Shown piece after piece: positions 1 through 64,000 of a stretch of DNA of 64,000 nt (the first letter of the stretch is position 1; the number at the start of each line of letters is the position of its first letter). Source of the stretch: Cytophagales bacterium (lineage in GTDB: Bacteria > Bacteroidota > Bacteroidia > Cytophagales > Spirosomataceae); the NCBI GenBank assembly GCA_013298025.1, contig JAAFJE010000004.1, forward strand, positions 178,528 to 242,527, in the 5' to 3' direction. The position numbers and the translations under genes are program-made. The notes under the pieces were generated by a model, which was given only the letters and a program-made list of their open reading frames with translations, made no database searches and was not told the DNA's origin.

Positions 1-903
1 ACTTTTATTGACCAAATATACACCAACTAAAATGATTGCCATACCTAAATAATGCTCAATAAGTATAGCTTCGTGGTCGAGTATGCCCCAAGTAATCGCT
101 ACTATTGGAATAAGGTAGGTAACAGAACTTGCCAACACCGCCGAAGTAAGTTGAATGAGTTGATTAAACAGCACCATCGCAATGGCCGAACCCATTACGC
201 CGAGCAAACTGGCATAAAGTAAGGCTTGATAAGCACCTGTTTGGTTCATTTTTACCAGAAAATCGGTACTAAAAAGTACGCCTGCTGCTACTGGCCCGAT
301 GGTCATGAAAATACAACTCGTAATCACAAACGAGTCAATGCCCAAATTGGTGAGGTATTTTTTGGTAAGGTTCAGGTTGATGCCGTAAAACAAGGTGGCA
401 AGCACCACATATAGGGCATAAGCGTTGAGGCTAAAGCCTGTTTTGCCGGCTGTCACGAGCAACAACGCTCCAACAAAGCCTAATAAAATGCCAATGGTTT
501 GGCGTTTGGTAATGGTATTTTTGAAAAATAAAACGCCAATAATTAAGGTAAATAAAGGTGTAGTAGAGTTTAAAGCACCCGATACACCGCTATCTAATTT
601 TGCCCCAGCCAACGAAAATAAAAAGGCTGGAAAGAGGTTGCCCAAACAGCCCACAAGCAAGAAATGAGGCCATCTACGAAAGGGAATTTTTTTGATATGA
701 TAGATAAAAAAAGGTACAAAAAAGCAAAAGGCTGCAAAAATACGCAGCGAACCTACTTGCGAGGGCGTAAAAACAACCAAACTTTTTTTGACTAAAATAA
801 AAGAACTGCCCCAAATAAGGGCTAAAATGAGTAGTAAACTCCAAGCCAATGCGGTGTTTGAACTGCTACTGCTTGGCGTAACACCAGAAGAAGATGCTTT
901 CAT
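1..903 (-). CDS. EamA/DMT family transporter (partial, runs off left edge)
   Basis: Manual translation from ATG at 903: MKASSS...AWSLLLILALIWGSSFILVKKSL, ending ...HYLGMAIILVGVYLVNKS at the edge. The hydrophobic pattern is typical of DMT. It is missing from the ORF track because the stop is outside the window. Confidence 0.88.
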   Translation of the reverse strand, partial: MKASSSGVTPSSSSSNTALAWSLLLILALIWGSSFILVKKSLVVFTPSQVGSLRIFAAFCFFVPFFIYHIKKIPFRRWPHFLLVGCLGNLFPAFLFSLAGAKLDSGVSGALNSTTPLFTLIIGVLFFKNTITKRQTIGILLGFVGALLLVTAGKTGFSLNAYALYVVLATLFYGINLNLTKKYLTNLGIDSFVITSCIFMTIGPVAAGVLFSTDFLVKMNQTGAYQALLYASLLGVMGSAIAMVLFNQLIQLTSAVLASSVTYLIPIVAITWGILDHEAILIEHYLGMAIILVGVYLVNKS

Positions 904-982
904 GTTTGTTGAGTAAGATATAAAGTGGATTCGGAAGGCTAACATATTATTGGGCGTAAAAGTTGCCTTCCGAAGGCTGCTA

Positions 983-1972
983 TTACAGGGCAGCTAGGGC
1001 ATAATGTTGGGCTACTTCTTCCAAAATGCCTAGTATCTCGGCATAGTCGAGCGAGGTAACTAAACGTATTCTAAATTCTTTGAAATGCGAAATGCCTTTG
1101 AAATAATTGGCGTAATGTCGTCGCATTTCTACAATACCTACGTGGTTGCCTTTCCATTGAATGCTAAAATCTAAATGTTTTTTACAAACATCAATACGGT
1201 CTTGAATCGTCGGAGGAGGCAGGTGTGTGCCAGTACGGACAAAGTGTTTGATTTCGTTGAAAATCCACGGATACCCAATGCTGGCACGCCCAATCATGAT
1301 GCCATCAACGCCATAGCGATTTTTATATTCCAATGCTTTTTCAGGCGAATCAATATCGCCATTGCCAAAAATAGGAATCGTAATGCGTGGGTTTTCTTTG
1401 ATTTTGCCAATCAACGTCCAGTCGGCTTCGCCTTTATACATTTGCACACGGGTTCGCCCATGAATCGTTAAGGCTTGAATGCCAATGTCTTGTAGGCGTT
1501 CGGCTACGTCTTGGATATTTTTGGTAGATTCGTCCCAGCCCAAACGAGTTTTGACAGTTACGGGCAAGTGCGTCGATTCTACCACAGCCTTGGTCATGGC
1601 TACCATTTTAGGAATATCTTGCAAAAGAGCCGCACCAGCACCTTTACAAGCCACTTGTTTTACAGGACAACCGTAGTTGATGTCTATTAAATCGGGATTA
1701 GCCTTGGTCGCAATTTCGCCACAGGCACGCATGGTTTCGATGTCGGAGCCAAATAATTGAATACCAATAGGCCGTTCGTATTCAAAAATATCTAGTTTTT
1801 GAACAGACTTGGCCGCATCTCTGATAAGACCTTCCGAAGAAATAAATTCGGTGTACATCAAATCGGCACCATTGGCTTTGCAGACAGCCCGAAACGGCGG
1901 GTCCGACACATCTTCCATGGGTGCTAAAAGCAAAGGAAACTCGCCTAAAGCGATATTTTGAATTTTTACCAT
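983..1972 (-). CDS. dusB: tRNA-dihydrouridine synthase B
   Basis: LAPMEDVSD, IDINYGCPVK, TVKTRLGWD, IHGRT, GNGDI and GIMIGR motifs; start taken at MVKIQ (1972). Confidence 0.93.
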   Translation of the reverse strand: MVKIQNIALGEFPLLLAPMEDVSDPPFRAVCKANGADLMYTEFISSEGLIRDAAKSVQKLDIFEYERPIGIQLFGSDIETMRACGEIATKANPDLIDINYGCPVKQVACKGAGAALLQDIPKMVAMTKAVVESTHLPVTVKTRLGWDESTKNIQDVAERLQDIGIQALTIHGRTRVQMYKGEADWTLIGKIKENPRITIPIFGNGDIDSPEKALEYKNRYGVDGIMIGRASIGYPWIFNEIKHFVRTGTHLPPPTIQDRIDVCKKHLDFSIQWKGNHVGIVEMRRHYANYFKGISHFKEFRIRLVTSLDYAEILGILEEVAQHYALAAL

Positions 1973-2052
1973 ACCTTCTATCTTTCTCAAAAACAAACAA
2001 TTGCTTGTTTTCGACTAAAACTCACAAATTTTGCCGTAAATTTACAACCATT

Positions 2053-2985
2053 ATGGCAAAAATTGATAATATTCTTCGACAAACTGACAGGTCGCTTTTG
2101 GCTAAACTTTTGATATTGTTTGGTTTAAGCTTGGTTTTGCTTGCTATTGGCTCTTTTATAGGCTTCGGTATCTTCTCATTTATGACTAATATTGAGCTTG
2201 GACACTTTATTGATTTCCAGCAAAACCCAGCCGAGTACCCGCAAGCGTGGTATGCTGTGATGTTGCTCCAAGTGCTATCAACGCCACTGCCGTTTGCGTT
2301 GGCGGCTGTGCTTTATACTCGCTTGATAGAGTCATTTATGCCTTTACAAACGGTGATACCGCCGAAAAATTTGCTTATTTGGATAGTGCTGTTGGTCATC
2401 AGTTTTATGCCATTCGATAGCATTATTATTGAGTGGAACAAGCAAATTCACTTGCCAGCCAGCTTGCACAATTTGGAGGTGTCGATGCAACAAAGCGAAA
2501 AAACAGCCCAAATTTTTACGGATTATATCACCAATTTTACGTCGCCATTGCAGTTGTTGATTGCCATTGTTGTTATTGCTGGAGCGGCGGCACTTAGCGA
2601 AGAATTGCTGTTTAGAGGTGTTTTACAAAATATTTTTTATAAATCGTGGCAGAATCCACACGTAGCCATTTGGGTAGCAGCGTTTTGGTTTAGTTTTATC
2701 CATTTTCAATTTTATGGCTTTTTTCCAAGAATGCTTCTCGGAGCGATGTTTGGGTATGTATATCATTGGACGGGTAGGATAGAGCTGGCGGTATTAGCCC
2801 ATTTTGTCAATAATGGTTTTACCGTTGTGATGAAATATTGCTATAACATTGGGCTGATTAAAGCCGATATTGTCGATACCGAGAGCGTACCCTTGCCTAT
2901 GGTATTGGTGTCGTTTGTGGTATGTGTGTTTATTTTATTCAAAATTAAAAAGACGGCAGATGAAGGATTGGCAAAAGATTTATGA
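2053..2985 (+). CDS. CPBP family intramembrane metalloprotease (CAAX/Abi)
   Basis: EELLFRG, FSFIH and HFVNN motifs; multi-TM; start MAKID at 2053. Confidence 0.9.
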   Translation: MAKIDNILRQTDRSLLAKLLILFGLSLVLLAIGSFIGFGIFSFMTNIELGHFIDFQQNPAEYPQAWYAVMLLQVLSTPLPFALAAVLYTRLIESFMPLQTVIPPKNLLIWIVLLVISFMPFDSIIIEWNKQIHLPASLHNLEVSMQQSEKTAQIFTDYITNFTSPLQLLIAIVVIAGAAALSEELLFRGVLQNIFYKSWQNPHVAIWVAAFWFSFIHFQFYGFFPRMLLGAMFGYVYHWTGRIELAVLAHFVNNGFTVVMKYCYNIGLIKADIVDTESVPLPMVLVSFVVCVFILFKIKKTADEGLAKDL

Positions 2986-3172
2986 AACCCCAAGTGTAGT
3001 AAAAGCAGAGTTGGCAAAGGCGTATTTGGTTGACGAGCACCAGATAGAGGCAGTCGTACTCAACAAAAGAGATAGTATGTATTTGATTGGGCTTTGCGAG
3101 TTGTATGTGCCAAACCCACAAGCCACGTTGGCTAAATTTTTACTCGAAAACGAAGGGAAAATTATTGAGTGA
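2960..3172 (+). CDS. DUF2007-like small protein
   Basis: MKDWQKIYET...AELAKAYL...IEAVVLNKRDSMY...CELYVP; overlaps the end of the upstream gene. Confidence 0.75.
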   Translation: MKDWQKIYETPSVVKAELAKAYLVDEHQIEAVVLNKRDSMYLIGLCELYVPNPQATLAKFLLENEGKIIE

Positions 3173-3319
3173 GTTACCCGTAGAGAAGTCGCCCCGCCGC
3201 TTCTTAAATAATAATGCAGAATTGTGAATTGTGAATGATTTTTACCAATTATTAACTCACAATTAGTAGTGTACGAAGGATTTTATTTTGTTCAAAAGCG
3301 TTCTTATTATTTGCATTTT

Positions 3320-3388
3320 TTGAGGTAGCGGCAACCCTTGCGGTTGCCATTTGGAATGTGGCAACCGCAAGGGTTGCCGCTACCTCAA
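3320..3388. repeat. REPIN-like doublet: two inverted GTAG-type REP units
   Basis: Perfect 30-bp inverted repeat (3320-3349 / 3359-3388) with a 9-nt spacer; each arm contains GTAG followed by the palindrome GGCAACC-CTTGC-GGTTGCC. Confidence 0.8.
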
Positions 3389-3502
3389 TTGTATTTGAAA
3401 GATAAAACTAAACTTTCGTACAGCACTAACTCACAATTCACCCATTCACAACTTTACATCGTATATTTTAAAACAAACAATAATTTAGAACCAAAGGTAT
3501 AT

Positions 3503-4339
3503 ATGAAAGAAAAATTACAAGGTATGTCCAACTTGCAACAGCGCGTAATTGCGGCTGTAATAGCCATTCCTTTTTTGTTGTTTTGTATTATTTATAGCGA
3601 TTGGACATTCTATGGCTTATTTGCTGTGATTGCTGTATTGGCACAACTAGAGTTTTATAAATTAGTTGGTTTAGACGGCAACGAACCCCTTACATATTAC
3701 GGAACGCTTTGCGGTTTTGTACTGATAACACTTACTTTTTTGATAGAAAAAGGCATTATTCCTTACCAAAACTACTATGTATTGTCGCCATTGTTTACGT
3801 TTATCTTTTTCATTAAACTGTACAAAGCCGAAGACGAAAAGCCATTCAAAAATATTGCCTATACCTTTCTTGGCGTTATTTATGTAGCCTTGCCTTTTGC
3901 CTTATTGATTGTATTGGCTTTTCCAACGCCCGATTTTCAATTTAGCTGGCAACGTCCTTTGGGGTGTTTATTTTTGTTGTGGGCAAGCGACACAGGGGCG
4001 TATTTTGCTGGAACAAAATTTGGTAAAACAAAACTATTCGAGCGGGTTTCTCCCAAAAAATCATGGGAAGGTAGCATTGGCGGTTTTGTGGCATCTATGT
4101 TGGTGGCGGCTATTTTATCGTATTGTTTTGAAGATTTGGCAGACTGGCAATGGTATATTTGTGGGGCAATTATTGTGGTAGCTGGCACGTATGGCGACTT
4201 GGTAGAATCGTTGTTTAAAAGAAGTATCCAAATCAAAGATTCAGCCTCAACAATTCCAGGACATGGCGGTTTTCTCGACCGTTTTGATGGTTTATTATTA
4301 TCTATTCCTTTTATTCTTACATTTTTGAAACTTTTTTAG
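3503..4339 (+). CDS. cdsA: phosphatidate cytidylyltransferase
   Basis: SDTGAYF, SPKKSWEG, GDLVESLFKR...KDS...IPGHGGFLDRFD. Confidence 0.95.
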   Translation: MKEKLQGMSNLQQRVIAAVIAIPFLLFCIIYSDWTFYGLFAVIAVLAQLEFYKLVGLDGNEPLTYYGTLCGFVLITLTFLIEKGIIPYQNYYVLSPLFTFIFFIKLYKAEDEKPFKNIAYTFLGVIYVALPFALLIVLAFPTPDFQFSWQRPLGCLFLLWASDTGAYFAGTKFGKTKLFERVSPKKSWEGSIGGFVASMLVAAILSYCFEDLADWQWYICGAIIVVAGTYGDLVESLFKRSIQIKDSASTIPGHGGFLDRFDGLLLSIPFILTFLKLF

Positions 4340-4459
4340 TAAAAATTTGTATTTTTATAAAAGAAATACGTTATATGTCTAGTAAAGGAAACATGTTGTA
4401 CAAACGTTAAAAACTGTTAAACCTTGCGTGGACAACAGTGCCGAAGTAGATAAAATGTA

Positions 4460-4467
4460 TAAGTTTG
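4460..4467 (+). promoter_or_regulatory. Bacteroidota sigma70 -7 box (TAAGTTTG)
   Basis: Matches TAnnTTTG, 40 bp upstream of the ATG at 4508. Confidence 0.55.
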
Positions 4468-4507
4468 TATGTTTAGTTCGTTGAAGTAACATCATCAAAC
4501 AGGTAAA

Positions 4508-5227
4508 ATGAATTCGATAGTCCGTTATATTGCTTTATTTTTTATACTTTGCTTGACCACTGAGGCGGTGGGGCAAGGGCAAGACATGAGTGTTTTGTTT
4601 TCTGGAAGGGTTGTGTCTGAGCGTTCGTCAGAGTTTTTGGCGAGTGCATACGTTTTCAATCCCAACTCAGGTAGGGGTACACTCACCGACGATTTCGGGA
4701 ATTTTGCCATTTATGTATATCCCGGCGATAGCCTTGTTTTTTCGTATGTGGGCTACAAAAAAAGGTATTATGTCATTCCTAGAAATGTGGAGCAAACGCA
4801 CTCAGCGATTGTATATATGGCCGAAGAAAACAAGTTGCTGGCAGAGGTGAAAGTGTATCCATATAGCACCGAAGAAGATTTTAAAAAGGCATTTTTGGCC
4901 ATGAGGCTCAACAACGAGGCTGGTCGCAAGGCTTTGGAAAAGAACTTAGAGCAATCGAAACTCAATACCTTGGCTCTTCAAGCTGGATTGAGTGGGGCTG
5001 GTAACTTTAGAAATTTCTCCGACCAAATGACCTATCAAATGGCGAATAGGAATTTTTACCAAAGCCCTATCATGGCACTGACCAATCCCTTTGCTTGGGC
5101 ACAGTTTATACAATCTATCAAGCGAGGCGATTTGAAAAGAGATGATTACAAAAAAGCGTTTGAAGATAAACCCACCGAAGGCGTAAGCCGACAGCAAGTG
5201 CTGAAAGAGATAAAGGGGAATAATTAA
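4508..5227 (+). CDS. carboxypeptidase-like regulatory domain-containing exported protein
   Basis: Signal peptide, then GRVV...GTLTDDFGNF...DSLVFSYVGY (CarboxypepD_reg-like). Confidence 0.75.
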   Translation: MNSIVRYIALFFILCLTTEAVGQGQDMSVLFSGRVVSERSSEFLASAYVFNPNSGRGTLTDDFGNFAIYVYPGDSLVFSYVGYKKRYYVIPRNVEQTHSAIVYMAEENKLLAEVKVYPYSTEEDFKKAFLAMRLNNEAGRKALEKNLEQSKLNTLALQAGLSGAGNFRNFSDQMTYQMANRNFYQSPIMALTNPFAWAQFIQSIKRGDLKRDDYKKAFEDKPTEGVSRQQVLKEIKGNN

Positions 5228-5233
5228 ATTGAT

Positions 5234-5283
5234 ACCGCCCAAGTTTTATGTAAAGCAAAAACATAAAATTTGGGCGGTTTTTT
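5234..5283. terminator. intrinsic terminator between convergent genes
   Basis: ACCGCCCAAGTTTTATGT...ACATAAAATTTGGGCGGT followed by a T-run. Confidence 0.75.
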
Positions 5284-5402
5284 GTACTGAGTAAGTACGT
5301 TGTACGAATGATGAAACTGCTATTTATGCTTCAATTTGTAACAGAATATCTTTGAAATAAGTATCAATGCCGCATTGTGAATTTTATTACCTCCCTCAAG
5401 AG

Positions 5403-6098
5403 CTATATCGGAAATTCGCCTGAGAAGTAGCCTACAAAACGCCAAAGTTCATGAATATCGTCTTCAAAAACGGGATACGGAGCGTATCTTTCGTTGGTCG
5501 ATTTGAGAATTAAGACACTCTTTTCGCCGAGGTAATTAAAGACTTTTTTCAATACAACACCTTCGTCTTTTGTGACTACTACGCAAATCGTACCGTTTTT
5601 GACGGCACGCCAATTGTCGATGTACTCGGCAAAAACCAAAGAACCTTCTTTAAGCGGCAACATCGAATCGCCCTGAATAGGAAATACACGATACTTGCGG
5701 TCTTTGGGCAAAAATGGTACATTGAAAATTGGTAAGCGACTGATATAGTCTAAATCGCCATACCCATGCGAATACCCTGCTACTGCTTTTACGGGTACGT
5801 ATTCGATATTATCTTCGTTTTCGTTGTTGACTGTCGTAGCCAAAATACGTAATTGCGATTCTTGTTTGCGTTGAGGCTTGTAAGTCGCCAAATCTTTGGT
5901 GAGCAGGTCGTCAACACTCACACCAAAATAATTCGCTAATTTGACCAAATCAGCATATTTGGGTTCTGCTCTACCGCTTTCGTAAGAGCCTAGGGTAGAT
6001 TTTTTTAAATCAACTTCCTCGGCAAGTTTTTCTTGTGATACTTTACCTTCGAGTTGTTTTCTAAGATATTGTAAATTTTGGCTAAAGAAAGTGTCCAT
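5403..6098 (-). CDS. XRE/LexA-like repressor (HTH_3 + S24 peptidase)
   Basis: N-terminal HTH (SQEKLAEEV...LGSYESGRAEP), Ala-Gly cleavage site (VAGY), catalytic Ser (GDSMLP) and Lys (VLKKV). Confidence 0.9.
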   Translation of the reverse strand: MDTFFSQNLQYLRKQLEGKVSQEKLAEEVDLKKSTLGSYESGRAEPKYADLVKLANYFGVSVDDLLTKDLATYKPQRKQESQLRILATTVNNENEDNIEYVPVKAVAGYSHGYGDLDYISRLPIFNVPFLPKDRKYRVFPIQGDSMLPLKEGSLVFAEYIDNWRAVKNGTICVVVTKDEGVVLKKVFNYLGEKSVLILKSTNERYAPYPVFEDDIHELWRFVGYFSGEFPI

Positions 6099-6210
6099 TG
6101 TTTACGCTATTTAATATATATGCTTGGGTATCTGTCAAATTGCTTTATGCTTGCTTAAAAGTCTATTTTTGAACAAGCATAATTCAAGTCTTTGAGGACT
6201 TGTATTTACA

Positions 6211-6218
6211 CAAAGGTA
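6211..6218 (-). promoter_or_regulatory. -7 box (TACCTTTG) for the XRE-S24 gene
   Basis: CAAAGGTA on the + strand. Confidence 0.5.
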
Positions 6219-6344
6219 CAATTTTTAGCTAAAATTTTACATATATACTACAATTTTTATTCATTTTTTGCCGATACATTCACAATTGACAAACAAGCTC
6301 CTTGGGATATTAGGTTAACTTTCTGAAAAAGAGCTAGTTTTATT

Positions 6345-7346
6345 TTACAAACTACTTCTTTGTATCAAAACAAAAGGATTTTTTACCTGCATTGTTCGTT
6401 GTTCGAGCAGCAATTGGGCAAGCGTTTCGCCCATTTGTCTGAATTGGGTAGAAATCACTGTAATGCCCAAAATTTCGTTCAATACGGTTTCGTTGTAGGC
6501 GATAAGCCCCAAGTCTTTGCCCAGTGTCCAGTTTTTAGCCCTTGTTTTTTTGATAAATAAAGGCAAATCTGCCTCGTCGGTTACGACATAGCACACGCCT
6601 AATAGAAGTTCTTTTTGCTCGGTAATACGCTCCGAATGCACAATCGCTTTGGCATTTTCAGCCCCAAAACGCAAAGCTCCTTCGGCTATTTCAGGCGGAT
6701 GGTTCAGCAAGCGTGACATCACAATCTCGATGGTATGGTATTTGTCGAAAAGCTTTTTTACCGAAGAAAAGGCATGGTAAATATCGCCGTGAAAGTCCTG
6801 ATACACGCTCAGGGTATCGTTGAAATTTTCTACGCTTTTATCCAGCAAAACCAATTGTCGGGCAGGTATTTTGCGTAACGTTGCCTGAATACTTGCCAAA
6901 GGTGTAGCCAAATCGAAATGAGGCATTACAACGTAGTAATGGTAAGCACCCAAGTGGGTATCTATGATTTCGTTGAGTAGCTGTAGGTTGTAATGATGCA
7001 CCTGAATATCAACCTTAGCACTGCTGCTAAGAGTGCTGAGAAAGCCTTCGTAAATCAGGTTTTTGAAAGAAGAAATTTTATTGAAAATAAAGAGAATTTT
7101 GAGCCGTTGGTCTTTTCTGCCTACCACAAAATTGCCTACATTCGGTACAGCCCTGATATAGCCTTTGTCTTGTAGCTCTTTATATGCTTTTTCGATGGTA
7201 TCTCTCGAAAAATGAATGGCTTTACTCAACGACGTAATAGAAGGCAAAAGGGTATCTTTTGCTAAATTTCCATGCTCAATTTCTCTGATAATGGATTGCA
7301 CAACTTGCTCTTTTTTCGAGTTGCAGCCTTCCTGTATTTTAATCAT
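6345..7346 (-). CDS. GntR family regulator with sugar-binding C-terminal domain
   Basis: LLPSITSLSK...SRDTIEKAYKEL...G...VGNFV winged HTH; C-terminal periplasmic-binding-like domain. Confidence 0.88.
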   Translation of the reverse strand: MIKIQEGCNSKKEQVVQSIIREIEHGNLAKDTLLPSITSLSKAIHFSRDTIEKAYKELQDKGYIRAVPNVGNFVVGRKDQRLKILFIFNKISSFKNLIYEGFLSTLSSSAKVDIQVHHYNLQLLNEIIDTHLGAYHYYVVMPHFDLATPLASIQATLRKIPARQLVLLDKSVENFNDTLSVYQDFHGDIYHAFSSVKKLFDKYHTIEIVMSRLLNHPPEIAEGALRFGAENAKAIVHSERITEQKELLLGVCYVVTDEADLPLFIKKTRAKNWTLGKDLGLIAYNETVLNEILGITVISTQFRQMGETLAQLLLEQRTMQVKNPFVLIQRSSL

Positions 7347-7586
7347 ATATTATTAGGTTCTTCGATTTTGGATAATTCATTAGAGGTTATTTTCATGCAT
7401 ATAAGGCGTAATGATAAGATACGTTTTTGTTCAAAAACTACTCAATTTTTAAGCAAAAATTAGTAAGCGGTAAGCAATACGGAGATTACTAGGCGTAAAA
7501 TATATATGTAGATGAGGCTAAAAGCGTCGGTTGCCTAGTGTTGTGCCGTGTAAAGCCAACAAAAATCAGACAACCGTAGATGCCAA

Positions 7587-7928
7587 TTAGCCTATTTTTT
7601 TGGCTTTGTAGCCTTGAGTTTGTAAAAAAACAAGCACTTTCTCCCGAAAATCGCCTTGAAGCAATATTTCACCGTCTTTCGACGAGCCTCCGCAACCGCA
7701 AAGGTTTTTGAGTTTTTTACCTAATATATCCAAATCTTCGGGTTTGCCCACAAAGCCTGTCACCAAGGTCACTTGCTTGCCTGCTCTGGCTTTTTTGTCG
7801 AGGCTGATTCTTAATTGCTGTTGTTGAGGTGGAAGCGTTTCGGCTTCGGGCGTTTCGTCAAATTCAAATGCGAAATCGGGGTTGGTCGAATATACCACGC
7901 CAAGAGGGATTTTCTTTTGCTTTGCCAT
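7587..7928 (-). CDS. translation initiation factor SUI1 (YciH-like)
   Basis: VVYSTNP...RAGKQVTLVTGF...LKNLCGCGGSSKDGEILLQGD. Confidence 0.93.
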   Translation of the reverse strand: MAKQKKIPLGVVYSTNPDFAFEFDETPEAETLPPQQQQLRISLDKKARAGKQVTLVTGFVGKPEDLDILGKKLKNLCGCGGSSKDGEILLQGDFREKVLVFLQTQGYKAKKIG

Positions 7929-8247
7929 CAGATAAATTATGCGTTATGAATGTTGCGTTTCTGCTATTCGTCCATGAAAGATTTTTCTGTTGCAATTTAT
8001 GGTTTTACGCACAATTTACGACTAAAAATGGATAATAAATCCTCATAAGCTAAGTAAAGCTGTGCTTGTTGGTTGTTATGTTGTCATACTTAAAAACAGT
8101 AAGTTTGATAAGTTGACACAGGGCTTTTGTCGAAAAAAACAGCCCGATTACCGTACAATAAGATATTATTATATAAAATTTCAATAAATAATTGTATTTA
8201 TTATTTACTTTGTATCAAAATAATACAATACTGAAATATACCGTACA

Positions 8248-10584
8248 ATGAAGATGAAAACAAATATCCTACTGATGGCTGCGTTATTGACTGGCGTTGT
8301 TGCGCATGGTCAAACGCCTCGTTACCAAACAGTACAAAAAGGCGATATTATTTTGCTTAAAAATCAAGGAGGACAAACCATTGCTTATGCACAATCTTCT
8401 GGCGTAAAACCACTCATTATCAATGGTTGGGCATTCAAAGACCTCAACAAAAACGGAAAGCTCGATGCCTATGAAGATTGGCGTTTACCTTTTGAAAAAA
8501 GAGCCCAACAACTGGCTTCGCTGATGAGCGTAGAGCAAATTGCAGGGCTGATGCTGTACTCTGGACACCAATCTATCCCCGCCCGTCCGATGGGCTATTT
8601 TGCAGGAACATACAACGGAAAACCCTACAAAGAAGGCGAAACAGACCCTACTGAATTGACCGACCAACAAAAGAAGTTTTTGGAAAAAGACAACCTGCGT
8701 CACGTACTTATTACTACCGTGAAAAGTCCGTCTGTGGCGGCTCAATGGAACAATAAATTGCAGGCATTTGTAGAAGGCATTGGTTTGGGTATTCCTGCCA
8801 ACAACAGCAGTGACCCTCGTCATGGTACAGTTGCCAGTGCCGAGTACAACGCAGCGGCTGGGGGGCATATTTCTATGTGGCCCGGCTCATTGGGTTTAGC
8901 GGCTACCTTCGACCCTAAACAAGTGCTTACTTTCGGACAAATTGCTGCCAAAGAATACCGTGCCTTGGGTATTGCCACTGCATTATCGCCACAGGTTGAC
9001 ATTGCTACCGAGCCTCGTTGGAGTCGTGTAAGTGGTACTTTTGGCGAAAATCCTTATTTGTCGGCTGCCATGGCGGAGGCGTATGTCAATGGCTTTCAAA
9101 CTTCGTCGGGTAGCAAAGAACTCGCGCAAGGCTGGGGCTTTGGAAGTGTCAATGCGATGGTAAAACACTGGCCCGGCGGTGGCTCTGGTGAGGCTGGTCG
9201 TGATGCACATTATGCGATTGGTAAATTTGCGGTGTATCCGGGCAAAAACTTTAACCAACACCTCATTCCTTTCATCAATGGAGCATTTAAGTTGTCGGGC
9301 AAAACAGCAAAAGCAGCGGCGGTGATGCCTTATTATACCATTTCATGGAACCAAGATACCAAAAATAAAGAAAACGTAGGCAACAGCTACAACAAGTATC
9401 TGATTACAGATTTGCTTCGTACCAAATACCAATACGATGGGGTTGTTTGTACTGACTGGAGCATTACGCATCCGCATACCGTAATGGATAGTTTCCTTGA
9501 TGGCAAGCCTTGGGGTTTAGAAAAACTTACCGAAAGTGAGGTACATTACAAAGCCTTGATGGCTGGTGTGGACCAGTTTGGAGGCAACAACGCCGCCGAG
9601 CCTATTCTCGAAGCCTACAAAATGGGCATCAAAGAGCATGGCGAGTCGTGGATGCGTCAACGCATGGAAAAATCGGCTGTGCGTTTGCTAAGAAATATTT
9701 TCCGTGTGGGTCTTTTTGAAAACCCTTACTTAGATGTAACCGAAACCGAGGCAATTGTAGGAAATCCTAGCTTTATGAAAGCTGGCTACGAAGCCCAACT
9801 CAAGTCGATTGTTTTGTTGAAAAATAAAGCCAAGGTACTGCCAATAGCCGCACAAAAAACCGTGTATATTCCGAAACGCTACATTGCTGCGGCTCGTAAT
9901 TTTCTGGGTATCGAAACCCCTGAAAGATGGGAATACCCTGTAAACCTCGACATCGCTAAGAAATACTTTAAAGTAACCGACAACCCTGATGAAGCTGATT
10001 TTGCCTTGGTTTGCGTAAACAACCCAAGCAGTGGCATTGGCTACGACAAAGCCGATGTAGCCAAAGGGGGCAATGGCTATTTGCCCATTAGTTTGCAATA
10101 CAACGAATACAAAGCAACCGAGGCACGTGCTACGAGTATCGCAGGGGGCGACCCACTAGAAGCGTCTGCCAATCGTAGCTATAAAGACAAAAGCATCAAA
10201 GTGGCTAACGCAACAGATTTAGGGTTAATTTTAGAAACAAAACAAAAAATGAAGAGTAAACCTGTGATTGTTTCTATTACGATGGATAATCCGATGGTAT
10301 TTGCGGAATTTGAACAACAAGTAGAAGGTATTTTGGTCAATTTTGGGGTACAAAACCAAGCCATTTTTGAAATTATGGCTGGTAAAGTAGAGCCATCGGC
10401 TTTATTGCCTATGCAAATGCCTGCCAATATGAGTACGGTAGAAAAACAAGCCGAGGATGTGCCACAAGATATGCTTTGCCACAAAGATTCGGAAGGACAT
10501 ACCTACGATTTTGGCTTTGGACTCAACTGGAAAGGGGTTATCAAAGATGCCCGAACGAAAGCATTTATCAAGCCTGTCAAATAA
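8248..10584 (+). CDS. glycoside hydrolase family 3 (beta-glucosidase-like), exported
   Basis: Signal peptide; ALSPQVDIATEPRWSR, VKHWPG and VVCTDW nucleophile motif. Confidence 0.92.
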   Translation: MKMKTNILLMAALLTGVVAHGQTPRYQTVQKGDIILLKNQGGQTIAYAQSSGVKPLIINGWAFKDLNKNGKLDAYEDWRLPFEKRAQQLASLMSVEQIAGLMLYSGHQSIPARPMGYFAGTYNGKPYKEGETDPTELTDQQKKFLEKDNLRHVLITTVKSPSVAAQWNNKLQAFVEGIGLGIPANNSSDPRHGTVASAEYNAAAGGHISMWPGSLGLAATFDPKQVLTFGQIAAKEYRALGIATALSPQVDIATEPRWSRVSGTFGENPYLSAAMAEAYVNGFQTSSGSKELAQGWGFGSVNAMVKHWPGGGSGEAGRDAHYAIGKFAVYPGKNFNQHLIPFINGAFKLSGKTAKAAAVMPYYTISWNQDTKNKENVGNSYNKYLITDLLRTKYQYDGVVCTDWSITHPHTVMDSFLDGKPWGLEKLTESEVHYKALMAGVDQFGGNNAAEPILEAYKMGIKEHGESWMRQRMEKSAVRLLRNIFRVGLFENPYLDVTETEAIVGNPSFMKAGYEAQLKSIVLLKNKAKVLPIAAQKTVYIPKRYIAAARNFLGIETPERWEYPVNLDIAKKYFKVTDNPDEADFALVCVNNPSSGIGYDKADVAKGGNGYLPISLQYNEYKATEARATSIAGGDPLEASANRSYKDKSIKVANATDLGLILETKQKMKSKPVIVSITMDNPMVFAEFEQQVEGILVNFGVQNQAIFEIMAGKVEPSALLPMQMPANMSTVEKQAEDVPQDMLCHKDSEGHTYDFGFGLNWKGVIKDARTKAFIKPVK

Positions 10585-10593
10585 AATGATTAC

Positions 10594-10625
10594 AAGGGTG
10601 CGAAGCGATTTGCACCCTTATTTAT
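10594..10625 (+). terminator. intrinsic terminator after GH3
   Basis: AAGGGTGCGAA-GCGA-TTTGCACCCTT followed by ATTTATT. Confidence 0.65.
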
Positions 10626-10700
10626 TGAAAAAGCTACGGTATTGTTGCTTCTATCCAAACTTTATCTTTTAACTTCGTAGTTCATCAAAGCTAAAAACAG

Positions 10701-11693
10701 ATGTTGAAAAAAAGTTTGGCATTGCTTGCACAAGCAGGCATCGACAGTTTTATTTTGAGCCTCCTCGGTGCTATATTGGTGGCTTATGCTGTACCTAGTG
10801 TAGGAGCTGTTACCCTCGACAAGCCTTTGTATGTTATCACAACTTATGGCGTAAGTATTACTTTTTTTCTGTATGGGCTAAAGCTCGATATGGCTCAATT
10901 GAAAGCTGGCCTCAAAAATTGGCAATTGCATATACTTGTACAAGCCAGTACTTTCTTACTTTTCCCGCTTTTGGCTTTGCTTATCAAGCCCTTTTTTGTT
11001 GGCTCGGCCAATCATACCCTGTGGATTGGTATTTTTTATTTGGCGGCGCTGCCCTCTACGGTTTCATCTTCGGTGGTGATGGTTTCGTTGGCAGGAGGCA
11101 ATGTCGTAGCAGCGATTTTTAACGCTACGCTATCAAGTTTAATGGGCATTTTTATCACGCCTCTTTGGATGTCGCTGTTTTTAACTTCTAGTAATGGCGA
11201 ATACGACCTTTCGGGAATTTTATGGAAACTATGTTTGCAGGTCATTCTTCCTGTTATCGTTGGAATGCTCTGCCATCGCTTTGGAGGCGAATGGGCCAAG
11301 AAAAACAAAAATGCCCTGAAGCTCATCGACCAAAGCATTATTTTGAGTATTGTATATCAATCTTTTTCGGAGTCGTTTTACCAACAACTATTCAAGGGGC
11401 TGGCTTTTTCGACCATTGTGGCACTGGCATTGGGCATGATTATGCTGTTTCAGGCAATTTATCAACTCATCAAATGGCTTTGTCGCTTGCTTCATTTCAG
11501 CGAAGCAGACAGCAGTGCCGCTATTTTTTGTGGTTCTAAAAAATCGTTGGTACACGGCACAGTGATGTCGAAAGTATTGTTTTCTCAAGCCTCAGCCATT
11601 GGTATTTACTTGCTTCCTATTATGATTTACCACGCTGGTCAATTGATTGGAGCGAGTTATTTGGCCCGCAAAAGACGAGAAAAGCAAGGGTGA
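10701..11693 (+). CDS. bile acid:sodium symporter (BASS/SBF-like) transporter
   Basis: FFLYGLKL, ALPSTVSSSVVMVS, NATLSSLMGIFITP, FCGSKKSL. Confidence 0.9.
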   Translation: MLKKSLALLAQAGIDSFILSLLGAILVAYAVPSVGAVTLDKPLYVITTYGVSITFFLYGLKLDMAQLKAGLKNWQLHILVQASTFLLFPLLALLIKPFFVGSANHTLWIGIFYLAALPSTVSSSVVMVSLAGGNVVAAIFNATLSSLMGIFITPLWMSLFLTSSNGEYDLSGILWKLCLQVILPVIVGMLCHRFGGEWAKKNKNALKLIDQSIILSIVYQSFSESFYQQLFKGLAFSTIVALALGMIMLFQAIYQLIKWLCRLLHFSEADSSAAIFCGSKKSLVHGTVMSKVLFSQASAIGIYLLPIMIYHAGQLIGASYLARKRREKQG

Positions 11694-11699
11694 GTTAAG

Positions 11700-11820
11700 T
11701 TAATTAGTGAATTGTGATTTAGTGAATGAATGAATTAGTGTCTTGAAAATCAATCAACTAACTCGTGATTCACTAATTCACTCACTCACAATTCACTAAT
11801 TCACCCACTCACAATTTCAC
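11700..11820. repeat. degenerate heptamer repeat cluster (TGAATTG/TTAGTGA and inverse CTCACAA/AATTCAC)
   Basis: Tandem short repeats arranged as an inverted pair; related clusters at 3217-3272, 3424-3456, 22195-22330 and 44778-44882. Confidence 0.75.
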
Positions 11821-11837
11821 ATTGTTACTTAGCTCTG

Positions 11838-13684
11838 TTATAATTTAATGCTGATACGTTGCCCGATAGGTTTGCCATTGCGGTACGAAATGACTTTGAA
11901 ATAAGTGGCATTTTTGGGTACATCTAGGATTTTGCCATTGTACCGGGCCGAAAATTTATCGGGGTAGGTATTGTCGAAGGTATAGTACAAGTCTAAACCG
12001 TTGATTTCTGTTTGCAGTTCTATTTTGCTACTGTTGCCTTCTTTGCTCACTTTAATGATAGGGTCGTAAAGGCTACGGGCATAATTGATTTGTGCTTCGT
12101 CCATGCGAGCAAAGTGTGTTTCTACTTTTTGGACAAAAGTATTCCAATTTTTTGTATCTTTTTTACTCCAAAATACCTCTGCCAAAGCCCAAGTCCTAGG
12201 GTACTCATGTATTCGAGATGGCGGGTAGTTGGTACCGATTCTGTCCACAAATTGCCTTGTCCGCCTAATACCATTCCTTCGGCAACGCCTTCTGGTGTAG
12301 GGTCGAAACTATAGGCTTTTTGCAAACGCAACATATCATAAGTATCGGGTTCGATAGACGGCTCGCCTTGGTACAAATCGAGGTAGGTATGCGTATTGGG
12401 AGTCATGACCACTGGGCGGTTTTGTTTGATTGCCTCCAAGCCGCCTTTGATGCCTCTCCACGACATCACGGTAGCATCGGGGGGCAATCCTCCGTCTAAG
12501 ATTTCACCCCAGCCAATCAATTTTTTACCTTTACTCGTAACAATTTTAGCGACCCTTTTCATAAAATAGCTTTGCAATTCATCCAGATTTTTGAGTCCTT
12601 CTTTTTTCATTAAAGCTTGGCATTCGGCACTTTTTTCCCAATAACCTTTGTAGCATTCGTCGCCCCCCACATGGATGTACGGATGCGGAAACAAAGAGGC
12701 AACTTCTTCTAATACTTTATCCAAAAAATCATATACTTTTTCGTTGGCAGGGCAAAGCGAATTTTCTACTTCTCTATAAAACTTCCAACCACCATTGACC
12801 TGAAACTTATTTCCACCACCGCAAGACAATTCTGGATAAGCTGCCAGAATCGCCAAGCTGTGGCCTGGTACATCTATTTCAGGAAGAATTTTGATAAATT
12901 TCTTTTGGGCATAAGCCACAATTTCTCGAATATCGTCTTGGGTATAAAAACCGCCATACGTGGCTTGTTCGCCTGTTTGGGGCATTTCTCGTTGCCACCA
13001 ATTACCCGTGCGAGGCACACGCCAAGCCCCAACACTGGTGAGTTTAGGATACGATTTGATTTCGATACGCCAGCCTTGGTCGTCGCTCAAATGCCAATGA
13101 AAGGTATTGAACTTGTAGCGTGCCAGTTGGTCGATGAATTTTTTGATGTATTCTTTCGGAAAAAAATGCCTGCTCACATCAAGCATAATGCCTCGCCAAG
13201 CATAACGAGGATAGTCACTGATGTGCCTACAAGGGATTGTCCAAGCAATTTTTTGTTGCTGTTTGTTTTCAATTTGTTTAGGAAATAATTGTAACAAACT
13301 TTGAATGCCGTAAAAAAGCCCGTTGGCTGTATAAGCCTTGATACTGATGCGTGTAGGCGTGATGTCGAGGGTATAACTTTCGGCTTCGGCAATCACTTTG
13401 AAGGTGGTTTGCTCGATTTCGAGGTTGATGTGCTTGCCAATTTTGGGCGTAGTGGAGGGCGTAAATTTCCAGCCTGTAGGTATGGCAAGGCTTTCGGCTA
13501 AAAAATTGGCCAAATCCCAAACGGCTTGTGTATTGGTATGAATATGTATTTTGGTGTCGGGTGTGAGGACAAACGCCCCTGCACTTTTTTGCTGTATAAC
13601 AGGCTCAGGAATGATTTGTTGCCCCCAAGTTTTTCCAACTGTCAAACAAATGTAACCAACGAGCAAGAAAAAAAACCTTTTCAT
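11838..13684 (-). pseudogene. GH20 beta-N-acetylhexosaminidase split by a 1-bp frameshift (or sequencing error)
   Basis: RGIMLDVSRHF, FHWHLSDDQGWR and HVGGDE motifs in ORF 12122-13684. The C-terminal YPRTWALAEVFWS and chitobiase/FN3-like tail lie in another frame (11838-12248). The join is ATG-AG-TAC-CCT at about 12204. Confidence 0.85.
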
Positions 13685-13840
13685 AATACCGAAAGATATG
13701 CGTTTTGTTAGGTAAATATGGGCTAATAACGAGCCGAATCGACCGAATAGTGTAAGGATTTTATACTAAAAAAACTTTCTAGGGTACAATTTTTATCATA
13801 CCCTAAAAAGTCATGAAGTAAAGGATGGTTTATCGAATGG

Positions 13841-14422
13841 CTATTTCAACATTTTACGGATGTATTTTCCTACAATATCGAACTCCAAATTAACGGTATC
13901 GCCCACTTGTAGCGTATGAAAAGTTGTATGCTCGTAGGTATAAGGAATAATCGCTACGCTAAAGGTGTTTTCGCCTGAATTAAATACCGTTAGGCTCGTG
14001 CCATTGATACAAATAGAGCCTTTTTCGACGGTAATATTTTCGGTGCTGGCATCATACGTAAAATCATAGAGCCACGAACCGTCTTGAGGCGTGATAGCCG
14101 TAACAACGCCCGTTTGGTCCACATGGCCCTGCACAATATGCCCATCGAAACGCCCGTTGGCTGGCATACAGCGTTCGAGATTGACTTTAGAGCCAATGAC
14201 CCAATGCCCTACATTGGTTTTTTTGAGGGTTTCGTCAATGGCTGTTACGGCATATTGCTCATTTTCGATGGCAATGATGGTCAAACAAACGCCATTATGA
14301 GCTAAACTTTGGTCGATTTTCAATTCATTGGTAAAAGGACAAGTCAACCAAAAGGTTAAGTTTGTTCCTGCTGCTTCGATGCGTTGTACTGTTCCGATAG
14401 CCTCGATAATTCCTGTAAACAT
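13841..14422 (-). CDS. ribE: riboflavin synthase
   Basis: MFTGIIE N-terminus, VNLERCM, GHIVQGHVD, VNLEFD. Confidence 0.95.
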   Translation of the reverse strand: MFTGIIEAIGTVQRIEAAGTNLTFWLTCPFTNELKIDQSLAHNGVCLTIIAIENEQYAVTAIDETLKKTNVGHWVIGSKVNLERCMPANGRFDGHIVQGHVDQTGVVTAITPQDGSWLYDFTYDASTENITVEKGSICINGTSLTVFNSGENTFSVAIIPYTYEHTTFHTLQVGDTVNLEFDIVGKYIRKMLK

Positions 14423-14465
14423 GGTGGTGGGTTTTTAACTTTAAAAGGATTGTATGCCTACAAAG

Positions 14466-15794
14466 TTACGGCTGTTTTTCTAGTAGCAAAACGGTATCTA
14501 GCTGATTCTTTTGTGCTGGGTCGAGGTCGAACACATAGTAATTGTTGTCTAGTTTTTGGAACTTAATGGCTTTGCCATCGACAAAATACTTCGCAGATTT
14601 GATGCCTACTGGAATTTTGAGCATAAATTTGGCATCGTTGTATTTGAGCAAATGGATAAAAATTTTGTTGTCTTTTTCGGTGACAGCTCCCCACGTCTGC
14701 GGACGCACAAAGCCTCCTTTGGTGCCGTAGATGGTTTCGCCATACACTTTCATAAAATCGCCCATTTGGCTGAGGCGTTCTACAAATTCGGGTTGGATTT
14801 CTCCATTGGGCATTGGGCCTACATTCAATAAAAAGTTTGCCCCAAAGCCAGCCGCTTTTACCAAATAATGTACCAACTCTTGCGTTGATTTGTAGTTGTT
14901 GTCTTTGATATTATAACCCCAGGCGCCATTGATGGTTTCGCAGGTTTCGAGTGGCAACGCTCCAATACTCTGGCCACCAAAACCTGTGGTGTTTTCGCCC
15001 GGTAAATCTTTCTCAAACATCTGAAAATCTTCGCCGGGCAAGGGCAATAAATGGTGGTTGTTGCCAATCAAACATTGAGGCTGTAGCTTATGAATAAGGC
15101 TGTAAATTTCGTCGTATTTCCAATCTATTTTCGATTGCAAATTTTTGTCGTGGTCGTTGTCGAGTTGGTCCCAGTGGCCATCAAACCAAATAGCCGATAC
15201 TTCGCCATAATGGGTGAGTAGCTCGGTCAATTGGTTTTTCATAAATTGTAAGTAACTTGCATAATTCGACTTGCTAGTGCGACCAGTGCCTTTGCCTGTT
15301 TTACCTGTTTCGTAAGGGTAATCATCTCTGTACCAATCGAGTAAAGAATAGTAAAAGCAAATTTTCAAGCCTTGTTTATGACATTCGTCGGCTAGTTCTT
15401 TGACAATATCTCTTTTAAAAGGCGTATTAGCGATGCCCCAATCGGCGTATTTTGTATGAAAATTACTAAAGCCATCGTGGTGACGAGTGATGAGCGTAAT
15501 GTATTTCATCCCTGCATTTTTGGCGATAGAAACCCATGTTTTCGCATCAAAATCGACAGGATTAAACGCTCTTTGGAGGCGTTGATAATCGTGTTTTTTG
15601 ATATTTTTGATTTGCATAACCCATTCGCCATCGCCCAATACACTCGATGCACCCCAATGAATAAACAGCCCAAAGCGGGCTTCTTCAAAGGCTTTGCGAG
15701 CCGCCAAGTTTTCGGGGGTGGGCGTATAATTTTGTGCAATAGATTGCCCCATAAACAAGCCCAACATAATAGTTAGAAGTGTAATTTTTTTCAT
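14466..15794 (-). CDS. alpha-L-fucosidase (GH29)
   Basis: FGLFIHWG, RHHDGF, YYSLLDW, IWFDGHW, NFLLNVGP. Confidence 0.93.
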   Translation of the reverse strand: MKKITLLTIMLGLFMGQSIAQNYTPTPENLAARKAFEEARFGLFIHWGASSVLGDGEWVMQIKNIKKHDYQRLQRAFNPVDFDAKTWVSIAKNAGMKYITLITRHHDGFSNFHTKYADWGIANTPFKRDIVKELADECHKQGLKICFYYSLLDWYRDDYPYETGKTGKGTGRTSKSNYASYLQFMKNQLTELLTHYGEVSAIWFDGHWDQLDNDHDKNLQSKIDWKYDEIYSLIHKLQPQCLIGNNHHLLPLPGEDFQMFEKDLPGENTTGFGGQSIGALPLETCETINGAWGYNIKDNNYKSTQELVHYLVKAAGFGANFLLNVGPMPNGEIQPEFVERLSQMGDFMKVYGETIYGTKGGFVRPQTWGAVTEKDNKIFIHLLKYNDAKFMLKIPVGIKSAKYFVDGKAIKFQKLDNNYYVFDLDPAQKNQLDTVLLLEKQP

Positions 15795-15907
15795 AAAAAT
15801 TGTTGTTAAAATGTCTGAATTTTTAGCCTTATCATTGGCTAAAAATAGAAGAAAATAAAGATACGATTGTACTCATTTGTTGGGTAAAAATAAAAACATT
15901 CATCACC

Positions 15908-16294
15908 ATGCAAGAAAATTTGGTTGCCTCTACAGCCGAATATGCCGTGAAAGGCACTATTTGGCTAGAGCATCTGACCGATACCGAGCGTTTTCTGGGT
16001 AAAGGTCGGATACAACTCCTCACCCTCATTGCCGCTCACGGCTCTATAGCTCAGGCTGCTAAAACGATGAATATGTCGTATAAAAGAGCCTGGGATTTGG
16101 TTACTTCTATGAACAGCCAAGCCACCGAACCCTTGGTAATTACGCAAGTAGGCGGAAAACGTGGCGGTGGCACAATCGTAACGCCAGCAGGGCATCGGGC
16201 TTTGGCGTATTATACTGGCTTGCAAGAACGTTTTGAGGCTTTTTTGGCACAAGAAACACAGCATTTTCGGGCTTATCACGCTCAGTCAAAATAG
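15908..16294 (+). CDS. modE: short ModE-family winged-helix regulator (no molybdate-binding TOBE domains)
   Basis: GKGRIQLL...HGSIAQAAKTMNMSYKRAWDLV..MN...GGKRGGG..VT..G; only 128 aa. Confidence 0.85.
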   Translation: MQENLVASTAEYAVKGTIWLEHLTDTERFLGKGRIQLLTLIAAHGSIAQAAKTMNMSYKRAWDLVTSMNSQATEPLVITQVGGKRGGGTIVTPAGHRALAYYTGLQERFEAFLAQETQHFRAYHAQSK

Positions 16295-16372
16295 GTCATT
16301 GGCAGATTTTTCTAAGCCGTTGGTCTAAATTTTGAGTCTTCACTACAAGCCTTTCTTTAGTTTCTAGGTATT

Positions 16373-16398
16373 TCGTTATATTTGTTGGAAAATAACGA
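16373..16398 (+). promoter_or_regulatory. ModE-like operator overlapping a -7 promoter box
   Basis: TCGTTATATT-TGTTGG-AAAATAACGA fits CGNTATATA-N6-TATATANCG and contains TATATTTG (16377-16384). Confidence 0.7.
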
Positions 16399-16432
16399 AA
16401 TTTATTACTTCTCATACAAAACTTTCTCCTGT

Positions 16433-17164
16433 ATGTCTTTATTGGTCTTACTTTTTTTATTAGCGCTTGTGGCATTTTTGTATGCTTCCGTAGGGCATGG
16501 CGGTGCCAGTGGCTATTTGGCGGTGATGGCATTGCTCGGCGTTGCTCCAGTGTTGATGAAATCGTCGGCATTGGTGATGAATTTGGCAGTGTCGCTTTTT
16601 TCGTTTATTGGGTTTTATCGGGCTGGTTTTTTTCGGTTCAAGCTTTTTTTTCCTTTTGCCCTCAGCAGTATTCCGTGTTCGTTTATAGGAGCGATGTATG
16701 TATTGCCCGATTCTATTTATAAGAAAATATTGGCGGTTTGTATTCTTATTTCTATTGCTCGTTTGTTGTATCAATTTGACAAATCGAATAAAGAAAACAA
16801 CGCCATTCCCTGGCCCATTGGCTTGCTGGTAGGAGCGATTATTGGCATTATTTCGGGCATGATTGGCATTGGCGGAGGCATTTTACTGAGCCCATTGATG
16901 TTGCTGATGCGTTGGGGCAACCTCAAAGAAACGGCGGCGGTTTCGGCACTTTTTATTTTTGTCAATTCGGTTTCGGGTTTGCTGGGAGCTATCGCTAAAG
17001 GCACATTTGTCATGAGCCAAGATTTAGTTTGGTCGGTATTGGCAACCGTTGTAGGTGGGGCTGTAGGAGCGTATTTGGGAAGTCATAAATTCAACGTGCC
17101 AACCCTCAAATACCTGTTGGCCTTGGGCTTGACCATTGCTTGTTTGAAATTGTTTTTTACGTAA
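16433..17164 (+). CDS. TauE/SafE (TSUP) family permease
   Basis: YASVGHGGASGYL and GMIGIGGGILLSP repeats; multi-TM; start MSLLV at 16433. Confidence 0.9.
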   Translation: MSLLVLLFLLALVAFLYASVGHGGASGYLAVMALLGVAPVLMKSSALVMNLAVSLFSFIGFYRAGFFRFKLFFPFALSSIPCSFIGAMYVLPDSIYKKILAVCILISIARLLYQFDKSNKENNAIPWPIGLLVGAIIGIISGMIGIGGGILLSPLMLLMRWGNLKETAAVSALFIFVNSVSGLLGAIAKGTFVMSQDLVWSVLATVVGGAVGAYLGSHKFNVPTLKYLLALGLTIACLKLFFT

Positions 17165-17241
17165 TCATATCAAAATGATACTTGTCTTTCTATAGATGTT
17201 TGATAATGCATGGCAAGTTTTTTAAGCTTTAATTATGCCTA

Positions 17242-17267
17242 TCGTTATATTTTGTAAAACATATTGG
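17242..17267 (+). promoter_or_regulatory. second ModE-like operator
   Basis: TCGTTATATT-TTGTAA-AACATATTGG; left half is identical to the 16373 site; fits TATAT-N7-wACAT. Confidence 0.55.
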
Positions 17268-17272
17268 ATTAT

Positions 17273-19828
17273 ATGAAAAAACAAATACTTTTTAGCTATT
17301 TTAGTTGTCTTGCTCTGGGCGTTTATGCCCAAAAAACAGCCCCAAGTCAACAACCTAAAGATACCGTAACAGTACTTTCGGAAGTGGTTGTTACGGCATC
17401 TCGTTTGCCAATTGACGTAATGAAATCGCCTATTAGTATTGAACTATTAGATGCTAAAACGGCACAACAGCAAGGAGCCGCCAGCTATTTCGATGCCCTA
17501 GAACACATCAAAGGCGTACAATTATTGACTTCAAGTTTGGGGTTTAAGGTATATAATACCCGTGGGTTTGCCAATCCGACGAATGTAAGGTTTGTGCAAT
17601 TGGTTGATGGCATCGACAACCAAGCACCGCATATTGGTGCACCCATTGCGGGGGCATTAGCACCTTCTGATATTGATTTAGCAAAAGTCGAACTCATTCC
17701 TGGTACGGCATCAGCTTTGTACGGTATGAATGCCTTAAACGGCATGTTGAATATTTTAAGCAAAAGCCCGTTCACTTTTCAAGGGCTAACAGTGCAGCAA
17801 AAAACGGGCGTAAATCACCTTGGTGATGCTAATGCTTCGGCACAATTATTTGCTGAAACAGCACTGCGTTGGGCAAAAGCTTGGCAAAATCGCTGGGCTG
17901 TGAAAGTGAATTTTGCCTATACAAAAGGCTATGACTGGATTGCCGATAATACCCAAGATTTGAATCCTAATGGCAATATTTCGCTAGGCTTGACAGGCCA
18001 AGCCAATCCTGCCTATGATGCCATCAATAGTTATGGCAATGAATCGTCGAATAGAAAAACGTTGACTTTAGGAGGAAAACGCTATGCTGTTGCAAGAACA
18101 GGCTATTACGAAAAAGATATAGCAGATTTTAACATTCATAACCTTAAAGCAGACATAGGGCTGTACTACAAACCTACACCGCAAAGTGAAATCCAATACA
18201 CCTACAAAATAGGCACAATTGATAATGTGTATCAACGTACCAACCGTTTTCGCCTAGATAATTACCATATCAGTCAGCATAGTTTGGTCTTCAAAAACAA
18301 ATCGTTGGTACTGAAAGCCTACCTTACTACCGAAGATACAGGCGACTCGTACAACATTCGGTCGATGGCAGAAAATATAGACAAAGCCTACAAAACAGAT
18401 GACCAATGGTTTAAAGATTTCACAACAGCCTTCAATACCGCTAATGGTCAGGGAAAAACCACAGCAGAAGCCCTGAGCCTTGCTCGAACACAAGCCGATG
18501 CGGGTCGTCCGCAACCGCACACAGCGTCGTTTAATGAATGGATACAAAAATTGAGTAAAATCAACAATTGGGACATTGGGGCTGCACTGCAAGTAAAATC
18601 GTGGTTGTATCATGCCGAAGGGCAATGGGATATGACGGAAAGCCTGTTACAAACTTTGCACCAAAAAACAGGCATAAATATTTTGGCTGGTTTCGATTAT
18701 CGCAGCTATGAGGTGTATCCCGATGGCAATTACTTTATCAATCCTATCGAAGCAAATAAAAACCTCACGTATGTAAAATATGGGGCATTTTTACAAGTGA
18801 CGCAGGCATTTTTTAACGAAAAACTTCAACTAAATCTAAGTGCAAGAGCCGACAAGAACCAGTATTTCGACTGGCAGTTTAATCCTCGGATGGCATGGGT
18901 TTACTCGCCTACGCACGACCACCATATTCGTTTGTCGTATCAAAATGGGTATCGTTTTCCCAGTTTGTTTGAAGCATTTTCTAACGTTAACAGTGGAGGC
19001 GTGAAAAGGGTAGGTGGCTTGCCTTTGATGTCGCAAGGAATTTTTGAAAACTCGTATTTCAAAACCTCCATAGATGCTTTTCAAGCGGCTGTTACGAGCG
19101 ATGTCAATACCAAAGGTCTTAGTACCGCCGAAGCCATTCGTCAGAACAAAGGGTTATTGATAAAAAACGATTATACATACATCAAACCCGAGCAAGTGAA
19201 TAGCTTTGAAATAGGTTACAAAGGCAATTGGCTACAAAAACGGCTGTTGGTCGATATAGATTTTTATTACAATATTTACCAAAACTTTATGGCACAAGTA
19301 GAAGCTTCTGTGCCTAAAACCTCATCCTCCAATACCGATACCATTGCTACTTATCTGAACGACAGAAGTAAGCAAGACCGCTATCGTTTGTGGACTAATT
19401 CTAAAAGTAAGGTATATAATTATGGGGCAAGTATTGGGCTACGTTACCAGTATCGTAATTATATTGTAGAAAGTAATCTTTCTTATGCCAAACTCGATCG
19501 CAAAGAAAGCAATGACGGCTTAGAAGAAGCCTTCAATACGCCACAATGGATAGCAAATATTGGCATAAGTAACCGTAAAATTTGGCAAAACCTTGGGGCT
19601 GGTATCAGTTTCAAATGGCAAGATGCCTTTATTTGGCAGTCGTCATTGGCTACAGGCAATGTGGCGGCGTATCATACCATTGATGCCCAACTGACCTACA
19701 GCGTACCTAGCCAAAAACTTGTGGTAAAACTAGGCGGTAGCAATATTACCAACCAGTATTATTACAATTTTTTGGCAGGACCAAGTGTAGGAGGTTTGTA
19801 TTATATAAGTATTACGGCAAACCTTTAG
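17273..19828 (+). CDS. TonB-dependent receptor
   Basis: Signal peptide, TonB box (EVVVTASR), plug (GTASALYGMNA), C-terminal beta strand; start MKKQ at 17273. Confidence 0.92.
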   Translation: MKKQILFSYFSCLALGVYAQKTAPSQQPKDTVTVLSEVVVTASRLPIDVMKSPISIELLDAKTAQQQGAASYFDALEHIKGVQLLTSSLGFKVYNTRGFANPTNVRFVQLVDGIDNQAPHIGAPIAGALAPSDIDLAKVELIPGTASALYGMNALNGMLNILSKSPFTFQGLTVQQKTGVNHLGDANASAQLFAETALRWAKAWQNRWAVKVNFAYTKGYDWIADNTQDLNPNGNISLGLTGQANPAYDAINSYGNESSNRKTLTLGGKRYAVARTGYYEKDIADFNIHNLKADIGLYYKPTPQSEIQYTYKIGTIDNVYQRTNRFRLDNYHISQHSLVFKNKSLVLKAYLTTEDTGDSYNIRSMAENIDKAYKTDDQWFKDFTTAFNTANGQGKTTAEALSLARTQADAGRPQPHTASFNEWIQKLSKINNWDIGAALQVKSWLYHAEGQWDMTESLLQTLHQKTGINILAGFDYRSYEVYPDGNYFINPIEANKNLTYVKYGAFLQVTQAFFNEKLQLNLSARADKNQYFDWQFNPRMAWVYSPTHDHHIRLSYQNGYRFPSLFEAFSNVNSGGVKRVGGLPLMSQGIFENSYFKTSIDAFQAAVTSDVNTKGLSTAEAIRQNKGLLIKNDYTYIKPEQVNSFEIGYKGNWLQKRLLVDIDFYYNIYQNFMAQVEASVPKTSSSNTDTIATYLNDRSKQDRYRLWTNSKSKVYNYGASIGLRYQYRNYIVESNLSYAKLDRKESNDGLEEAFNTPQWIANIGISNRKIWQNLGAGISFKWQDAFIWQSSLATGNVAAYHTIDAQLTYSVPSQKLVVKLGGSNITNQYYYNFLAGPSVGGLYYISITANL

Positions 19829-19840
19829 TTGATACCAACA

Positions 19841-19872
19841 AAAAGACTACACCAACACAAGTGTAGTCTTTT
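19841..19872. terminator. bidirectional terminator
   Basis: AAAAGACTACAC-N8-GTGTAGTCTTTT between convergent genes. Confidence 0.75.
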
Positions 19873-19894
19873 GGGCAAAAAAGTAAGCCAAATG

Positions 19895-20371
19895 CTATTC
19901 GGTAGCACCTACAGGTTTGAAATTCCCGTGTTTAAGCAATTCATTTTCAGGCTCATAAGGACATACTTCGAGAATGGTTGTAATGTTTATATCCGTAATC
20001 TGATAGTCGTTGAGCGAACCCAAATTTTTCTTTAAGAGTGCATATACTTCGCCAGGGTCGTTGGCATTGATAAGCATAAAGTGAGCCGTTTTCTTTTCTT
20101 TTTGTGATTTTTCGTCGAAAGAAATATACTGTACTTTGGCTTTAAACCACGTTTCAGCCCCATTTTCTTCAAAAAATACTTCGCTTAACTTCATTTTACT
20201 GAGGTTTGTAATCTGAAAATCGGGCGTATTGCTGGCTACAATTTCAAAAACTCTTGCTTCTGCATCGGTGTAGGAAACCGCATCAATCAAATACGCTTCG
20301 TTGATGGTTTTCAATGAACCTGCCTCGTCTTCTCGTTGGTAACGAATCTTCGCCAAATACCAAGTTGCCAT
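19895..20371 (-). CDS. DUF4494 domain protein
   Basis: W...KIRY...E.YLIDAVSYTDAEAR...WFKAKV pattern of the Bacteroidota DUF4494 family. Confidence 0.85.
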   Translation of the reverse strand: MATWYLAKIRYQREDEAGSLKTINEAYLIDAVSYTDAEARVFEIVASNTPDFQITNLSKMKLSEVFFEENGAETWFKAKVQYISFDEKSQKEKKTAHFMLINANDPGEVYALLKKNLGSLNDYQITDINITTILEVCPYEPENELLKHGNFKPVGATE

Positions 20372-20742
20372 GTCGTGTTATGTTTAGGTTGATTGTTCAA
20401 GTTTGCAAAGCTATCAAGTTTTCAGAAAAAATACTTTGGCAAGAAGAGATAATTTTTAAACCAAGGCTTGTTTGAATCTGCCATTTGTATTGTATTTTTG
20501 GATAAAAGCTCATCGTTTATCAGCTTCTCGGAAGAGCATCTGAACGATTAGTTTAAAAATTAATACAAAAAAATTATAAGTAAAATTACTTATTTTTTAC
20601 AGTAAATCTTTTTCAAGTATAAAAAACTATTTAAAAAGTTGTAAAATTTTTATATTTTCAAAATAATGTTTGGTAAAACGATTTTGAAACAAAATATAAT
20701 TTTATTAAATTAGGTTTTACTTTCTGAACAAAACACTCAACA

Positions 20743-22179
20743 ATGCCTATGAATTTCAGCTTCCAAAACTACAACACAGAGGGATTTTACGACGAAATGT
20801 TCGACGCTGAGGGCAATGTACGCATGGGGTACGAGGCATTTAAAGAGCGTGTAGAACAACTAGGGGTGGACGAATTTGTGCGCCGTCATCATGCTGCCGA
20901 GCGGGCATTAATGGCTATGGGGATTACGTTCAATGTGTATTCTGAAAACGAAGGCACAGAGCGTATCATGCCAGTAGATATTATTCCAAGGGTGGTATCG
21001 GCCGACGATTGGAATAAAACAGAAAAAGGCTTGGTACAGCGTATTACGGCACTCAATTTGTTTTTAGATGACCTTTACAACGAGCAAAAAATTCTCAAAG
21101 ATGGCATCGTGCCAAGAGAATTGATTGAATCGTCTAAAAACTTTCTGAAGCCTTGTATTGGCATGAAGCCGCCCAAAGGAATATGGATTCATATTACGGG
21201 AACCGACTTGATTAGAGGCGACGATGGGCAGTTTATGGTATTAGAAGACAACCTTCGATGCCCGTCGGGGGTGAGTTATATGCTCGAAAATCGTGAGTTG
21301 CTCAAACGTACTTTTCCCGAAGTATTGGGCGAAACACGTGTACAGCCTATTTCCGATTATCCTACTCGTTTGTTGCAGATGTTGCAATACATCAGCGACC
21401 GCCCCAACCCTACGGTGTGCGTACTTACGCCAGGTATTTACAATTCTGCTTACTTCGAGCATTCGTATTTGGCCCAACAAATGGGCGTTGAATTGGTTGA
21501 CACCCGTGACTTGGTGGTGCATGATGGCTACGTAAAAATGCGTACAACCAAGGGCTTTCAGATTGTAGATGTGATTTATCGCCGCATCGACGATACATTC
21601 TTAGACCCACACACGTTTAATCCTCAGTCACTTATCGGTATTCCGGGCTTGATGGATGTGTATAAAGCTGGGCGTGTAGCCTTGGCTAATGCACCGGGTA
21701 CAGGCGTTGCCGACGACAAGGTAATTTATGCTTATGTGCCACGCATCATCAAGTATTACCTCGGCGAAGACCCTATTATTCCAAATGTGCAAACCTATAT
21801 TTGCGGTGAAGAAGACGACTGTAAATATGTACTGGAAAATATCGAAAAATTGGTGGTGAAAGAAGCCAACGAAGCAGGTGGCTACGGTATGTTGATTGGT
21901 CCAAAATCGACCAAGGCCGAGCAACAACTTTTCAGGGATAAAATCAAAGAAAATCCACGGAACTACATTGCTCAACCAACCATTTCGTTGTCACGTGTGC
22001 CTTGTTTGATAGAAGACCATCCAGAAGGTCGTCACGTGGACTTGCGTCCTTATATTTTGTATGGCAACGGCGTACAAGTAATTCCGGGCGGTCTTACCCG
22101 TGTGGCACTTCGCAAAGGGTCGTTGGTTGTAAACTCATCGCAAGGTGGTGGGTCGAAAGATACGTGGGTCTTGTACTAA
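20743..22179 (+). CDS. circularly permuted type 2 ATP-grasp protein
   Basis: GITFNVY, LEDNLRCPSGVSYMLENR, YRRIDD, NAPGTGVADDK, RHVDLRP, VVNSSQGGGSKDTWV. Confidence 0.93.
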   Translation: MPMNFSFQNYNTEGFYDEMFDAEGNVRMGYEAFKERVEQLGVDEFVRRHHAAERALMAMGITFNVYSENEGTERIMPVDIIPRVVSADDWNKTEKGLVQRITALNLFLDDLYNEQKILKDGIVPRELIESSKNFLKPCIGMKPPKGIWIHITGTDLIRGDDGQFMVLEDNLRCPSGVSYMLENRELLKRTFPEVLGETRVQPISDYPTRLLQMLQYISDRPNPTVCVLTPGIYNSAYFEHSYLAQQMGVELVDTRDLVVHDGYVKMRTTKGFQIVDVIYRRIDDTFLDPHTFNPQSLIGIPGLMDVYKAGRVALANAPGTGVADDKVIYAYVPRIIKYYLGEDPIIPNVQTYICGEEDDCKYVLENIEKLVVKEANEAGGYGMLIGPKSTKAEQQLFRDKIKENPRNYIAQPTISLSRVPCLIEDHPEGRHVDLRPYILYGNGVQVIPGGLTRVALRKGSLVVNSSQGGGSKDTWVLY

Positions 22180-22343
22180 AGATGGGTCTATCAAGTTAGT
22201 GAATGAGCGAGTTGTGAATGAAGTTTTTTGCTTTCAAATCAGTATTCGTGCAAATGTAATTTTGGTTAAAAAATCATAAATCACCGAAAATAAAAACACT
22301 AACTCACAATTGACAATTCACCATTTCACATTGACAGCTTAAT

Positions 22344-22384
22344 AAAAAACCGATGGTAAGTTGATGACTTGCCATCGGTTTTTA
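22344..22384. terminator. bidirectional terminator
   Basis: AAAAAACCGATGGTAAGT...ACTTGCCATCGGTTTTT. Confidence 0.75.
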
Positions 22385-22393
22385 TGTTATACC

Positions 22394-25300
22394 TTAAAAA
22401 CGATACGCTTTTGCTGCCACTTGGTTGATACCAAAAATAAGGCTTTGGTTCAGTTGGATAATAGAACGCACATCGCCTTTCAATTTCAATCCTGTGGTTT
22501 TTTGCGAAAGATAGGTGAAATCACCTTTGCCATTTCCCTGTAAAACCATACCATAGTTTGCATCATATTTACCCATTTTTAAACGGGTAATATTCTGGTT
22601 TCCAGCCAAAATGAGGTCTTTTGTTCCATCTTTATTCACATCTATAACTTTTATGGCATGAATAGGAGAGAATTGCACTGCTAAAGGCAAGCTTTTTTCT
22701 ATAAATTTTCCTTGACTACTCATGCTAAAATAGCTTGTTTTGAAATCATTCGCCACGAGTTTTTTAGCACCTTCCAATTCTTTTGCATCAAAAATATCGT
22801 GAAGCGTAGCATTGGCATAGCTTTCGTAGTTGGTAAATAGTTTTCTTTTGGCAGTGATTTGTTCCAACAACTCATCTCTGGTAAGATACGGGTACGATTT
22901 TCCTTGGATGTAAAAGCATAAAATAGGGTCGATTGTTCCGTTTTGGTCGAAATCGTTATAGTACAATTCGGCAGGCTCTTGCCATGAAGCTTTACATTGG
23001 CTATTCAGCCCTAGGTTTCCTATCAATATATCGGGTTTGCCGTCTTTGTTCAAATCATCGACCAGTAAGGTATTCCACCAGCCTTGGTAATTTTTATCAA
23101 AATACTGATTGGTCACATTCTCTCCATCGTTCATACTAAAAACCGAAATGGGCATCCATTCTCCCACAACAATCAATTCTACTTTTTTATCTTGATTTAA
23201 GTCCACAAATGCGGCATCACTCACCATCCCTACATATTGCAAGGCTGGAGGAGTCTGTTCTTTAAATGAACCATTTCCTTGATTGATAAGCACATAACTT
23301 CTTGGCGTTTCGGGATAACGCCCTGGCACGACTCTCCCTCCAACAAACAAATCAGGCTTGCCATCGAGGTTTACGTCGCCTACGCTTACACAACCCGTGC
23401 TGATAGGCATAGCAGGCAATGCCTTTGCACTTAGGCTTAAATTTCCTTTGCCATCGTTTAAAAACAGTTGGTCTTGCAAAATGGGGTCGTTTGGAGCGAA
23501 CTGTCGATAACCGCCGTAGCCCACATATAAATCGAGGTATCCATCAGCGTTGGCATCAAAGAAAACCGCCGCACTTACATCGGCATTGGTTGGCGTAGCT
23601 AGTTGTTGTTGCTTGAATCCTTGTGTGCTGGTTTGGATAAAATAGGCACTACTATTGCCAAAATAGCCTCCTACAAACACATCTTCCAAGCCATCTTTGT
23701 TTATATCGGCTGTACGCATGACAGGCCCAACAAACGACATAGCTTGTGGAAGCAGCGACTGGCGTTTAAAGTCGTTTTGTGCCATCGTGGTTACTTTGGT
23801 TGGTAAAGGCGAGGTGATTTCTGTAAATAACGTTGGCGATGGCGTTGCTGGTATTGCATTCAATTGGGCTTGCTGTTCGTCCAATACCAAGGTTTGGTCT
23901 AGGGTTACATTTTTTCTTATTTCTTTTTTACCACTATTCCAAACAACAACAAGCGAATCTATTTGTGTATCCTTACCCAAGCCGAAGTGCAAGTCGAAAC
24001 CAACATTTGATTGAAACCCTCTTGTTGGCATTTGTTCTTGGTACTGCATTTTACCTGCACTGTAAACACGTACTTTTGCTCCAATGCCTTGGGTATTTTG
24101 TTTTGCTCCTTTTAGCTGTACGTTCAAGAAATGGTGTTGTAGTTGTTGATTACTTTCATTTTGGTAAATAAAAGCAGGTAAATTGATATTGTTCACAACC
24201 AAATCTAAGTCGCCATCTTTGTCGAGGTCGGCATAGGCCGCTCCACTGCTATTAGACGTTTGCCCGAGTCCCCACGCCTGGGTTTGGTTGGTAAATTGTA
24301 AATTCCCTTGGTTTTGAAAAAGGTAATTTACAACATTAGACGAAGGCATTTTTTTGACCAATTCCAATACATCTTCTCGTTGAAACCCACCCTGTTTTTG
24401 TTTGATAAAATCGTCCATGTATTTCAAAAAGTCGAGGTTGGTATAATCGTGCAAATAGCCGTTGGTCACATATAAATCTTTCCAACCATCGTTGTCATAA
24501 TCAGCAAATAAAGCCGACCAACTCCAGTCGGTATTAGAAATGCCTGCCAATTGCCCAATCTCACTAAAAGTGCCATTGCCTTGATTGAGGTGCAGCATAT
24601 TACGCATAAACTGGGAATGAAAACCCGACTGTACGTTCAAATCAAACTTATAATAATTGTCGGGTGCCATCAAAAGTTTTTGTCTGCGGTTATCTTCTGG
24701 CAGCATATCGAGGGTAAAAATATCGGGCAGTAAATCGTTATTGATGTCGGCTACATCGTTGCCCATCGAAAAGTTAGAGGTATGTCCGAGTTGTTCTAAA
24801 CTTACCTCCGTAAATTTTCCGTGCTGGTTGTTGAGGTACAGGCGGTCGGGAACAGCGTAGTCGTTGCTCACATAAATATCGGGCCATCCATCTTGGTTGA
24901 CATCGGCAATACCCGCTCCAAGTCCATACGACAAAGCCGAGCTTTGAATGCCCGCCTCACGGGTTACATCTCTGAAATAGCCATTATCATTTACATAAAA
25001 CCTCGACCCACTCACGGCATCGTCTATTTGCAACATAGTTTTGGTATCGGTGAGGTTCAAGACAGGCAACGATTTGGTATTATGATTGAGCAGAAAAACG
25101 TCGAGGTCGCCATCTTTATCGGCATCAAAAAAATACGCATTGGTACTAGACGCTGGGCTATCGAGTCCATAGCGAGCGGCTTCTTCCGTAAAAGTAGGAA
25201 TCCCCTGTGCATTGTTTCCTTGGTTGATGAAAAGTTCGTTTACTTTCTTTTCTGGATGCAAGTTTCCCGAATGACACACATAAATATCTAGTTTGCCATC

Positions 25301-25684
25301 GGCGTTAATGTCAACCATTGTAGTACCTGTTTTCCATGGGCCAGGTCGGCCAGCTACGCCTGCTTGTGCCGTGATGTCGGCAAACTGCATATTTTTTTGA
25401 TTGAGGTACAAGCGATTTTCCTGCATATTACTGGTAAAATACAGGTCGTCGTAGCCATCGCCATTGACATCCCCTACGGCAACACCACCGCCATTGTAAA
25501 AATATTCGTACATCAATACATTGGTATTGAGTCCTTCTTCGATTACATTCTGAAAGTCGATATGGGTTTGTTCGGGGGAAAGCAACGTAAACAAATTGTC
25601 GGTTGAAGCCGTATGGTCTGCGGTATTACATTGGCTACATGTAATACCCAAAAGCATTGCAATACCAAGTTGTTTGATTTTCAT
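22394..25684 (-). CDS. VCBS/FG-GAP repeat lipoprotein with ASPIC/UnbV domain
   Basis: Lipoprotein signal, many DxNxDG repeats, central N..GIGAKV...HFGLG (ASPIC/UnbV). Confidence 0.9.
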   Translation of the reverse strand: MKIKQLGIAMLLGITCSQCNTADHTASTDNLFTLLSPEQTHIDFQNVIEEGLNTNVLMYEYFYNGGGVAVGDVNGDGYDDLYFTSNMQENRLYLNQKNMQFADITAQAGVAGRPGPWKTGTTMVDINADGKLDIYVCHSGNLHPEKKVNELFINQGNNAQGIPTFTEEAARYGLDSPASSTNAYFFDADKDGDLDVFLLNHNTKSLPVLNLTDTKTMLQIDDAVSGSRFYVNDNGYFRDVTREAGIQSSALSYGLGAGIADVNQDGWPDIYVSNDYAVPDRLYLNNQHGKFTEVSLEQLGHTSNFSMGNDVADINNDLLPDIFTLDMLPEDNRRQKLLMAPDNYYKFDLNVQSGFHSQFMRNMLHLNQGNGTFSEIGQLAGISNTDWSWSALFADYDNDGWKDLYVTNGYLHDYTNLDFLKYMDDFIKQKQGGFQREDVLELVKKMPSSNVVNYLFQNQGNLQFTNQTQAWGLGQTSNSSGAAYADLDKDGDLDLVVNNINLPAFIYQNESNQQLQHHFLNVQLKGAKQNTQGIGAKVRVYSAGKMQYQEQMPTRGFQSNVGFDLHFGLGKDTQIDSLVVVWNSGKKEIRKNVTLDQTLVLDEQQAQLNAIPATPSPTLFTEITSPLPTKVTTMAQNDFKRQSLLPQAMSFVGPVMRTADINKDGLEDVFVGGYFGNSSAYFIQTSTQGFKQQQLATPTNADVSAAVFFDANADGYLDLYVGYGGYRQFAPNDPILQDQLFLNDGKGNLSLSAKALPAMPISTGCVSVGDVNLDGKPDLFVGGRVVPGRYPETPRSYVLINQGNGSFKEQTPPALQYVGMVSDAAFVDLNQDKKVELIVVGEWMPISVFSMNDGENVTNQYFDKNYQGWWNTLLVDDLNKDGKPDILIGNLGLNSQCKASWQEPAELYYNDFDQNGTIDPILCFYIQGKSYPYLTRDELLEQITAKRKLFTNYESYANATLHDIFDAKELEGAKKLVANDFKTSYFSMSSQGKFIEKSLPLAVQFSPIHAIKVIDVNKDGTKDLILAGNQNITRLKMGKYDANYGMVLQGNGKGDFTYLSQKTTGLKLKGDVRSIIQLNQSLIFGINQVAAKAYRF

Positions 25685-26370
25685 ATTCGGGAATAAAAGA
25701 TAAAAACGATAAGCGTGCCTTGTCAGGGAAGTTTATTCCCTGATAGCATCATTGAAAAGAGTCACTAGAAAAAATCCACACAATAAGTTTGCTAGATAAA
25801 AAAGAATCACTGGATTATCAAAGAAAATATGCTAATTATTCTTTAGAAAATCAAAAAACATACGGCTATGCTATTTACGGGTATTTTGTACAAGTATTTT
25901 ATTTGAATACAAGACTTAATAACCGTTCTACCTACTTAATAATAGTACTTTAGTAATCTTTTTTCAACATTTATGCCATTTAAGTATAACTTTATCAAGA
26001 AATAGACACAAATGCTTGGGTAGAATATTTATATTATATATTGATTTTGTGCAAACATTTGCACTTGTGATTTTACCCTAAAATGAGGTATAAATCTATG
26101 AAAAGTTATAAACAATAACCTGTAAAGTACAAAAATGTAGAAATCCATCTTGTATTGTTTGTACAATAAATGCAATTTGCGGGTAAAACTAAAAGAAATC
26201 CAAAAACACAATTGTAATTGCTTGTTCACGATGGCAACCCTGCCATATTATTGCAGACCCAATACTATGAAAAACCATGATACCTGCCCGTTCACGACTG
26301 GATGAAGCCCATTCAGTACAATCGTCATCTCCCTCAGTTCCGATATTAAATATATAATGAAAGACAAATT

Positions 26371-29300
26371 ATGATAATGTTTTATCAATGGAAGCATCAA
26401 TGTGCAAAAGTTACTTTTTTCGCTTTGATGTTGATGATTACTCTCTCCGCTCAAACCTTTGCTCAAAAAGTAAAAGGTAAAGTGACCGACGACAAAGGGC
26501 TGGGCCTACCGGGTGCCAATATTTTGGTAAAAGGTACTAGCACAGGAACGACCTCCGATGCCAACGGTTTTTACAGTATCTCGGCCGATAAAAAAGCCAC
26601 GCTCGTGATTTCTTCCGTGGGCTTTTTAACGCAAGAAGTAGATATTAATAACCGCTCTACGGTAGATGTTACGCTGGCAACAGATGTAAAATCGCTTGAA
26701 GAAGTCGTAGTGGTAGGGTATGGTACACAAAAGAAAGTAACCGTAACAGGTGCTGTTGTGGCTGTACAAGGCGATAAAATTATCAAGTCGCCTGCGGTTG
26801 ATATTTCAAACTCCTTGGCAGGGCGTTTACCTGGTTTGGTGGTTATCCAAACTAGCGGTGAACCCGGATACGACGGTGCTACCATCTCTATTCGTGGTAC
26901 GAATACCCTAGGCAATAACAGCCCGTTGGTTGTAATCGACGGTATTCCTGACCGTGATGGCGGTTTGGGTCGTTTAAGCCCAAGAGATATTGAATCTATT
27001 TCAGTATTGAAAGATGCCTCTGCGGCAATTTATGGTGCTCGTGCAGCGAATGGGGCTATTCTTGTAACGACCAAAAGAGGTAAAACAGGTAAGCCTACCA
27101 TCACGTATGATATGAACACAGGGTGGAGCCAGCCGACTCGTTTGCCTGAAATGGCTAATGCCGTTGAGTATGCCAAAATCATGAACGAAATTGGTATTTA
27201 TAAAAATATTGCTGTAAGCGAATGGGGTGCCGCATGGAAGGGTATTCAGACCAATGGCACATACAAAGCTACCAATGGCTCTACTGTAAATGCTAATTAT
27301 AGTCCAGAAGCAGTACAAAAATATGCCGATGGCTCGGACCCTTGGCGTTACCCAAACACCGACTGGTTTAAAGATGCTTTCAAAACTTGGTCGCCTCAAA
27401 CACGCCATAACTTGCAGTTGTCGGGTGGTACTGAATCGTTGAGATATATGGCTTCGTTGGGCTATGTTTCACAAGATGCGTATTACAAAAATTCGGCAAC
27501 AAGCTATAGCCAATATAATTTCCGTACCAACCTCGATGCCAAAGTAAGTAAGTACATCAGTACCAATTTGGGTATCATGGTACGTAGAGAATTACGTAAA
27601 TTTCCAACCGAAAGTGCGGGTTCTATTTTCCGTATGTTGATGCGTGGCCGCCCGACTGAGCCAGAAGTTTGGCCAAATGGTTTGCCAGGCCCAGATATTG
27701 AAAACGGTCAAAACCCTTATGTGATTACGACCAATGCTACGGGGTATATCGAAAACCCAGTTGACTATGTGCAATCGAATGGCTCGGTAGTTATTACAAA
27801 CCCTTGGGTTGAGGGCTTAAAACTTACTCTATCAGGTGCAATTGACAAAAACTCAGGTACAAACAAAGTGTGGCAAACGCCTTGGACATTGTATTCTTGG
27901 GACAAAAAAACCTTCCAGTCGGATGGTGTAACGCCTTTGTTGGTTGGTGCGGTACGCTCTAATTTCAAAGACCCACGCCTTACACAATCGTATAGCACGA
28001 CGTTGAATACCAACCTCACGGCTATGTTGAATTATGACACCAAATTTGGGAAAGACCACAGTTTGAGCGTATTGGCAGGGGTAACACGTGAAACGTTTGC
28101 TGGTGAAGGCTTCTTTGCTTATAGACGTAACTATATTTCTTCGGCAGTTGACCAATTGTTTGCTGGAGGTTCTTTACAACAAAATACTGGCGGTAGTGCC
28201 TACAACCGTGCTCGTTTGGGCTATTATGGTCGTGTGCAATACAACTATAAAGAAAAATACTTGTTAGAGTACATTTGGCGTTACGATGGCTCGTATATAT
28301 TCCCCGAAGCACACCGCTTTGGCTTCTTCCCTGGTTTATTGTTGGGTTGGAACATCACCAACGAGGATTTCTTCAAAGTAAAAGGGATTGATAATTTGAA
28401 ATTGCGTGCTTCTTACGGACAAATGGGGAATGACCAAGTGTTCTATAATGGAGCATTACAAGAGTACGCTTATTTGTCAACATTTGGTTTCGGACAATAT
28501 CCAATCAACAACCAAGTGGTAACAACCCTGCAAGAAACGGTATTAGCAAACCCCGACTTTACTTGGGAAAAAGCCAACAACTACAACATCGGTTTGGATG
28601 GTTCATTCTTGAATAATCGTATTGATTTGACATTTGAGTACTTCTACAATAGAAGAAACCAAATTTTGATTCAAAAAACTGGTTCAACTCCTTCGTCGTC
28701 GGGTATCAACTCATTGCTTCCGCCTGTCAATGCTGGTATTGTTGATAACAAAGGTTTTGAATTTGCCTTGGGTTATAATGCCAAACCAACCAAAGATATG
28801 TCGATTAGAGCTGCCATCAATGGAGGTTATGCTAAAAACAGAGTTGTATTTATGGACGAAATCCCTGGTGCACCTAGCTACCAGTTACAAGAAGGTAAAC
28901 CTATCGGTGGCTACTTGGTGTATCAATATGATGGCGTATTCAAAGATGTAGCTGAAATTGATGCCAACAAACTTGATTACTCTTCTGTTACATCGAAGCT
29001 TATTCCTGGCGATATGAAGTTTAAAGATGTGAATGGCGATGGAAAAATTAATGCTGATGACCAGATACGTTTAGACGAAAATGCTACTCCAACTTTCAAC
29101 TTTGGTGCAACATTCGACCTACGTTACAAAGGCTTCGATTTGAATATTTTATTCCAAGGTGCTACAGGTTCTTCTATTCGTATTCAGACAGAATCGGGTG
29201 ATATTGGTAACTACTTGAAATATTTCAACGACAACAGATGGACTATCGACAACCCAAGTGGTGTGCATCCTCGCTTGGCAAGTAGAGGCGATACCTACTT

Positions 29301-29562
29301 TACAGGGGGCAACTTCGGAAACAATACTTATTACCTGTTTAGTAAAGACTATATTCGTTTGAAAAACATAGAATTAGGTTATACACTACCAAGTAACATC
29401 GTAGAAAAGCTAAAACTTGGAAGCTTGAGGGTATATGTGAATGCGTTAAACTTGTTTACAATAGACAAGAATAAGATATTCGACCCAGAAGCAACTGCAC
29501 AAAGCGGTGTATATTATCCGCAAGCACGCGTGATTAACACAGGTCTAAGTTTAACCTTTTAA
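26371..29562 (+). CDS. susC: SusC/RagA TonB-linked outer membrane protein
   Basis: EEVVVVGYGTQKK, ISVLKDASAAIYGARAANG, C-terminal YYPQARVINTGLSLTF; exact start uncertain. Confidence 0.96.
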   Translation: MIMFYQWKHQCAKVTFFALMLMITLSAQTFAQKVKGKVTDDKGLGLPGANILVKGTSTGTTSDANGFYSISADKKATLVISSVGFLTQEVDINNRSTVDVTLATDVKSLEEVVVVGYGTQKKVTVTGAVVAVQGDKIIKSPAVDISNSLAGRLPGLVVIQTSGEPGYDGATISIRGTNTLGNNSPLVVIDGIPDRDGGLGRLSPRDIESISVLKDASAAIYGARAANGAILVTTKRGKTGKPTITYDMNTGWSQPTRLPEMANAVEYAKIMNEIGIYKNIAVSEWGAAWKGIQTNGTYKATNGSTVNANYSPEAVQKYADGSDPWRYPNTDWFKDAFKTWSPQTRHNLQLSGGTESLRYMASLGYVSQDAYYKNSATSYSQYNFRTNLDAKVSKYISTNLGIMVRRELRKFPTESAGSIFRMLMRGRPTEPEVWPNGLPGPDIENGQNPYVITTNATGYIENPVDYVQSNGSVVITNPWVEGLKLTLSGAIDKNSGTNKVWQTPWTLYSWDKKTFQSDGVTPLLVGAVRSNFKDPRLTQSYSTTLNTNLTAMLNYDTKFGKDHSLSVLAGVTRETFAGEGFFAYRRNYISSAVDQLFAGGSLQQNTGGSAYNRARLGYYGRVQYNYKEKYLLEYIWRYDGSYIFPEAHRFGFFPGLLLGWNITNEDFFKVKGIDNLKLRASYGQMGNDQVFYNGALQEYAYLSTFGFGQYPINNQVVTTLQETVLANPDFTWEKANNYNIGLDGSFLNNRIDLTFEYFYNRRNQILIQKTGSTPSSSGINSLLPPVNAGIVDNKGFEFALGYNAKPTKDMSIRAAINGGYAKNRVVFMDEIPGAPSYQLQEGKPIGGYLVYQYDGVFKDVAEIDANKLDYSSVTSKLIPGDMKFKDVNGDGKINADDQIRLDENATPTFNFGATFDLRYKGFDLNILFQGATGSSIRIQTESGDIGNYLKYFNDNRWTIDNPSGVHPRLASRGDTYFTGGNFGNNTYYLFSKDYIRLKNIELGYTLPSNIVEKLKLGSLRVYVNALNLFTIDKNKIFDPEATAQSGVYYPQARVINTGLSLTF

Positions 29563-29574
29563 AATGGAATTTAT

Positions 29575-31458
29575 ATGAAGAACATTACTATAAGAGTCGG
29601 CTTATTCATAGCATTGATAGGCGGAACTTTATCTTGTGACAAAGATTTTTTAAACACGAAACCCTTAGATAAAATATCAAGTGCCGCAACGTGGTCGGAT
29701 GGGGCTTTATCTGAGGCATTTATTTTCAATGTTTATTCGTTTTTAGGGTACGGTGGTTTTGAAGAACAAGCTTTAGCTGCCTATACCGACGAAGCCATGT
29801 TTACCCACGCTGGTCGTAACATCAATACTTTCACCGAAGGCTCAGAAACCCCAAGTAACCTTGCTTGGCAAAGTGATACCTATCGTTGGGACAGAATGTA
29901 CTTAGCCATTCGTGAAGCAAACGTAGCTTTAGAAAATTTACCTAAATCAACTTTTACTGATGCTGTACTTAAAGAAAGATTGATGGGTGAAGCCTATTTC
30001 TTGCGTGCTTATTACTATCACCAATTGCTCCGTTTTTATGGCGGTGTACCTTTGATTAGCAAAGCATACGGCCTTAACGAAGATTATACGGTAGCCCGTA
30101 ATACTTTCGATGAATGTGTGAAGTTTATCATCAGCGACCTCGATAATGCAACCAAAATGTTGGATGGCAAACCCAATACACCCGGTCGTGCTACAAAGCT
30201 TGCTTCAATGGCACTAAAAGCTCGTGTATTGTTGTATGCTGCAAGCGACCTACACGATGGCCCTACAGCAAAAGCCAAATCTAGCTTGCTTGCTGGCTAT
30301 TCTAATATCGAGCTAGTGGCTTATCCTTCGGGCGACCGTGCCGCTAGATGGGCTGCGGCAAAAGCTGCTGCAAAAGCGGTACTTGATGCGTCGTCGGGTT
30401 ATAAACTTAACCTTACAGCACCAGTGTCGGCAGAAGATGGTAAAAACAATTATATTGCCATTGCGATGGGTGGCCAAAGTGCCGCAGCCGATGCCGCAGC
30501 ATCCTCAGAGTTGATTTTCCAACGTACCCATACGGCCCTCTTTACACAGGAAGATAACTGGCCTTTGGGTGGTATTCACTATGGTATCAACAATGGACCA
30601 AACGGCTATCACAACTGGGCTGGTAATACGCCAATTCAACAATTGGTTGATGACTACGAAATGATGGATGGAAGTAAGTTTGACTGGAGCAAGCCTGCTC
30701 ATAAAGCAGCACCTTACGAAAACCGTGACCCTCGTTTCTATGCTTCTATTTTGTATGATGGTGCTACTTGGAAACCTCGCCCTTCTGACGTAGCTCCACT
30801 CGACCCTGCTAACCAAATTCAGACGGGATACTACGACGATGGTAAAGGAGGAATGATTAATGGTATCGACACACGTGAATCGGCGGTTGAAAACTGGAAT
30901 GGTAGCCGTACACACTACTATACTCGTAAGTTTATCGACCCAAACCCTGCCTTGGCTGATAACCAATCGTCTGCTCAGGTGATTCCTTGGCCATTTATCC
31001 GTTATACAGAAATGGCCTTGAACTATGCGGAGGCTTGTATCGAAACTGGCGATGAAACAGAAGCAAGAAACTGGATTAACAAAATCAGGTTCCGTTCAGG
31101 AATGCCAGCAATTACCGATAATGGTGCAGCTTTAAAAGATAGACTTCGTAACGAACGCCGAATCGAATTGGCTTACGAAGAACATCGTTACCATGATGCT
31201 CGTCGTTGGATGATTCCACAAAATACGGTGGGTAGAGGTATTAAATCTATCCATATCGAGGCAAAACTCAAGTCTGGTATGTCGGCTCCTGCGATTTATA
31301 AATACGATAAGAGCAGATACGATTATTCTTATACTGTAGAAGATAATACGTCTAACGAAACACGCCAATGGAACGATAAAATGTATTATCGTGCTTTGAG
31401 CCGTGATGAAGTAAAACGAAATCCAAAACTTGTACAAAACCCAGGATTTACGCAATAA
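29575..31458 (+). CDS. susD: RagB/SusD nutrient-binding lipoprotein
   Basis: Lipobox LSC, GEAYFLRAYYY, RNERRIELAYEEHRYHDARRW, QNPG. Confidence 0.96.
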   Translation: MKNITIRVGLFIALIGGTLSCDKDFLNTKPLDKISSAATWSDGALSEAFIFNVYSFLGYGGFEEQALAAYTDEAMFTHAGRNINTFTEGSETPSNLAWQSDTYRWDRMYLAIREANVALENLPKSTFTDAVLKERLMGEAYFLRAYYYHQLLRFYGGVPLISKAYGLNEDYTVARNTFDECVKFIISDLDNATKMLDGKPNTPGRATKLASMALKARVLLYAASDLHDGPTAKAKSSLLAGYSNIELVAYPSGDRAARWAAAKAAAKAVLDASSGYKLNLTAPVSAEDGKNNYIAIAMGGQSAAADAAASSELIFQRTHTALFTQEDNWPLGGIHYGINNGPNGYHNWAGNTPIQQLVDDYEMMDGSKFDWSKPAHKAAPYENRDPRFYASILYDGATWKPRPSDVAPLDPANQIQTGYYDDGKGGMINGIDTRESAVENWNGSRTHYYTRKFIDPNPALADNQSSAQVIPWPFIRYTEMALNYAEACIETGDETEARNWINKIRFRSGMPAITDNGAALKDRLRNERRIELAYEEHRYHDARRWMIPQNTVGRGIKSIHIEAKLKSGMSAPAIYKYDKSRYDYSYTVEDNTSNETRQWNDKMYYRALSRDEVKRNPKLVQNPGFTQ

Positions 31459-31572
31459 TTGACTTGTACGAAGGATTGTCCGCATAATGATAGTGCTTTG
31501 TTTGCTATCTAAAAGGAATTTCATCTTTCGTAAAACCCTGATTCGTGTATAGGACTTTCTTTTTGTAATTTT

Positions 31573-31612
31573 CCAAGAATCTATCTTTTTTAAGGATAGA
31601 TTCTTGGTTTTG
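31573..31612 (+). terminator. terminator-like hairpin after susD
   Basis: CCAAGAATCTATC...GATAGATTCTTGG followed by TTTT. Confidence 0.6.
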
Positions 31613-31661
31613 TATTAATACGCTCAAATCTTTGCTAATGCTAACCTCTTTTTCCCTCAAT

Positions 31662-32993
31662 ATGAAACACATATACTATTATATATTTTTTACATCCCTT
31701 GTTTTTTGCTTGTCGTGTCATCATGTTCCTCAGCTATCAGAACAAGATTATGCCACTCGTTGGGCAGAAATGACGCTGTTTATTACCAAAAATACACCTG
31801 CCAATTCGCCAACTTATGCTTCAAGGTGCTTGGGCTATATTGGACTAACCATGTACGAATCGGTGGTACATAGTAATCCAAAGTATGTTTCAATGAATGG
31901 ACAATTGGATAGTTTGTCGTCATTGCCTTTACCCGAAAAAGGAGTAAAATACGATTGGATTTTATCTTTGAATGCCGCACAAGCTGAAATTTTACGTTCC
32001 ATTTACCAACAAACTTCCGACCAAAATAAAGCAAAAATTGATTCTTTGGAACAAATACTCGAAGCGTCGAGAATCGCAGAAATTCAAGACACAAGTATTA
32101 TTGAAAGGTCAAAAAAATATGGTCGTCAAGTGGCTCAACAAATTTTTGCTTGGTCGAAAACAGACGGAGGACATCGAGGCTATTTGAAAAACTTCGATAA
32201 AAAAATGGTGCATCCAAATCGACTTGGAGCTTGGAAACCACCACTTTACGGGCAATCGTTTAGCCATTTTCCATTACATCCGCATTGGGGCGAGAATAGA
32301 ACTTTTTTGCGTATCAATCATCGTGTAGAAGCACCACGCCCAATTCCTTTTGATAGTTTGCCACAATCGGCTTATTACCAACAATTTTTGGCAGTGTATC
32401 GTCAAAACAAAGCCCTTACCCAAGCGAATAAAGAAGCCGCAATATGGTGGGGCGACGACCCAGATGAAACTTTCACACCTCCTGGGCATTCGTATTATTT
32501 GGCAACGTTGGTCATTAAACAAAGAAAACCTTCGCTGATTACTTGTGCCGAAACTTATGCCAAAGTAGGCATGGGCGTAGCAGATGCCTTTACGAATTGC
32601 TGGAAATGGAAGTATCAGTTTTTTACCGAGCGTCCGAATACTTTTATCCCACAGTACATTGATAAACATTGGGAATCTTTTTGGCCAGACCCGCCTTTTC
32701 CTGCTTTTCCATCAGGTCATGCTATACAAGCGGCTACTACGGCTACTATTTTGGCAGATTTATTTGGAGAAAAATTTGAATTTACCGACGACGCTCACGT
32801 TGGACGAAAACCCGATGCACTCAGAAAAGTCGATTTTAAAGCTCGACATTTTACTTCTTTTTGGCAAGTGGCCGAAGAAACGGCAAAGTCGAGATTTTAT
32901 GGTGGAATTCATACGCCACAAGATAACGAAGCTGGACTTTCTAAAGGTAAAGAAATAGCCAAAAACATCAATCATTTGCATTGGCATCAATAA
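31662..32993 (+). CDS. vanadium-dependent haloperoxidase / PAP2 superfamily lipoprotein
   Basis: WKWKY...ERP, PPFPAFPSGH and SRFYGGIH vanadate/phosphate-binding motifs; lipobox LSC. Confidence 0.85.
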   Translation: MKHIYYYIFFTSLVFCLSCHHVPQLSEQDYATRWAEMTLFITKNTPANSPTYASRCLGYIGLTMYESVVHSNPKYVSMNGQLDSLSSLPLPEKGVKYDWILSLNAAQAEILRSIYQQTSDQNKAKIDSLEQILEASRIAEIQDTSIIERSKKYGRQVAQQIFAWSKTDGGHRGYLKNFDKKMVHPNRLGAWKPPLYGQSFSHFPLHPHWGENRTFLRINHRVEAPRPIPFDSLPQSAYYQQFLAVYRQNKALTQANKEAAIWWGDDPDETFTPPGHSYYLATLVIKQRKPSLITCAETYAKVGMGVADAFTNCWKWKYQFFTERPNTFIPQYIDKHWESFWPDPPFPAFPSGHAIQAATTATILADLFGEKFEFTDDAHVGRKPDALRKVDFKARHFTSFWQVAEETAKSRFYGGIHTPQDNEAGLSKGKEIAKNINHLHWHQ

Positions 32994-33019
32994 AATTAAC
33001 CTAACCAACCATTGATACT

Positions 33020-34753
33020 ATGATTAAAACTTTACAAAAGTATGGGCTTCTCCTTGTTTTTGGCGGACTGCCTTTGGCTACCGTTTCAGCCCAAAAACAT
33101 TTTACCGACGTTACACAACAGGCTGGTATCAAGCATCACTATGAAGTATTTGAAGGCTTTTTGGGAGGCGGTGCTTGTGTGTTGGACATCAATAATGATG
33201 GTTTCGACGACCTTTTTCTGACTGGCGGCATGACCGACGATGTACTTTATTTGAACAACCGAAACGGTACATTTACGAATATTTATGCTAAATCGGGCTT
33301 GGCACTCACCAAAAAATTCATGACCCAAGGGGCAGTGGCAGCCGACGTTAACCGAGATGGGTGGGTAGATTTGTACATCACAACCATTACTTCAAAAGGC
33401 TCAAAAAAGGTCATTCCACGAGCCATTAATCTTTTGTTTCTGAATAACAAAAACAATACTTTCAGAGATGTGACCAAAGAATATGGCTTAGGCGAATTGA
33501 ACTCTTTCAGTACAGGAGCAAATTTTGGCGACATCAATGCCGATGGTTTTCCAGATTTGTATGTGGGAAATTACTTTACTTCGTATCCGGGCGATTTGAG
33601 TAGCATCAATATCAACGATTCACAAATTGTAAGTGCAAGCCAAATTGCCGAAGGCTTTTTGTTGCTCAATCAAGGCGGAAAAGGATTCAAGAATGTTTAT
33701 AAAGATTACGGACTGTCGCACAAAGGTTTTGGTTTCGGAGGTGTTTTCACCGATTTCGACAACGATGGCTACCAAGATTTGATAGTAAACCACGATTTTG
33801 GCTATAAAAAAACGCCAAATTTACTTTTGAAGAATCAATTTCCTTTTAAATGGTTTAATGATGTTGGCCCACAAACGGGCATGGATTTGAAAATCAATTC
33901 GATGGGAACAGCCGTGGGCGACTACAACAACGACGGTCTGATGGACTATTTTTTCACCAATATTCGTTTCAATAAATTTATGGTGAACAATGGTGTCGGA
34001 AAACCTTTTTCAGAAAAGTCTTTAGAATTGGGTGTAAATACCATTACGATTACTTGGGGGGCAAATTTTGCCGATTTCGACCACGATGGCGACCTTGATT
34101 TGTTCATGGCAAATGGTGATTTAAACCCCAATTGTACGCCTATTGCTGATTTTTATTTTGAAAATACAGGTAAAAAATTTGAAGAAAAAGGCGGACTCAT
34201 TGGCTTAAACGACTACGGCATAGGTAGAGGCTCTGTCGTTTTTGATTTAGAAAATGATGGCGATTTAGACCTTTTGGTCGTCAACCAAAAACCAGTTTTA
34301 CGGGGTTATCCAACAGAATCGGAAACTCATTTGTTCAGAAATGATGGAGCAAAAGGTAATTGGCTCAAAATTGCCTTGAAAGGTACACAAGCCGAAACGC
34401 ATGGCTTGGGTTCTAAAGTTGAAATTGTGGTGAATGGACAGCATCAAATTAGAGAAATTGATGGTGGAGGCTCAAGTCATTTATCACAAAATGCCAGTCA
34501 TGCCCATTTTGGCATTGGCAATGCTACGCAAATTGATAAAGTAATTGTGCATTGGACAGGTGGCTATCGTCAAGTATTAACAAATGTTAAAGCCAATCAA
34601 CTACTTGTAGTAACGGAGGAGGAACACATCAACCGTTGGGAGTGGATACAAAAAGGACTTTGGCTGGCATTATTCTTGTTGGTTGGGGGCGTATTATGGG
34701 TAATCCGTAAAATCATTTACAGAAATAAACGCGCCTCTGCCAAAGCTCAATAA
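33020..34753 (+). CDS. CRTAC1 family protein (FG-GAP + ASPIC/UnbV) with C-terminal TM anchor
   Basis: DxNxDG repeats, GNWLKIALKG...GSKV...HFGIG, hydrophobic C-terminal helix followed by a basic tail. Confidence 0.88.
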   Translation: MIKTLQKYGLLLVFGGLPLATVSAQKHFTDVTQQAGIKHHYEVFEGFLGGGACVLDINNDGFDDLFLTGGMTDDVLYLNNRNGTFTNIYAKSGLALTKKFMTQGAVAADVNRDGWVDLYITTITSKGSKKVIPRAINLLFLNNKNNTFRDVTKEYGLGELNSFSTGANFGDINADGFPDLYVGNYFTSYPGDLSSININDSQIVSASQIAEGFLLLNQGGKGFKNVYKDYGLSHKGFGFGGVFTDFDNDGYQDLIVNHDFGYKKTPNLLLKNQFPFKWFNDVGPQTGMDLKINSMGTAVGDYNNDGLMDYFFTNIRFNKFMVNNGVGKPFSEKSLELGVNTITITWGANFADFDHDGDLDLFMANGDLNPNCTPIADFYFENTGKKFEEKGGLIGLNDYGIGRGSVVFDLENDGDLDLLVVNQKPVLRGYPTESETHLFRNDGAKGNWLKIALKGTQAETHGLGSKVEIVVNGQHQIREIDGGGSSHLSQNASHAHFGIGNATQIDKVIVHWTGGYRQVLTNVKANQLLVVTEEEHINRWEWIQKGLWLALFLLVGGVLWVIRKIIYRNKRASAKAQ

Positions 34754-34912
34754 ATACTTGCTTTTTAGTATTTTAATTGCTAATATAGCACTTATTTATT
34801 TTTTTTTATGAAAAATGCAAGCTTTGATAACTAAGCAAAATTATAAAGATTTTTATTATTGATATTTTAACAAGTGTTAGAACAAAAGGGAGTGTATATT
34901 ACGCTTCCTTTT

Positions 34913-35284
34913 TTATTGCCATAGTAACATCTTGATTTTGGGTAAGAAAATAATGACTCCTACTACAACGGCAAAAATAGCTCCCAACAATACCGCCCCT
35001 GCGGCTACGTCTTTGGCTTTGCCTGCCAACGGATGAAATTGAGGCGAAACCAAATCTACAAGGGCTTCTATAGCCGTGTTGAGGGCTTCTAAAATCCACA
35101 CCAAGGCAATGGCGGTGGCTATCCAAAGCCATTCGCTAGAGGTAAGTGAAAAGTAAAAACCAAGGGCTGTCACAAGCAAGGTTGCTATCAAATGAATGCG
35201 GGCGTTGTTTTCATTTTTTACCATTGTGGCAATTCCTTTGAGGGCAAAACGTGTACTTTTAATGAATTTTGGCAAGTCAATCAT
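34913..35284 (-). CDS. dgkA: diacylglycerol kinase family protein (DgkA/UdpK)
   Basis: ENNARIH, EALNTAIE..VD, AKDVAAGAVL. Confidence 0.9.
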   Translation of the reverse strand: MIDLPKFIKSTRFALKGIATMVKNENNARIHLIATLLVTALGFYFSLTSSEWLWIATAIALVWILEALNTAIEALVDLVSPQFHPLAGKAKDVAAGAVLLGAIFAVVVGVIIFLPKIKMLLWQ

Positions 35285-35403
35285 AAGTTGGGATATTAGC
35301 GTTGTAGGCTAGATGATATTCGTTGAGCCTGAAATTTTACGCAAGTTCAAATCACTACTACAAAGAAATAAAACTTATCCATGAATTACCTCAATGTATG
35401 GAT

Positions 35404-35448
35404 GAAAAATAGCAGCTTGCCTACTTTTATAGGCAAGCTGCTATTTTC
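35404..35448. terminator. long perfect hairpin terminator after creD
   Basis: GAAAAATAGCAGCTTGCCTA...TAGGCAAGCTGCTATTTTC. Confidence 0.8.
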
Positions 35449-35451
35449 AAA

Positions 35452-36864
35452 CTATTCTTTTTTGGCGTAAGCACTGTACCAATCTATATTTCTGGTGAGG
35501 TACATCACTACTGCCAAAATGACAAGTAAACCGATGCTGCCAAGTAGTAATGCGTAATCTTCTAATTGTAATAATGAGTAGAAAAACCCGTACAACAAGG
35601 CAAGTATGCTATTGAATATCAGTGTTGTATAGCCATTTTTGAAAATACCGAAAGTGTAAAATGTCACCAACGTAAGAATTGCAATACATCCGATAAGGTA
35701 AGCGAGGTTGAAAGAAAGATGCTCTGAAATAGCCAGTAAGAGCACATAAAATAAACAAATCGCAAAGCCTACCAAAAGGTATTGAATAGGATGTAGGCGT
35801 TTTTTATTGATGATTTCTACGAAGAAAAAGGCAATAAAAGTAATCACGATAAACATCAAATTATACTTGGTCGAACGCATCGTTTTTTGGTACTCGTCAA
35901 CGGGCAACAGTAATTTTACGCCAAAAGTGGTTTGTTCTTTACTCATACGTCTGTTGCCATCTGCATACGCTACATCTACAGCATCTTGGGCGTTGTCTTC
36001 CTGATAATCACTACTTAATCCAACAAAATTCCCAACGCCTTGCTGAGGATAATTCCTGTTGAGGTGCAATTCATGCCATACGGCTTTAAAGCCTTTTTCA
36101 CTTACTTGCCGCTCGTCGGGTAGCGACGCTCCTACAAAACTTGGCGTTCCCCAAGTCGATTCGAGGGTTACGTTGGTTGTTTTGCCAAAAGGTAAAAAGT
36201 CTATGGCTTTACTGCCATTCAAATTGATTAAGGCATCAAATTTAATGCTTGCACTCGATACATCAACAGGACAACTTACGCCTGCTTCAAACAAATCGTT
36301 TGATTCTATTCCCGAATCTACTTCCGTATCTTTTCCATTGATTTTCAAACGAATAGTCTCTTTTACGCCTTTCATATCGGTAATACCAAAAGAGATAAAT
36401 GCTTCCGACAATAAAAATCTTTCTTTCGGAATTTTCAGCAAATTAATGTCAGGTTTTTTGAAAAGCCCTTCTACGTGCAACTGGGCGTTGTAGAGCATGA
36501 CCACATAAATTCCCCTGTATCTTTTTTCAGGAATCAGTTTTCCTGTAATGTTGAGTTGTTCTGGTAAAAAGTGTGCATACGCAATCACCGTCGATTTTTT
36601 CCCTTTGTCATCTTCCTCCACAGTGGTATAAGGAATAGTAATGACCGCCCCCCCAACGGTCTGGCGATTGCCCCATTTAGAGGTGATTTCTTCAACGGCA
36701 TTATCTCTCGTAGCTTGTCGTTCACGCACCAAACTTTCTAGCATAGAAGCTGGAATCATCAACAACAGCATGAGGATAAAAATGGTAAAAAGTTTGAGCA
36801 TCACAGAGCTTTTTACCCAATTATTAAAACGTTCAAAAAGCGATACTTTTTCAGTTGTTTCCAT
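35452..36864 (-). CDS. creD: cell envelope integrity protein CreD
   Basis: WGNRQTVGG, RYRGIY, WGTPSFVG..LP, YQKTMRSTKY, HPIQYLLVG, EDYALLLGS. Confidence 0.93.
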   Translation of the reverse strand: METTEKVSLFERFNNWVKSSVMLKLFTIFILMLLLMIPASMLESLVRERQATRDNAVEEITSKWGNRQTVGGAVITIPYTTVEEDDKGKKSTVIAYAHFLPEQLNITGKLIPEKRYRGIYVVMLYNAQLHVEGLFKKPDINLLKIPKERFLLSEAFISFGITDMKGVKETIRLKINGKDTEVDSGIESNDLFEAGVSCPVDVSSASIKFDALINLNGSKAIDFLPFGKTTNVTLESTWGTPSFVGASLPDERQVSEKGFKAVWHELHLNRNYPQQGVGNFVGLSSDYQEDNAQDAVDVAYADGNRRMSKEQTTFGVKLLLPVDEYQKTMRSTKYNLMFIVITFIAFFFVEIINKKRLHPIQYLLVGFAICLFYVLLLAISEHLSFNLAYLIGCIAILTLVTFYTFGIFKNGYTTLIFNSILALLYGFFYSLLQLEDYALLLGSIGLLVILAVVMYLTRNIDWYSAYAKKE

Positions 36865-36937
36865 AATTTTTGTATTGATTGGTTATGTAATGAATTGAAC
36901 GAAATTTTTAGAAATAATATTTTTAAAAATACAAATT

Positions 36938-36954
36938 ACTTTGAATTTCAAAGT
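36938..36954. promoter_or_regulatory. palindromic operator ACTTTG-N5-CAAAGT upstream of creD
   Basis: ACTTTGAATTTCAAAGT; a second copy ACTTTGCATTACAAAGT is at 37961-37977. Confidence 0.65.
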
Positions 36955-36988
36955 TTATTTTTTCAAAAAAACGAATCCCTAAGATTCG

Positions 36989-37297
36989 TTATAATGTACC
37001 TTTTATCAGGGCTTCGAGAGCGTTGAGGTGGTCTTGAAAAGCCTGTCGCCCTTCGGGTGTTGCTTTGAAAGAGGTATTGGGTTTTTTACCGATAAACGCC
37101 TTTCGCACCTGAATGTACTTTTCTTTCTCCAAAGCGGTAATATGCGAAGCCAAATTGCCGTCGGTAACGTTGAGCGTTTCTTTTAATTCGTTGAAATCAA
37201 CCCACTCGTTTACCATCAAGACCGACATCACACCTAGCCTTACCCGATTTTCAAAAGCTTTATTTATGTTTGAAATGATTGTTTGCATCGTAGTCAA
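36989..37297 (-). CDS. winged-helix transcriptional regulator (HTH_34-like)
   Basis: AFENRVRLGVMSVL...DFNELKE...TDGNLASH...K.FIGKKPNT. Confidence 0.9.
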   Translation of the reverse strand: MTTMQTIISNINKAFENRVRLGVMSVLMVNEWVDFNELKETLNVTDGNLASHITALEKEKYIQVRKAFIGKKPNTSFKATPEGRQAFQDHLNALEALIKGTL

Positions 37298-37338
37298 TTT
37301 GATAATTTTGCGTACAAAATAATTACCAAATCTTCAAA

Positions 37339-37950
37339 TCAAGATTCATATTTACGGTACATGAGCAAGCCATAAACAATATGCACAAGCCCAAAGCCCA
37401 ATGCCCAAAAAAGTAATTCTAGCTTCCAGTTGCTAAAAAAACCACAGACCAAGCCTAGTCCAATCTCAATATATCCCACATAACGAACGTCTTCGTAGGT
37501 ATATTTCGAGGCATTGACCAGTGCCAAGCCATAAAAAACTAAGGTGGCGGCATCTATCAAATGGGGAGCGTTGTTGAGCAATATCAAGCAAAAAAGGCCT
37601 CCCGTTGCCAGTGGCACAGCCATATTAACAAAAAGCCTTTGGGAAGTATGATCCCATATTTTTGCTTTTTTCTTTTTGGCATTTCTGATGCTAAAATACA
37701 TCGCAAAACTAAGGGAAAGAATCAATACAATTAGCCCATCAATAAAAATATATTCTATCAAAGGCATATTGTGGCTCAAATCCAAGTCGTTTGTGGGGTT
37801 GTCGGCAAGGATTCGGTTATAGGCCAAAAACGCACCAATCAACGCAAAAGAGCCAGCAGAAATCCCTGCCAAACCGCTCAAAGAAATAAATTTGCTCGAA
37901 CGTTCCATCATAGAACGTATTTCCGAAATGTCTTGTAAATGCTGATTCAT
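37339..37950 (-). CDS. conserved membrane protein (co-occurs with HTH_34/creD)
   Basis: DISEIRSMMERSSKFISLSGLAG...LALVNASKYT...HIVYG; multi-TM. Confidence 0.8.
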   Translation of the reverse strand: MNQHLQDISEIRSMMERSSKFISLSGLAGISAGSFALIGAFLAYNRILADNPTNDLDLSHNMPLIEYIFIDGLIVLILSLSFAMYFSIRNAKKKKAKIWDHTSQRLFVNMAVPLATGGLFCLILLNNAPHLIDAATLVFYGLALVNASKYTYEDVRYVGYIEIGLGLVCGFFSNWKLELLFWALGFGLVHIVYGLLMYRKYES

Positions 37951-37960
37951 TTTTCAAAAT

Positions 37961-37977
37961 ACTTTGCATTACAAAGT
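37961..37977. promoter_or_regulatory. palindromic operator, second copy
   Basis: ACTTTGCATTACAAAGT, 11 bp upstream of the ATG at 37950. Confidence 0.65.
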
Positions 37978-38016
37978 AAATTTTAAAAAAATAAAATTCC
38001 AAGTATTTTTGAAATT

Positions 38017-38664
38017 TTATTCAAACGAAAGATTTCTTAACGTCATTTCGTAGGCGGTGACGTATTCTTTTACGGGTTCTGGTTCTAAACCAAAATCAAT
38101 GGCTTTGATTCGTTCTGAAATATATTGTTTACGCCAATCTTTCACATAATTTAAGCCTAAAGTATCTATCATTTCTGCAATTCTTTCGATTGAATGCTCG
38201 TCAAGATTTGGATTTGGATAAAAAATATGGGTCTCATGATTGTAAGCCAATAAGGCAAAAGGGTCATATTCTGGGTTATCTGGTTTCAGAATAGTATCTA
38301 CGGTTTTCGTACTTTTCTTTCGGTTGATTTTACTTTCAACCATCAATAAATTATCCCATAACCATGCTTTATTCTCTTTTAGGCTTTCATCAAAATGTTC
38401 TAATTCACCAAAATGAAAAGGTATTGAATTTATATACCGCCCTTCCTCAGACCAGTTTTCTGCTTCTAAACCACTGAGCAAAATAGCTTTTTCAGTATAA
38501 GCACACAAGCCATTTTGACAATAATACAGATTCATCACAATGTCTTTGTAGAATGAAAATTTGCTTGAATTGTATTTTGGATGAACTTCTTGCTTATGTT
38601 CCAAGGCTTCTTCCCATGCTTTGTAAACCTTGGAAAGGATAATAGACTTATCAATTTTTCTCAT
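38017..38664 (-). CDS. HNH-type endonuclease (PtuB-like)
   Basis: CAYTE...EHFD...WDNLL...IN followed by LKPD..YDP..LL; 1 nt from the upstream ATPase stop. Confidence 0.75.
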   Translation of the reverse strand: MRKIDKSIILSKVYKAWEEALEHKQEVHPKYNSSKFSFYKDIVMNLYYCQNGLCAYTEKAILLSGLEAENWSEEGRYINSIPFHFGELEHFDESLKENKAWLWDNLLMVESKINRKKSTKTVDTILKPDNPEYDPFALLAYNHETHIFYPNPNLDEHSIERIAEMIDTLGLNYVKDWRKQYISERIKAIDFGLEPEPVKEYVTAYEMTLRNLSFE

Positions 38665-38665
38665 G

Positions 38666-40042
38666 TTACTTCAATTCCCAATTTAAAAGTGTAGCTAATT
38701 TTTTGTATTCTTCAAACTTTTCTTTCTTATCTTCTAAACCCAACTCCTTGTTTTTCAACTGAGCTTCCAACATGGCTACACGCATCAACTGCCTGTTTCT
38801 CAGACCATTCCCTTCTTGGTCTAAATCAAATACTTTTTGTAAAATACCTGTCCAAGTCAAATATTGCGGATAAATGGTATAATTATCAACGTGTCTGCCT
38901 TTAGCTGGGTCGTAATATAATTCCTGATATACATGGCCTTCGTCGTTGAATTTCAACTCAACAATTTCCCAAGGTTCAAAAGCCGAAGCCACCAAGGGCG
39001 AGTGTGTAGCAAAGAAAAACTGTGAATCTTTTGCCATACTCGTATAAAAATTGACAATTTCAGTTTGAATATCAGGGTATAACGAACGCTCTGGCTCGTC
39101 GAAAAGAATAATAGATTTTTCGGGTTTGAGTCCGTACAAAGGCAAGGCTGTCAAAATCACTTGTTTTGTCCCTGTACTGAGTTCTTCAAAAGGAATGTCT
39201 TTGCCTTGTTGGGTTTGGATTTTGATGGTTTTAATATCTTCGGTTTTCTCAAAATCTAACTCTGTTTTTACTTTAAGGTTGAAACGGTTTAAGATTTTAT
39301 CTAAATAGTTTTCAGCCAAATCAACCAATGGATTGGGCGATGATTTACGCCATGCCAAAAACTCGCTTCTTGCTTTGAGTACTTCTTCTTGTGAAATGTT
39401 GGGATTTTGTAATATTTTTGAAATTTCCAGACTTTTTTTGATTTCTACTTCTCGGTCTTTGATGATAGCTTGATTGATGGTTGTCCAGCTACTTTGTAAG
39501 TCATAGTTACCGAAATCAAAGAATCTTTCTTTATCAATAGGTTTAAACCCTTCTGGCTCTTCTTTCAAAGATTTTTTACTTTTGGATAATTCCATTTCAC
39601 TAGGATAAAGGAACAGTTTAAATGTATTATCATCTACAGTAATTTCTTTTTCTTGTTCTATTTCTTGAAAAAAAACGTCGAATGTATCGTTAAAAGGATT
39701 GTTTGATTTATTGTCTTTGAAAAATTTAGCAGTCAAGTTGTTATTGAAAGAAACTTCTAAACCATTTAAAAATAACTCAATAAATTTATTATCATTATTA
39801 TCATTGTGAAAAGTATCCTTTGAACTGCGATGTAGATTTAAGGATTTTGCCAATACCGAAGTTACATTAGACGCTTTATATAAAATCTCAATCAAACTCG
39901 TTTTCCCCGTTCCGCTTTGTCCAATAAGACATACTTTTTCTAAGGCTTGTCCAGCTTTTGGATGTCCTTCTGGGTAGGTCAAATCCAAACGGAAGTCTTT
40001 AAATTGGTTAAATTCTTTGATGTATAATGCTGTAACTTTCAT
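38666..40042 (-). CDS. ABC-like AAA ATPase (PtuA-like)
   Basis: Walker A GQSGTGKT, signature LSTGTKQ, Walker B ILFDEPE, H-loop ATHSP; start MKVTALYI at 40042. Confidence 0.88.
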   Translation of the reverse strand: MKVTALYIKEFNQFKDFRLDLTYPEGHPKAGQALEKVCLIGQSGTGKTSLIEILYKASNVTSVLAKSLNLHRSSKDTFHNDNNDNKFIELFLNGLEVSFNNNLTAKFFKDNKSNNPFNDTFDVFFQEIEQEKEITVDDNTFKLFLYPSEMELSKSKKSLKEEPEGFKPIDKERFFDFGNYDLQSSWTTINQAIIKDREVEIKKSLEISKILQNPNISQEEVLKARSEFLAWRKSSPNPLVDLAENYLDKILNRFNLKVKTELDFEKTEDIKTIKIQTQQGKDIPFEELSTGTKQVILTALPLYGLKPEKSIILFDEPERSLYPDIQTEIVNFYTSMAKDSQFFFATHSPLVASAFEPWEIVELKFNDEGHVYQELYYDPAKGRHVDNYTIYPQYLTWTGILQKVFDLDQEGNGLRNRQLMRVAMLEAQLKNKELGLEDKKEKFEEYKKLATLLNWELK

Positions 40043-40076
40043 GGATTTTACGGAAGATTTCAGATGCAAAATAACT

Positions 40077-40104
40077 AAAAAAAGTCAGCTTTCGGGGCTG
40101 ACTT
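40077..40104 (-). terminator. intrinsic terminator
   Basis: AAGTCAGC-N7-GCTGACTT with an A-run on the + side. Confidence 0.6.
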
Positions 40105-40184
40105 CTAAAAATCTTGGTATCTTCATTGCAATTGGTAATGCCAAATTCCTTTAAATAAACACACTTTTTCAAGAAAGCCTGTTG

Positions 40185-40670
40185 CTAAAAAACAATTTTC
40201 AAGCCTACGCCATTTCCTTTTAAGGTGAGATTGATGTCTGATTTTTGCCAAAAAGAGGTACTTCTTTTGCCTTGATTATACAGTTCTACGGCTTCTTTTG
40301 CCTTTTTGTTATAAGCACCATTAATAGGCAAAGCCACCAATATCAAACCTGCCCCAATGCCAGCCATCGCCCAATTGGGTTTGCCACCGCCAATGGCTGT
40401 GCCAAGAGGCCAACCTACCATAAAGCCTCCTATACTGCCAAGAATTGTAGAAAAAGTATTATTGCTTTTGGCCGATTGAAAAATTTTGGCGGCTTGCTCG
40501 TTGCTGGCCAAAATGCCTGTGGCTTCGGCTAATGTGATAGGCTTGCCGTCTTTTAAAATGGCGTAGCTACCGCCTTTCTTTTTGAGACCTAGGGTATCTG
40601 TCGTGTTTTGGGCATGGAGTAAACTAACAAATGAAAGCAGACAAGCGATAGTTAAAAGAAGGTTTTTCAT
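40185..40670 (-). CDS. hypothetical exported/membrane protein
   Basis: Signal peptide MKNLLL..., glycine-rich hydrophobic hairpin, C-terminal beta-strand-like ...GVGLKIVF. Confidence 0.7.
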   Translation of the reverse strand: MKNLLLTIACLLSFVSLLHAQNTTDTLGLKKKGGSYAILKDGKPITLAEATGILASNEQAAKIFQSAKSNNTFSTILGSIGGFMVGWPLGTAIGGGKPNWAMAGIGAGLILVALPINGAYNKKAKEAVELYNQGKRSTSFWQKSDINLTLKGNGVGLKIVF

Positions 40671-40829
40671 GTATATAAACGGATTAAAGTTGCGAAGTAA
40701 CATTTGTATGGGTTGTATCAGCACTGGAATTTAGGTGAAATATGTTGTTTGATCAAAAATCTCTTGAAATAAGACGTTTTTCTTTTTACACAAAAGGCAT
40801 AAAGAAGGGCTGCCTTTGCAGACAGCCCA

Positions 40830-41210
40830 AAATAAGTCTATAAGCCGGATTCTGTCAATACTTCTGCGAAGTATCGTCTTATCATTTATCTCGACGCACC
40901 GTCACCGATACGCTCTATCAACCTACCCGCTGACATCGGACGAGCAGCCCTTTTTCAAAACATTGCTGTTTCTCTCGCCAGCCTATTTGGTCTTTCAACA
41001 CATGAGGTTTACCTCTGCCTCGTTTGTCACCAACCGAGCGGTAGGCTCTTACTCTACCTTTTCACCCTTACCTTTGCAGGCGGTAATTTTCTGTGGCACT
41101 GGCTGTCACAAGCTCGTCGCCAAGCTTGTGCCTTCCCGTTAGGAAGCATGTTGCTCTGTGTTGTCCAGACTTTCCTCCCTTGTTGCCAAAGGCGATAAGA
41201 CGACTTATTT
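40830..41210 (-). ncRNA. rnpB: RNase P RNA, class A
   Basis: Reverse strand contains GAGGAAAGTC near the 5' end and ACAGAATCCGGCTTAT at the 3' end; termini pair (AAATAAGTC / GACTTATTT); terminator-like hairpin follows at about 40807-40828. Confidence 0.95.
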
Positions 41211-41269
41211 CTTTGGTAAAGATAGCCGACTTTTTTGGAAAGAGCAAATCCTACTTGTTCCTTGGCTTT

Positions 41270-42670
41270 TTACAACCCATCTACCTTGATATTCAATTTG
41301 CCTTTAGCAAATACTACGGCTATGATAGACGTTGGCGTAAGGTAAACTCTGTCGGGCGTAATTTCGCTAATATTGCCGTTCATGGCAACGCCTTTGCTTA
41401 CGGTTTTGTTCAAATTGGCTTGAATCTGCTTTTTCATGTCAGATACTTGTCCGCCAATTTGAAAGGTCAACGCATCTTGCATTGTTTTGGTAAATTTTCC
41501 TTGAAAAATCCAATTAGCGGTTTTGTAAAGTAAGTTTTTGGTTTCGAGGTCGTAGTCGAAATTAGCCAAAAAAATACTCTGGGTTTGAGGGTTGTAGGTA
41601 GGTACACCTTTAAAATAGATAGTTCCATTGATACTGCCCGAAAGTCCTGCTTTGATGATGAGTTTTTCTTCGCTACCATAAACCGAAATGTCGGTTACAT
41701 TGACTACATATTTGCCATCTTTAAACGTAAACTTTTGTCCGACAAGCGTATCGGCAGTCAATTTACTAGCCTCTGTAAAAGGAATTTCGGCTACAACCCC
41801 TACTTGGAAATCGTTGGGTATTTCACTGATAATCTTCAAGTTGGGTATGTTGCTTACGGCTGGTACAACGGGCTTGTTGCCTGTGATGGTTTCGGTATAA
41901 GCTTTGATAGCGATGGTCGAACTCACTTTGTTGTTGGCAGTACTGAGCGGTGTCATCTGCAATTCGGTGGGCGTTACCTTGAGCCAAGTGCGGTATTTGT
42001 CCGACAACAAATACGGTTGTGAAGCCGTATTCCAAGCTTGAAGAATGTATTTTTTTACTTCGATATTCTTTTTTACAGCATCGTCGAGGGCTTTCAAAAA
42101 GGTACTTTGTTGCGAAACCAAGGCTTTTTCTACTAAAGGTGTTATCGGAATTTCGATACCAGCCAATTTTACAACGGGCTTTTTAATCCAATCGTAGCCT
42201 ACAGGAAAGCTTTGTACGGTGGCCTCCCAATTGGGTGAAATAGCGAATTTTGTACCAAATTTTACGTTAAAATCAAATGCCAATTCTTGTGGTGGAATTT
42301 GCATTCCCATCACTTTATAGCCTACTTTTACCCATACTTTGAGCGGTACTTTGAAGAAAAACGTTTCGTTTTGTGCGGTCACTTCAATGTTTTCACGCTT
42401 GAGGATTTTACACATGAAATTATCAGCGTTGTTGTCTTCCATGCTGTTATCTTCATAAATCGACTCTTTGATATTGCTATTGATTTGGCGTGCTACATCG
42501 CTCATCGTAATTTCAAAAGGAATACCAATCGTGGAAAGATACTTTTCGGATTGTTTGCCACTGAAAGCATACGACTCTTTGGGGGCGTTGGGGTTGGTCG
42601 CACTAGGCTTGCTACTTGCACAACCTGCCAACAAAGCTATCGAAAAAGCGGCTACAAATAAATGTTTCAT
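41270..42670 (-). CDS. DUF4403 family lipoprotein
   Basis: Lipobox LAGC; beta-rich fold with YLLSDKYRTWLKVTP and NFDYDLET motifs. Confidence 0.75.
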   Translation of the reverse strand: MKHLFVAAFSIALLAGCASSKPSATNPNAPKESYAFSGKQSEKYLSTIGIPFEITMSDVARQINSNIKESIYEDNSMEDNNADNFMCKILKRENIEVTAQNETFFFKVPLKVWVKVGYKVMGMQIPPQELAFDFNVKFGTKFAISPNWEATVQSFPVGYDWIKKPVVKLAGIEIPITPLVEKALVSQQSTFLKALDDAVKKNIEVKKYILQAWNTASQPYLLSDKYRTWLKVTPTELQMTPLSTANNKVSSTIAIKAYTETITGNKPVVPAVSNIPNLKIISEIPNDFQVGVVAEIPFTEASKLTADTLVGQKFTFKDGKYVVNVTDISVYGSEEKLIIKAGLSGSINGTIYFKGVPTYNPQTQSIFLANFDYDLETKNLLYKTANWIFQGKFTKTMQDALTFQIGGQVSDMKKQIQANLNKTVSKGVAMNGNISEITPDRVYLTPTSIIAVVFAKGKLNIKVDGL

Positions 42671-42714
42671 AGATGTTGTGATAAATGTTTAGATATGAAT
42701 GAGTTGCGTATTGC

Positions 42715-43704
42715 CTATTTGATTTTTACTTTGGTTGCACCGTACCCAAATTTCTCTTTTTGTGCATCTTCAAAAAACTTTACGTGTCGATGTCCCGAGA
42801 GTTTTTTATGAATTTCGTTGCGTAAAACGCCGTTGCCTACGCCATGAATAAACGTGATTTCGTCCATGCCATTGGCAATGGCGGCTTCAAATTGCTTCTC
42901 GAAAGTGCCCAGTTGTAGGTCGAGTATTTGCCGATTCGACATACCTGCGTGCTGTGGCGTAAGGACTTCTATGTGCAAATCAACAACACGACTGGGCTTT
43001 TGTGGCATGGCTCTTTTTTCTTCTAAAAGAGGTTTCTCAAACATTTTTTCCACAATTTTTTCTGGCTCAATTTTCACTGGAATATGTACTTCCTCGCTAT
43101 CGAGTTGGAACAAATGGGCATCTTGGTTGAGCAAGGGAGCTTTTTGTTTGTTTTTGAAAAAAGTATTAATCCTAAAACGCACGTGCTTGACCAAGGGAGC
43201 TTTGAGTTGCATAAATGCCAAACGATAAAAAAAGGCTTGAAACACAAACGTGCCCCAGTTTTCAAAGTCTTTGACAAATACCTCTTGCACTTTGACAAAC
43301 GTTTTGGCTTTGAGCATTCCCGATGCCAGTCCTTTGTGGTGTGGGTCGTTGCCTGCCGAAAGCATAAACGGTAAATCCCAGTCGGTATTGTTGATGAGGT
43401 ACTGAGAAAGTTCTCGGTCGTTTACGGGCACAAATGCCATATAAATGCCTTTGCTGGCAAGTACTTCTGTCGATGAGCCATGAAATTTATCATAGCTTTT
43501 TTGTGGCTCAAAACTGTTGCGTATATTCGGCTGTGGGCGAAACACCTTGTCTTCGATGTCGCTGATAACCACCGCTTCGGAGGTTTTTACGGGTATTCTA
43601 AAGCCGTCTTCTATTTCTACTTCAATGATATTGTTGGGCAAAATTTTGGTAACAATTCCTGCTTCACGGCCATGTACTAGCCTTACTCTATCGCCAATAT
43701 TCAT
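42715..43704 (-). CDS. DUF2027 + Smr domain protein
   Basis: N-terminal IGDRVRLV..., C-terminal VDLHIE...FIHGVGNGVLR...YGATKV. Confidence 0.88.
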   Translation of the reverse strand: MNIGDRVRLVHGREAGIVTKILPNNIIEVEIEDGFRIPVKTSEAVVISDIEDKVFRPQPNIRNSFEPQKSYDKFHGSSTEVLASKGIYMAFVPVNDRELSQYLINNTDWDLPFMLSAGNDPHHKGLASGMLKAKTFVKVQEVFVKDFENWGTFVFQAFFYRLAFMQLKAPLVKHVRFRINTFFKNKQKAPLLNQDAHLFQLDSEEVHIPVKIEPEKIVEKMFEKPLLEEKRAMPQKPSRVVDLHIEVLTPQHAGMSNRQILDLQLGTFEKQFEAAIANGMDEITFIHGVGNGVLRNEIHKKLSGHRHVKFFEDAQKEKFGYGATKVKIK

Positions 43705-43800
43705 ATACTTACAGTTGTTTTTATCTGATAAAGATACAAAGGTAAAAAGGTAATACGAATAGGCAACCATGCCAAAGATAATACTTAATTGACGAAGGTG

Positions 43801-44673
43801 TTAAAAAAACATAAGATAGCCCGACACGCCTTGATGAGGCGTAAAAGCAAGTGTTGGGGCAGGAATTTTTATCATATCGAAAACCTGAAAGACCGTTTGG
43901 AGCAAACGAGAACGAGTAGGAATTTTGGATAAATGTATGTCAAGCGAAAGGTAATAAATAGGATAAGGCTCGTAGCCCACTTGTAGGTTTTGGGCGTATT
44001 GCCCGTGTAGCATATTGTAGCCGCCGTAGCCTATTGCTATGCCCAAAAATGGCGGTAAATTACTCTTGGGCAACAGTTTACTAAGGTTGAGCGAAAGCCA
44101 ATAGGTTTGTCCGTTGTAGTCTTTCAACCATTGTTGACTTAGGTTTTTTCCTAAAAGAGTAGGGTTTTGTTGGGCAAGTGCCGTTGGATGAAACGACCAT
44201 TTGAGTTTTATTCGTTGCTGTTGGTCGAGGAGGCACAAGGCTATGCCTAGTGTATTAGCACCCATATCGCCCCACGAAAAGCCGTATTCGGGCTGTGTGC
44301 CGTCGAGTATTTCTAAGGTAGTCATACTCGCCAAACTGGTGAGCGTAGCATACAAACGGGCTTTTTTGGAGGGAATGCCCGTGGCAAGTAAAGCGTTATT
44401 TTGCATTTTACAAAGCTGATAAGCACTCAGCAGATGCCCCAATTTATCAAGTCCTTGCCAAGCGTTGTTGTCGTTATGAAACCGAAATCCCGTGCTTTTT
44501 TCGCCGTACCAAGTAGCAGAAAGATAGGCGAATCCTCCGACCAAGGCTGTTGTTTCGCACAAAAGTAAGCGTTGTAGGCGTTTGCTTGCAAGGCTATCTT
44601 GCGAAGCAGGTGTTTGTCCCCAGTTTTGAAAAGAGAGTAGCAAAAAACAAGAATAGTGTAGTAATTTGACCAT
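43801..44673 (-). CDS. DUF2279 (YfiM-like) protein
   Basis: DKLGH, EILDG...GFSWGDMGAN, KDYNGQTYWLS. Confidence 0.85.
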   Translation of the reverse strand: MVKLLHYSCFLLLSFQNWGQTPASQDSLASKRLQRLLLCETTALVGGFAYLSATWYGEKSTGFRFHNDNNAWQGLDKLGHLLSAYQLCKMQNNALLATGIPSKKARLYATLTSLASMTTLEILDGTQPEYGFSWGDMGANTLGIALCLLDQQQRIKLKWSFHPTALAQQNPTLLGKNLSQQWLKDYNGQTYWLSLNLSKLLPKSNLPPFLGIAIGYGGYNMLHGQYAQNLQVGYEPYPIYYLSLDIHLSKIPTRSRLLQTVFQVFDMIKIPAPTLAFTPHQGVSGYLMFF

Positions 44674-44883
44674 CGTTGAGAATATGTTAAAAGAACAAAA
44701 AAATAGCCTTTCCGCCACACAAGCGAGAAAGGCTATTGTTAGACGAATCTTTTAGCGATAAGTCACATGGGTATAATGGTGAATTAATGAGTTGGTTAAT
44801 TGTGAATTGAATTTTTATATTAATTTAATAAAAGGTATAAATAATTGAAAATCAATTCACTAATTCGCAACTCACCATTGAAC

Positions 44884-46164
44884 TTACAAGTGAACTTTTT
44901 CCATTTTCGGAGCAAACAAGTGCATCATGAGCCAAGCCAATAAATATGCCACTGAGCAAATAATAAAAATGACATTGTAACCAATGTTTATATTGCCTTG
45001 GTGCTTGTAGGTGTCTAGCAAATAGCCCACCAATAGCGGAAACAAAATGCCTCCTACCGAGCCAGCCATACTGCCGATGCCTACCACCGAACTGATGGCT
45101 TTGCGTGGAAACATATCGGATGCCGTCGTGAAAATATTGGCACTCCAAGCTTGGTGTGCTGCCATAGCAAGAGCAATGAGTCCTACGGCTTGCCAAATAT
45201 TGGTGCAATATTGAGCAAAAAATACAGGCACAACCGCCAAGGCAAAGCTAAACATGGCTGTTTTGCGTGCTTTAAAAACCGTCCATCCTTTGTTGATAAG
45301 AAAGCCCGATAAATACCCTCCGCCAATGCTACCGATGGTGGTAGCAGTATAAACAACCATGAGTTCGATACTGGGCTTTTTTAAATCTAAATGAAAACGT
45401 TCGCTGAAATACGAAGGCAACCAGTATAAGAAAAACCACCAGATTGGGTCGGTAAACATTTTACCAAAAACAAAAGCCCATGTTTGTCTAATTCTGAATA
45501 ATTTAAACCAATTCACGGGTTTTTGGGTATCATCCACAGGTTCTTCGGCATCGCTGTTGATAAATTCTAATTCGGCTTCGCTTACTTTGGGGTGCTTTTG
45601 AGGTTTTTCGTAATACAATTTCCAAAAAATCAACCAAATAAAGCCTACACCGCCCGTAATGATAAAGGCTTCTCGCCAGCCATACGCTCCCAAAATCCAA
45701 GGTACCATAATCGGAGCAACCACCGCACCGATATTTGCCCCAGAATTGAAAATGCCCGTAGCAAAGGCTCTTTCTTTTTTAGGAAACCATTCGGCTACGG
45801 TTTTAATGGCTGCCGGAAAGTTGCCCGATTCGCCTAAGCCTAGCAACATACGCATACTAGCCAAGCCGAATGTACTACTCACGGCGGCGTGTAGCACCGC
45901 CGCAATACTCCACCAAACCACCGAAATGGTATAGCCCAGCTTTGTGCCGATGCGGTCGATGATGCCCCCAAAAAACAAAAATCCTGTGGCGTAAGCGGCT
46001 GTAAATGCCATAATTACAGCACTGTAGTCTGATTCTGTCCAGTTAAATTCTTTTTCTAATGTAGGTTTGAGCAAGCCAATGACTTGTCGGTCGAGGTAAT
46101 TGATGGTCGTGGCAAAAAAGAGTAATACTACAATGCGCCAACGATAATTGGGAGTTTTTGACAT
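44884..46164 (-). CDS. MFS transporter, ACS/hexuronate (ExuT-like)
   Basis: INYLDRQ, LGESGNFPAAIK..AEWFPKKER..ATGIFNSGAN. Confidence 0.9.
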   Translation of the reverse strand: MSKTPNYRWRIVVLLFFATTINYLDRQVIGLLKPTLEKEFNWTESDYSAVIMAFTAAYATGFLFFGGIIDRIGTKLGYTISVVWWSIAAVLHAAVSSTFGLASMRMLLGLGESGNFPAAIKTVAEWFPKKERAFATGIFNSGANIGAVVAPIMVPWILGAYGWREAFIITGGVGFIWLIFWKLYYEKPQKHPKVSEAELEFINSDAEEPVDDTQKPVNWFKLFRIRQTWAFVFGKMFTDPIWWFFLYWLPSYFSERFHLDLKKPSIELMVVYTATTIGSIGGGYLSGFLINKGWTVFKARKTAMFSFALAVVPVFFAQYCTNIWQAVGLIALAMAAHQAWSANIFTTASDMFPRKAISSVVGIGSMAGSVGGILFPLLVGYLLDTYKHQGNINIGYNVIFIICSVAYLLAWLMMHLFAPKMEKVHL

Positions 46165-46355
46165 AACTTACGAATGGTCGTTTGTAAACAATACATATAT
46201 ATGAGTAGCAAGCAAAGACAAGAGTGCTGTGTTTTTACTCTTTTCGTCCTAAAAAATATTGACTCACTACTTGGGAAAAAAAGCAATAGACAGAATTTTG
46301 GGGTATCGTCCAAGAAAAACTCTTCTCCAAACCTCTGTGCTATGATTGAAATGTG

Positions 46356-46363
46356 TAATTTTG
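46356..46363 (+). promoter_or_regulatory. -7 box (TAATTTTG) for pheS
   Basis: TAnnTTTG match 63 bp upstream of the ATG. Confidence 0.5.
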
Positions 46364-46425
46364 TGGTTTATTGCGGATATACCATCTGCAATGTACAGAC
46401 TCGCAACGTGGAAATCTAGAAATAC

Positions 46426-47463
46426 ATGCAAGAGAAGATTCAAGAATTACAACAGCAAGTAAGCGATTACTTGATTGAAAACAAAGAACAACTAGAAGCA
46501 TTCCGAGTAGGATATGTAGGACGCAAAAGCGTAATTGGAGCTTTGTTTGATGGTTTAAAAGATGTACCTGCCGAACAACGCCGTGAAGTAGGACAGCAAT
46601 TGAATGCCCTGAAAGATTTTGCTCAAAATAAATTTAATGAATATCAGGCTTTGATGGAAGCCGCCAAAGACAGTGCTGTAAGTATTGAATTTGATTTGAC
46701 ATTGCCTGTTATTCCTCAAGAAAATGGCACGTTACATCCACTTAGTTTAGTAAGAGCCAGAATCATTGAGATTTTTGAAAAAATGGGCTTTAATGTCTCG
46801 GATGGCCCAGAAATTGAATCAGATTTTTACAATTTTACTGCCTTAAATTTTGCCGAAAATCACCCTGCACGTGAAATGCAAGATACGTTTTTTGTGGAGA
46901 AAAAAGGCGGAAACGTTGCCGACGATATGCTATTAAGAACGCATACGTCTAACGTTCAGATTCGACTTATGCAAAACAAAAAGCCCCCTTTGCGTTCGAT
47001 TATGCCCGGTCGAGTATATCGCAACGAGGCTATTTCGGCAAGGGCTCACTGCTTGTTTCACCAAGTAGAAGGTTTGTATGTAGATAAAAACGTAGGTTTC
47101 AAAGACTTGAAAGATACCTTGTATCATTTTGCCAAAGAAATGTTTGGAAAAGATACCAAGGTGCGTTACCGTCCGTCGTATTTTCCTTTTACTGAGCCAT
47201 CGGCCGAGATAGATATTTCTTGTTTGATTTGTAAAGGCAAAGGTTGTAATGTATGTAAATATACGGGTTGGGTAGAAATTGCTGGTTCGGGCATGGTGGA
47301 CCCCAATGTACTGGAAAACTGTGGCATCGATTCAAACGAATACACAGGTTTTGCCTTCGGTATGGGTATCGAGCGTATTACGATGTTGAAATATGGCATC
47401 AAAGATTTACGCCTATTTACCGAAAACGACGTGCGTTTCTTGCGTCAGTTTGAAGGCTTGTAA
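46426..47463 (+). CDS. pheS: phenylalanine--tRNA ligase alpha subunit
   Basis: HPAREMQDTF, RTHTSNVQIR, FHQVEG, YFPFTEPSAE, GFAFGMGIER. Confidence 0.98.
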   Translation: MQEKIQELQQQVSDYLIENKEQLEAFRVGYVGRKSVIGALFDGLKDVPAEQRREVGQQLNALKDFAQNKFNEYQALMEAAKDSAVSIEFDLTLPVIPQENGTLHPLSLVRARIIEIFEKMGFNVSDGPEIESDFYNFTALNFAENHPAREMQDTFFVEKKGGNVADDMLLRTHTSNVQIRLMQNKKPPLRSIMPGRVYRNEAISARAHCLFHQVEGLYVDKNVGFKDLKDTLYHFAKEMFGKDTKVRYRPSYFPFTEPSAEIDISCLICKGKGCNVCKYTGWVEIAGSGMVDPNVLENCGIDSNEYTGFAFGMGIERITMLKYGIKDLRLFTENDVRFLRQFEGL

Positions 47464-47530
47464 GGTTATTCCTGAATGTTGATGCTTTGCTCGTACAAGT
47501 ATCAATCATACTGCAATGCTATATAGCTCC

Positions 47531-47580
47531 AAGCCATTAGCTATTTTGGTGCAAGACTAAAATAGCCGATGGCTTTTATT
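47531..47580 (+). terminator. intrinsic terminator after pheS
   Basis: AAGCCATTAGCTATTTTGG...CTAAAATAGCCGATGGCTT followed by TTATT. Confidence 0.65.
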
Positions 47581-47759
47581 GTAGTATAAGGCGTTTTTAA
47601 CACATTTTAACGTAGTAAAAGACAATATACCAAGCCTATTTTACTATTTTTGGTTTCGCTATTACGGCCATACCTCGGCTATAGCACATTGAGTTCCGTT
47701 TGTATAAAAGTAACATTCAAACACATTATAGACTTTATAACAGAATAACGTATTCCTAG

Positions 47760-50729
47760 ATGAACAATTTTAAAAAAATCAATAACCTTACCGGTTGGGC
47801 TGTATTTTTGATTTCTTTCGTCGTTTTTGCTGCCACAGTAGAGCGAACAGCCTCTTTTTGGGATTGCGGTGAATTTATAGCCTGTGCTTACAAGCTGCAA
47901 GTTCCTCACCCTCCTGGTGCACCACTATTTTTATTATTGGGAAGAATGTTCTCGTTGTTGGCGGGTGCCGATAAAACACAAGTGGCTTATTGGGTAAATA
48001 TGCTATCGGTGGTTTCGAGTGCTTTTACCATTCTATTTATGCACTGGACAATCGTATTGATTGGTCGTAAAATTTTAAATAAAAGCTTTGAATCTTTGAG
48101 CCTTGCCGAAGCTATCAGCTTGTTGGGGGCTGGGGTTGTTGGGTCCTTGGCTTATGCTTTTACAGATACGTTTTGGTTCTCGGCTGTAGAGGCCGAAGTG
48201 TATGCCATGTCGTCGTTCTTTACGGCATTGGTTGTATGGGCAGCTTTCAAATGGGAGCTTATCGAAGACGAAGCCGCAGCTAACCGTTGGTTGGTTTTTA
48301 TCGCTTATATCGTGGGCTTGTCTATTGGTGTCCACTTGCTAAACTTGGTAACTGTACCTGCGTTGGCGTTATTATATTATTTCAAAAAATACCCTAAACC
48401 AACTTATCTGGGCGGTTTTATTGCTTTAACGGTAGGTTTATTCATCTTGGGTATCATCAACTCTGGTATTATTCCGGGTATTCCATCGATGGCATTTAGC
48501 TTTGAACTAGCCTTTGTCAATGAGCTTGGTATGCCTTATGGTTCGGGAGTTATCGTATTTTTGGTCTTGTTTATTGGACTCTTGGTAGGGGGCGTAGCTT
48601 ATTCTCAAGCTAAAAATAAGGTAGGCTTAAACATATCGCTGTTGGCTTTGTCTTTTGTCTTGATTGGCTATTTGTCTTACAATTTGGCCTTGGTTCGTTC
48701 TACTTACAACACCCCAATCAACGAAAATGACCCGAGCAATATCCTCAACTTTTTAAAGTATTTGCGTCGTGAGCAATACGGCGAACGCTCGTTGTTGTAT
48801 GGCCCTATTTTTACGGCAGAAGTAGAAAGCGTTGACGCTGGCGCCCCTGTCTATAAAATGAAAGATGGCAAATACGTGGTATATGACCACAAGCAAAAAG
48901 TAACCTACAGCAAAAATGGTCAAATGTTGTTGCCTCGTATCTACTCGAATGCACCACAACACGTGGCTCTTTACCGTGAAATGCTAGGCTTGGCAGAAGG
49001 TGAAACGCCTACATTTGGCGACAACCTCCGCTTTATGTTTACGCACCAAATGGGTCACATGTATATGCGTTATTTGCTTTGGAACTTCGTCGGACGAGAA
49101 AGCGATATTCAAGATGCAGGCGTGATAGATTATACACGGAAAGGTGCTTTACCCGAATTGCTCGCCAACAATAAAGCACACAATAATTACTTCTATTTGC
49201 CACTTATCTTGGGTTTACTAGGCTTTTTCTTATTGTATCGTAAAAATGAAAAAGACTTTTTAATTACGATTTTGATGTTTTTGATGACGGGCTTGGCACT
49301 GGTTATTTTCCTTAACTCGCCTCCAACAGAGCCTCGTGAGCGTGATTATATTTATGTGGGTTCGTTCTATTTCTTTGCTATTTGGATTGGCCTAGGCGTA
49401 ATGCAATTGGCCGAATGGTTGTTGAAACTCATCAAAAATCCTGTGTCAACGAGCTATGCCGCCACTGCGGTTTCGTTGGTGATTCCTGTGATTTTGATTC
49501 AACAAAACTGGGACGACCACGACCGCAATCACCGTTATCATCAGGTTGATTTTGCTAAAAATATGCTCAATTCTTGTGCCCCCAACGCTATTTTGTTTAC
49601 GGGTGGCGACAACGATACTTTCCCCTTGTGGTATGTGCAAGAAGTAGAAGGATTCCGTACCGATGTGCGTGTATGTAACCTTTCGTTGTTGGGTACAGAC
49701 TGGTACATCGAGCAAATGAAACGCAAAACGTATGAGTCGGAAGCTTTGCCTATTTCTTTAGATAAAGACCGTTTCTTGGAAGGTATCAACGACCAAATTT
49801 TATTCTACGAAAACCCTAATGTCAAAAATGGCATTAACCTCGAAGAATACATCAAATTGGTGAAAGATGATAACCCTGCTATCAAAGTGCCATTACAAGA
49901 TGGTACAATGATTAATACCTTGCCTTCTGAGAATGTTTTTGTGCCTGTGAATGTAGAAGAAATGAAAAAAGCTACTTTCATACCCGATGCCCTCAAACCA
50001 TATTTGATGGACCAAGTAAGTTGGTCGTTGGGCAAAGGTGGCTTGATGAAACCCGAATTGATTCAGTTGGATATTATTGCCCAAAATGCCAAAAATGGCT
50101 GGAAGCGTCCTATTTATTTCGCTACAACTTTGGCAAGCAGCAGCTACCTCAACATGAAAGAAATGATGCAGCTAGAAGGTTATGCGTATCGTTTGTTGCC
50201 AGTGAAACTGCCAGAAGCCAAAGAAGGTATTGTCAATACCGACATCATGTTTGATAACGTAACGAAGAAAATGTTCTGGAGAGATTTAGACAATCCAAAC
50301 ACGTACTATCATTCTGATTTTTACTTAGAAGTACCAGTGATTACGGCACGTTTGAGCTTCTTGCGTTTGGTGGACCAGTTGGTAAAAGAAGGTAAATTGG
50401 CGAAAGCAAAAGAAGCATTAGATTTTGAAATGAAGGTGATGCCCGACAAAACTATCCCTTACGACCAGCTTAGTGCCAATTTTGTATCGCTTTATTTAGC
50501 GGTAGGCGATAAGAAAAAGGCCTTGGAAATTGCTGATACCATGATGAACCGCAACGATAAAGCATTAACGTACTACCTGCAAGAACGCAGAGGAAGCGAT
50601 TCTCGTGAAATTCAAACGGCCTTGTATGAAATGCAAATCATTGTCAATGGGCTGAAAGAAGCAAAACTTCCCGAAGCAGCCAAGTACGAAGAGATGTTTA
50701 ATCGTCAGTACAATAAAGCTAGTTCATAA
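47760..50729 (+). CDS. DUF2723 (TMEM260-like) membrane glycosyltransferase
   Basis: WDCGEFIA, HPPGAPLF, FWFSAVEAEVY, GDNDTFPLWY. Confidence 0.9.
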   Translation: MNNFKKINNLTGWAVFLISFVVFAATVERTASFWDCGEFIACAYKLQVPHPPGAPLFLLLGRMFSLLAGADKTQVAYWVNMLSVVSSAFTILFMHWTIVLIGRKILNKSFESLSLAEAISLLGAGVVGSLAYAFTDTFWFSAVEAEVYAMSSFFTALVVWAAFKWELIEDEAAANRWLVFIAYIVGLSIGVHLLNLVTVPALALLYYFKKYPKPTYLGGFIALTVGLFILGIINSGIIPGIPSMAFSFELAFVNELGMPYGSGVIVFLVLFIGLLVGGVAYSQAKNKVGLNISLLALSFVLIGYLSYNLALVRSTYNTPINENDPSNILNFLKYLRREQYGERSLLYGPIFTAEVESVDAGAPVYKMKDGKYVVYDHKQKVTYSKNGQMLLPRIYSNAPQHVALYREMLGLAEGETPTFGDNLRFMFTHQMGHMYMRYLLWNFVGRESDIQDAGVIDYTRKGALPELLANNKAHNNYFYLPLILGLLGFFLLYRKNEKDFLITILMFLMTGLALVIFLNSPPTEPRERDYIYVGSFYFFAIWIGLGVMQLAEWLLKLIKNPVSTSYAATAVSLVIPVILIQQNWDDHDRNHRYHQVDFAKNMLNSCAPNAILFTGGDNDTFPLWYVQEVEGFRTDVRVCNLSLLGTDWYIEQMKRKTYESEALPISLDKDRFLEGINDQILFYENPNVKNGINLEEYIKLVKDDNPAIKVPLQDGTMINTLPSENVFVPVNVEEMKKATFIPDALKPYLMDQVSWSLGKGGLMKPELIQLDIIAQNAKNGWKRPIYFATTLASSSYLNMKEMMQLEGYAYRLLPVKLPEAKEGIVNTDIMFDNVTKKMFWRDLDNPNTYYHSDFYLEVPVITARLSFLRLVDQLVKEGKLAKAKEALDFEMKVMPDKTIPYDQLSANFVSLYLAVGDKKKALEIADTMMNRNDKALTYYLQERRGSDSREIQTALYEMQIIVNGLKEAKLPEAAKYEEMFNRQYNKASS

Positions 50730-50748
50730 TTTTACAGTTAATAAATGG

Positions 50749-50778
50749 AAAGGGGATGCAGCGATGCGTCCCTTTTTT
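50749..50778. terminator. bidirectional terminator
   Basis: AAAGGGGATGCA-GCGA-TGCGTCCCTTTTTT. Confidence 0.75.
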
Positions 50779-50779
50779 G

Positions 50780-50986
50780 TTAGCAGTCTAATACACTTTC
50801 GTCGGTAAGAATATGGTTTTGTAAAACCCATTCTTTCAATGCCTTCCGATGCTCATGCCGTACAATTACTTGTACTTTGGTTTGCCCTTCTTTTAAAATC
50901 AAAAAAGCCGTACTCAAAAACTTAGAATAGGTAATATAATAAACGTATTCTGCTCGATAAGGCATATTAAATGCTGTATGATTCAT
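50780..50986 (-). CDS. hypothetical 68-aa protein
   Basis: ATG after an AT-rich leader; ends right at the shared terminator; no recognisable motif. Confidence 0.4.
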   Translation of the reverse strand: MNHTAFNMPYRAEYVYYITYSKFLSTAFLILKEGQTKVQVIVRHEHRKALKEWVLQNHILTDESVLDC

Positions 50987-51384
50987 AAAAACAATAGCGT
51001 ATTTTTTAAAAAAAGGGATGATTGACGAATTTAGCTATTAATTGTTTTTGCTACAATAGTAATAGGTAAAAATACCAGAGATATTTCCTTGAATAGTATC
51101 AAACAAAAACATCCTCAGAAAGGTTATAAAAACGTTTCTGTACAAAAAACTACCGTTTACTTTTTTATCGGCTTCTTTTTTCTAAATTCTGGCGTACTTT
51201 ATACAATTTGGCATGAATATTGACCATTATTAGAAGTAACATATTTTTGTGTCCAAACAAGATACATCAGTATTTATTCTTTTTGTTTGTTTTTTTTGCA
51301 ATTCGTTAGTTTTTTTTGGAAAAAAGCTCAAAAAAAATAATAAAAAACTTGTTTGGCATATTTATTGTAAATAATTTTACAAGC

Positions 51385-51745
51385 AAGAACATATTCCGCC
51401 AAGCGTAGTTCAAACAGATACAACATAGATTCAATTACTATACTATCTTTCACTACTGCTTACAGCGAATACCTTCTTAAAGCTTTATATTACCGAGCAT
51501 CATCAGTTTCTGTCCGCCAAACAGAAATTCAAAATATAAAGGTTGGATTACAAAACTTACTTAGTTGTCAAATAATTTCGATAATAAAACCGCCATTTTA
51601 TTATCTATTTTATCAATAAGTAAACTACAGAGTTCAACAGTAAAGACATTCAAGTTACAACTTGTGGGTTAGGATTACCCAAAAGATAACTACTTAGGCG
51701 GATTGCGTAAAGGCTCGGAGCGTTGCTTCGGGTCTTTATTTATTG
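51385..51745 (+). ncRNA. candidate sRNA A (three CCGCCA motifs at or near hairpin loops)
   Basis: Promoter-like TAATTTTA at 51372-51379, no ATG seen on the + strand, terminator hairpin at 51709-51737 whose three G-U pairs favour the + strand. Confidence 0.5.
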
Positions 51746-51872
51746 ATATACCCAAAAAATTGTCCTCTTTTTTTTTCCTCTATTGCGTCAAAACCTTCCT
51801 TCGTGTAATTCTCAGAAAATTCCGATTCTTGTCTTTGTGTTGTTCTGTATAAAATACGTATGTTTGTACTAT

Positions 51873-52090
51873 CAATTACATCATATTTGTGGCGGCAAAG
51901 AAATGTAAAAGACCACACAATGGTATATATGGCTACCTTGTAGTGCTGTGGCGGCAGCTATGAAGTAACCCTATACGACCAGCCTAAGTAAAACTGAAAA
52001 CAATTAGCCTAAGTAAATTTGTAATCCTACAAACCAAGTAACTTAAACATTACTGCAAACCCTTGGAGTGGCGGCTTCGAGGGTTTTTGC
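51873..52090 (+). ncRNA. candidate sRNA B (three TGGCGG-loop hairpins)
   Basis: Consensus -7 box TATGTTTG at 51859-51866; three hairpins with the identical loop; the last is a terminator (52055-52090); only tiny ORFs (7 aa or less). Confidence 0.6.
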
Positions 52091-52301
52091 TTTATATGCC
52101 CGTCTGATTTTCTTCTTTTTCTCCCCCCCAATAGAAATTTCATTGTATTATTTCAAGATTGTTCAGAATTAACAGGATGGTGCATGATAGACATTTTTAG
52201 AGAATAAAGTTATTTTACAATAAATAGTACATATAATACAAGCATTGTCGTGTATTGCGACAATACGCCACTTTCCTCAAAGCATAATTTACTAGACGTT
52301 C

Positions 52302-53648
52302 ATGGAACACACAATACTCAACAGAAGAGATTTTTTACAACAAGCTACGCTTGCCGCTGCTGGTGTAGCCCTCAGTACCATTCCCGACGTACTAGGAGCA
52401 ACCGCTACCAAACGTAAAGTGGCTATGGTTGGTACAGGTCACAGAGGCACAGGTATGTGGGGTACGCCTGTTGTACACGAGTTTAGTGACGTAATCGAAT
52501 TTGTGGGTTTGTGTGATGCGAACATTGGTAGAGCCGAAACTGCCAAAAAAATGCTGGGCGTTACTTGTGCTGTATATACCGATTTTGAAAAAATGATGCG
52601 TGAAACCAAACCCGATTTACTCATTGTAACAACGGTAGATGCTACGCACGATAAATTTATCATCAAAGGAATGGAAATGGGTGCAGATATTATCACTGAG
52701 AAACCCATGACTACCGATGAAGGCAAATGTCAAGCCATTTTAGATGCTGAAAAAAGAACAGGCAAGAAAGTAACCGTTACGTTCAATTACCGCTATTCGC
52801 CGCATCGTCAAAAAATATACGAATTGTTGCGTGCAGGAGCTATTGGCAAGGTTACGTCGGTCGATTTTCACTGGTATTTAGATACACGCCACGGAGCAGA
52901 TTATTTCCGCCGTTGGCATCGACTCAAAGAAAACTCTGGGTCGCTTTGGGTGCACAAGGCTAGTCACCATTTTGATTTATTGAACTGGTGGCTCGAATCG
53001 GAACCAGCTTCGGTATATGCCCAAGCTGCCCTAGAGCATTATGGTAAAAACGGGACTGTACGAGGCAAAAACTGTCGTACCTGCGACCACAAAGCGACGT
53101 GTCCGTTTTATTGGGACATCACCAAAGACAATCGTTTGGTAAACCTTTACGTCAATAACGAACAACACGACGGCTATTTGAGAGATGGCTGCGTATTTAA
53201 AGAAGACATCAATATTTACGATAAAATGGCGGCAACCATTCAGTATGCCAATGGCGTAAATGTGAGTTATTCGCTTACAACCTATTCACCTTATGAAGGG
53301 TATCGCATTGCCTTCAATGGTACACAAGGAAGACTAGAGGCTTGGATAAAAGAAACAGGTCAAATGACTATTGAGCCTTATGACGAACTGATGCTTGCGA
53401 AAAACTTTGGTGCAGTAGAGTATATTAAAATCCCACAGGCCGAAGGGCATGGCGGCGGCGACGCTCGATTGAGAGATAAAATTTTTAGAAACCCCAATAG
53501 TGCCGATACTTTCCGTCAATCGGCTGGCAGTAGAGATGGTGCTATGGCCATTTTGGTTGGCATTGCAGCCCGTAAAAGTGCCGAAACAGGACAGTCCATT
53601 AAGATTGCCGACCTTACCGATTTGAAGCCTAGAGCTATTAAGGCATAA
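52302..53648 (+). CDS. Gfo/Idh/MocA oxidoreductase with Tat-like signal
   Basis: LNRRDFLQ, MVGTGHRG, TEKPM, HKASHHFD, GHGGGD. Confidence 0.9.
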   Translation: MEHTILNRRDFLQQATLAAAGVALSTIPDVLGATATKRKVAMVGTGHRGTGMWGTPVVHEFSDVIEFVGLCDANIGRAETAKKMLGVTCAVYTDFEKMMRETKPDLLIVTTVDATHDKFIIKGMEMGADIITEKPMTTDEGKCQAILDAEKRTGKKVTVTFNYRYSPHRQKIYELLRAGAIGKVTSVDFHWYLDTRHGADYFRRWHRLKENSGSLWVHKASHHFDLLNWWLESEPASVYAQAALEHYGKNGTVRGKNCRTCDHKATCPFYWDITKDNRLVNLYVNNEQHDGYLRDGCVFKEDINIYDKMAATIQYANGVNVSYSLTTYSPYEGYRIAFNGTQGRLEAWIKETGQMTIEPYDELMLAKNFGAVEYIKIPQAEGHGGGDARLRDKIFRNPNSADTFRQSAGSRDGAMAILVGIAARKSAETGQSIKIADLTDLKPRAIKA

Positions 53649-53684
53649 TAATTTAGCTATTTTCCTTCGACCTCTCATACTCAC

Positions 53685-53716
53685 TATCAATCGGTAGCAT
53701 CAACTGCCGATTGATA
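53685..53716 (+). terminator. hairpin between oxidoreductase and susC
   Basis: TATCAATCGGTAG-N6-CTGCCGATTGATA; no clear U-tract. Confidence 0.45.
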
Positions 53717-53846
53717 CCTCCACGTATAAGCTTTATAATAACACTATGAAAATAAACTTCTTGCAATAGGATTATTGCAGGCTAAAAGTTTTGTGATGTG
53801 TTCAATAATTTTTTTATAATAAATACAACAATTCAATAACTGATTT

Positions 53847-56800
53847 ATGTTTAAATTTCGACAATTGGTGATGCTGTTTTTAAGTATGTTAACTTATTCG
53901 GCATTAGCACAAGATTTCGCCGTAACAGGCAAAGTAACAGATGTTACTTCGGGCGGAATACCAGGTGTGACCGTTCTTTTAAAAGGAACGCAAAAAGGTG
54001 TAACAACCGACGTAAATGGTAATTATAAAATTACCGTTGGAGCGGGGGCAGTGTTGGTGTTTTCTTCGGTTGGTTATGAAAAACAAGAAATTGCAGTAGA
54101 AAACCGTAGTAAAATTGATGTTGTGTTGAGAAATGATGTAAAATCGCTCGACGAAGTGGTAGTGGTTGGTTATGGTACACAGAAAAAAGCCAATGTAACA
54201 GGAGCAATGGCTTCGTTTAACGCCAAAGACCTTGACCAACGCCCTATAGCAAGGGTTGACCAAGCACTTGTAGGACAATTAGCAGGGGTTTCGGTGAAGC
54301 AAACGAGTGGTACACCGGGTAAAGGCTTTAGCGTACAAGTACGTGGCTCGGGGTCGATTTCTGCCAGTAACGAACCCTTGTATGTAATTGATGGTTTTCC
54401 TCTCGAAACATCAGGACAAAATGCCTCGGGTGGGTTTAGTACAGGCAATCCATTAGACAACCTCAATCCCAATGACATCGAAAACATTCAAGTGCTCAAA
54501 GATGCTTCTTCGGCGGCTATCTATGGGTCAAGAGCAGCGAACGGCGTTGTGCTTATCACCACGAAAAAAGGACAAGAAGGCAAAGCAAAAATTAGCTTGA
54601 ATGCCTATACGGGTATCACAAAAGCGACTCGTATGCTCGATATGCTCAGTGCCGAAGAATGGACTGAAAGAGCTAAGGAAATGATTGATGCCCAATGGGT
54701 AGCATCAGGAGCCGGACGTACTGCCGCTCAAACAAACGACCAACGAAGACAAATCTTGGGGCTTTCGGGTACAGCCGTAAATACCTCGTATATGTACGAC
54801 GACCGTTGGTTTCAGGCGGGGCATCCAGGTTTGACTTATATCGACTGGCAAAAAGAAGCTTTTAGAACAGGTGTTGTAAAAAATTATCAGCTTTCTGCTA
54901 GTGGCGGCAATAATTATGTAAAATACTATGTGTCAGGCAATGTACTAGACCAAGACGGTACGGTTTGGAACATGAATTACAAAAATTATACAGCCCGTGC
55001 CAATGTAGAGGTAAAAGCCAACGAAAAGCTCCGTTTTGGCGTAAACCTTGCTCCGTCTTATTCAGAGGCCAACGACCCTGGTGTAGAAGGCAAAGATGCC
55101 ATCATTCACATTGTGGCGAGTATGACACCCGTGCAAGAAGAAGCCGCTGGCGTGTATGCCAATACAGGAGCGTATGGCGTTTATCCTTGGAGTGGTACAC
55201 GTAATAGCCCCATTGCTCAGTTAAAAAATAATATCGGTTTAACCAAAACATTCAGGACGCTATTCTCTACTTTCCTCGATTATTCTATTCTAAAAAATCT
55301 TACGTTTAGAACTTCTTTCAACTTTGATAATGCCGATGCCAGTACACAAAAATATAGTCCAGATTGGGTAAACGGTAGCCAAACGGCTCGCTTAAACTCG
55401 CCAGGAACTTCTACTTCGGGTAGTTATTCAACCTTGAAAAGACAGACTTTGGTTAATGAAAATACGTTATCTTACAATACGACTATCAACAACGACCATG
55501 ATATTTCGGCAGTAGCAGGTTATGCTTATAATTTTACTAAAATCGGAACGTCGTCGTTGGCATCGTCTGGAGGTTATAGTAGCAGTACCATTACCACATT
55601 GAATGCAGCCGTGTTGGCAACAGGTAATACCAACGAAACGCAAAACGTATTATTGTCGTATTTTGGTCGTGTACAGTATGGCTACAAAGGCAAATATTTG
55701 TTATCGGCAAGTGTACGTAGGGATGGTTCTTCTCGTTTTGGTGATAATCAAAAATGGGGACTTTTTCCATCGGCTTCATTGGGCTGGCGTTTGAGCGAAG
55801 AGCCTTTCATGAAAAATATTTCGGCCATCAACGAACTAAAATTGCGTGCAAGCTGGGGTAAAGCTGGTAACTATAACATTGGCGACTACAGCAGTATTTC
55901 TACCTTGGGTTTTGCCAATTATACCTTCGGAGGGGCACAAGCAAGCGGACAAACACCCAACCGCATTGCCAATCCAGACCTTACTTGGGAAAAATCAGAA
56001 ACCATCGACGTAGGTTTCGATATTGGTTTCTTGAAAAATAGATTTACTGCCGCATTTGATTATTACAGAAAAACCAACAAAGATTTGTTGTTGAACGTAC
56101 CTGTACCTTTAGCCACAGGTTTTGCAACGTCTTTAACAAACATTGGCGAAGTACTTAACCAAGGTTGGGAATTTGAGTTGACTTCTCGTAATATCAATAA
56201 CGCCAATGGTTTTCAATGGACAACCTCTGTGAACCTAAGCCACAACGAAAACCAAGTAGTGCATTTGGCTCCTGGAGATGCCTCTATTTACATTCCTTCG
56301 AGTTTCGATATTCCTCATAGTATCTTACAAGTTGGCGAGCCAATGTACGCCTACCACGTAGTAAAAATGATTGGGATTCTTACACAAGCCGATATTGATA
56401 ATAAAGTGGCGATGTATGGCACTCAAACCGTTGGCGACCCTAAGTATTTTGATGCCAACAGCGATGGCAAAATCGATGCCAACGACAGGGTGTATGCAGG
56501 AAAACCTAATCCCGATTTGATTTATGGCGTAACAAATACCTTCAAATATAAGGGCTTCGACCTTACGGTATTGGTACAAGGACAAACCGGTGGCTCGGTT
56601 TATTCGTTGTTCGGTCGTGCTGTTGACCGTACTGGTCAAGGGGTGGCAGATAACGCCTTGGGTATTTATCGTGACCGTTGGCGTTCGGTTGATAATCCGG
56701 GCGATGGTCTTCGTGGAAAAGCGTATTCAACTTTTGGTCGTATCAAAAATACCGATTGGCTTTGGTCGTCTGATTACTGGCGTGTAAGAAATATTACTTT

Positions 56801-57023
56801 GGGGTATAATTTAGGACAAAATATCAACCAAAAATACCTCAAAGGAGCTAGAATTTATGTAACGGCCGAAAACTGGTTTGGAGGTGATAAATACAAAGGT
56901 GGTTGGAATCCAGACGCTATCAATACCAACTTGAGCGGCGATACCTCGTTCCCGCAAGGGGGTGATTATGGTGGTTTGCCTTTGTCTCGTTCAATTATTT
57001 TTGGGGTAAACCTCACTTTCTAG
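53847..57023 (+). CDS. susC: SusC/RagA TonB-linked outer membrane protein
   Basis: DEVVVVGYGTQKK, IQVLKDASSAAIYGSRAANGV, terminal FGVNLTF. Confidence 0.96.
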   Translation: MFKFRQLVMLFLSMLTYSALAQDFAVTGKVTDVTSGGIPGVTVLLKGTQKGVTTDVNGNYKITVGAGAVLVFSSVGYEKQEIAVENRSKIDVVLRNDVKSLDEVVVVGYGTQKKANVTGAMASFNAKDLDQRPIARVDQALVGQLAGVSVKQTSGTPGKGFSVQVRGSGSISASNEPLYVIDGFPLETSGQNASGGFSTGNPLDNLNPNDIENIQVLKDASSAAIYGSRAANGVVLITTKKGQEGKAKISLNAYTGITKATRMLDMLSAEEWTERAKEMIDAQWVASGAGRTAAQTNDQRRQILGLSGTAVNTSYMYDDRWFQAGHPGLTYIDWQKEAFRTGVVKNYQLSASGGNNYVKYYVSGNVLDQDGTVWNMNYKNYTARANVEVKANEKLRFGVNLAPSYSEANDPGVEGKDAIIHIVASMTPVQEEAAGVYANTGAYGVYPWSGTRNSPIAQLKNNIGLTKTFRTLFSTFLDYSILKNLTFRTSFNFDNADASTQKYSPDWVNGSQTARLNSPGTSTSGSYSTLKRQTLVNENTLSYNTTINNDHDISAVAGYAYNFTKIGTSSLASSGGYSSSTITTLNAAVLATGNTNETQNVLLSYFGRVQYGYKGKYLLSASVRRDGSSRFGDNQKWGLFPSASLGWRLSEEPFMKNISAINELKLRASWGKAGNYNIGDYSSISTLGFANYTFGGAQASGQTPNRIANPDLTWEKSETIDVGFDIGFLKNRFTAAFDYYRKTNKDLLLNVPVPLATGFATSLTNIGEVLNQGWEFELTSRNINNANGFQWTTSVNLSHNENQVVHLAPGDASIYIPSSFDIPHSILQVGEPMYAYHVVKMIGILTQADIDNKVAMYGTQTVGDPKYFDANSDGKIDANDRVYAGKPNPDLIYGVTNTFKYKGFDLTVLVQGQTGGSVYSLFGRAVDRTGQGVADNALGIYRDRWRSVDNPGDGLRGKAYSTFGRIKNTDWLWSSDYWRVRNITLGYNLGQNINQKYLKGARIYVTAENWFGGDKYKGGWNPDAINTNLSGDTSFPQGGDYGGLPLSRSIIFGVNLTF

Positions 57024-57054
57024 TATCAATCATTTTATTATTAAGAATAAAGAC

Positions 57055-58551
57055 ATGAAAAAAATATATGTAGTAGCTGCTTTGGCGATGACTGGCTTGT
57101 TGACAAGCTGTGAAAGTCAACTCGACCAAAAGCCTATTTCTAGCTCAACAACGCTTACTTTTTACCAAAGTAACAACGACTTTTTGCAAGGAGTAAATGC
57201 CATTTATGCTTCGTTGGTGACATTTCCCGAACGTCAACTTAATTTATCAGAAACCCGTTCCGATAACTTGTATGCAGTGTCAGACGGTGGCGTGCGTGAC
57301 TGGGAGGGCATCAATAGTTTTCATCAAACTTTGGCATCAAACCCTTATTTATCAGAAGCATGGGCAACCAACTATCAAGGTATTTTCAAAGCCAATACTT
57401 TGTTAGAACAATTGGCAGTAAATGGTTCGGTGATTACAGATGCGGCATTGAAAACACGCTTTGAAGCCGAAGCCAAATTTTTACGTGCTTTGTATTATTT
57501 TGATTTGGTACGTTGGTTTGGTAAAGTGCCATTGATTACAAAAGTAGTTTCTCAAAACGAAGCTACGACGATTCCCCGTAGCTCGGTTGCTGATGTATAT
57601 CAGCAAATTATTGCCGATTTTCAATTTGCCGCTCAAAACCTGCCCGTTTCTTATACTTCTACCAATATTGGTAGAGCTACCAGTTATGCCGCTAAGGCTT
57701 ATTTGGCGTTGGTCTATATGACTCGTTCGGGAGCTACGTATGGCATTGAAGGCCCAGGTTTAGGTGTAAACGAATGGTCGCAGGCACTTACGTTGCTCAA
57801 CGAAATTATCAGTAGTGGTAAATATAGCCTCCAAAATACCTATGCAGGTGTGTTTTCATACAGCAACGAAAACAACGCAGAGGTTCTATTCGATGTGCAG
57901 TATATCAGTGGAGGCTTGGGCTTAGGGGCTTCATTCCCTTGGGTGTTAGCACCTGACACCTATTTTACGGCTAATGGCTTGGCGGCTCAAGGTGGACTTA
58001 CCATTCGCCCTGTTTCCAATGATTTGTTGAATGCTTACGAAACAGGCGATGTGCGTAAAAGCTTCTCTGTTTTATCGGGTTATACAGCCAATGGTGTGCA
58101 AGAAACACGCTCGTTCTTCAAAAAGTATATCGACCTTTCTAAGTATGGTAAAAGCCGTACCGATTGGCCTATCAACTTTATTGCTATGCGTTATGCCGAT
58201 ATTCTTTTGTTGAAAGCCGAATGTATCTTGCGAACCAATAACGGAACATCAACTACAGAAGCACTCGCTTTGGTTAACCAAATTCGTAAAAGGGCTGGAT
58301 TGGCAGATGCTACCACGCTCACTTACGCAAGCCTATTGAACGAAAGACGTAAAGAGTTTGCCGCAGAAGGTTCTCGTTGGCACGATTTGGTACGTTTTGG
58401 GGTAGTGGACCAAGTGATTCCTGCATGGATTGCCCAAGAGGATGTCCAAAAACAAATGAAAGCATTTACGCCCAATTATGTGATTTATCCTATTCCTCAG
58501 TCTGAATTAGATGTGAAAAAAGGATTGTATCAGCAAAATACTGGATACTAG
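57055..58551 (+). CDS. susD: RagB/SusD lipoprotein
   Basis: Lipobox LTSC, EAKFLRALYYFDLVR, ERRKEFAAEGSRWHDLVR. Confidence 0.95.
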   Translation: MKKIYVVAALAMTGLLTSCESQLDQKPISSSTTLTFYQSNNDFLQGVNAIYASLVTFPERQLNLSETRSDNLYAVSDGGVRDWEGINSFHQTLASNPYLSEAWATNYQGIFKANTLLEQLAVNGSVITDAALKTRFEAEAKFLRALYYFDLVRWFGKVPLITKVVSQNEATTIPRSSVADVYQQIIADFQFAAQNLPVSYTSTNIGRATSYAAKAYLALVYMTRSGATYGIEGPGLGVNEWSQALTLLNEIISSGKYSLQNTYAGVFSYSNENNAEVLFDVQYISGGLGLGASFPWVLAPDTYFTANGLAAQGGLTIRPVSNDLLNAYETGDVRKSFSVLSGYTANGVQETRSFFKKYIDLSKYGKSRTDWPINFIAMRYADILLLKAECILRTNNGTSTTEALALVNQIRKRAGLADATTLTYASLLNERRKEFAAEGSRWHDLVRFGVVDQVIPAWIAQEDVQKQMKAFTPNYVIYPIPQSELDVKKGLYQQNTGY

Positions 58552-58585
58552 AAAGGTCTCTTGGGTGAGATAAGTTTACAAAGTT

Positions 58586-58615
58586 TGGCGTGCTACACAA
58601 GCACGCCATTTTTTT
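58586..58615 (+). terminator. intrinsic terminator
   Basis: TGGCGTGCT-ACACA-AGCACGCCA followed by a T-run. Confidence 0.8.
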
Positions 58616-58723
58616 ATGGGGGAATAGCCAAGAATGACGCTACAATCATTTTTTATTGTATATTTGAGTACAAATAATTGTTATGACAAATAGATACATT
58701 AGCACGTTGTAATACTATACTCC

Positions 58724-59170
58724 ATGACCACCAACCCTAACGACACAAGAGCGTATTTTTTTAAAATAGATACAACCATTAAAAAAATACGGCAAATCCT
58801 ACAAAAAAAATTAGATGCCGCCGGACTCGACATTACCGTTGACCAATGGGTGCTACTCGACCATGTGTTTAGGTTTCAAGAAACAGGTATTAGCCAAAAT
58901 GAATTGGCTGAAATGACCGTTAAAGACGCTCCAACGGTTACTCGAATTATCGACTTGCTTGTAAAAAAAGGACTTGCCCTAAGAACAATGGCAGAAAACG
59001 ACCGTCGCCGTTTTATTATTCATCTGACCGACATGGGTATTGAAAAATACCAAGAGGCGTATCCGATTGTAGTTGAAGTAAGAAGAAAAGGCTGGGGGAA
59101 TTTATCGGAAGAAGATTACAAAGTTTTCGTTAGAATTTTGGATTCGATTTACGTCAATATCAATACATAA
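58724..59170 (+). CDS. MarR family transcriptional regulator
   Basis: ITVDQWVLL, SQNELAE...KDAPTVTRIIDLL..KG, DRRRF; TATATTTG promoter box at 58659-58666. Confidence 0.92.
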   Translation: MTTNPNDTRAYFFKIDTTIKKIRQILQKKLDAAGLDITVDQWVLLDHVFRFQETGISQNELAEMTVKDAPTVTRIIDLLVKKGLALRTMAENDRRRFIIHLTDMGIEKYQEAYPIVVEVRRKGWGNLSEEDYKVFVRILDSIYVNINT

Positions 59171-59188
59171 GCTTATCGACTATTCATT

Positions 59189-59219
59189 AAAAAAGGTTGC
59201 TCACCGAGCAACCTTTTTT
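59189..59219. terminator. bidirectional terminator
   Basis: AAAAAAGGTTGCTC-ACC-GAGCAACCTTTTTT. Confidence 0.8.
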
Positions 59220-59266
59220 GTTATATCAAAACAAATGACTAAACATCAATTACTTACAAAAGTGTA

Positions 59267-59797
59267 TTAGTCTTTTTTATCTTTAGAAGATTCGTGCGTA
59301 GAGAAAACTCTCTTGATGCTTACGAAACGTTTTTTATAATAATCAGATTCTAAATAATCATAGCGAATACCTCCATTCCAAGCTGAGTGAATAAACTTGA
59401 CATACTTGTCGGTCACTTCTGTCACAATGCCAACGTGTCCTACTCTGCTTTGTTTAGAATTATGTCCTTTGAAAAAAATCAAATCTCCGGGCAAGGCTTC
59501 TGTACGTGCTACGGTGTTGCCTAACAAGCTTTGGGCTGCACTGCCATGCGGAAGTACCATGCCAAAGTTTTTGAAACAATATCGCACAAAGCCCGAACAA
59601 TCGAACCCCTTGGTGCTTGTACCGCCCGAACGATACCTAAAATGCAAATGCTCGTCGGCAAAATCGAGGAGGCCATTGACAAAGCTAAAAGAAGTAGCCG
59701 AAGATTTGTGCGTCGTAGAATCAGTCTGTATCGACTGTCCTTTGAGCATGGCACTTATACTTGCAAAAAATACGGTAAATAGGATTTTTTTCAGCAT
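59267..59797 (-). CDS. NlpC/P60 (C40) cell-wall peptidase
   Basis: YRSGG...GFDCSGF, PGDLIFF, GHVGI, FIHS; start MLKK at 59797. Confidence 0.92.
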   Translation of the reverse strand: MLKKILFTVFFASISAMLKGQSIQTDSTTHKSSATSFSFVNGLLDFADEHLHFRYRSGGTSTKGFDCSGFVRYCFKNFGMVLPHGSAAQSLLGNTVARTEALPGDLIFFKGHNSKQSRVGHVGIVTEVTDKYVKFIHSAWNGGIRYDYLESDYYKKRFVSIKRVFSTHESSKDKKD

Positions 59798-60016
59798 AAT
59801 ATTCGTCAAAGTATCTGATTAGTGTAAGCAAATTAGGTAAAAAATTTCACTTTTAAAAGATTTTTTGCCTAAAAACAAGCTTTTTTCTAATATCTCCCTG
59901 ATTATCAAAATAGTATTTTTTGAATATTACTTTAAAATAAAACCATGAAGTTGGTCAATAGCTATCGTTTTTTATAATTCTACTTTAAATTTATTTGGTT
60001 GAACTATGGCATTTTT

Positions 60017-61402
60017 CTACCAAACATACGTAGCTACTGCTTTGGCTGGAAGGTTTTGTAAGAGTTGTTTGCCCCTATAACTAATCACAAAATCGGTTGT
60101 TTTGTCCGATTCATTGTGTATCAATAGCACAATTTTCCCTGTAGGTGTTTGATAAGCTATATTAGGCAAAGACATCGTCGTATTGGAGGCAATCCGAACC
60201 GAGCTAGGGCGGACAAATTTGGCGGTATGAGCCACAATATAATAGGCTGGATTGCGTACTACTTGGTCGCCTTCGATGGTTACAGCACCCAAGCATTGCG
60301 TACAGCCGCCTTCGGTATGTGGGTTTTGCTGGGCATCGGCCGCCAAATTCCATTCCAATACCGTTTTACACCAGTTACGCACGGCATCAATCATGAGGGT
60401 TTTGGTATGCCAAGCAAAATCGCCAGCAAAATTGCCCGGTGCACCAATCCATTGCTCGGTAAAATATAAATGTTTGTCGGGATGGGCTTCATGCACTTGT
60501 CGAATGCTTTCTACCGAACCACCATACAAATGAAATGCCGTACCCGCAATAAATTTACGTGCTTCGGGGTCGTTTAATATTTGTATGGGATAATCGGGGC
60601 GGTCGGCGTTGTGGTCGTAAATCAAGATTTTGGTTTTGATTTGGGCTTTTACAAAAGCTTTGCCTAGGCTTTTTTTGATAAAATCGGCTTGTTCTTGTGG
60701 GTACATCAGCAAACTGGGATTGTTGCCCGGATGCAAGGGCTCGTTTTGTACCGTAATGGCATCGAGGCGAATCCCTTCTTGTTGCATGGCTTTGATGTAT
60801 TTGACCAGATACAAGGCATAAGCATCGTACCATTCGGGTTTAAGGCTACCTCCTTTCGAGGCGGCGTTGGTTTTCATCCATAGGGGAGGAGTCCACGGAG
60901 AACCGAGGAATTTGATATGCGGATTGACGGCTAAGATTTCTTTCAATACAGGAATCAAATCTTTTTTTTCCTCCGATAAATCAAAATGCTGCATTTGGGG
61001 GTCGGTTTTTCCTGTGGGCAAATCGTTGTAAGTAAATACATGGTCGCTCAAATCGGAAGCCCCAATGCTTAGGCGTAAATAACTTATGCCAATTTGCTTG
61101 CCGTTTACGCCGAAAAGTTCTTGCAAAAGGGCTTTTCGAGCGGGCAAACTCATGCGATGCAACAAGGTAGCACTACCACCTGTGAGCGTAAAGCCGAAGC
61201 CATCCATCGCCTGAAAGCGTTGTTTTTCGTTGATAAAAATGATTGGCAAATGGCTATTTTGGGATTGAAAAACGAGCTTGTCGCTTTGTTTTTCAAATAG
61301 TTTGGACTGGTCGCTGTGAGTTAGCCAACGTTCGGCTTGTTGTGCATACAACGTTAGGCTACTAGCCAAAGCCAGTAGCAAAAGAGGAAGTTTTTTTTTC
61401 AT
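60017..61402 (-). CDS. GH30 glycoside hydrolase (glucosylceramidase / endo-beta-1,6-glucanase-like)
   Basis: SYLRLSIGASD, GSPWTPP, TVQNEP acid/base, YFTEQW nucleophile. Confidence 0.92.
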   Translation of the reverse strand: MKKKLPLLLLALASSLTLYAQQAERWLTHSDQSKLFEKQSDKLVFQSQNSHLPIIFINEKQRFQAMDGFGFTLTGGSATLLHRMSLPARKALLQELFGVNGKQIGISYLRLSIGASDLSDHVFTYNDLPTGKTDPQMQHFDLSEEKKDLIPVLKEILAVNPHIKFLGSPWTPPLWMKTNAASKGGSLKPEWYDAYALYLVKYIKAMQQEGIRLDAITVQNEPLHPGNNPSLLMYPQEQADFIKKSLGKAFVKAQIKTKILIYDHNADRPDYPIQILNDPEARKFIAGTAFHLYGGSVESIRQVHEAHPDKHLYFTEQWIGAPGNFAGDFAWHTKTLMIDAVRNWCKTVLEWNLAADAQQNPHTEGGCTQCLGAVTIEGDQVVRNPAYYIVAHTAKFVRPSSVRIASNTTMSLPNIAYQTPTGKIVLLIHNESDKTTDFVISYRGKQLLQNLPAKAVATYVW

Positions 61403-61716
61403 AGTTATTGGGTCTTATATGTGCTTTGTAGCATTTATTTACCAGCAAATTTGAGCATTTTACTGGTATTTTCAAGCTTTTGGAAAAGGAGAAATTAATG
61501 TAGTCTTGTTACAAAGCATCACAGACAACATATTTTTTCGGATGAGATAAATTATCGGGCGGAGTCAGCATCTTTAGTGCGTCCATTAAACAGAATGGCA
61601 ATTTTCTGAGCTACCCTGTAGTGTCGAATGTAAAAGTATTCACTTATAACTGAATTATACAAATAGTCATTTCACCTTTAAGCTAATGAGAAGTAGGAAA
61701 AGTATTCTTCACACTT

Positions 61717-61835
61717 AGATAGTCGTGAGTATAAGCAGTGGCAGGCTTCGTTGCTACTTCGGTATCCAATGTGATTTAACTTGCGAGACGTGCCGCTTGA
61801 TGTGCTACAGCTACTGCTTATGCTCTTTGTTGGCA
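61717..61835 (-). mobile_element. attC-like cassette recombination site (R' box degenerate)
   Basis: Minus strand reads TGCCAAC-N5-GCATAAGC(AGT)...(ACT)GCTTATAC-N5-ACTATCT; the complementary GTTGGCA lies upstream of the cassette (62924-62930). Confidence 0.45.
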
Positions 61836-62375
61836 ACTAGCAATTTTTTCTTCAATCTCATCAATAAATATTTTAAAATCAAGATTGTTTTCTATTATTG
61901 AATTAAAGTTTAATTTTAAATTAGCAAATCCAATAGGTGTCTTTGTAAAACCTAGTTCCTTTAACTTATTCTTTTGAGATTTTAAATCCATTTTTTTTAT
62001 TGAGTTCAAATCTCCTATGCTACTTGACAATATCCAAGTTTCAAGCATTGGGTCAATCGGAACGATTGTAACACTGTCTATTAATCCAGAATCTTGAATA
62101 GGTGTGATTAAATAGTTTTTCTGATTCTCTATGTCTTGATTGTCAGTGTCAAAAAGTATGAAAACATGTTCAACACCAATTTGCAAAAACGAAGAAATTA
62201 CAATTTTAGCAGAAGATGCAAGCGATGCTTTCCCAGACATAATAACAATCTCTGCAACAAATCTATCTTGAAAGTACTCACTTACTAATTGTTTTATAAA
62301 TAAAGCATCTGTTGGACCTTCTACTATAAATCCAAGTATTATTTTACTTTCTCTATTTTCTATATTCTTTCTCAT
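61818..62375 (-). CDS. TOPRIM-like protein (DUF4276/RloB-like)
   Basis: FIVEGPTD, ILFDTD and LETWIL motifs; AT-rich; ATGA overlap with the upstream gene. Confidence 0.65.
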   Translation of the reverse strand: MRKNIENRESKIILGFIVEGPTDALFIKQLVSEYFQDRFVAEIVIMSGKASLASSAKIVISSFLQIGVEHVFILFDTDNQDIENQKNYLITPIQDSGLIDSVTIVPIDPMLETWILSSSIGDLNSIKKMDLKSQKNKLKELGFTKTPIGFANLKLNFNSIIENNLDFKIFIDEIEEKIASCQQRA

Positions 62376-62893
62376 TTGACCTTATTCAATTTTAGTAGTT
62401 GCAAATGTGTTGAGTGTTCATACAAGACGCTACCATAAAGTGCCGCATTTCTTAGTTTTATTTCTAATATTTCGGAAAAGGAATAAGCAGGTGAAAAGCA
62501 GTCTTTAATGTCTCCACTCGTAAACAATAGTGTATCAATTGTTTTGCCTTTTTCTAAGGCAGAAGGAGCGTCTAAGGAGAAATCACTCATAGAAATAAAG
62601 ATTCCAAGCGAACCTATTAATTTTCCTCTCATCTTTCCTTGTAACGAATAAAAGTTTGAAGCACACATTGGTTTAGATTCCCATTTACACTCAATATGAA
62701 AAAATCTATGCTTGAACTCAAACATACCATCAATTTGCTCTCCTGTCGATTTGTAAGAAAATGAGGGATTAAGGTTTTCTAATTCAAGCAATTCATTAAT
62801 TAATTTTTCAAAAGCAAACCCCCTCTTTTTACCTGTTTTACTATTGCTTTTCAGGTCATTAAACTCTTTGATTAAATCTGCTTTAGTTTTCAT
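62372..62893 (-). CDS. Mrr-like PD-(D/E)xK restriction endonuclease
   Basis: RG.AFE (KRGFAFEKLI), EQIDG...IECKW, GIFISMSDFS. Confidence 0.8.
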   Translation of the reverse strand: MKTKADLIKEFNDLKSNSKTGKKRGFAFEKLINELLELENLNPSFSYKSTGEQIDGMFEFKHRFFHIECKWESKPMCASNFYSLQGKMRGKLIGSLGIFISMSDFSLDAPSALEKGKTIDTLLFTSGDIKDCFSPAYSFSEILEIKLRNAALYGSVLYEHSTHLQLLKLNKVK

Positions 62894-63113
62894 CTATTTG
62901 GTGGTGTCTATTCTTTTACTTGTTGCCAACTTGTTGTATAAGTCTTTATTTTTTAAGATGTATTACATAGCTAAAATACTGATAATAAATTAGATAAAAA
63001 AGTATAGCAGCAAAATTCTTTTGTCTTATTTTCGGTTCAAGATGGTTGAGATGAAAAGACTAAACAAAGTAAATACAGCAATATTTTTTGTCAAAAGCCC
63101 AATCATAAACCTG

Positions 63114-63284
63114 TTATGCTCCAAATCCTTTGAGCATTTTTACAAAATCGTCTTCGTATTTTTTAAGGGCTTTCAATAGCTCTTGCAGCTCTTTATGCTC
63201 TGGTGTACCGGGTTTTGCGTTGAAAATTTCGTCGGCTCTTGCCGAAGCTTTTTCGTAGTCGCTTTCGTTTTTGATTTCTTTCAT
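63114..63284 (-). CDS. small protein resembling the HigA antitoxin N-terminal domain
   Basis: IKNESDYEKA..RADEIFNAKPGTPEHKELQEL...YE; 56 aa, no HTH. Confidence 0.7.
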   Translation of the reverse strand: MKEIKNESDYEKASARADEIFNAKPGTPEHKELQELLKALKKYEDDFVKMLKGFGA

Positions 63285-63345
63285 GGCGATAAATAAAGCT
63301 TGAAACCCTTGGCAAAAGCTAACTGTTGCCAAGGGTAATGTATTG

Positions 63346-64000
63346 TTACAATTGTTCAAATACTCTTTCCATCGAAACGGCAAAACCGATTTTCTCACGG
63401 AGGTCGGCAATGGCTACACGTTCTTGCTCCATGCTATCACGGTGACGAATCGTTACGGTATTGTCTTCCATCGTTTGGTAATCTACGGCAATACAGAATG
63501 GCGTTCCTACCAAATCTTGGCGGGTATAACGTTTTCCGATCGCTCCGCCTTCATCGTAAGTTACGTTGAACGAGCGTTTGAGCGAATGATAAATCTCTTG
63601 TGCTTTTTCGGACAAACCATCCTTTTTTACCAATGGCAATACCGCAGCCTTGATTGGAGCAACCGATGGATGGAATTTCAAATACGTTCTTTCTTTGGCA
63701 GCTTCGCCTTCGCCTACGACTTCGTTGGTATAGGCATTGCAAAGTACAGCCAAGAAAAGGCGGTCTGCACCCACAGACGTTTCTACCACATAAGGAATAT
63801 AATTGCCATAAGGTTTACCGTTGTCGTCTAAGTCGGCATCGAAATATTGTTGTTTTTTCTTCGACAACTCTTGGTGCGATTTTAGGTCGAAATCGGTACG
63901 TGAGTGAATCCCTTCCATTTCTTTGAAACCAAACGGAAACTGATACTCGATGTCCACGGCGGCGTTGGCGTAGTGAGCCAATTTCTCGTGGTCGTGGTAA
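63346..64000 (-). CDS. glyS: glycine--tRNA ligase, eukaryote-like class (3' part; runs off right edge)
   Basis: LAHYANAAVDIEY.FPFG..E.EGIHSRTDFDL, PYVVETSVGADR, IGKRYTRQD..GTPFC. Confidence 0.97.
   Translation of the reverse strand, partial: YHDHEKLAHYANAAVDIEYQFPFGFKEMEGIHSRTDFDLKSHQELSKKKQQYFDADLDDNGKPYGNYIPYVVETSVGADRLFLAVLCNAYTNEVVGEGEAAKERTYLKFHPSVAPIKAAVLPLVKKDGLSEKAQEIYHSLKRSFNVTYDEGGAIGKRYTRQDLVGTPFCIAVDYQTMEDNTVTIRHRDSMEQERVAIADLREKIGFAVSMERVFEQL

What the first reader, a model, noticed from the sequence alone, without database searches (positions are those of the whole stretch)
51859..52090. Candidate sRNA B with three hairpins sharing the loop TGGCGG
Seen: a consensus promoter box TATGTTTG (51859-51866), then TTTG-[TGGCGG]-CAAA (loop 51890-51895), GCTG-[TGGCGG]-CAGC (51949-51954) and a terminator whose loop is again TGGCGG (52069-52074). 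The stems differ while the loops are identical, which suggests selection on the loop. A 12-nt direct repeat AGCCTAAGTAAA lies at 51981-51992 and 52006-52017. Known: repeated loop motifs are the design of protein-sequestering RNAs such as CsrB/RsmY (GGA loops) and of kissing-loop antisense RNAs. I do not recognise this motif from any described family.
Basis: partly seen in the sequence, partly recalled or inferred. Interest (0 to 1): 0.7.

Follow-up and report, generated by a model that had tools for sequence, protein, structure and literature searches.

The report
Small RNA with three identical hairpin tips
This is a real, abundant and strongly conserved non-coding RNA of about 220 bases from a freshwater Flectobacillus-like bacterium; its three hairpins carry the same eight-base tip, it belongs to no described RNA family, and it probably pairs with a structured RNA encoded beside it.

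Summary
TATGTTTG, the three TGGCGG hairpins, the terminator and the 12-nt repeat all sit at the stated coordinates. TGGCGG/CCGCCA occurs 6 times in this AT-rich spacer against 0.08 expected.

"sRNA B" (~51871-52092, + strand) is real:
- Contigs covering only B occur in at least 7 metatranscriptomes (depth up to 204), while flanking genes read about 0.
- A related strain differs at 3 of 222 B positions, against 20-38% at four-fold sites of neighbouring genes.
- Homologues exist in Flectobacillus roseus and a Flectobacillus MAG. Only five blocks are conserved there: the three tips (GUGGCGGC), UAGCCUAAGUAA and GUAAUCCU.

The 12-nt repeat, however, is a lineage-specific duplication. No Rfam family matches.

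The adjacent structured RNA A (~51381-51750, + strand) stays linked to B in both lineages. It carries the complements: CCGC-starting hairpin loops, and GGAUUAC...UACUUAGGC in its invariant 3' module.

Best reading (about 0.42): B is a stand-alone base-pairing RNA that binds RNA A at several sites, much as the G-rich sponge RosA binds RoxS. Because the tips are invariant while A's loops drift, a protein-binding role remains a serious rival.

The parts
51798..51826 (+). Conserved box upstream of the B promoter (CCTTCGTGTAATTCTCAGAAAATTCCGA). Candidate regulator binding site.
   Evidence: No substitutions against L082 across 51783-51826. A similar box lies at the end of L210 and upstream of B in L211 and L212. 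Its function is inferred only.
51859..51866 (+). -7 promoter box TATGTTTG (Bacteroidota TAnnTTTG type). A TTTG also lies at 51834-37, 21 nt upstream.
   Evidence: Exact TAnnTTTG match. Unchanged in all strain variants. It aligns with TAACTTTG in both Flectobacillus homologues. The upstream TTTG reads TGTG in L082, so it is not required.
51871..52092 (+). sRNA B, about 220 nt. The 5' end is inferred from the promoter; the 3' end is the U-tract after the terminator.
   Evidence: RNA contigs span 51882/85/88-93 to 52004/31/38/48/73 in X8, X12 and X21-X25. All 6 adapter junctions share one orientation. Only 3 of 222 positions differ in L082, against 20-38% at four-fold sites.
51876..51908 (+). Hairpin 1: UUACAU/AUGUAA outer stem, UUUG/CAAA inner stem, tip GUGGCGGC at 51889-51896.
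   Evidence: Predicted fold. In Flectobacillus the outer stem is UUCAC/GUGAA and the inner stem UUG/CAA, with the same tip.
51921..51981 (+). Hairpin 2: long imperfect hairpin of about 60 nt, tip GUGGCGGC at 51948-51955.
   Evidence: Predicted fold. Flectobacillus has a 60-nt AU-rich hairpin with unrelated stem sequence and the same CUGUGGCGGCAG tip. Pair 51945-51958 is G-C here, A-U in L211 and G.U in L212.
51981..51992 (+). First copy of AGCCUAAGUAAA. A duplication specific to this lineage.
   Evidence: Absent from the Flectobacillus homologues, which show a 15-nt gap here.
52005..52016 (+). Conserved linear block UAGCCUAAGUAA. Complementary to UACUUAGGC in RNA A (51691-51699).
   Evidence: One of only five identity runs of 7 nt or more between the window and L211. 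The exact 9-mer GCCTAAGTA occurs only 3 times in the 64-kb window: twice in B and once, reverse-complemented, in A.
52021..52028 (+). Conserved linear block GUAAUCCU. Complementary to (A)GGAUUAC in RNA A (51671-51678, and a second copy at 51545-51551).
   Evidence: Conserved run. Complementary matches listed (I22).
52057..52092 (+). Intrinsic terminator AAACCCUUGGAG-UGGCGG-CUUCGAGGGUUU plus U-tract. Third tip GUGGCGGC at 52068-52075.
   Evidence: Terminator scan. The 29-nt run 52057-52085 is identical in Flectobacillus. The G.U pairs form only on the + strand.
51381..51750 (+). RNA A, the proposed partner: a structured RNA of about 370 nt. It has CCGCCA at 51396-401, CCGCCA(A) hairpin loops at 51507-51527 and 51581-51604, a conserved 3' module at 51666-51712, and a terminator at 51707-51745.
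   Evidence: RNA contigs span 51262-51753. MFE z is -4.6. Homologues L210, L211 and L212 were found. The terminator changes G.U to A-U and U.G to U-A, which fits the + strand only.

Best explanation
B is a free-standing, regulated, non-coding RNA. It is transcribed from its own Bacteroidota sigma-A-type promoter and ended by an intrinsic terminator.

Its functional surface has two parts. The first is three identical hairpin tips, G-U-[GGCG]-G-C. The second is an unpaired stretch, UAGCCUAAGUAA-N-GUAAUCCU.

The most likely mechanism is RNA-RNA pairing with the neighbouring structured RNA A.
- The linear stretch forms an interrupted antiparallel duplex (9 + 7 bp) with A's invariant 3' module, GGAUUAC-N12-UACUUAGGC.
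- The G-rich tips can kiss A's CCGC-starting hairpin loops, with 6 bp in this lineage and 4-6 bp in Flectobacillus.
- In this lineage they can also reach the CCGCCA strand of A's closing helix.

Binding would titrate or remodel A, or A would do so to B. This is a sponge/antagonist pair.

Shown: transcription, strand, boundaries, purifying selection, conservation of exactly these elements, and conserved linkage and complementarity with A.

Inferred: that the two RNAs meet in the cell, and what follows from it.
For: Transcript
- Contigs covering only B occur in X8, X12 and X21-X25, at depth up to 204, with the flanks at 0.
- All six adapter junctions are in one orientation: read-2 adapter on the left, read-1 on the right. 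With the common dUTP libraries this means a + strand RNA.

Selection
- B differs from L082 at 3 of 222 positions. Four-fold sites differ at 39/190 and 184/480 (Fisher p 2e-28). The downstream spacer differs at 18/209.
- Further strains add only 51871, 51996 and one low-depth deletion.

Homologues
- L211 and L212 are 64% identical to the window.
- The only identity runs of 7 nt or more are the three tips, UAGCCUAAGUAA and GUAAUCCU.
- They show the same three-hairpin architecture, z -3.9 and -2.9.

Partner
- RNA A is expressed and structured (z -4.6, -6.9 and -6.1).
- A lies on the + strand. Its terminator has G.U pairs and compensations that fit only the + strand.
- A stays linked to B: adjacent here, and flanking one amidohydrolase gene in Flectobacillus.
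- A carries 3 CCGCCA sites, two of them in fully accessible loops.
- GCCUAAGUA and GUAAUCC are complementary to A's 3' module in all three A-B pairs, in the order an antiparallel duplex requires.
- In the window pair, shared complementary 7-mers number 20 against 6.5 expected (P = 0.001).
- The only strain change inside the extra complementary stretch (51554 A>G) turns A-U into G.U.

Precedent
- RosA is a stand-alone RNA of about 229 nt with three G-rich regions. It sponges the C-rich sRNAs RoxS and FsrA. RsaI behaves likewise (PMC8216469).
Against: - There is no direct evidence of an interaction.
- Energy-based and Smith-Waterman tests of A-B pairing do not beat shuffles. The Flectobacillus pairs show no global excess of complementary 7-mers (P 0.4 and 0.1). 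The case therefore rests on which blocks are conserved, not on overall complementarity.
- A's loops drift (CCGCCA, CCGCUA, CCGCACA) while B's tips stay UGGCGG. There is no co-variation, so A alone cannot explain the invariant tips.
- A's UACUUAGGC lies inside A's own predicted long-range helix (unpaired probability about 0.01) and would have to be opened.
- The complementarity could be a relic of an inverted duplication.
- Only three distinct B sequences are known.
Confidence: 0.42

Rival explanations
1. Protein-binding or protein-sequestering RNA. The three identical tips G-U-[GGCG]-G-C are sequence-specific binding sites for an RNA-binding protein. B titrates that protein or delivers it, in the manner of CsrB, though not as a CsrB homologue.
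For: All 24 tip nucleotides are invariant between two lineages, while every stem and spacer changes. The complementary loops of RNA A are not invariant. This is what a protein contact predicts and a drifting RNA partner does not. The tips are presented on stems of very different length, as in multi-site decoy RNAs. B is very abundant (depth 204).
Against: No candidate protein is known. The loops carry no GGA motif, and Bacteroidota are reported to lack CsrA and Hfq (abstract of PMC13370968). This reading does not explain the conserved linear blocks or their complementarity to RNA A. One tip is inside the terminator, which may be conserved for termination alone.
Confidence: 0.25
2. An ordinary mRNA-targeting sRNA. 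The unpaired UAGCCUAAGUAA/GUAAUCCU stretch, the G-rich tips, or both act as seeds that pair with mRNAs elsewhere in the genome. RNA A is either one target among many or irrelevant.
For: B has the typical architecture: its own promoter, an accessible conserved stretch and a terminator. Bacteroidota sRNAs such as GibS and FopS work this way on susC-type mRNAs (PMC11697453). Redundant loop motifs are used as seeds by C-rich Firmicute sRNAs.
Against: None of the 43 translation start regions in the window contains CCGCCA or the anti-seed. The adjacent oxidoreductase, susC and susD starts score at or below the median in a duplex scan. Only 64 kb of the genome could be searched, so this evidence is weak.
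Confidence: 0.2
3. Cis-acting leader or attenuator of the downstream Gfo/Idh/MocA-susC-susD operon. The abundant short RNA would be its terminated form.
For: B lies 210 nt upstream of the operon on the same strand and ends in a terminator.
Against: In Flectobacillus, B lies downstream of an amidohydrolase gene and faces a convergent gene, not a PUL. Orthologous oxidoreductase genes in another genus keep their own conserved upstream block (52142-52248) without B. The spacer between B and the gene evolves six times faster than B.
Confidence: 0.03
4. A DNA-level element. The six TGGCGG copies, three on each strand in rough mirror symmetry around 51745, would be binding sites for a DNA-binding protein, or remnants of an inverted duplication or mobile element.
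For: The copies are segregated by strand, with roughly symmetric spacing (-346, -228, -152 and +148, +207, +327). The region sits at a synteny break at 51156.
Against: Both halves are abundant RNAs with promoters and terminators. The motifs sit at hairpin tips whose stems change while the hairpins persist, including a G-C / A-U / G.U exchange at one stem pair. In Flectobacillus the two halves are separated by a 1.6-kb gene. No phage match was found.
Confidence: 0.03

Closest known systems
RosA (B. subtilis) and RsaI (S. aureus): G-rich sponge RNAs of the C-rich sRNAs RoxS/FsrA and RsaG/RsaD/RsaE (PMC8216469)
   Same: A stand-alone sigma-A-type gene with a Rho-independent terminator, about 220-230 nt long. 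It has several (three or two) G-rich sites complementary to C-rich loops of another small RNA. The partner RNA exposes its C-rich motifs in hairpin loops.
   Different: There is no sequence or Rfam relationship, and the phylum differs (Bacteroidota). B's G-rich sites are identical 8-mers at hairpin tips, not single-stranded G-tracts. The partner A is a structured RNA of 340-420 nt rather than a short sRNA, and is encoded next to B. The interaction is only predicted.
CsrB/RsmY/RsmZ protein-sequestering RNAs
   Same: The same short motif is repeated at the tips of several hairpins with unrelated stems. The RNA is highly abundant.
   Different: The motif is UGGCGG, not (A)NGGA. There are only three copies. 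No CsrA is known in this phylum, there is no Rfam match, and protein binding has not been tested.
Kissing-loop antisense RNAs (ColE1 RNA I/RNA II, R1 CopA/CopT)
   Same: Several hairpin loops in one RNA are complementary to several hairpin loops in another: UGGCGG against CCGCCA, 5 of 6 pairs G-C.
   Different: A and B do not overlap and lie on the same strand, so the complementarity is not a by-product of antisense transcription. The element is chromosomal, with no plasmid or replicon context. The loop complementarity degrades to 4-6 bp in Flectobacillus.
C-rich multi-loop sRNAs (RsaE/RoxS, LhrC, RNAIII) and the Bacteroides sRNAs GibS/FopS (PMC11697453)
   Same: Redundant copies of a short motif, or an accessible seed followed by a terminator. 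Expression does not depend on Hfq.
   Different: B's motif is G-rich, not C-rich. It has no single-stranded 5' seed of the FopS type. The FopS model scores 20.6 bits against a threshold of 56, and only at another position, 50737-50781.

Membership tests
Any Rfam 15 family | Covariance-model score at or above the family's gathering threshold | tested here: not met
   The only hit in the whole window at gathering threshold is RNase P at 40825-41211. Permissive scans of 50700-52400 and of B alone give only chance-level hits: best in B are rli27 at 21.9 bits against 55, BTnc060 at 15.8 against 229, and His_leader at 15.6 against 49.
CsrB/Rsm-type sequestering RNA | Multiple GGA / ANGGA motifs exposed in hairpin loops | tested here: not met
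   The loops are UGGCGG or GGCG and contain no GGA.
CsrB/Rsm-type sequestering RNA | A cognate CsrA/RsmA protein in the genome, with binding shown | not testable with these tools
   Only 64 kb of the genome is available. Bacteroides are reported to lack CsrA and Hfq (abstract of PMC13370968).
Sponge RNA of RosA/RsaI type (functional class, not a homology family) | A stand-alone transcription unit with its own promoter and terminator | tested here: met
   The TAnnTTTG box is conserved in homologues. A terminator is present. RNA contigs are confined to B.
Sponge RNA of RosA/RsaI type (functional class) | Several sites complementary to the functional motifs of a partner small RNA, conserved across species | tested here: inconclusive
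   Two linear blocks are complementary to A's invariant 3' module in all three pairs. The tips are fully complementary to A's loops only in the window lineage; Flectobacillus A has CCGCUA and CCGCACA. Global pairing statistics do not beat shuffles.
Sponge RNA of RosA/RsaI type (functional class) | Physical interaction with the partner and an effect on its stability or activity | not testable with these tools
   This needs EMSA, cross-linking and genetics.
Cis-antisense kissing-loop RNA (RNA I, CopA) | Transcribed from the strand opposite its target, overlapping it | tested here: not met
   A (51381-51750) and B (51871-52092) are both on the + strand and do not overlap.
FopS/GibS sRNAs of Bacteroides | Rfam model RF04319, with a single-stranded R1 seed at the 5' end followed by a terminator | tested here: not met
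   No hit falls in B. A 20.6-bit hit (threshold 56) lies at 50737-50781, the terminator of the upstream gene. B starts with a hairpin.
6S RNA | A rod-like closing stem, central bubble and terminal stem, with an Rfam 6S or 6S-Flavo match | tested here: not met
   No Rfam match. The predicted fold is three separate hairpins.
Riboswitch or leader of the downstream operon | Conserved position directly upstream of the regulated gene across species | tested here: not met
   The downstream neighbour differs between lineages, and orthologous oxidoreductase genes lack B.

The most novel reading that the evidence does not exclude
B and A form a dedicated two-RNA regulatory module in a phylum without Hfq, ProQ or CsrA. 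B's three invariant G-U-[GGCG]-G-C tips would be the recognition element of an as yet unknown RNA-binding protein, or a tertiary docking motif. Through them, and by strand invasion of A's closing helix, B would switch the large structured RNA A between two conformations. The pair would then work as an RNA-controlled RNA switch, not as a simple sponge.
Probability: 0.15. Interest if true: 0.8.

Novelty: new member of a known kind. Interest (0 to 1): 0.58.

Why it matters
Very little is known about regulatory RNAs in Bacteroidota outside gut Bacteroides, and the phylum lacks the classical chaperones Hfq and CsrA.

This finding gives an undescribed pair of RNAs that meets several useful conditions:
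- The RNAs are abundant enough to assemble from lake and river metatranscriptomes.
- They are under very strong purifying selection.
- They have a simple, testable design: three identical hairpin tips plus two conserved linear blocks.
- They occur in a cultured species, Flectobacillus roseus LMG 24501, so genetics and biochemistry are possible.

If the A-B interaction is real, RNA-sponge logic of the RosA/RoxS kind extends to a new phylum. If the tips instead bind a protein, they could lead to a missing global RNA-binding regulator of Bacteroidota.

Tried and rejected
- **blastn against related loci.** I ran A and B against 80 Spirosomataceae loci fetched through the upstream TMEM260-like/DUF2723 gene. 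It found nothing, because that gene is not syntenic with the RNAs.
- **Triple-tip pattern.** GTGGCGGC-N-GTGGCGGC-N-GTGGCGGC was tried on viral contigs as a specificity test. It gave more than 120 unrelated GC-rich hits, so the pattern is useless for large collections. L089-L168 are junk loci.
- **The single metagenome scan.** I spent it on A's 3' module. It gave only L209 (the same contig as L082) and L210. That hit led to Flectobacillus through the neighbouring amidohydrolase.
- **Other amidohydrolase loci.** L213-L220, including Arcicella, carry neither A nor B.
- **Whole-length RNAduplex.** It gave meaningless global duplexes.
- **Windowed duplex energy and Smith-Waterman pairing scores.** A-B was indistinguishable from shuffles.
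- **RNAalifold on the MAFFT alignment.** It is unreliable because MAFFT shifts hairpin 2 by 3 nt. I read compensations by hand instead.
- **My prediction of co-varying tips.** I expected Flectobacillus B to have UAGCGG tips matching its CCGCUA loops in A. This was refuted.
- **The TATTTTTG box at 51242-49 as A's promoter.** It is not conserved in related strains.
- **Coding potential.** Rejected. The ORFs overlapping B run into variable or frameshifted flanks.
- **tRNA or tmRNA.** None in the window.
- **Phage origin.** No match.

Full report
**1. What is there**

The finding lies in a 1.57-kb spacer with no credible ORF. Upstream is a TMEM260-like/DUF2723 gene (47760-50729). Downstream is a Gfo/Idh/MocA oxidoreductase (52302-53648), followed by susC and susD.

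The organism is an uncultured freshwater member of the Spirosomataceae (Cytophagales). Its nearest sequenced genus is Flectobacillus, at 84-85% amino-acid identity in the upstream protein.

The repeated unit is in fact the 8-mer GTGGCGGC in all three hairpins. TGGCGG/CCGCCA occurs 6 times in 51156-52301 against 0.083 expected, with a maximum of 2 in 5000 shuffles. Six of the seven intergenic copies in the window lie here.

**2. It is transcribed, on the + strand, as a discrete RNA**

Public metatranscriptomes were laid on the region.
- In X21-X24 the only contigs within 1.2 kb cover 51882/85/93 to 52031/38/73. Depth reaches 204, with zero on either side.
- X8, X12 and X25 give 51888-98 to 52004-48.
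- Flanking genes read 0-2.

Six contig ends still carry Illumina adapters. The read-2 adapter is always on the left (51889, 51891, 51898) and the reverse-complemented read-1 adapter always on the right (52004 twice, 52031). For the usual dUTP-stranded libraries this means a + strand RNA. That step is an inference about library type.

The strand agrees with three other observations:
- the TAnnTTTG box at 51859-66;
- a terminator whose G.U pairs form only on the + strand;
- the aligned TAACTTTG box in the homologues.

The exact 5' end has not been mapped. Ends recur in or just after tip 1, and at 52004 in two independent studies. These may be processing sites or fragmentation bias at unpaired positions.

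**3. It is under strong purifying selection**

L082 is a metagenome contig from a related strain (oxidoreductase 98% identical). It shares the region from window position 51156 onward but has different genes upstream.

| Region compared with L082 | Differences |
|---|---|
| Four-fold degenerate sites, oxidoreductase | 39/190 (20.5%) |
| Four-fold degenerate sites, susC | 184/480 (38%) |
| Spacer 52093-52301 | 18/209 (8.6%) |
| sRNA B | 3/222 |

The three B changes are 51910, 51921 and 51976. The first and third are predicted unpaired; 51921 is the outermost base of hairpin 2, so T>C loses only that terminal U-A pair. The contrast with four-fold sites gives Fisher p = 2e-28.

Other strains add only 51871 A>G, 51996 G>A and one low-depth single-base deletion in tip 1. 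No ORF explains this conservation.

**4. Homologues show the tips are the conserved part**

No Rfam family matches. A pattern search on the conserved end of the neighbouring RNA found contig L210. Its amidohydrolase gene led to Flectobacillus roseus (L211) and a Flectobacillus MAG (L212). Both carry a B homologue.

Window B and F. roseus B are 64% identical. The only identity runs of 7 nt or more are these five:
- TGTGGCGGC, tip 1;
- CTGTGGCGGCAG, tip 2;
- TAGCCTAAGTAA;
- GTAATCCT;
- the terminator, which contains tip 3.

The stems differ but still pair.
- Hairpin 1 outer stem is UUACAU/AUGUAA here and UUCAC/GUGAA in Flectobacillus.
- Hairpin 2 is a hairpin of about 60 nt with unrelated stem sequence.
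- The pair below the GUGGCGGC tip of hairpin 2 is G-C here, A-U in L211 and G.U in L212.

The homologues fold into the same three-hairpin layout, with z -3.9 and -2.9.

The 12-nt direct repeat does not hold up as a conserved feature. Flectobacillus has one copy, and the first copy here lies in a lineage-specific insertion.

**5. The neighbour, RNA A**

The stretch 51262-51753 is also present in metatranscriptomes, in runs that only partly overlap those holding B.

It lies on the + strand, on these grounds:
- its terminator (51707-51739 plus a T-tract) has G.U pairs;
- paralogue-like and homologous copies change G.U to A-U (51713) and U.G to U-A;
- no TAnnTTTG box exists on the minus strand.

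Homologues in L210, L211 and L212 share an upstream TTTGGCAY-N5-TTG box and a 3' module. The module reads GGGU(U)AGGAUUACCC-AAAAGAUAAC-UACUUAGGCGGAUUGCG, followed by the terminator. The middle 250 nt is unrelated between homologues.

All fold far better than shuffles, with z -4.6, -6.9 and -6.1. In each MFE the 3' GGCGG is engaged in a long-range helix with a CCGC-containing segment.

Each homologue has two internal hairpins on unrelated stems whose loops start with CCGC:
- CCGCCAA and CCGCCA in the window;
- CCGCUA twice in L210;
- CCGCACA and CCGCUA in L211.

A and B stay linked. They are adjacent here. In Flectobacillus they flank a single amidohydrolase gene, and L210 ends inside B's conserved upstream box.

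**6. Complementarity between A and B**

B's two conserved linear blocks are the reverse complement of two parts of A's invariant 3' module. GCCUAAGUA pairs with UACUUAGGC, and GUAAUCC pairs with GGAUUAC. This holds in all three A-B pairs, and the order is the one an antiparallel interrupted duplex requires.

In the window lineage A holds a second and better copy, 51545-51564, giving 10 + 8 bp with B 52007-52027. There the loops are exactly CCGCCA, fully complementary to UGGCGG. Both loops are predicted fully accessible. Shared complementary 7-mers number 20 against 6.5 expected (P = 0.001).

These points cut the other way:
- duplex-energy and alignment scores do not beat shuffles;
- the Flectobacillus pairs show no global excess;
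- A's UACUUAGGC is buried in A's own helix;
- my prediction that Flectobacillus B would carry UAGCGG tips to match CCGCUA failed.

The tips are invariant while A's loops drift. Something besides A must therefore constrain them.

**7. Interpretation**

Firm (about 0.9): B is a genuine, independently transcribed, functional non-coding RNA. It belongs to a new family so far confined to Flectobacillus and a sister lineage.

Most likely mechanism (about 0.42): multi-site pairing with RNA A. [quoted passage not shown] The resemblance is functional, not a claim of homology.

Rivals:
- a protein-binding or sequestering RNA that uses the three identical tips (about 0.25);
- an ordinary mRNA-targeting sRNA (about 0.2). 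No target was found in the window, but only 64 kb could be searched;
- a cis leader of the PUL, or a DNA-level element. Both are largely excluded because the flanking genes change between lineages and the RNAs are expressed.

**8. Novelty**

B is not in Rfam, and no paper describing it turned up in five literature searches, two of which looked for small RNAs of this bacterial group. It is a new member of a known kind, the bacterial trans-acting small RNA with redundant loop motifs.

Three things set it apart. The hairpin tip is invariant and G-rich. The candidate partner is large, structured and genetically linked. The phylum lacks the classical RNA chaperones. The presence of both RNAs in cultured F. 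roseus makes the question directly testable.

Noticed in passing
window 51207-51750 (+); homologues L210 8290-8815, L211 4400-4835, L212 4414-4842: RNA A is itself an undescribed, highly structured RNA family (z -4.6 to -6.9) with no Rfam hit. It has a conserved 3' module, two hairpins with CCGC-starting loops on unrelated stems, and a long-range GGCGG:CCGC helix. A 69-nt piece of it (51672-51740), about 97% identical, appears in RNA-seq runs labelled with unrelated host organisms (X40, X41).
   Followed up: partly
window 51207-51223 and 51352-51379: Two tandem copies of TTTGGCAY-N5-TTG are conserved in L082, L210, L211 and L212. They fit a sigma-54 -24/-12 box (TGGCAC-N5-TTGC) except for the final C. 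The second copy also reads as TTTG-N16-TAnnTTTG, which is exact in L210 and L211 and 7 of 8 here. Which sigma factor drives RNA A is undecided.
   Followed up: partly
window 51798-51826; L210 10724-10750; L211 ~6778-6806: A conserved box of about 25 nt (CCTTCGTGTAATTCTCAGAAAATTC) lies 35-60 nt upstream of B's -7 box. It is partly palindromic (AATTCTCAGAAAATT) and is a likely regulator binding site.
   Followed up: no
window 51156: Synteny breaks here. L082 and the strain contigs in X5 and X10 share sequence only to the right of 51156. To the left they carry other genes, including an AAA_15/AAA_21 (AbiEii-like) ATPase and a 160-aa protein of unknown function.
   Followed up: partly
window 51889-51898, 52004, 52031: Fragment ends joined to adapters recur in independent metatranscriptomes. 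5' ends lie in or just after tip 1, and a 3' end at 52004 appears in two studies. These could be processing sites or fragmentation bias at unpaired positions.
   Followed up: no
window 51280-51893 (run X15): One RNA contig runs through A's terminator and the spacer and stops inside tip 1 of B. This suggests read-through from A into B in that sample or strain.
   Followed up: no
window 52142-52264: Blocks upstream of the oxidoreductase gene (AACAGGATGGTGCATGAT and GTTATTTTACAATAAATA) are conserved in another genus (L086-L088). They are probably the gene's own promoter or operator. A palindrome ATTGTCG-N7-CGACAAT (52244-52264) is seen only in this lineage.
   Followed up: partly
window 40825-41211 (-): Bacterial RNase P RNA class A (251.7 bits, E 8.6e-81).
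   Followed up: yes
whole window: TGGCGG is 2.3-fold over-represented across the window (50 against 22 expected). Most copies are on the + strand inside genes, so this is a codon or composition effect unrelated to the RNA motif.
   Followed up: partly
window 50783-50986 (-): A 68-aa ORF in the left part of the spacer has no Pfam match. It lies in the part not shared with L082.
   Followed up: partly
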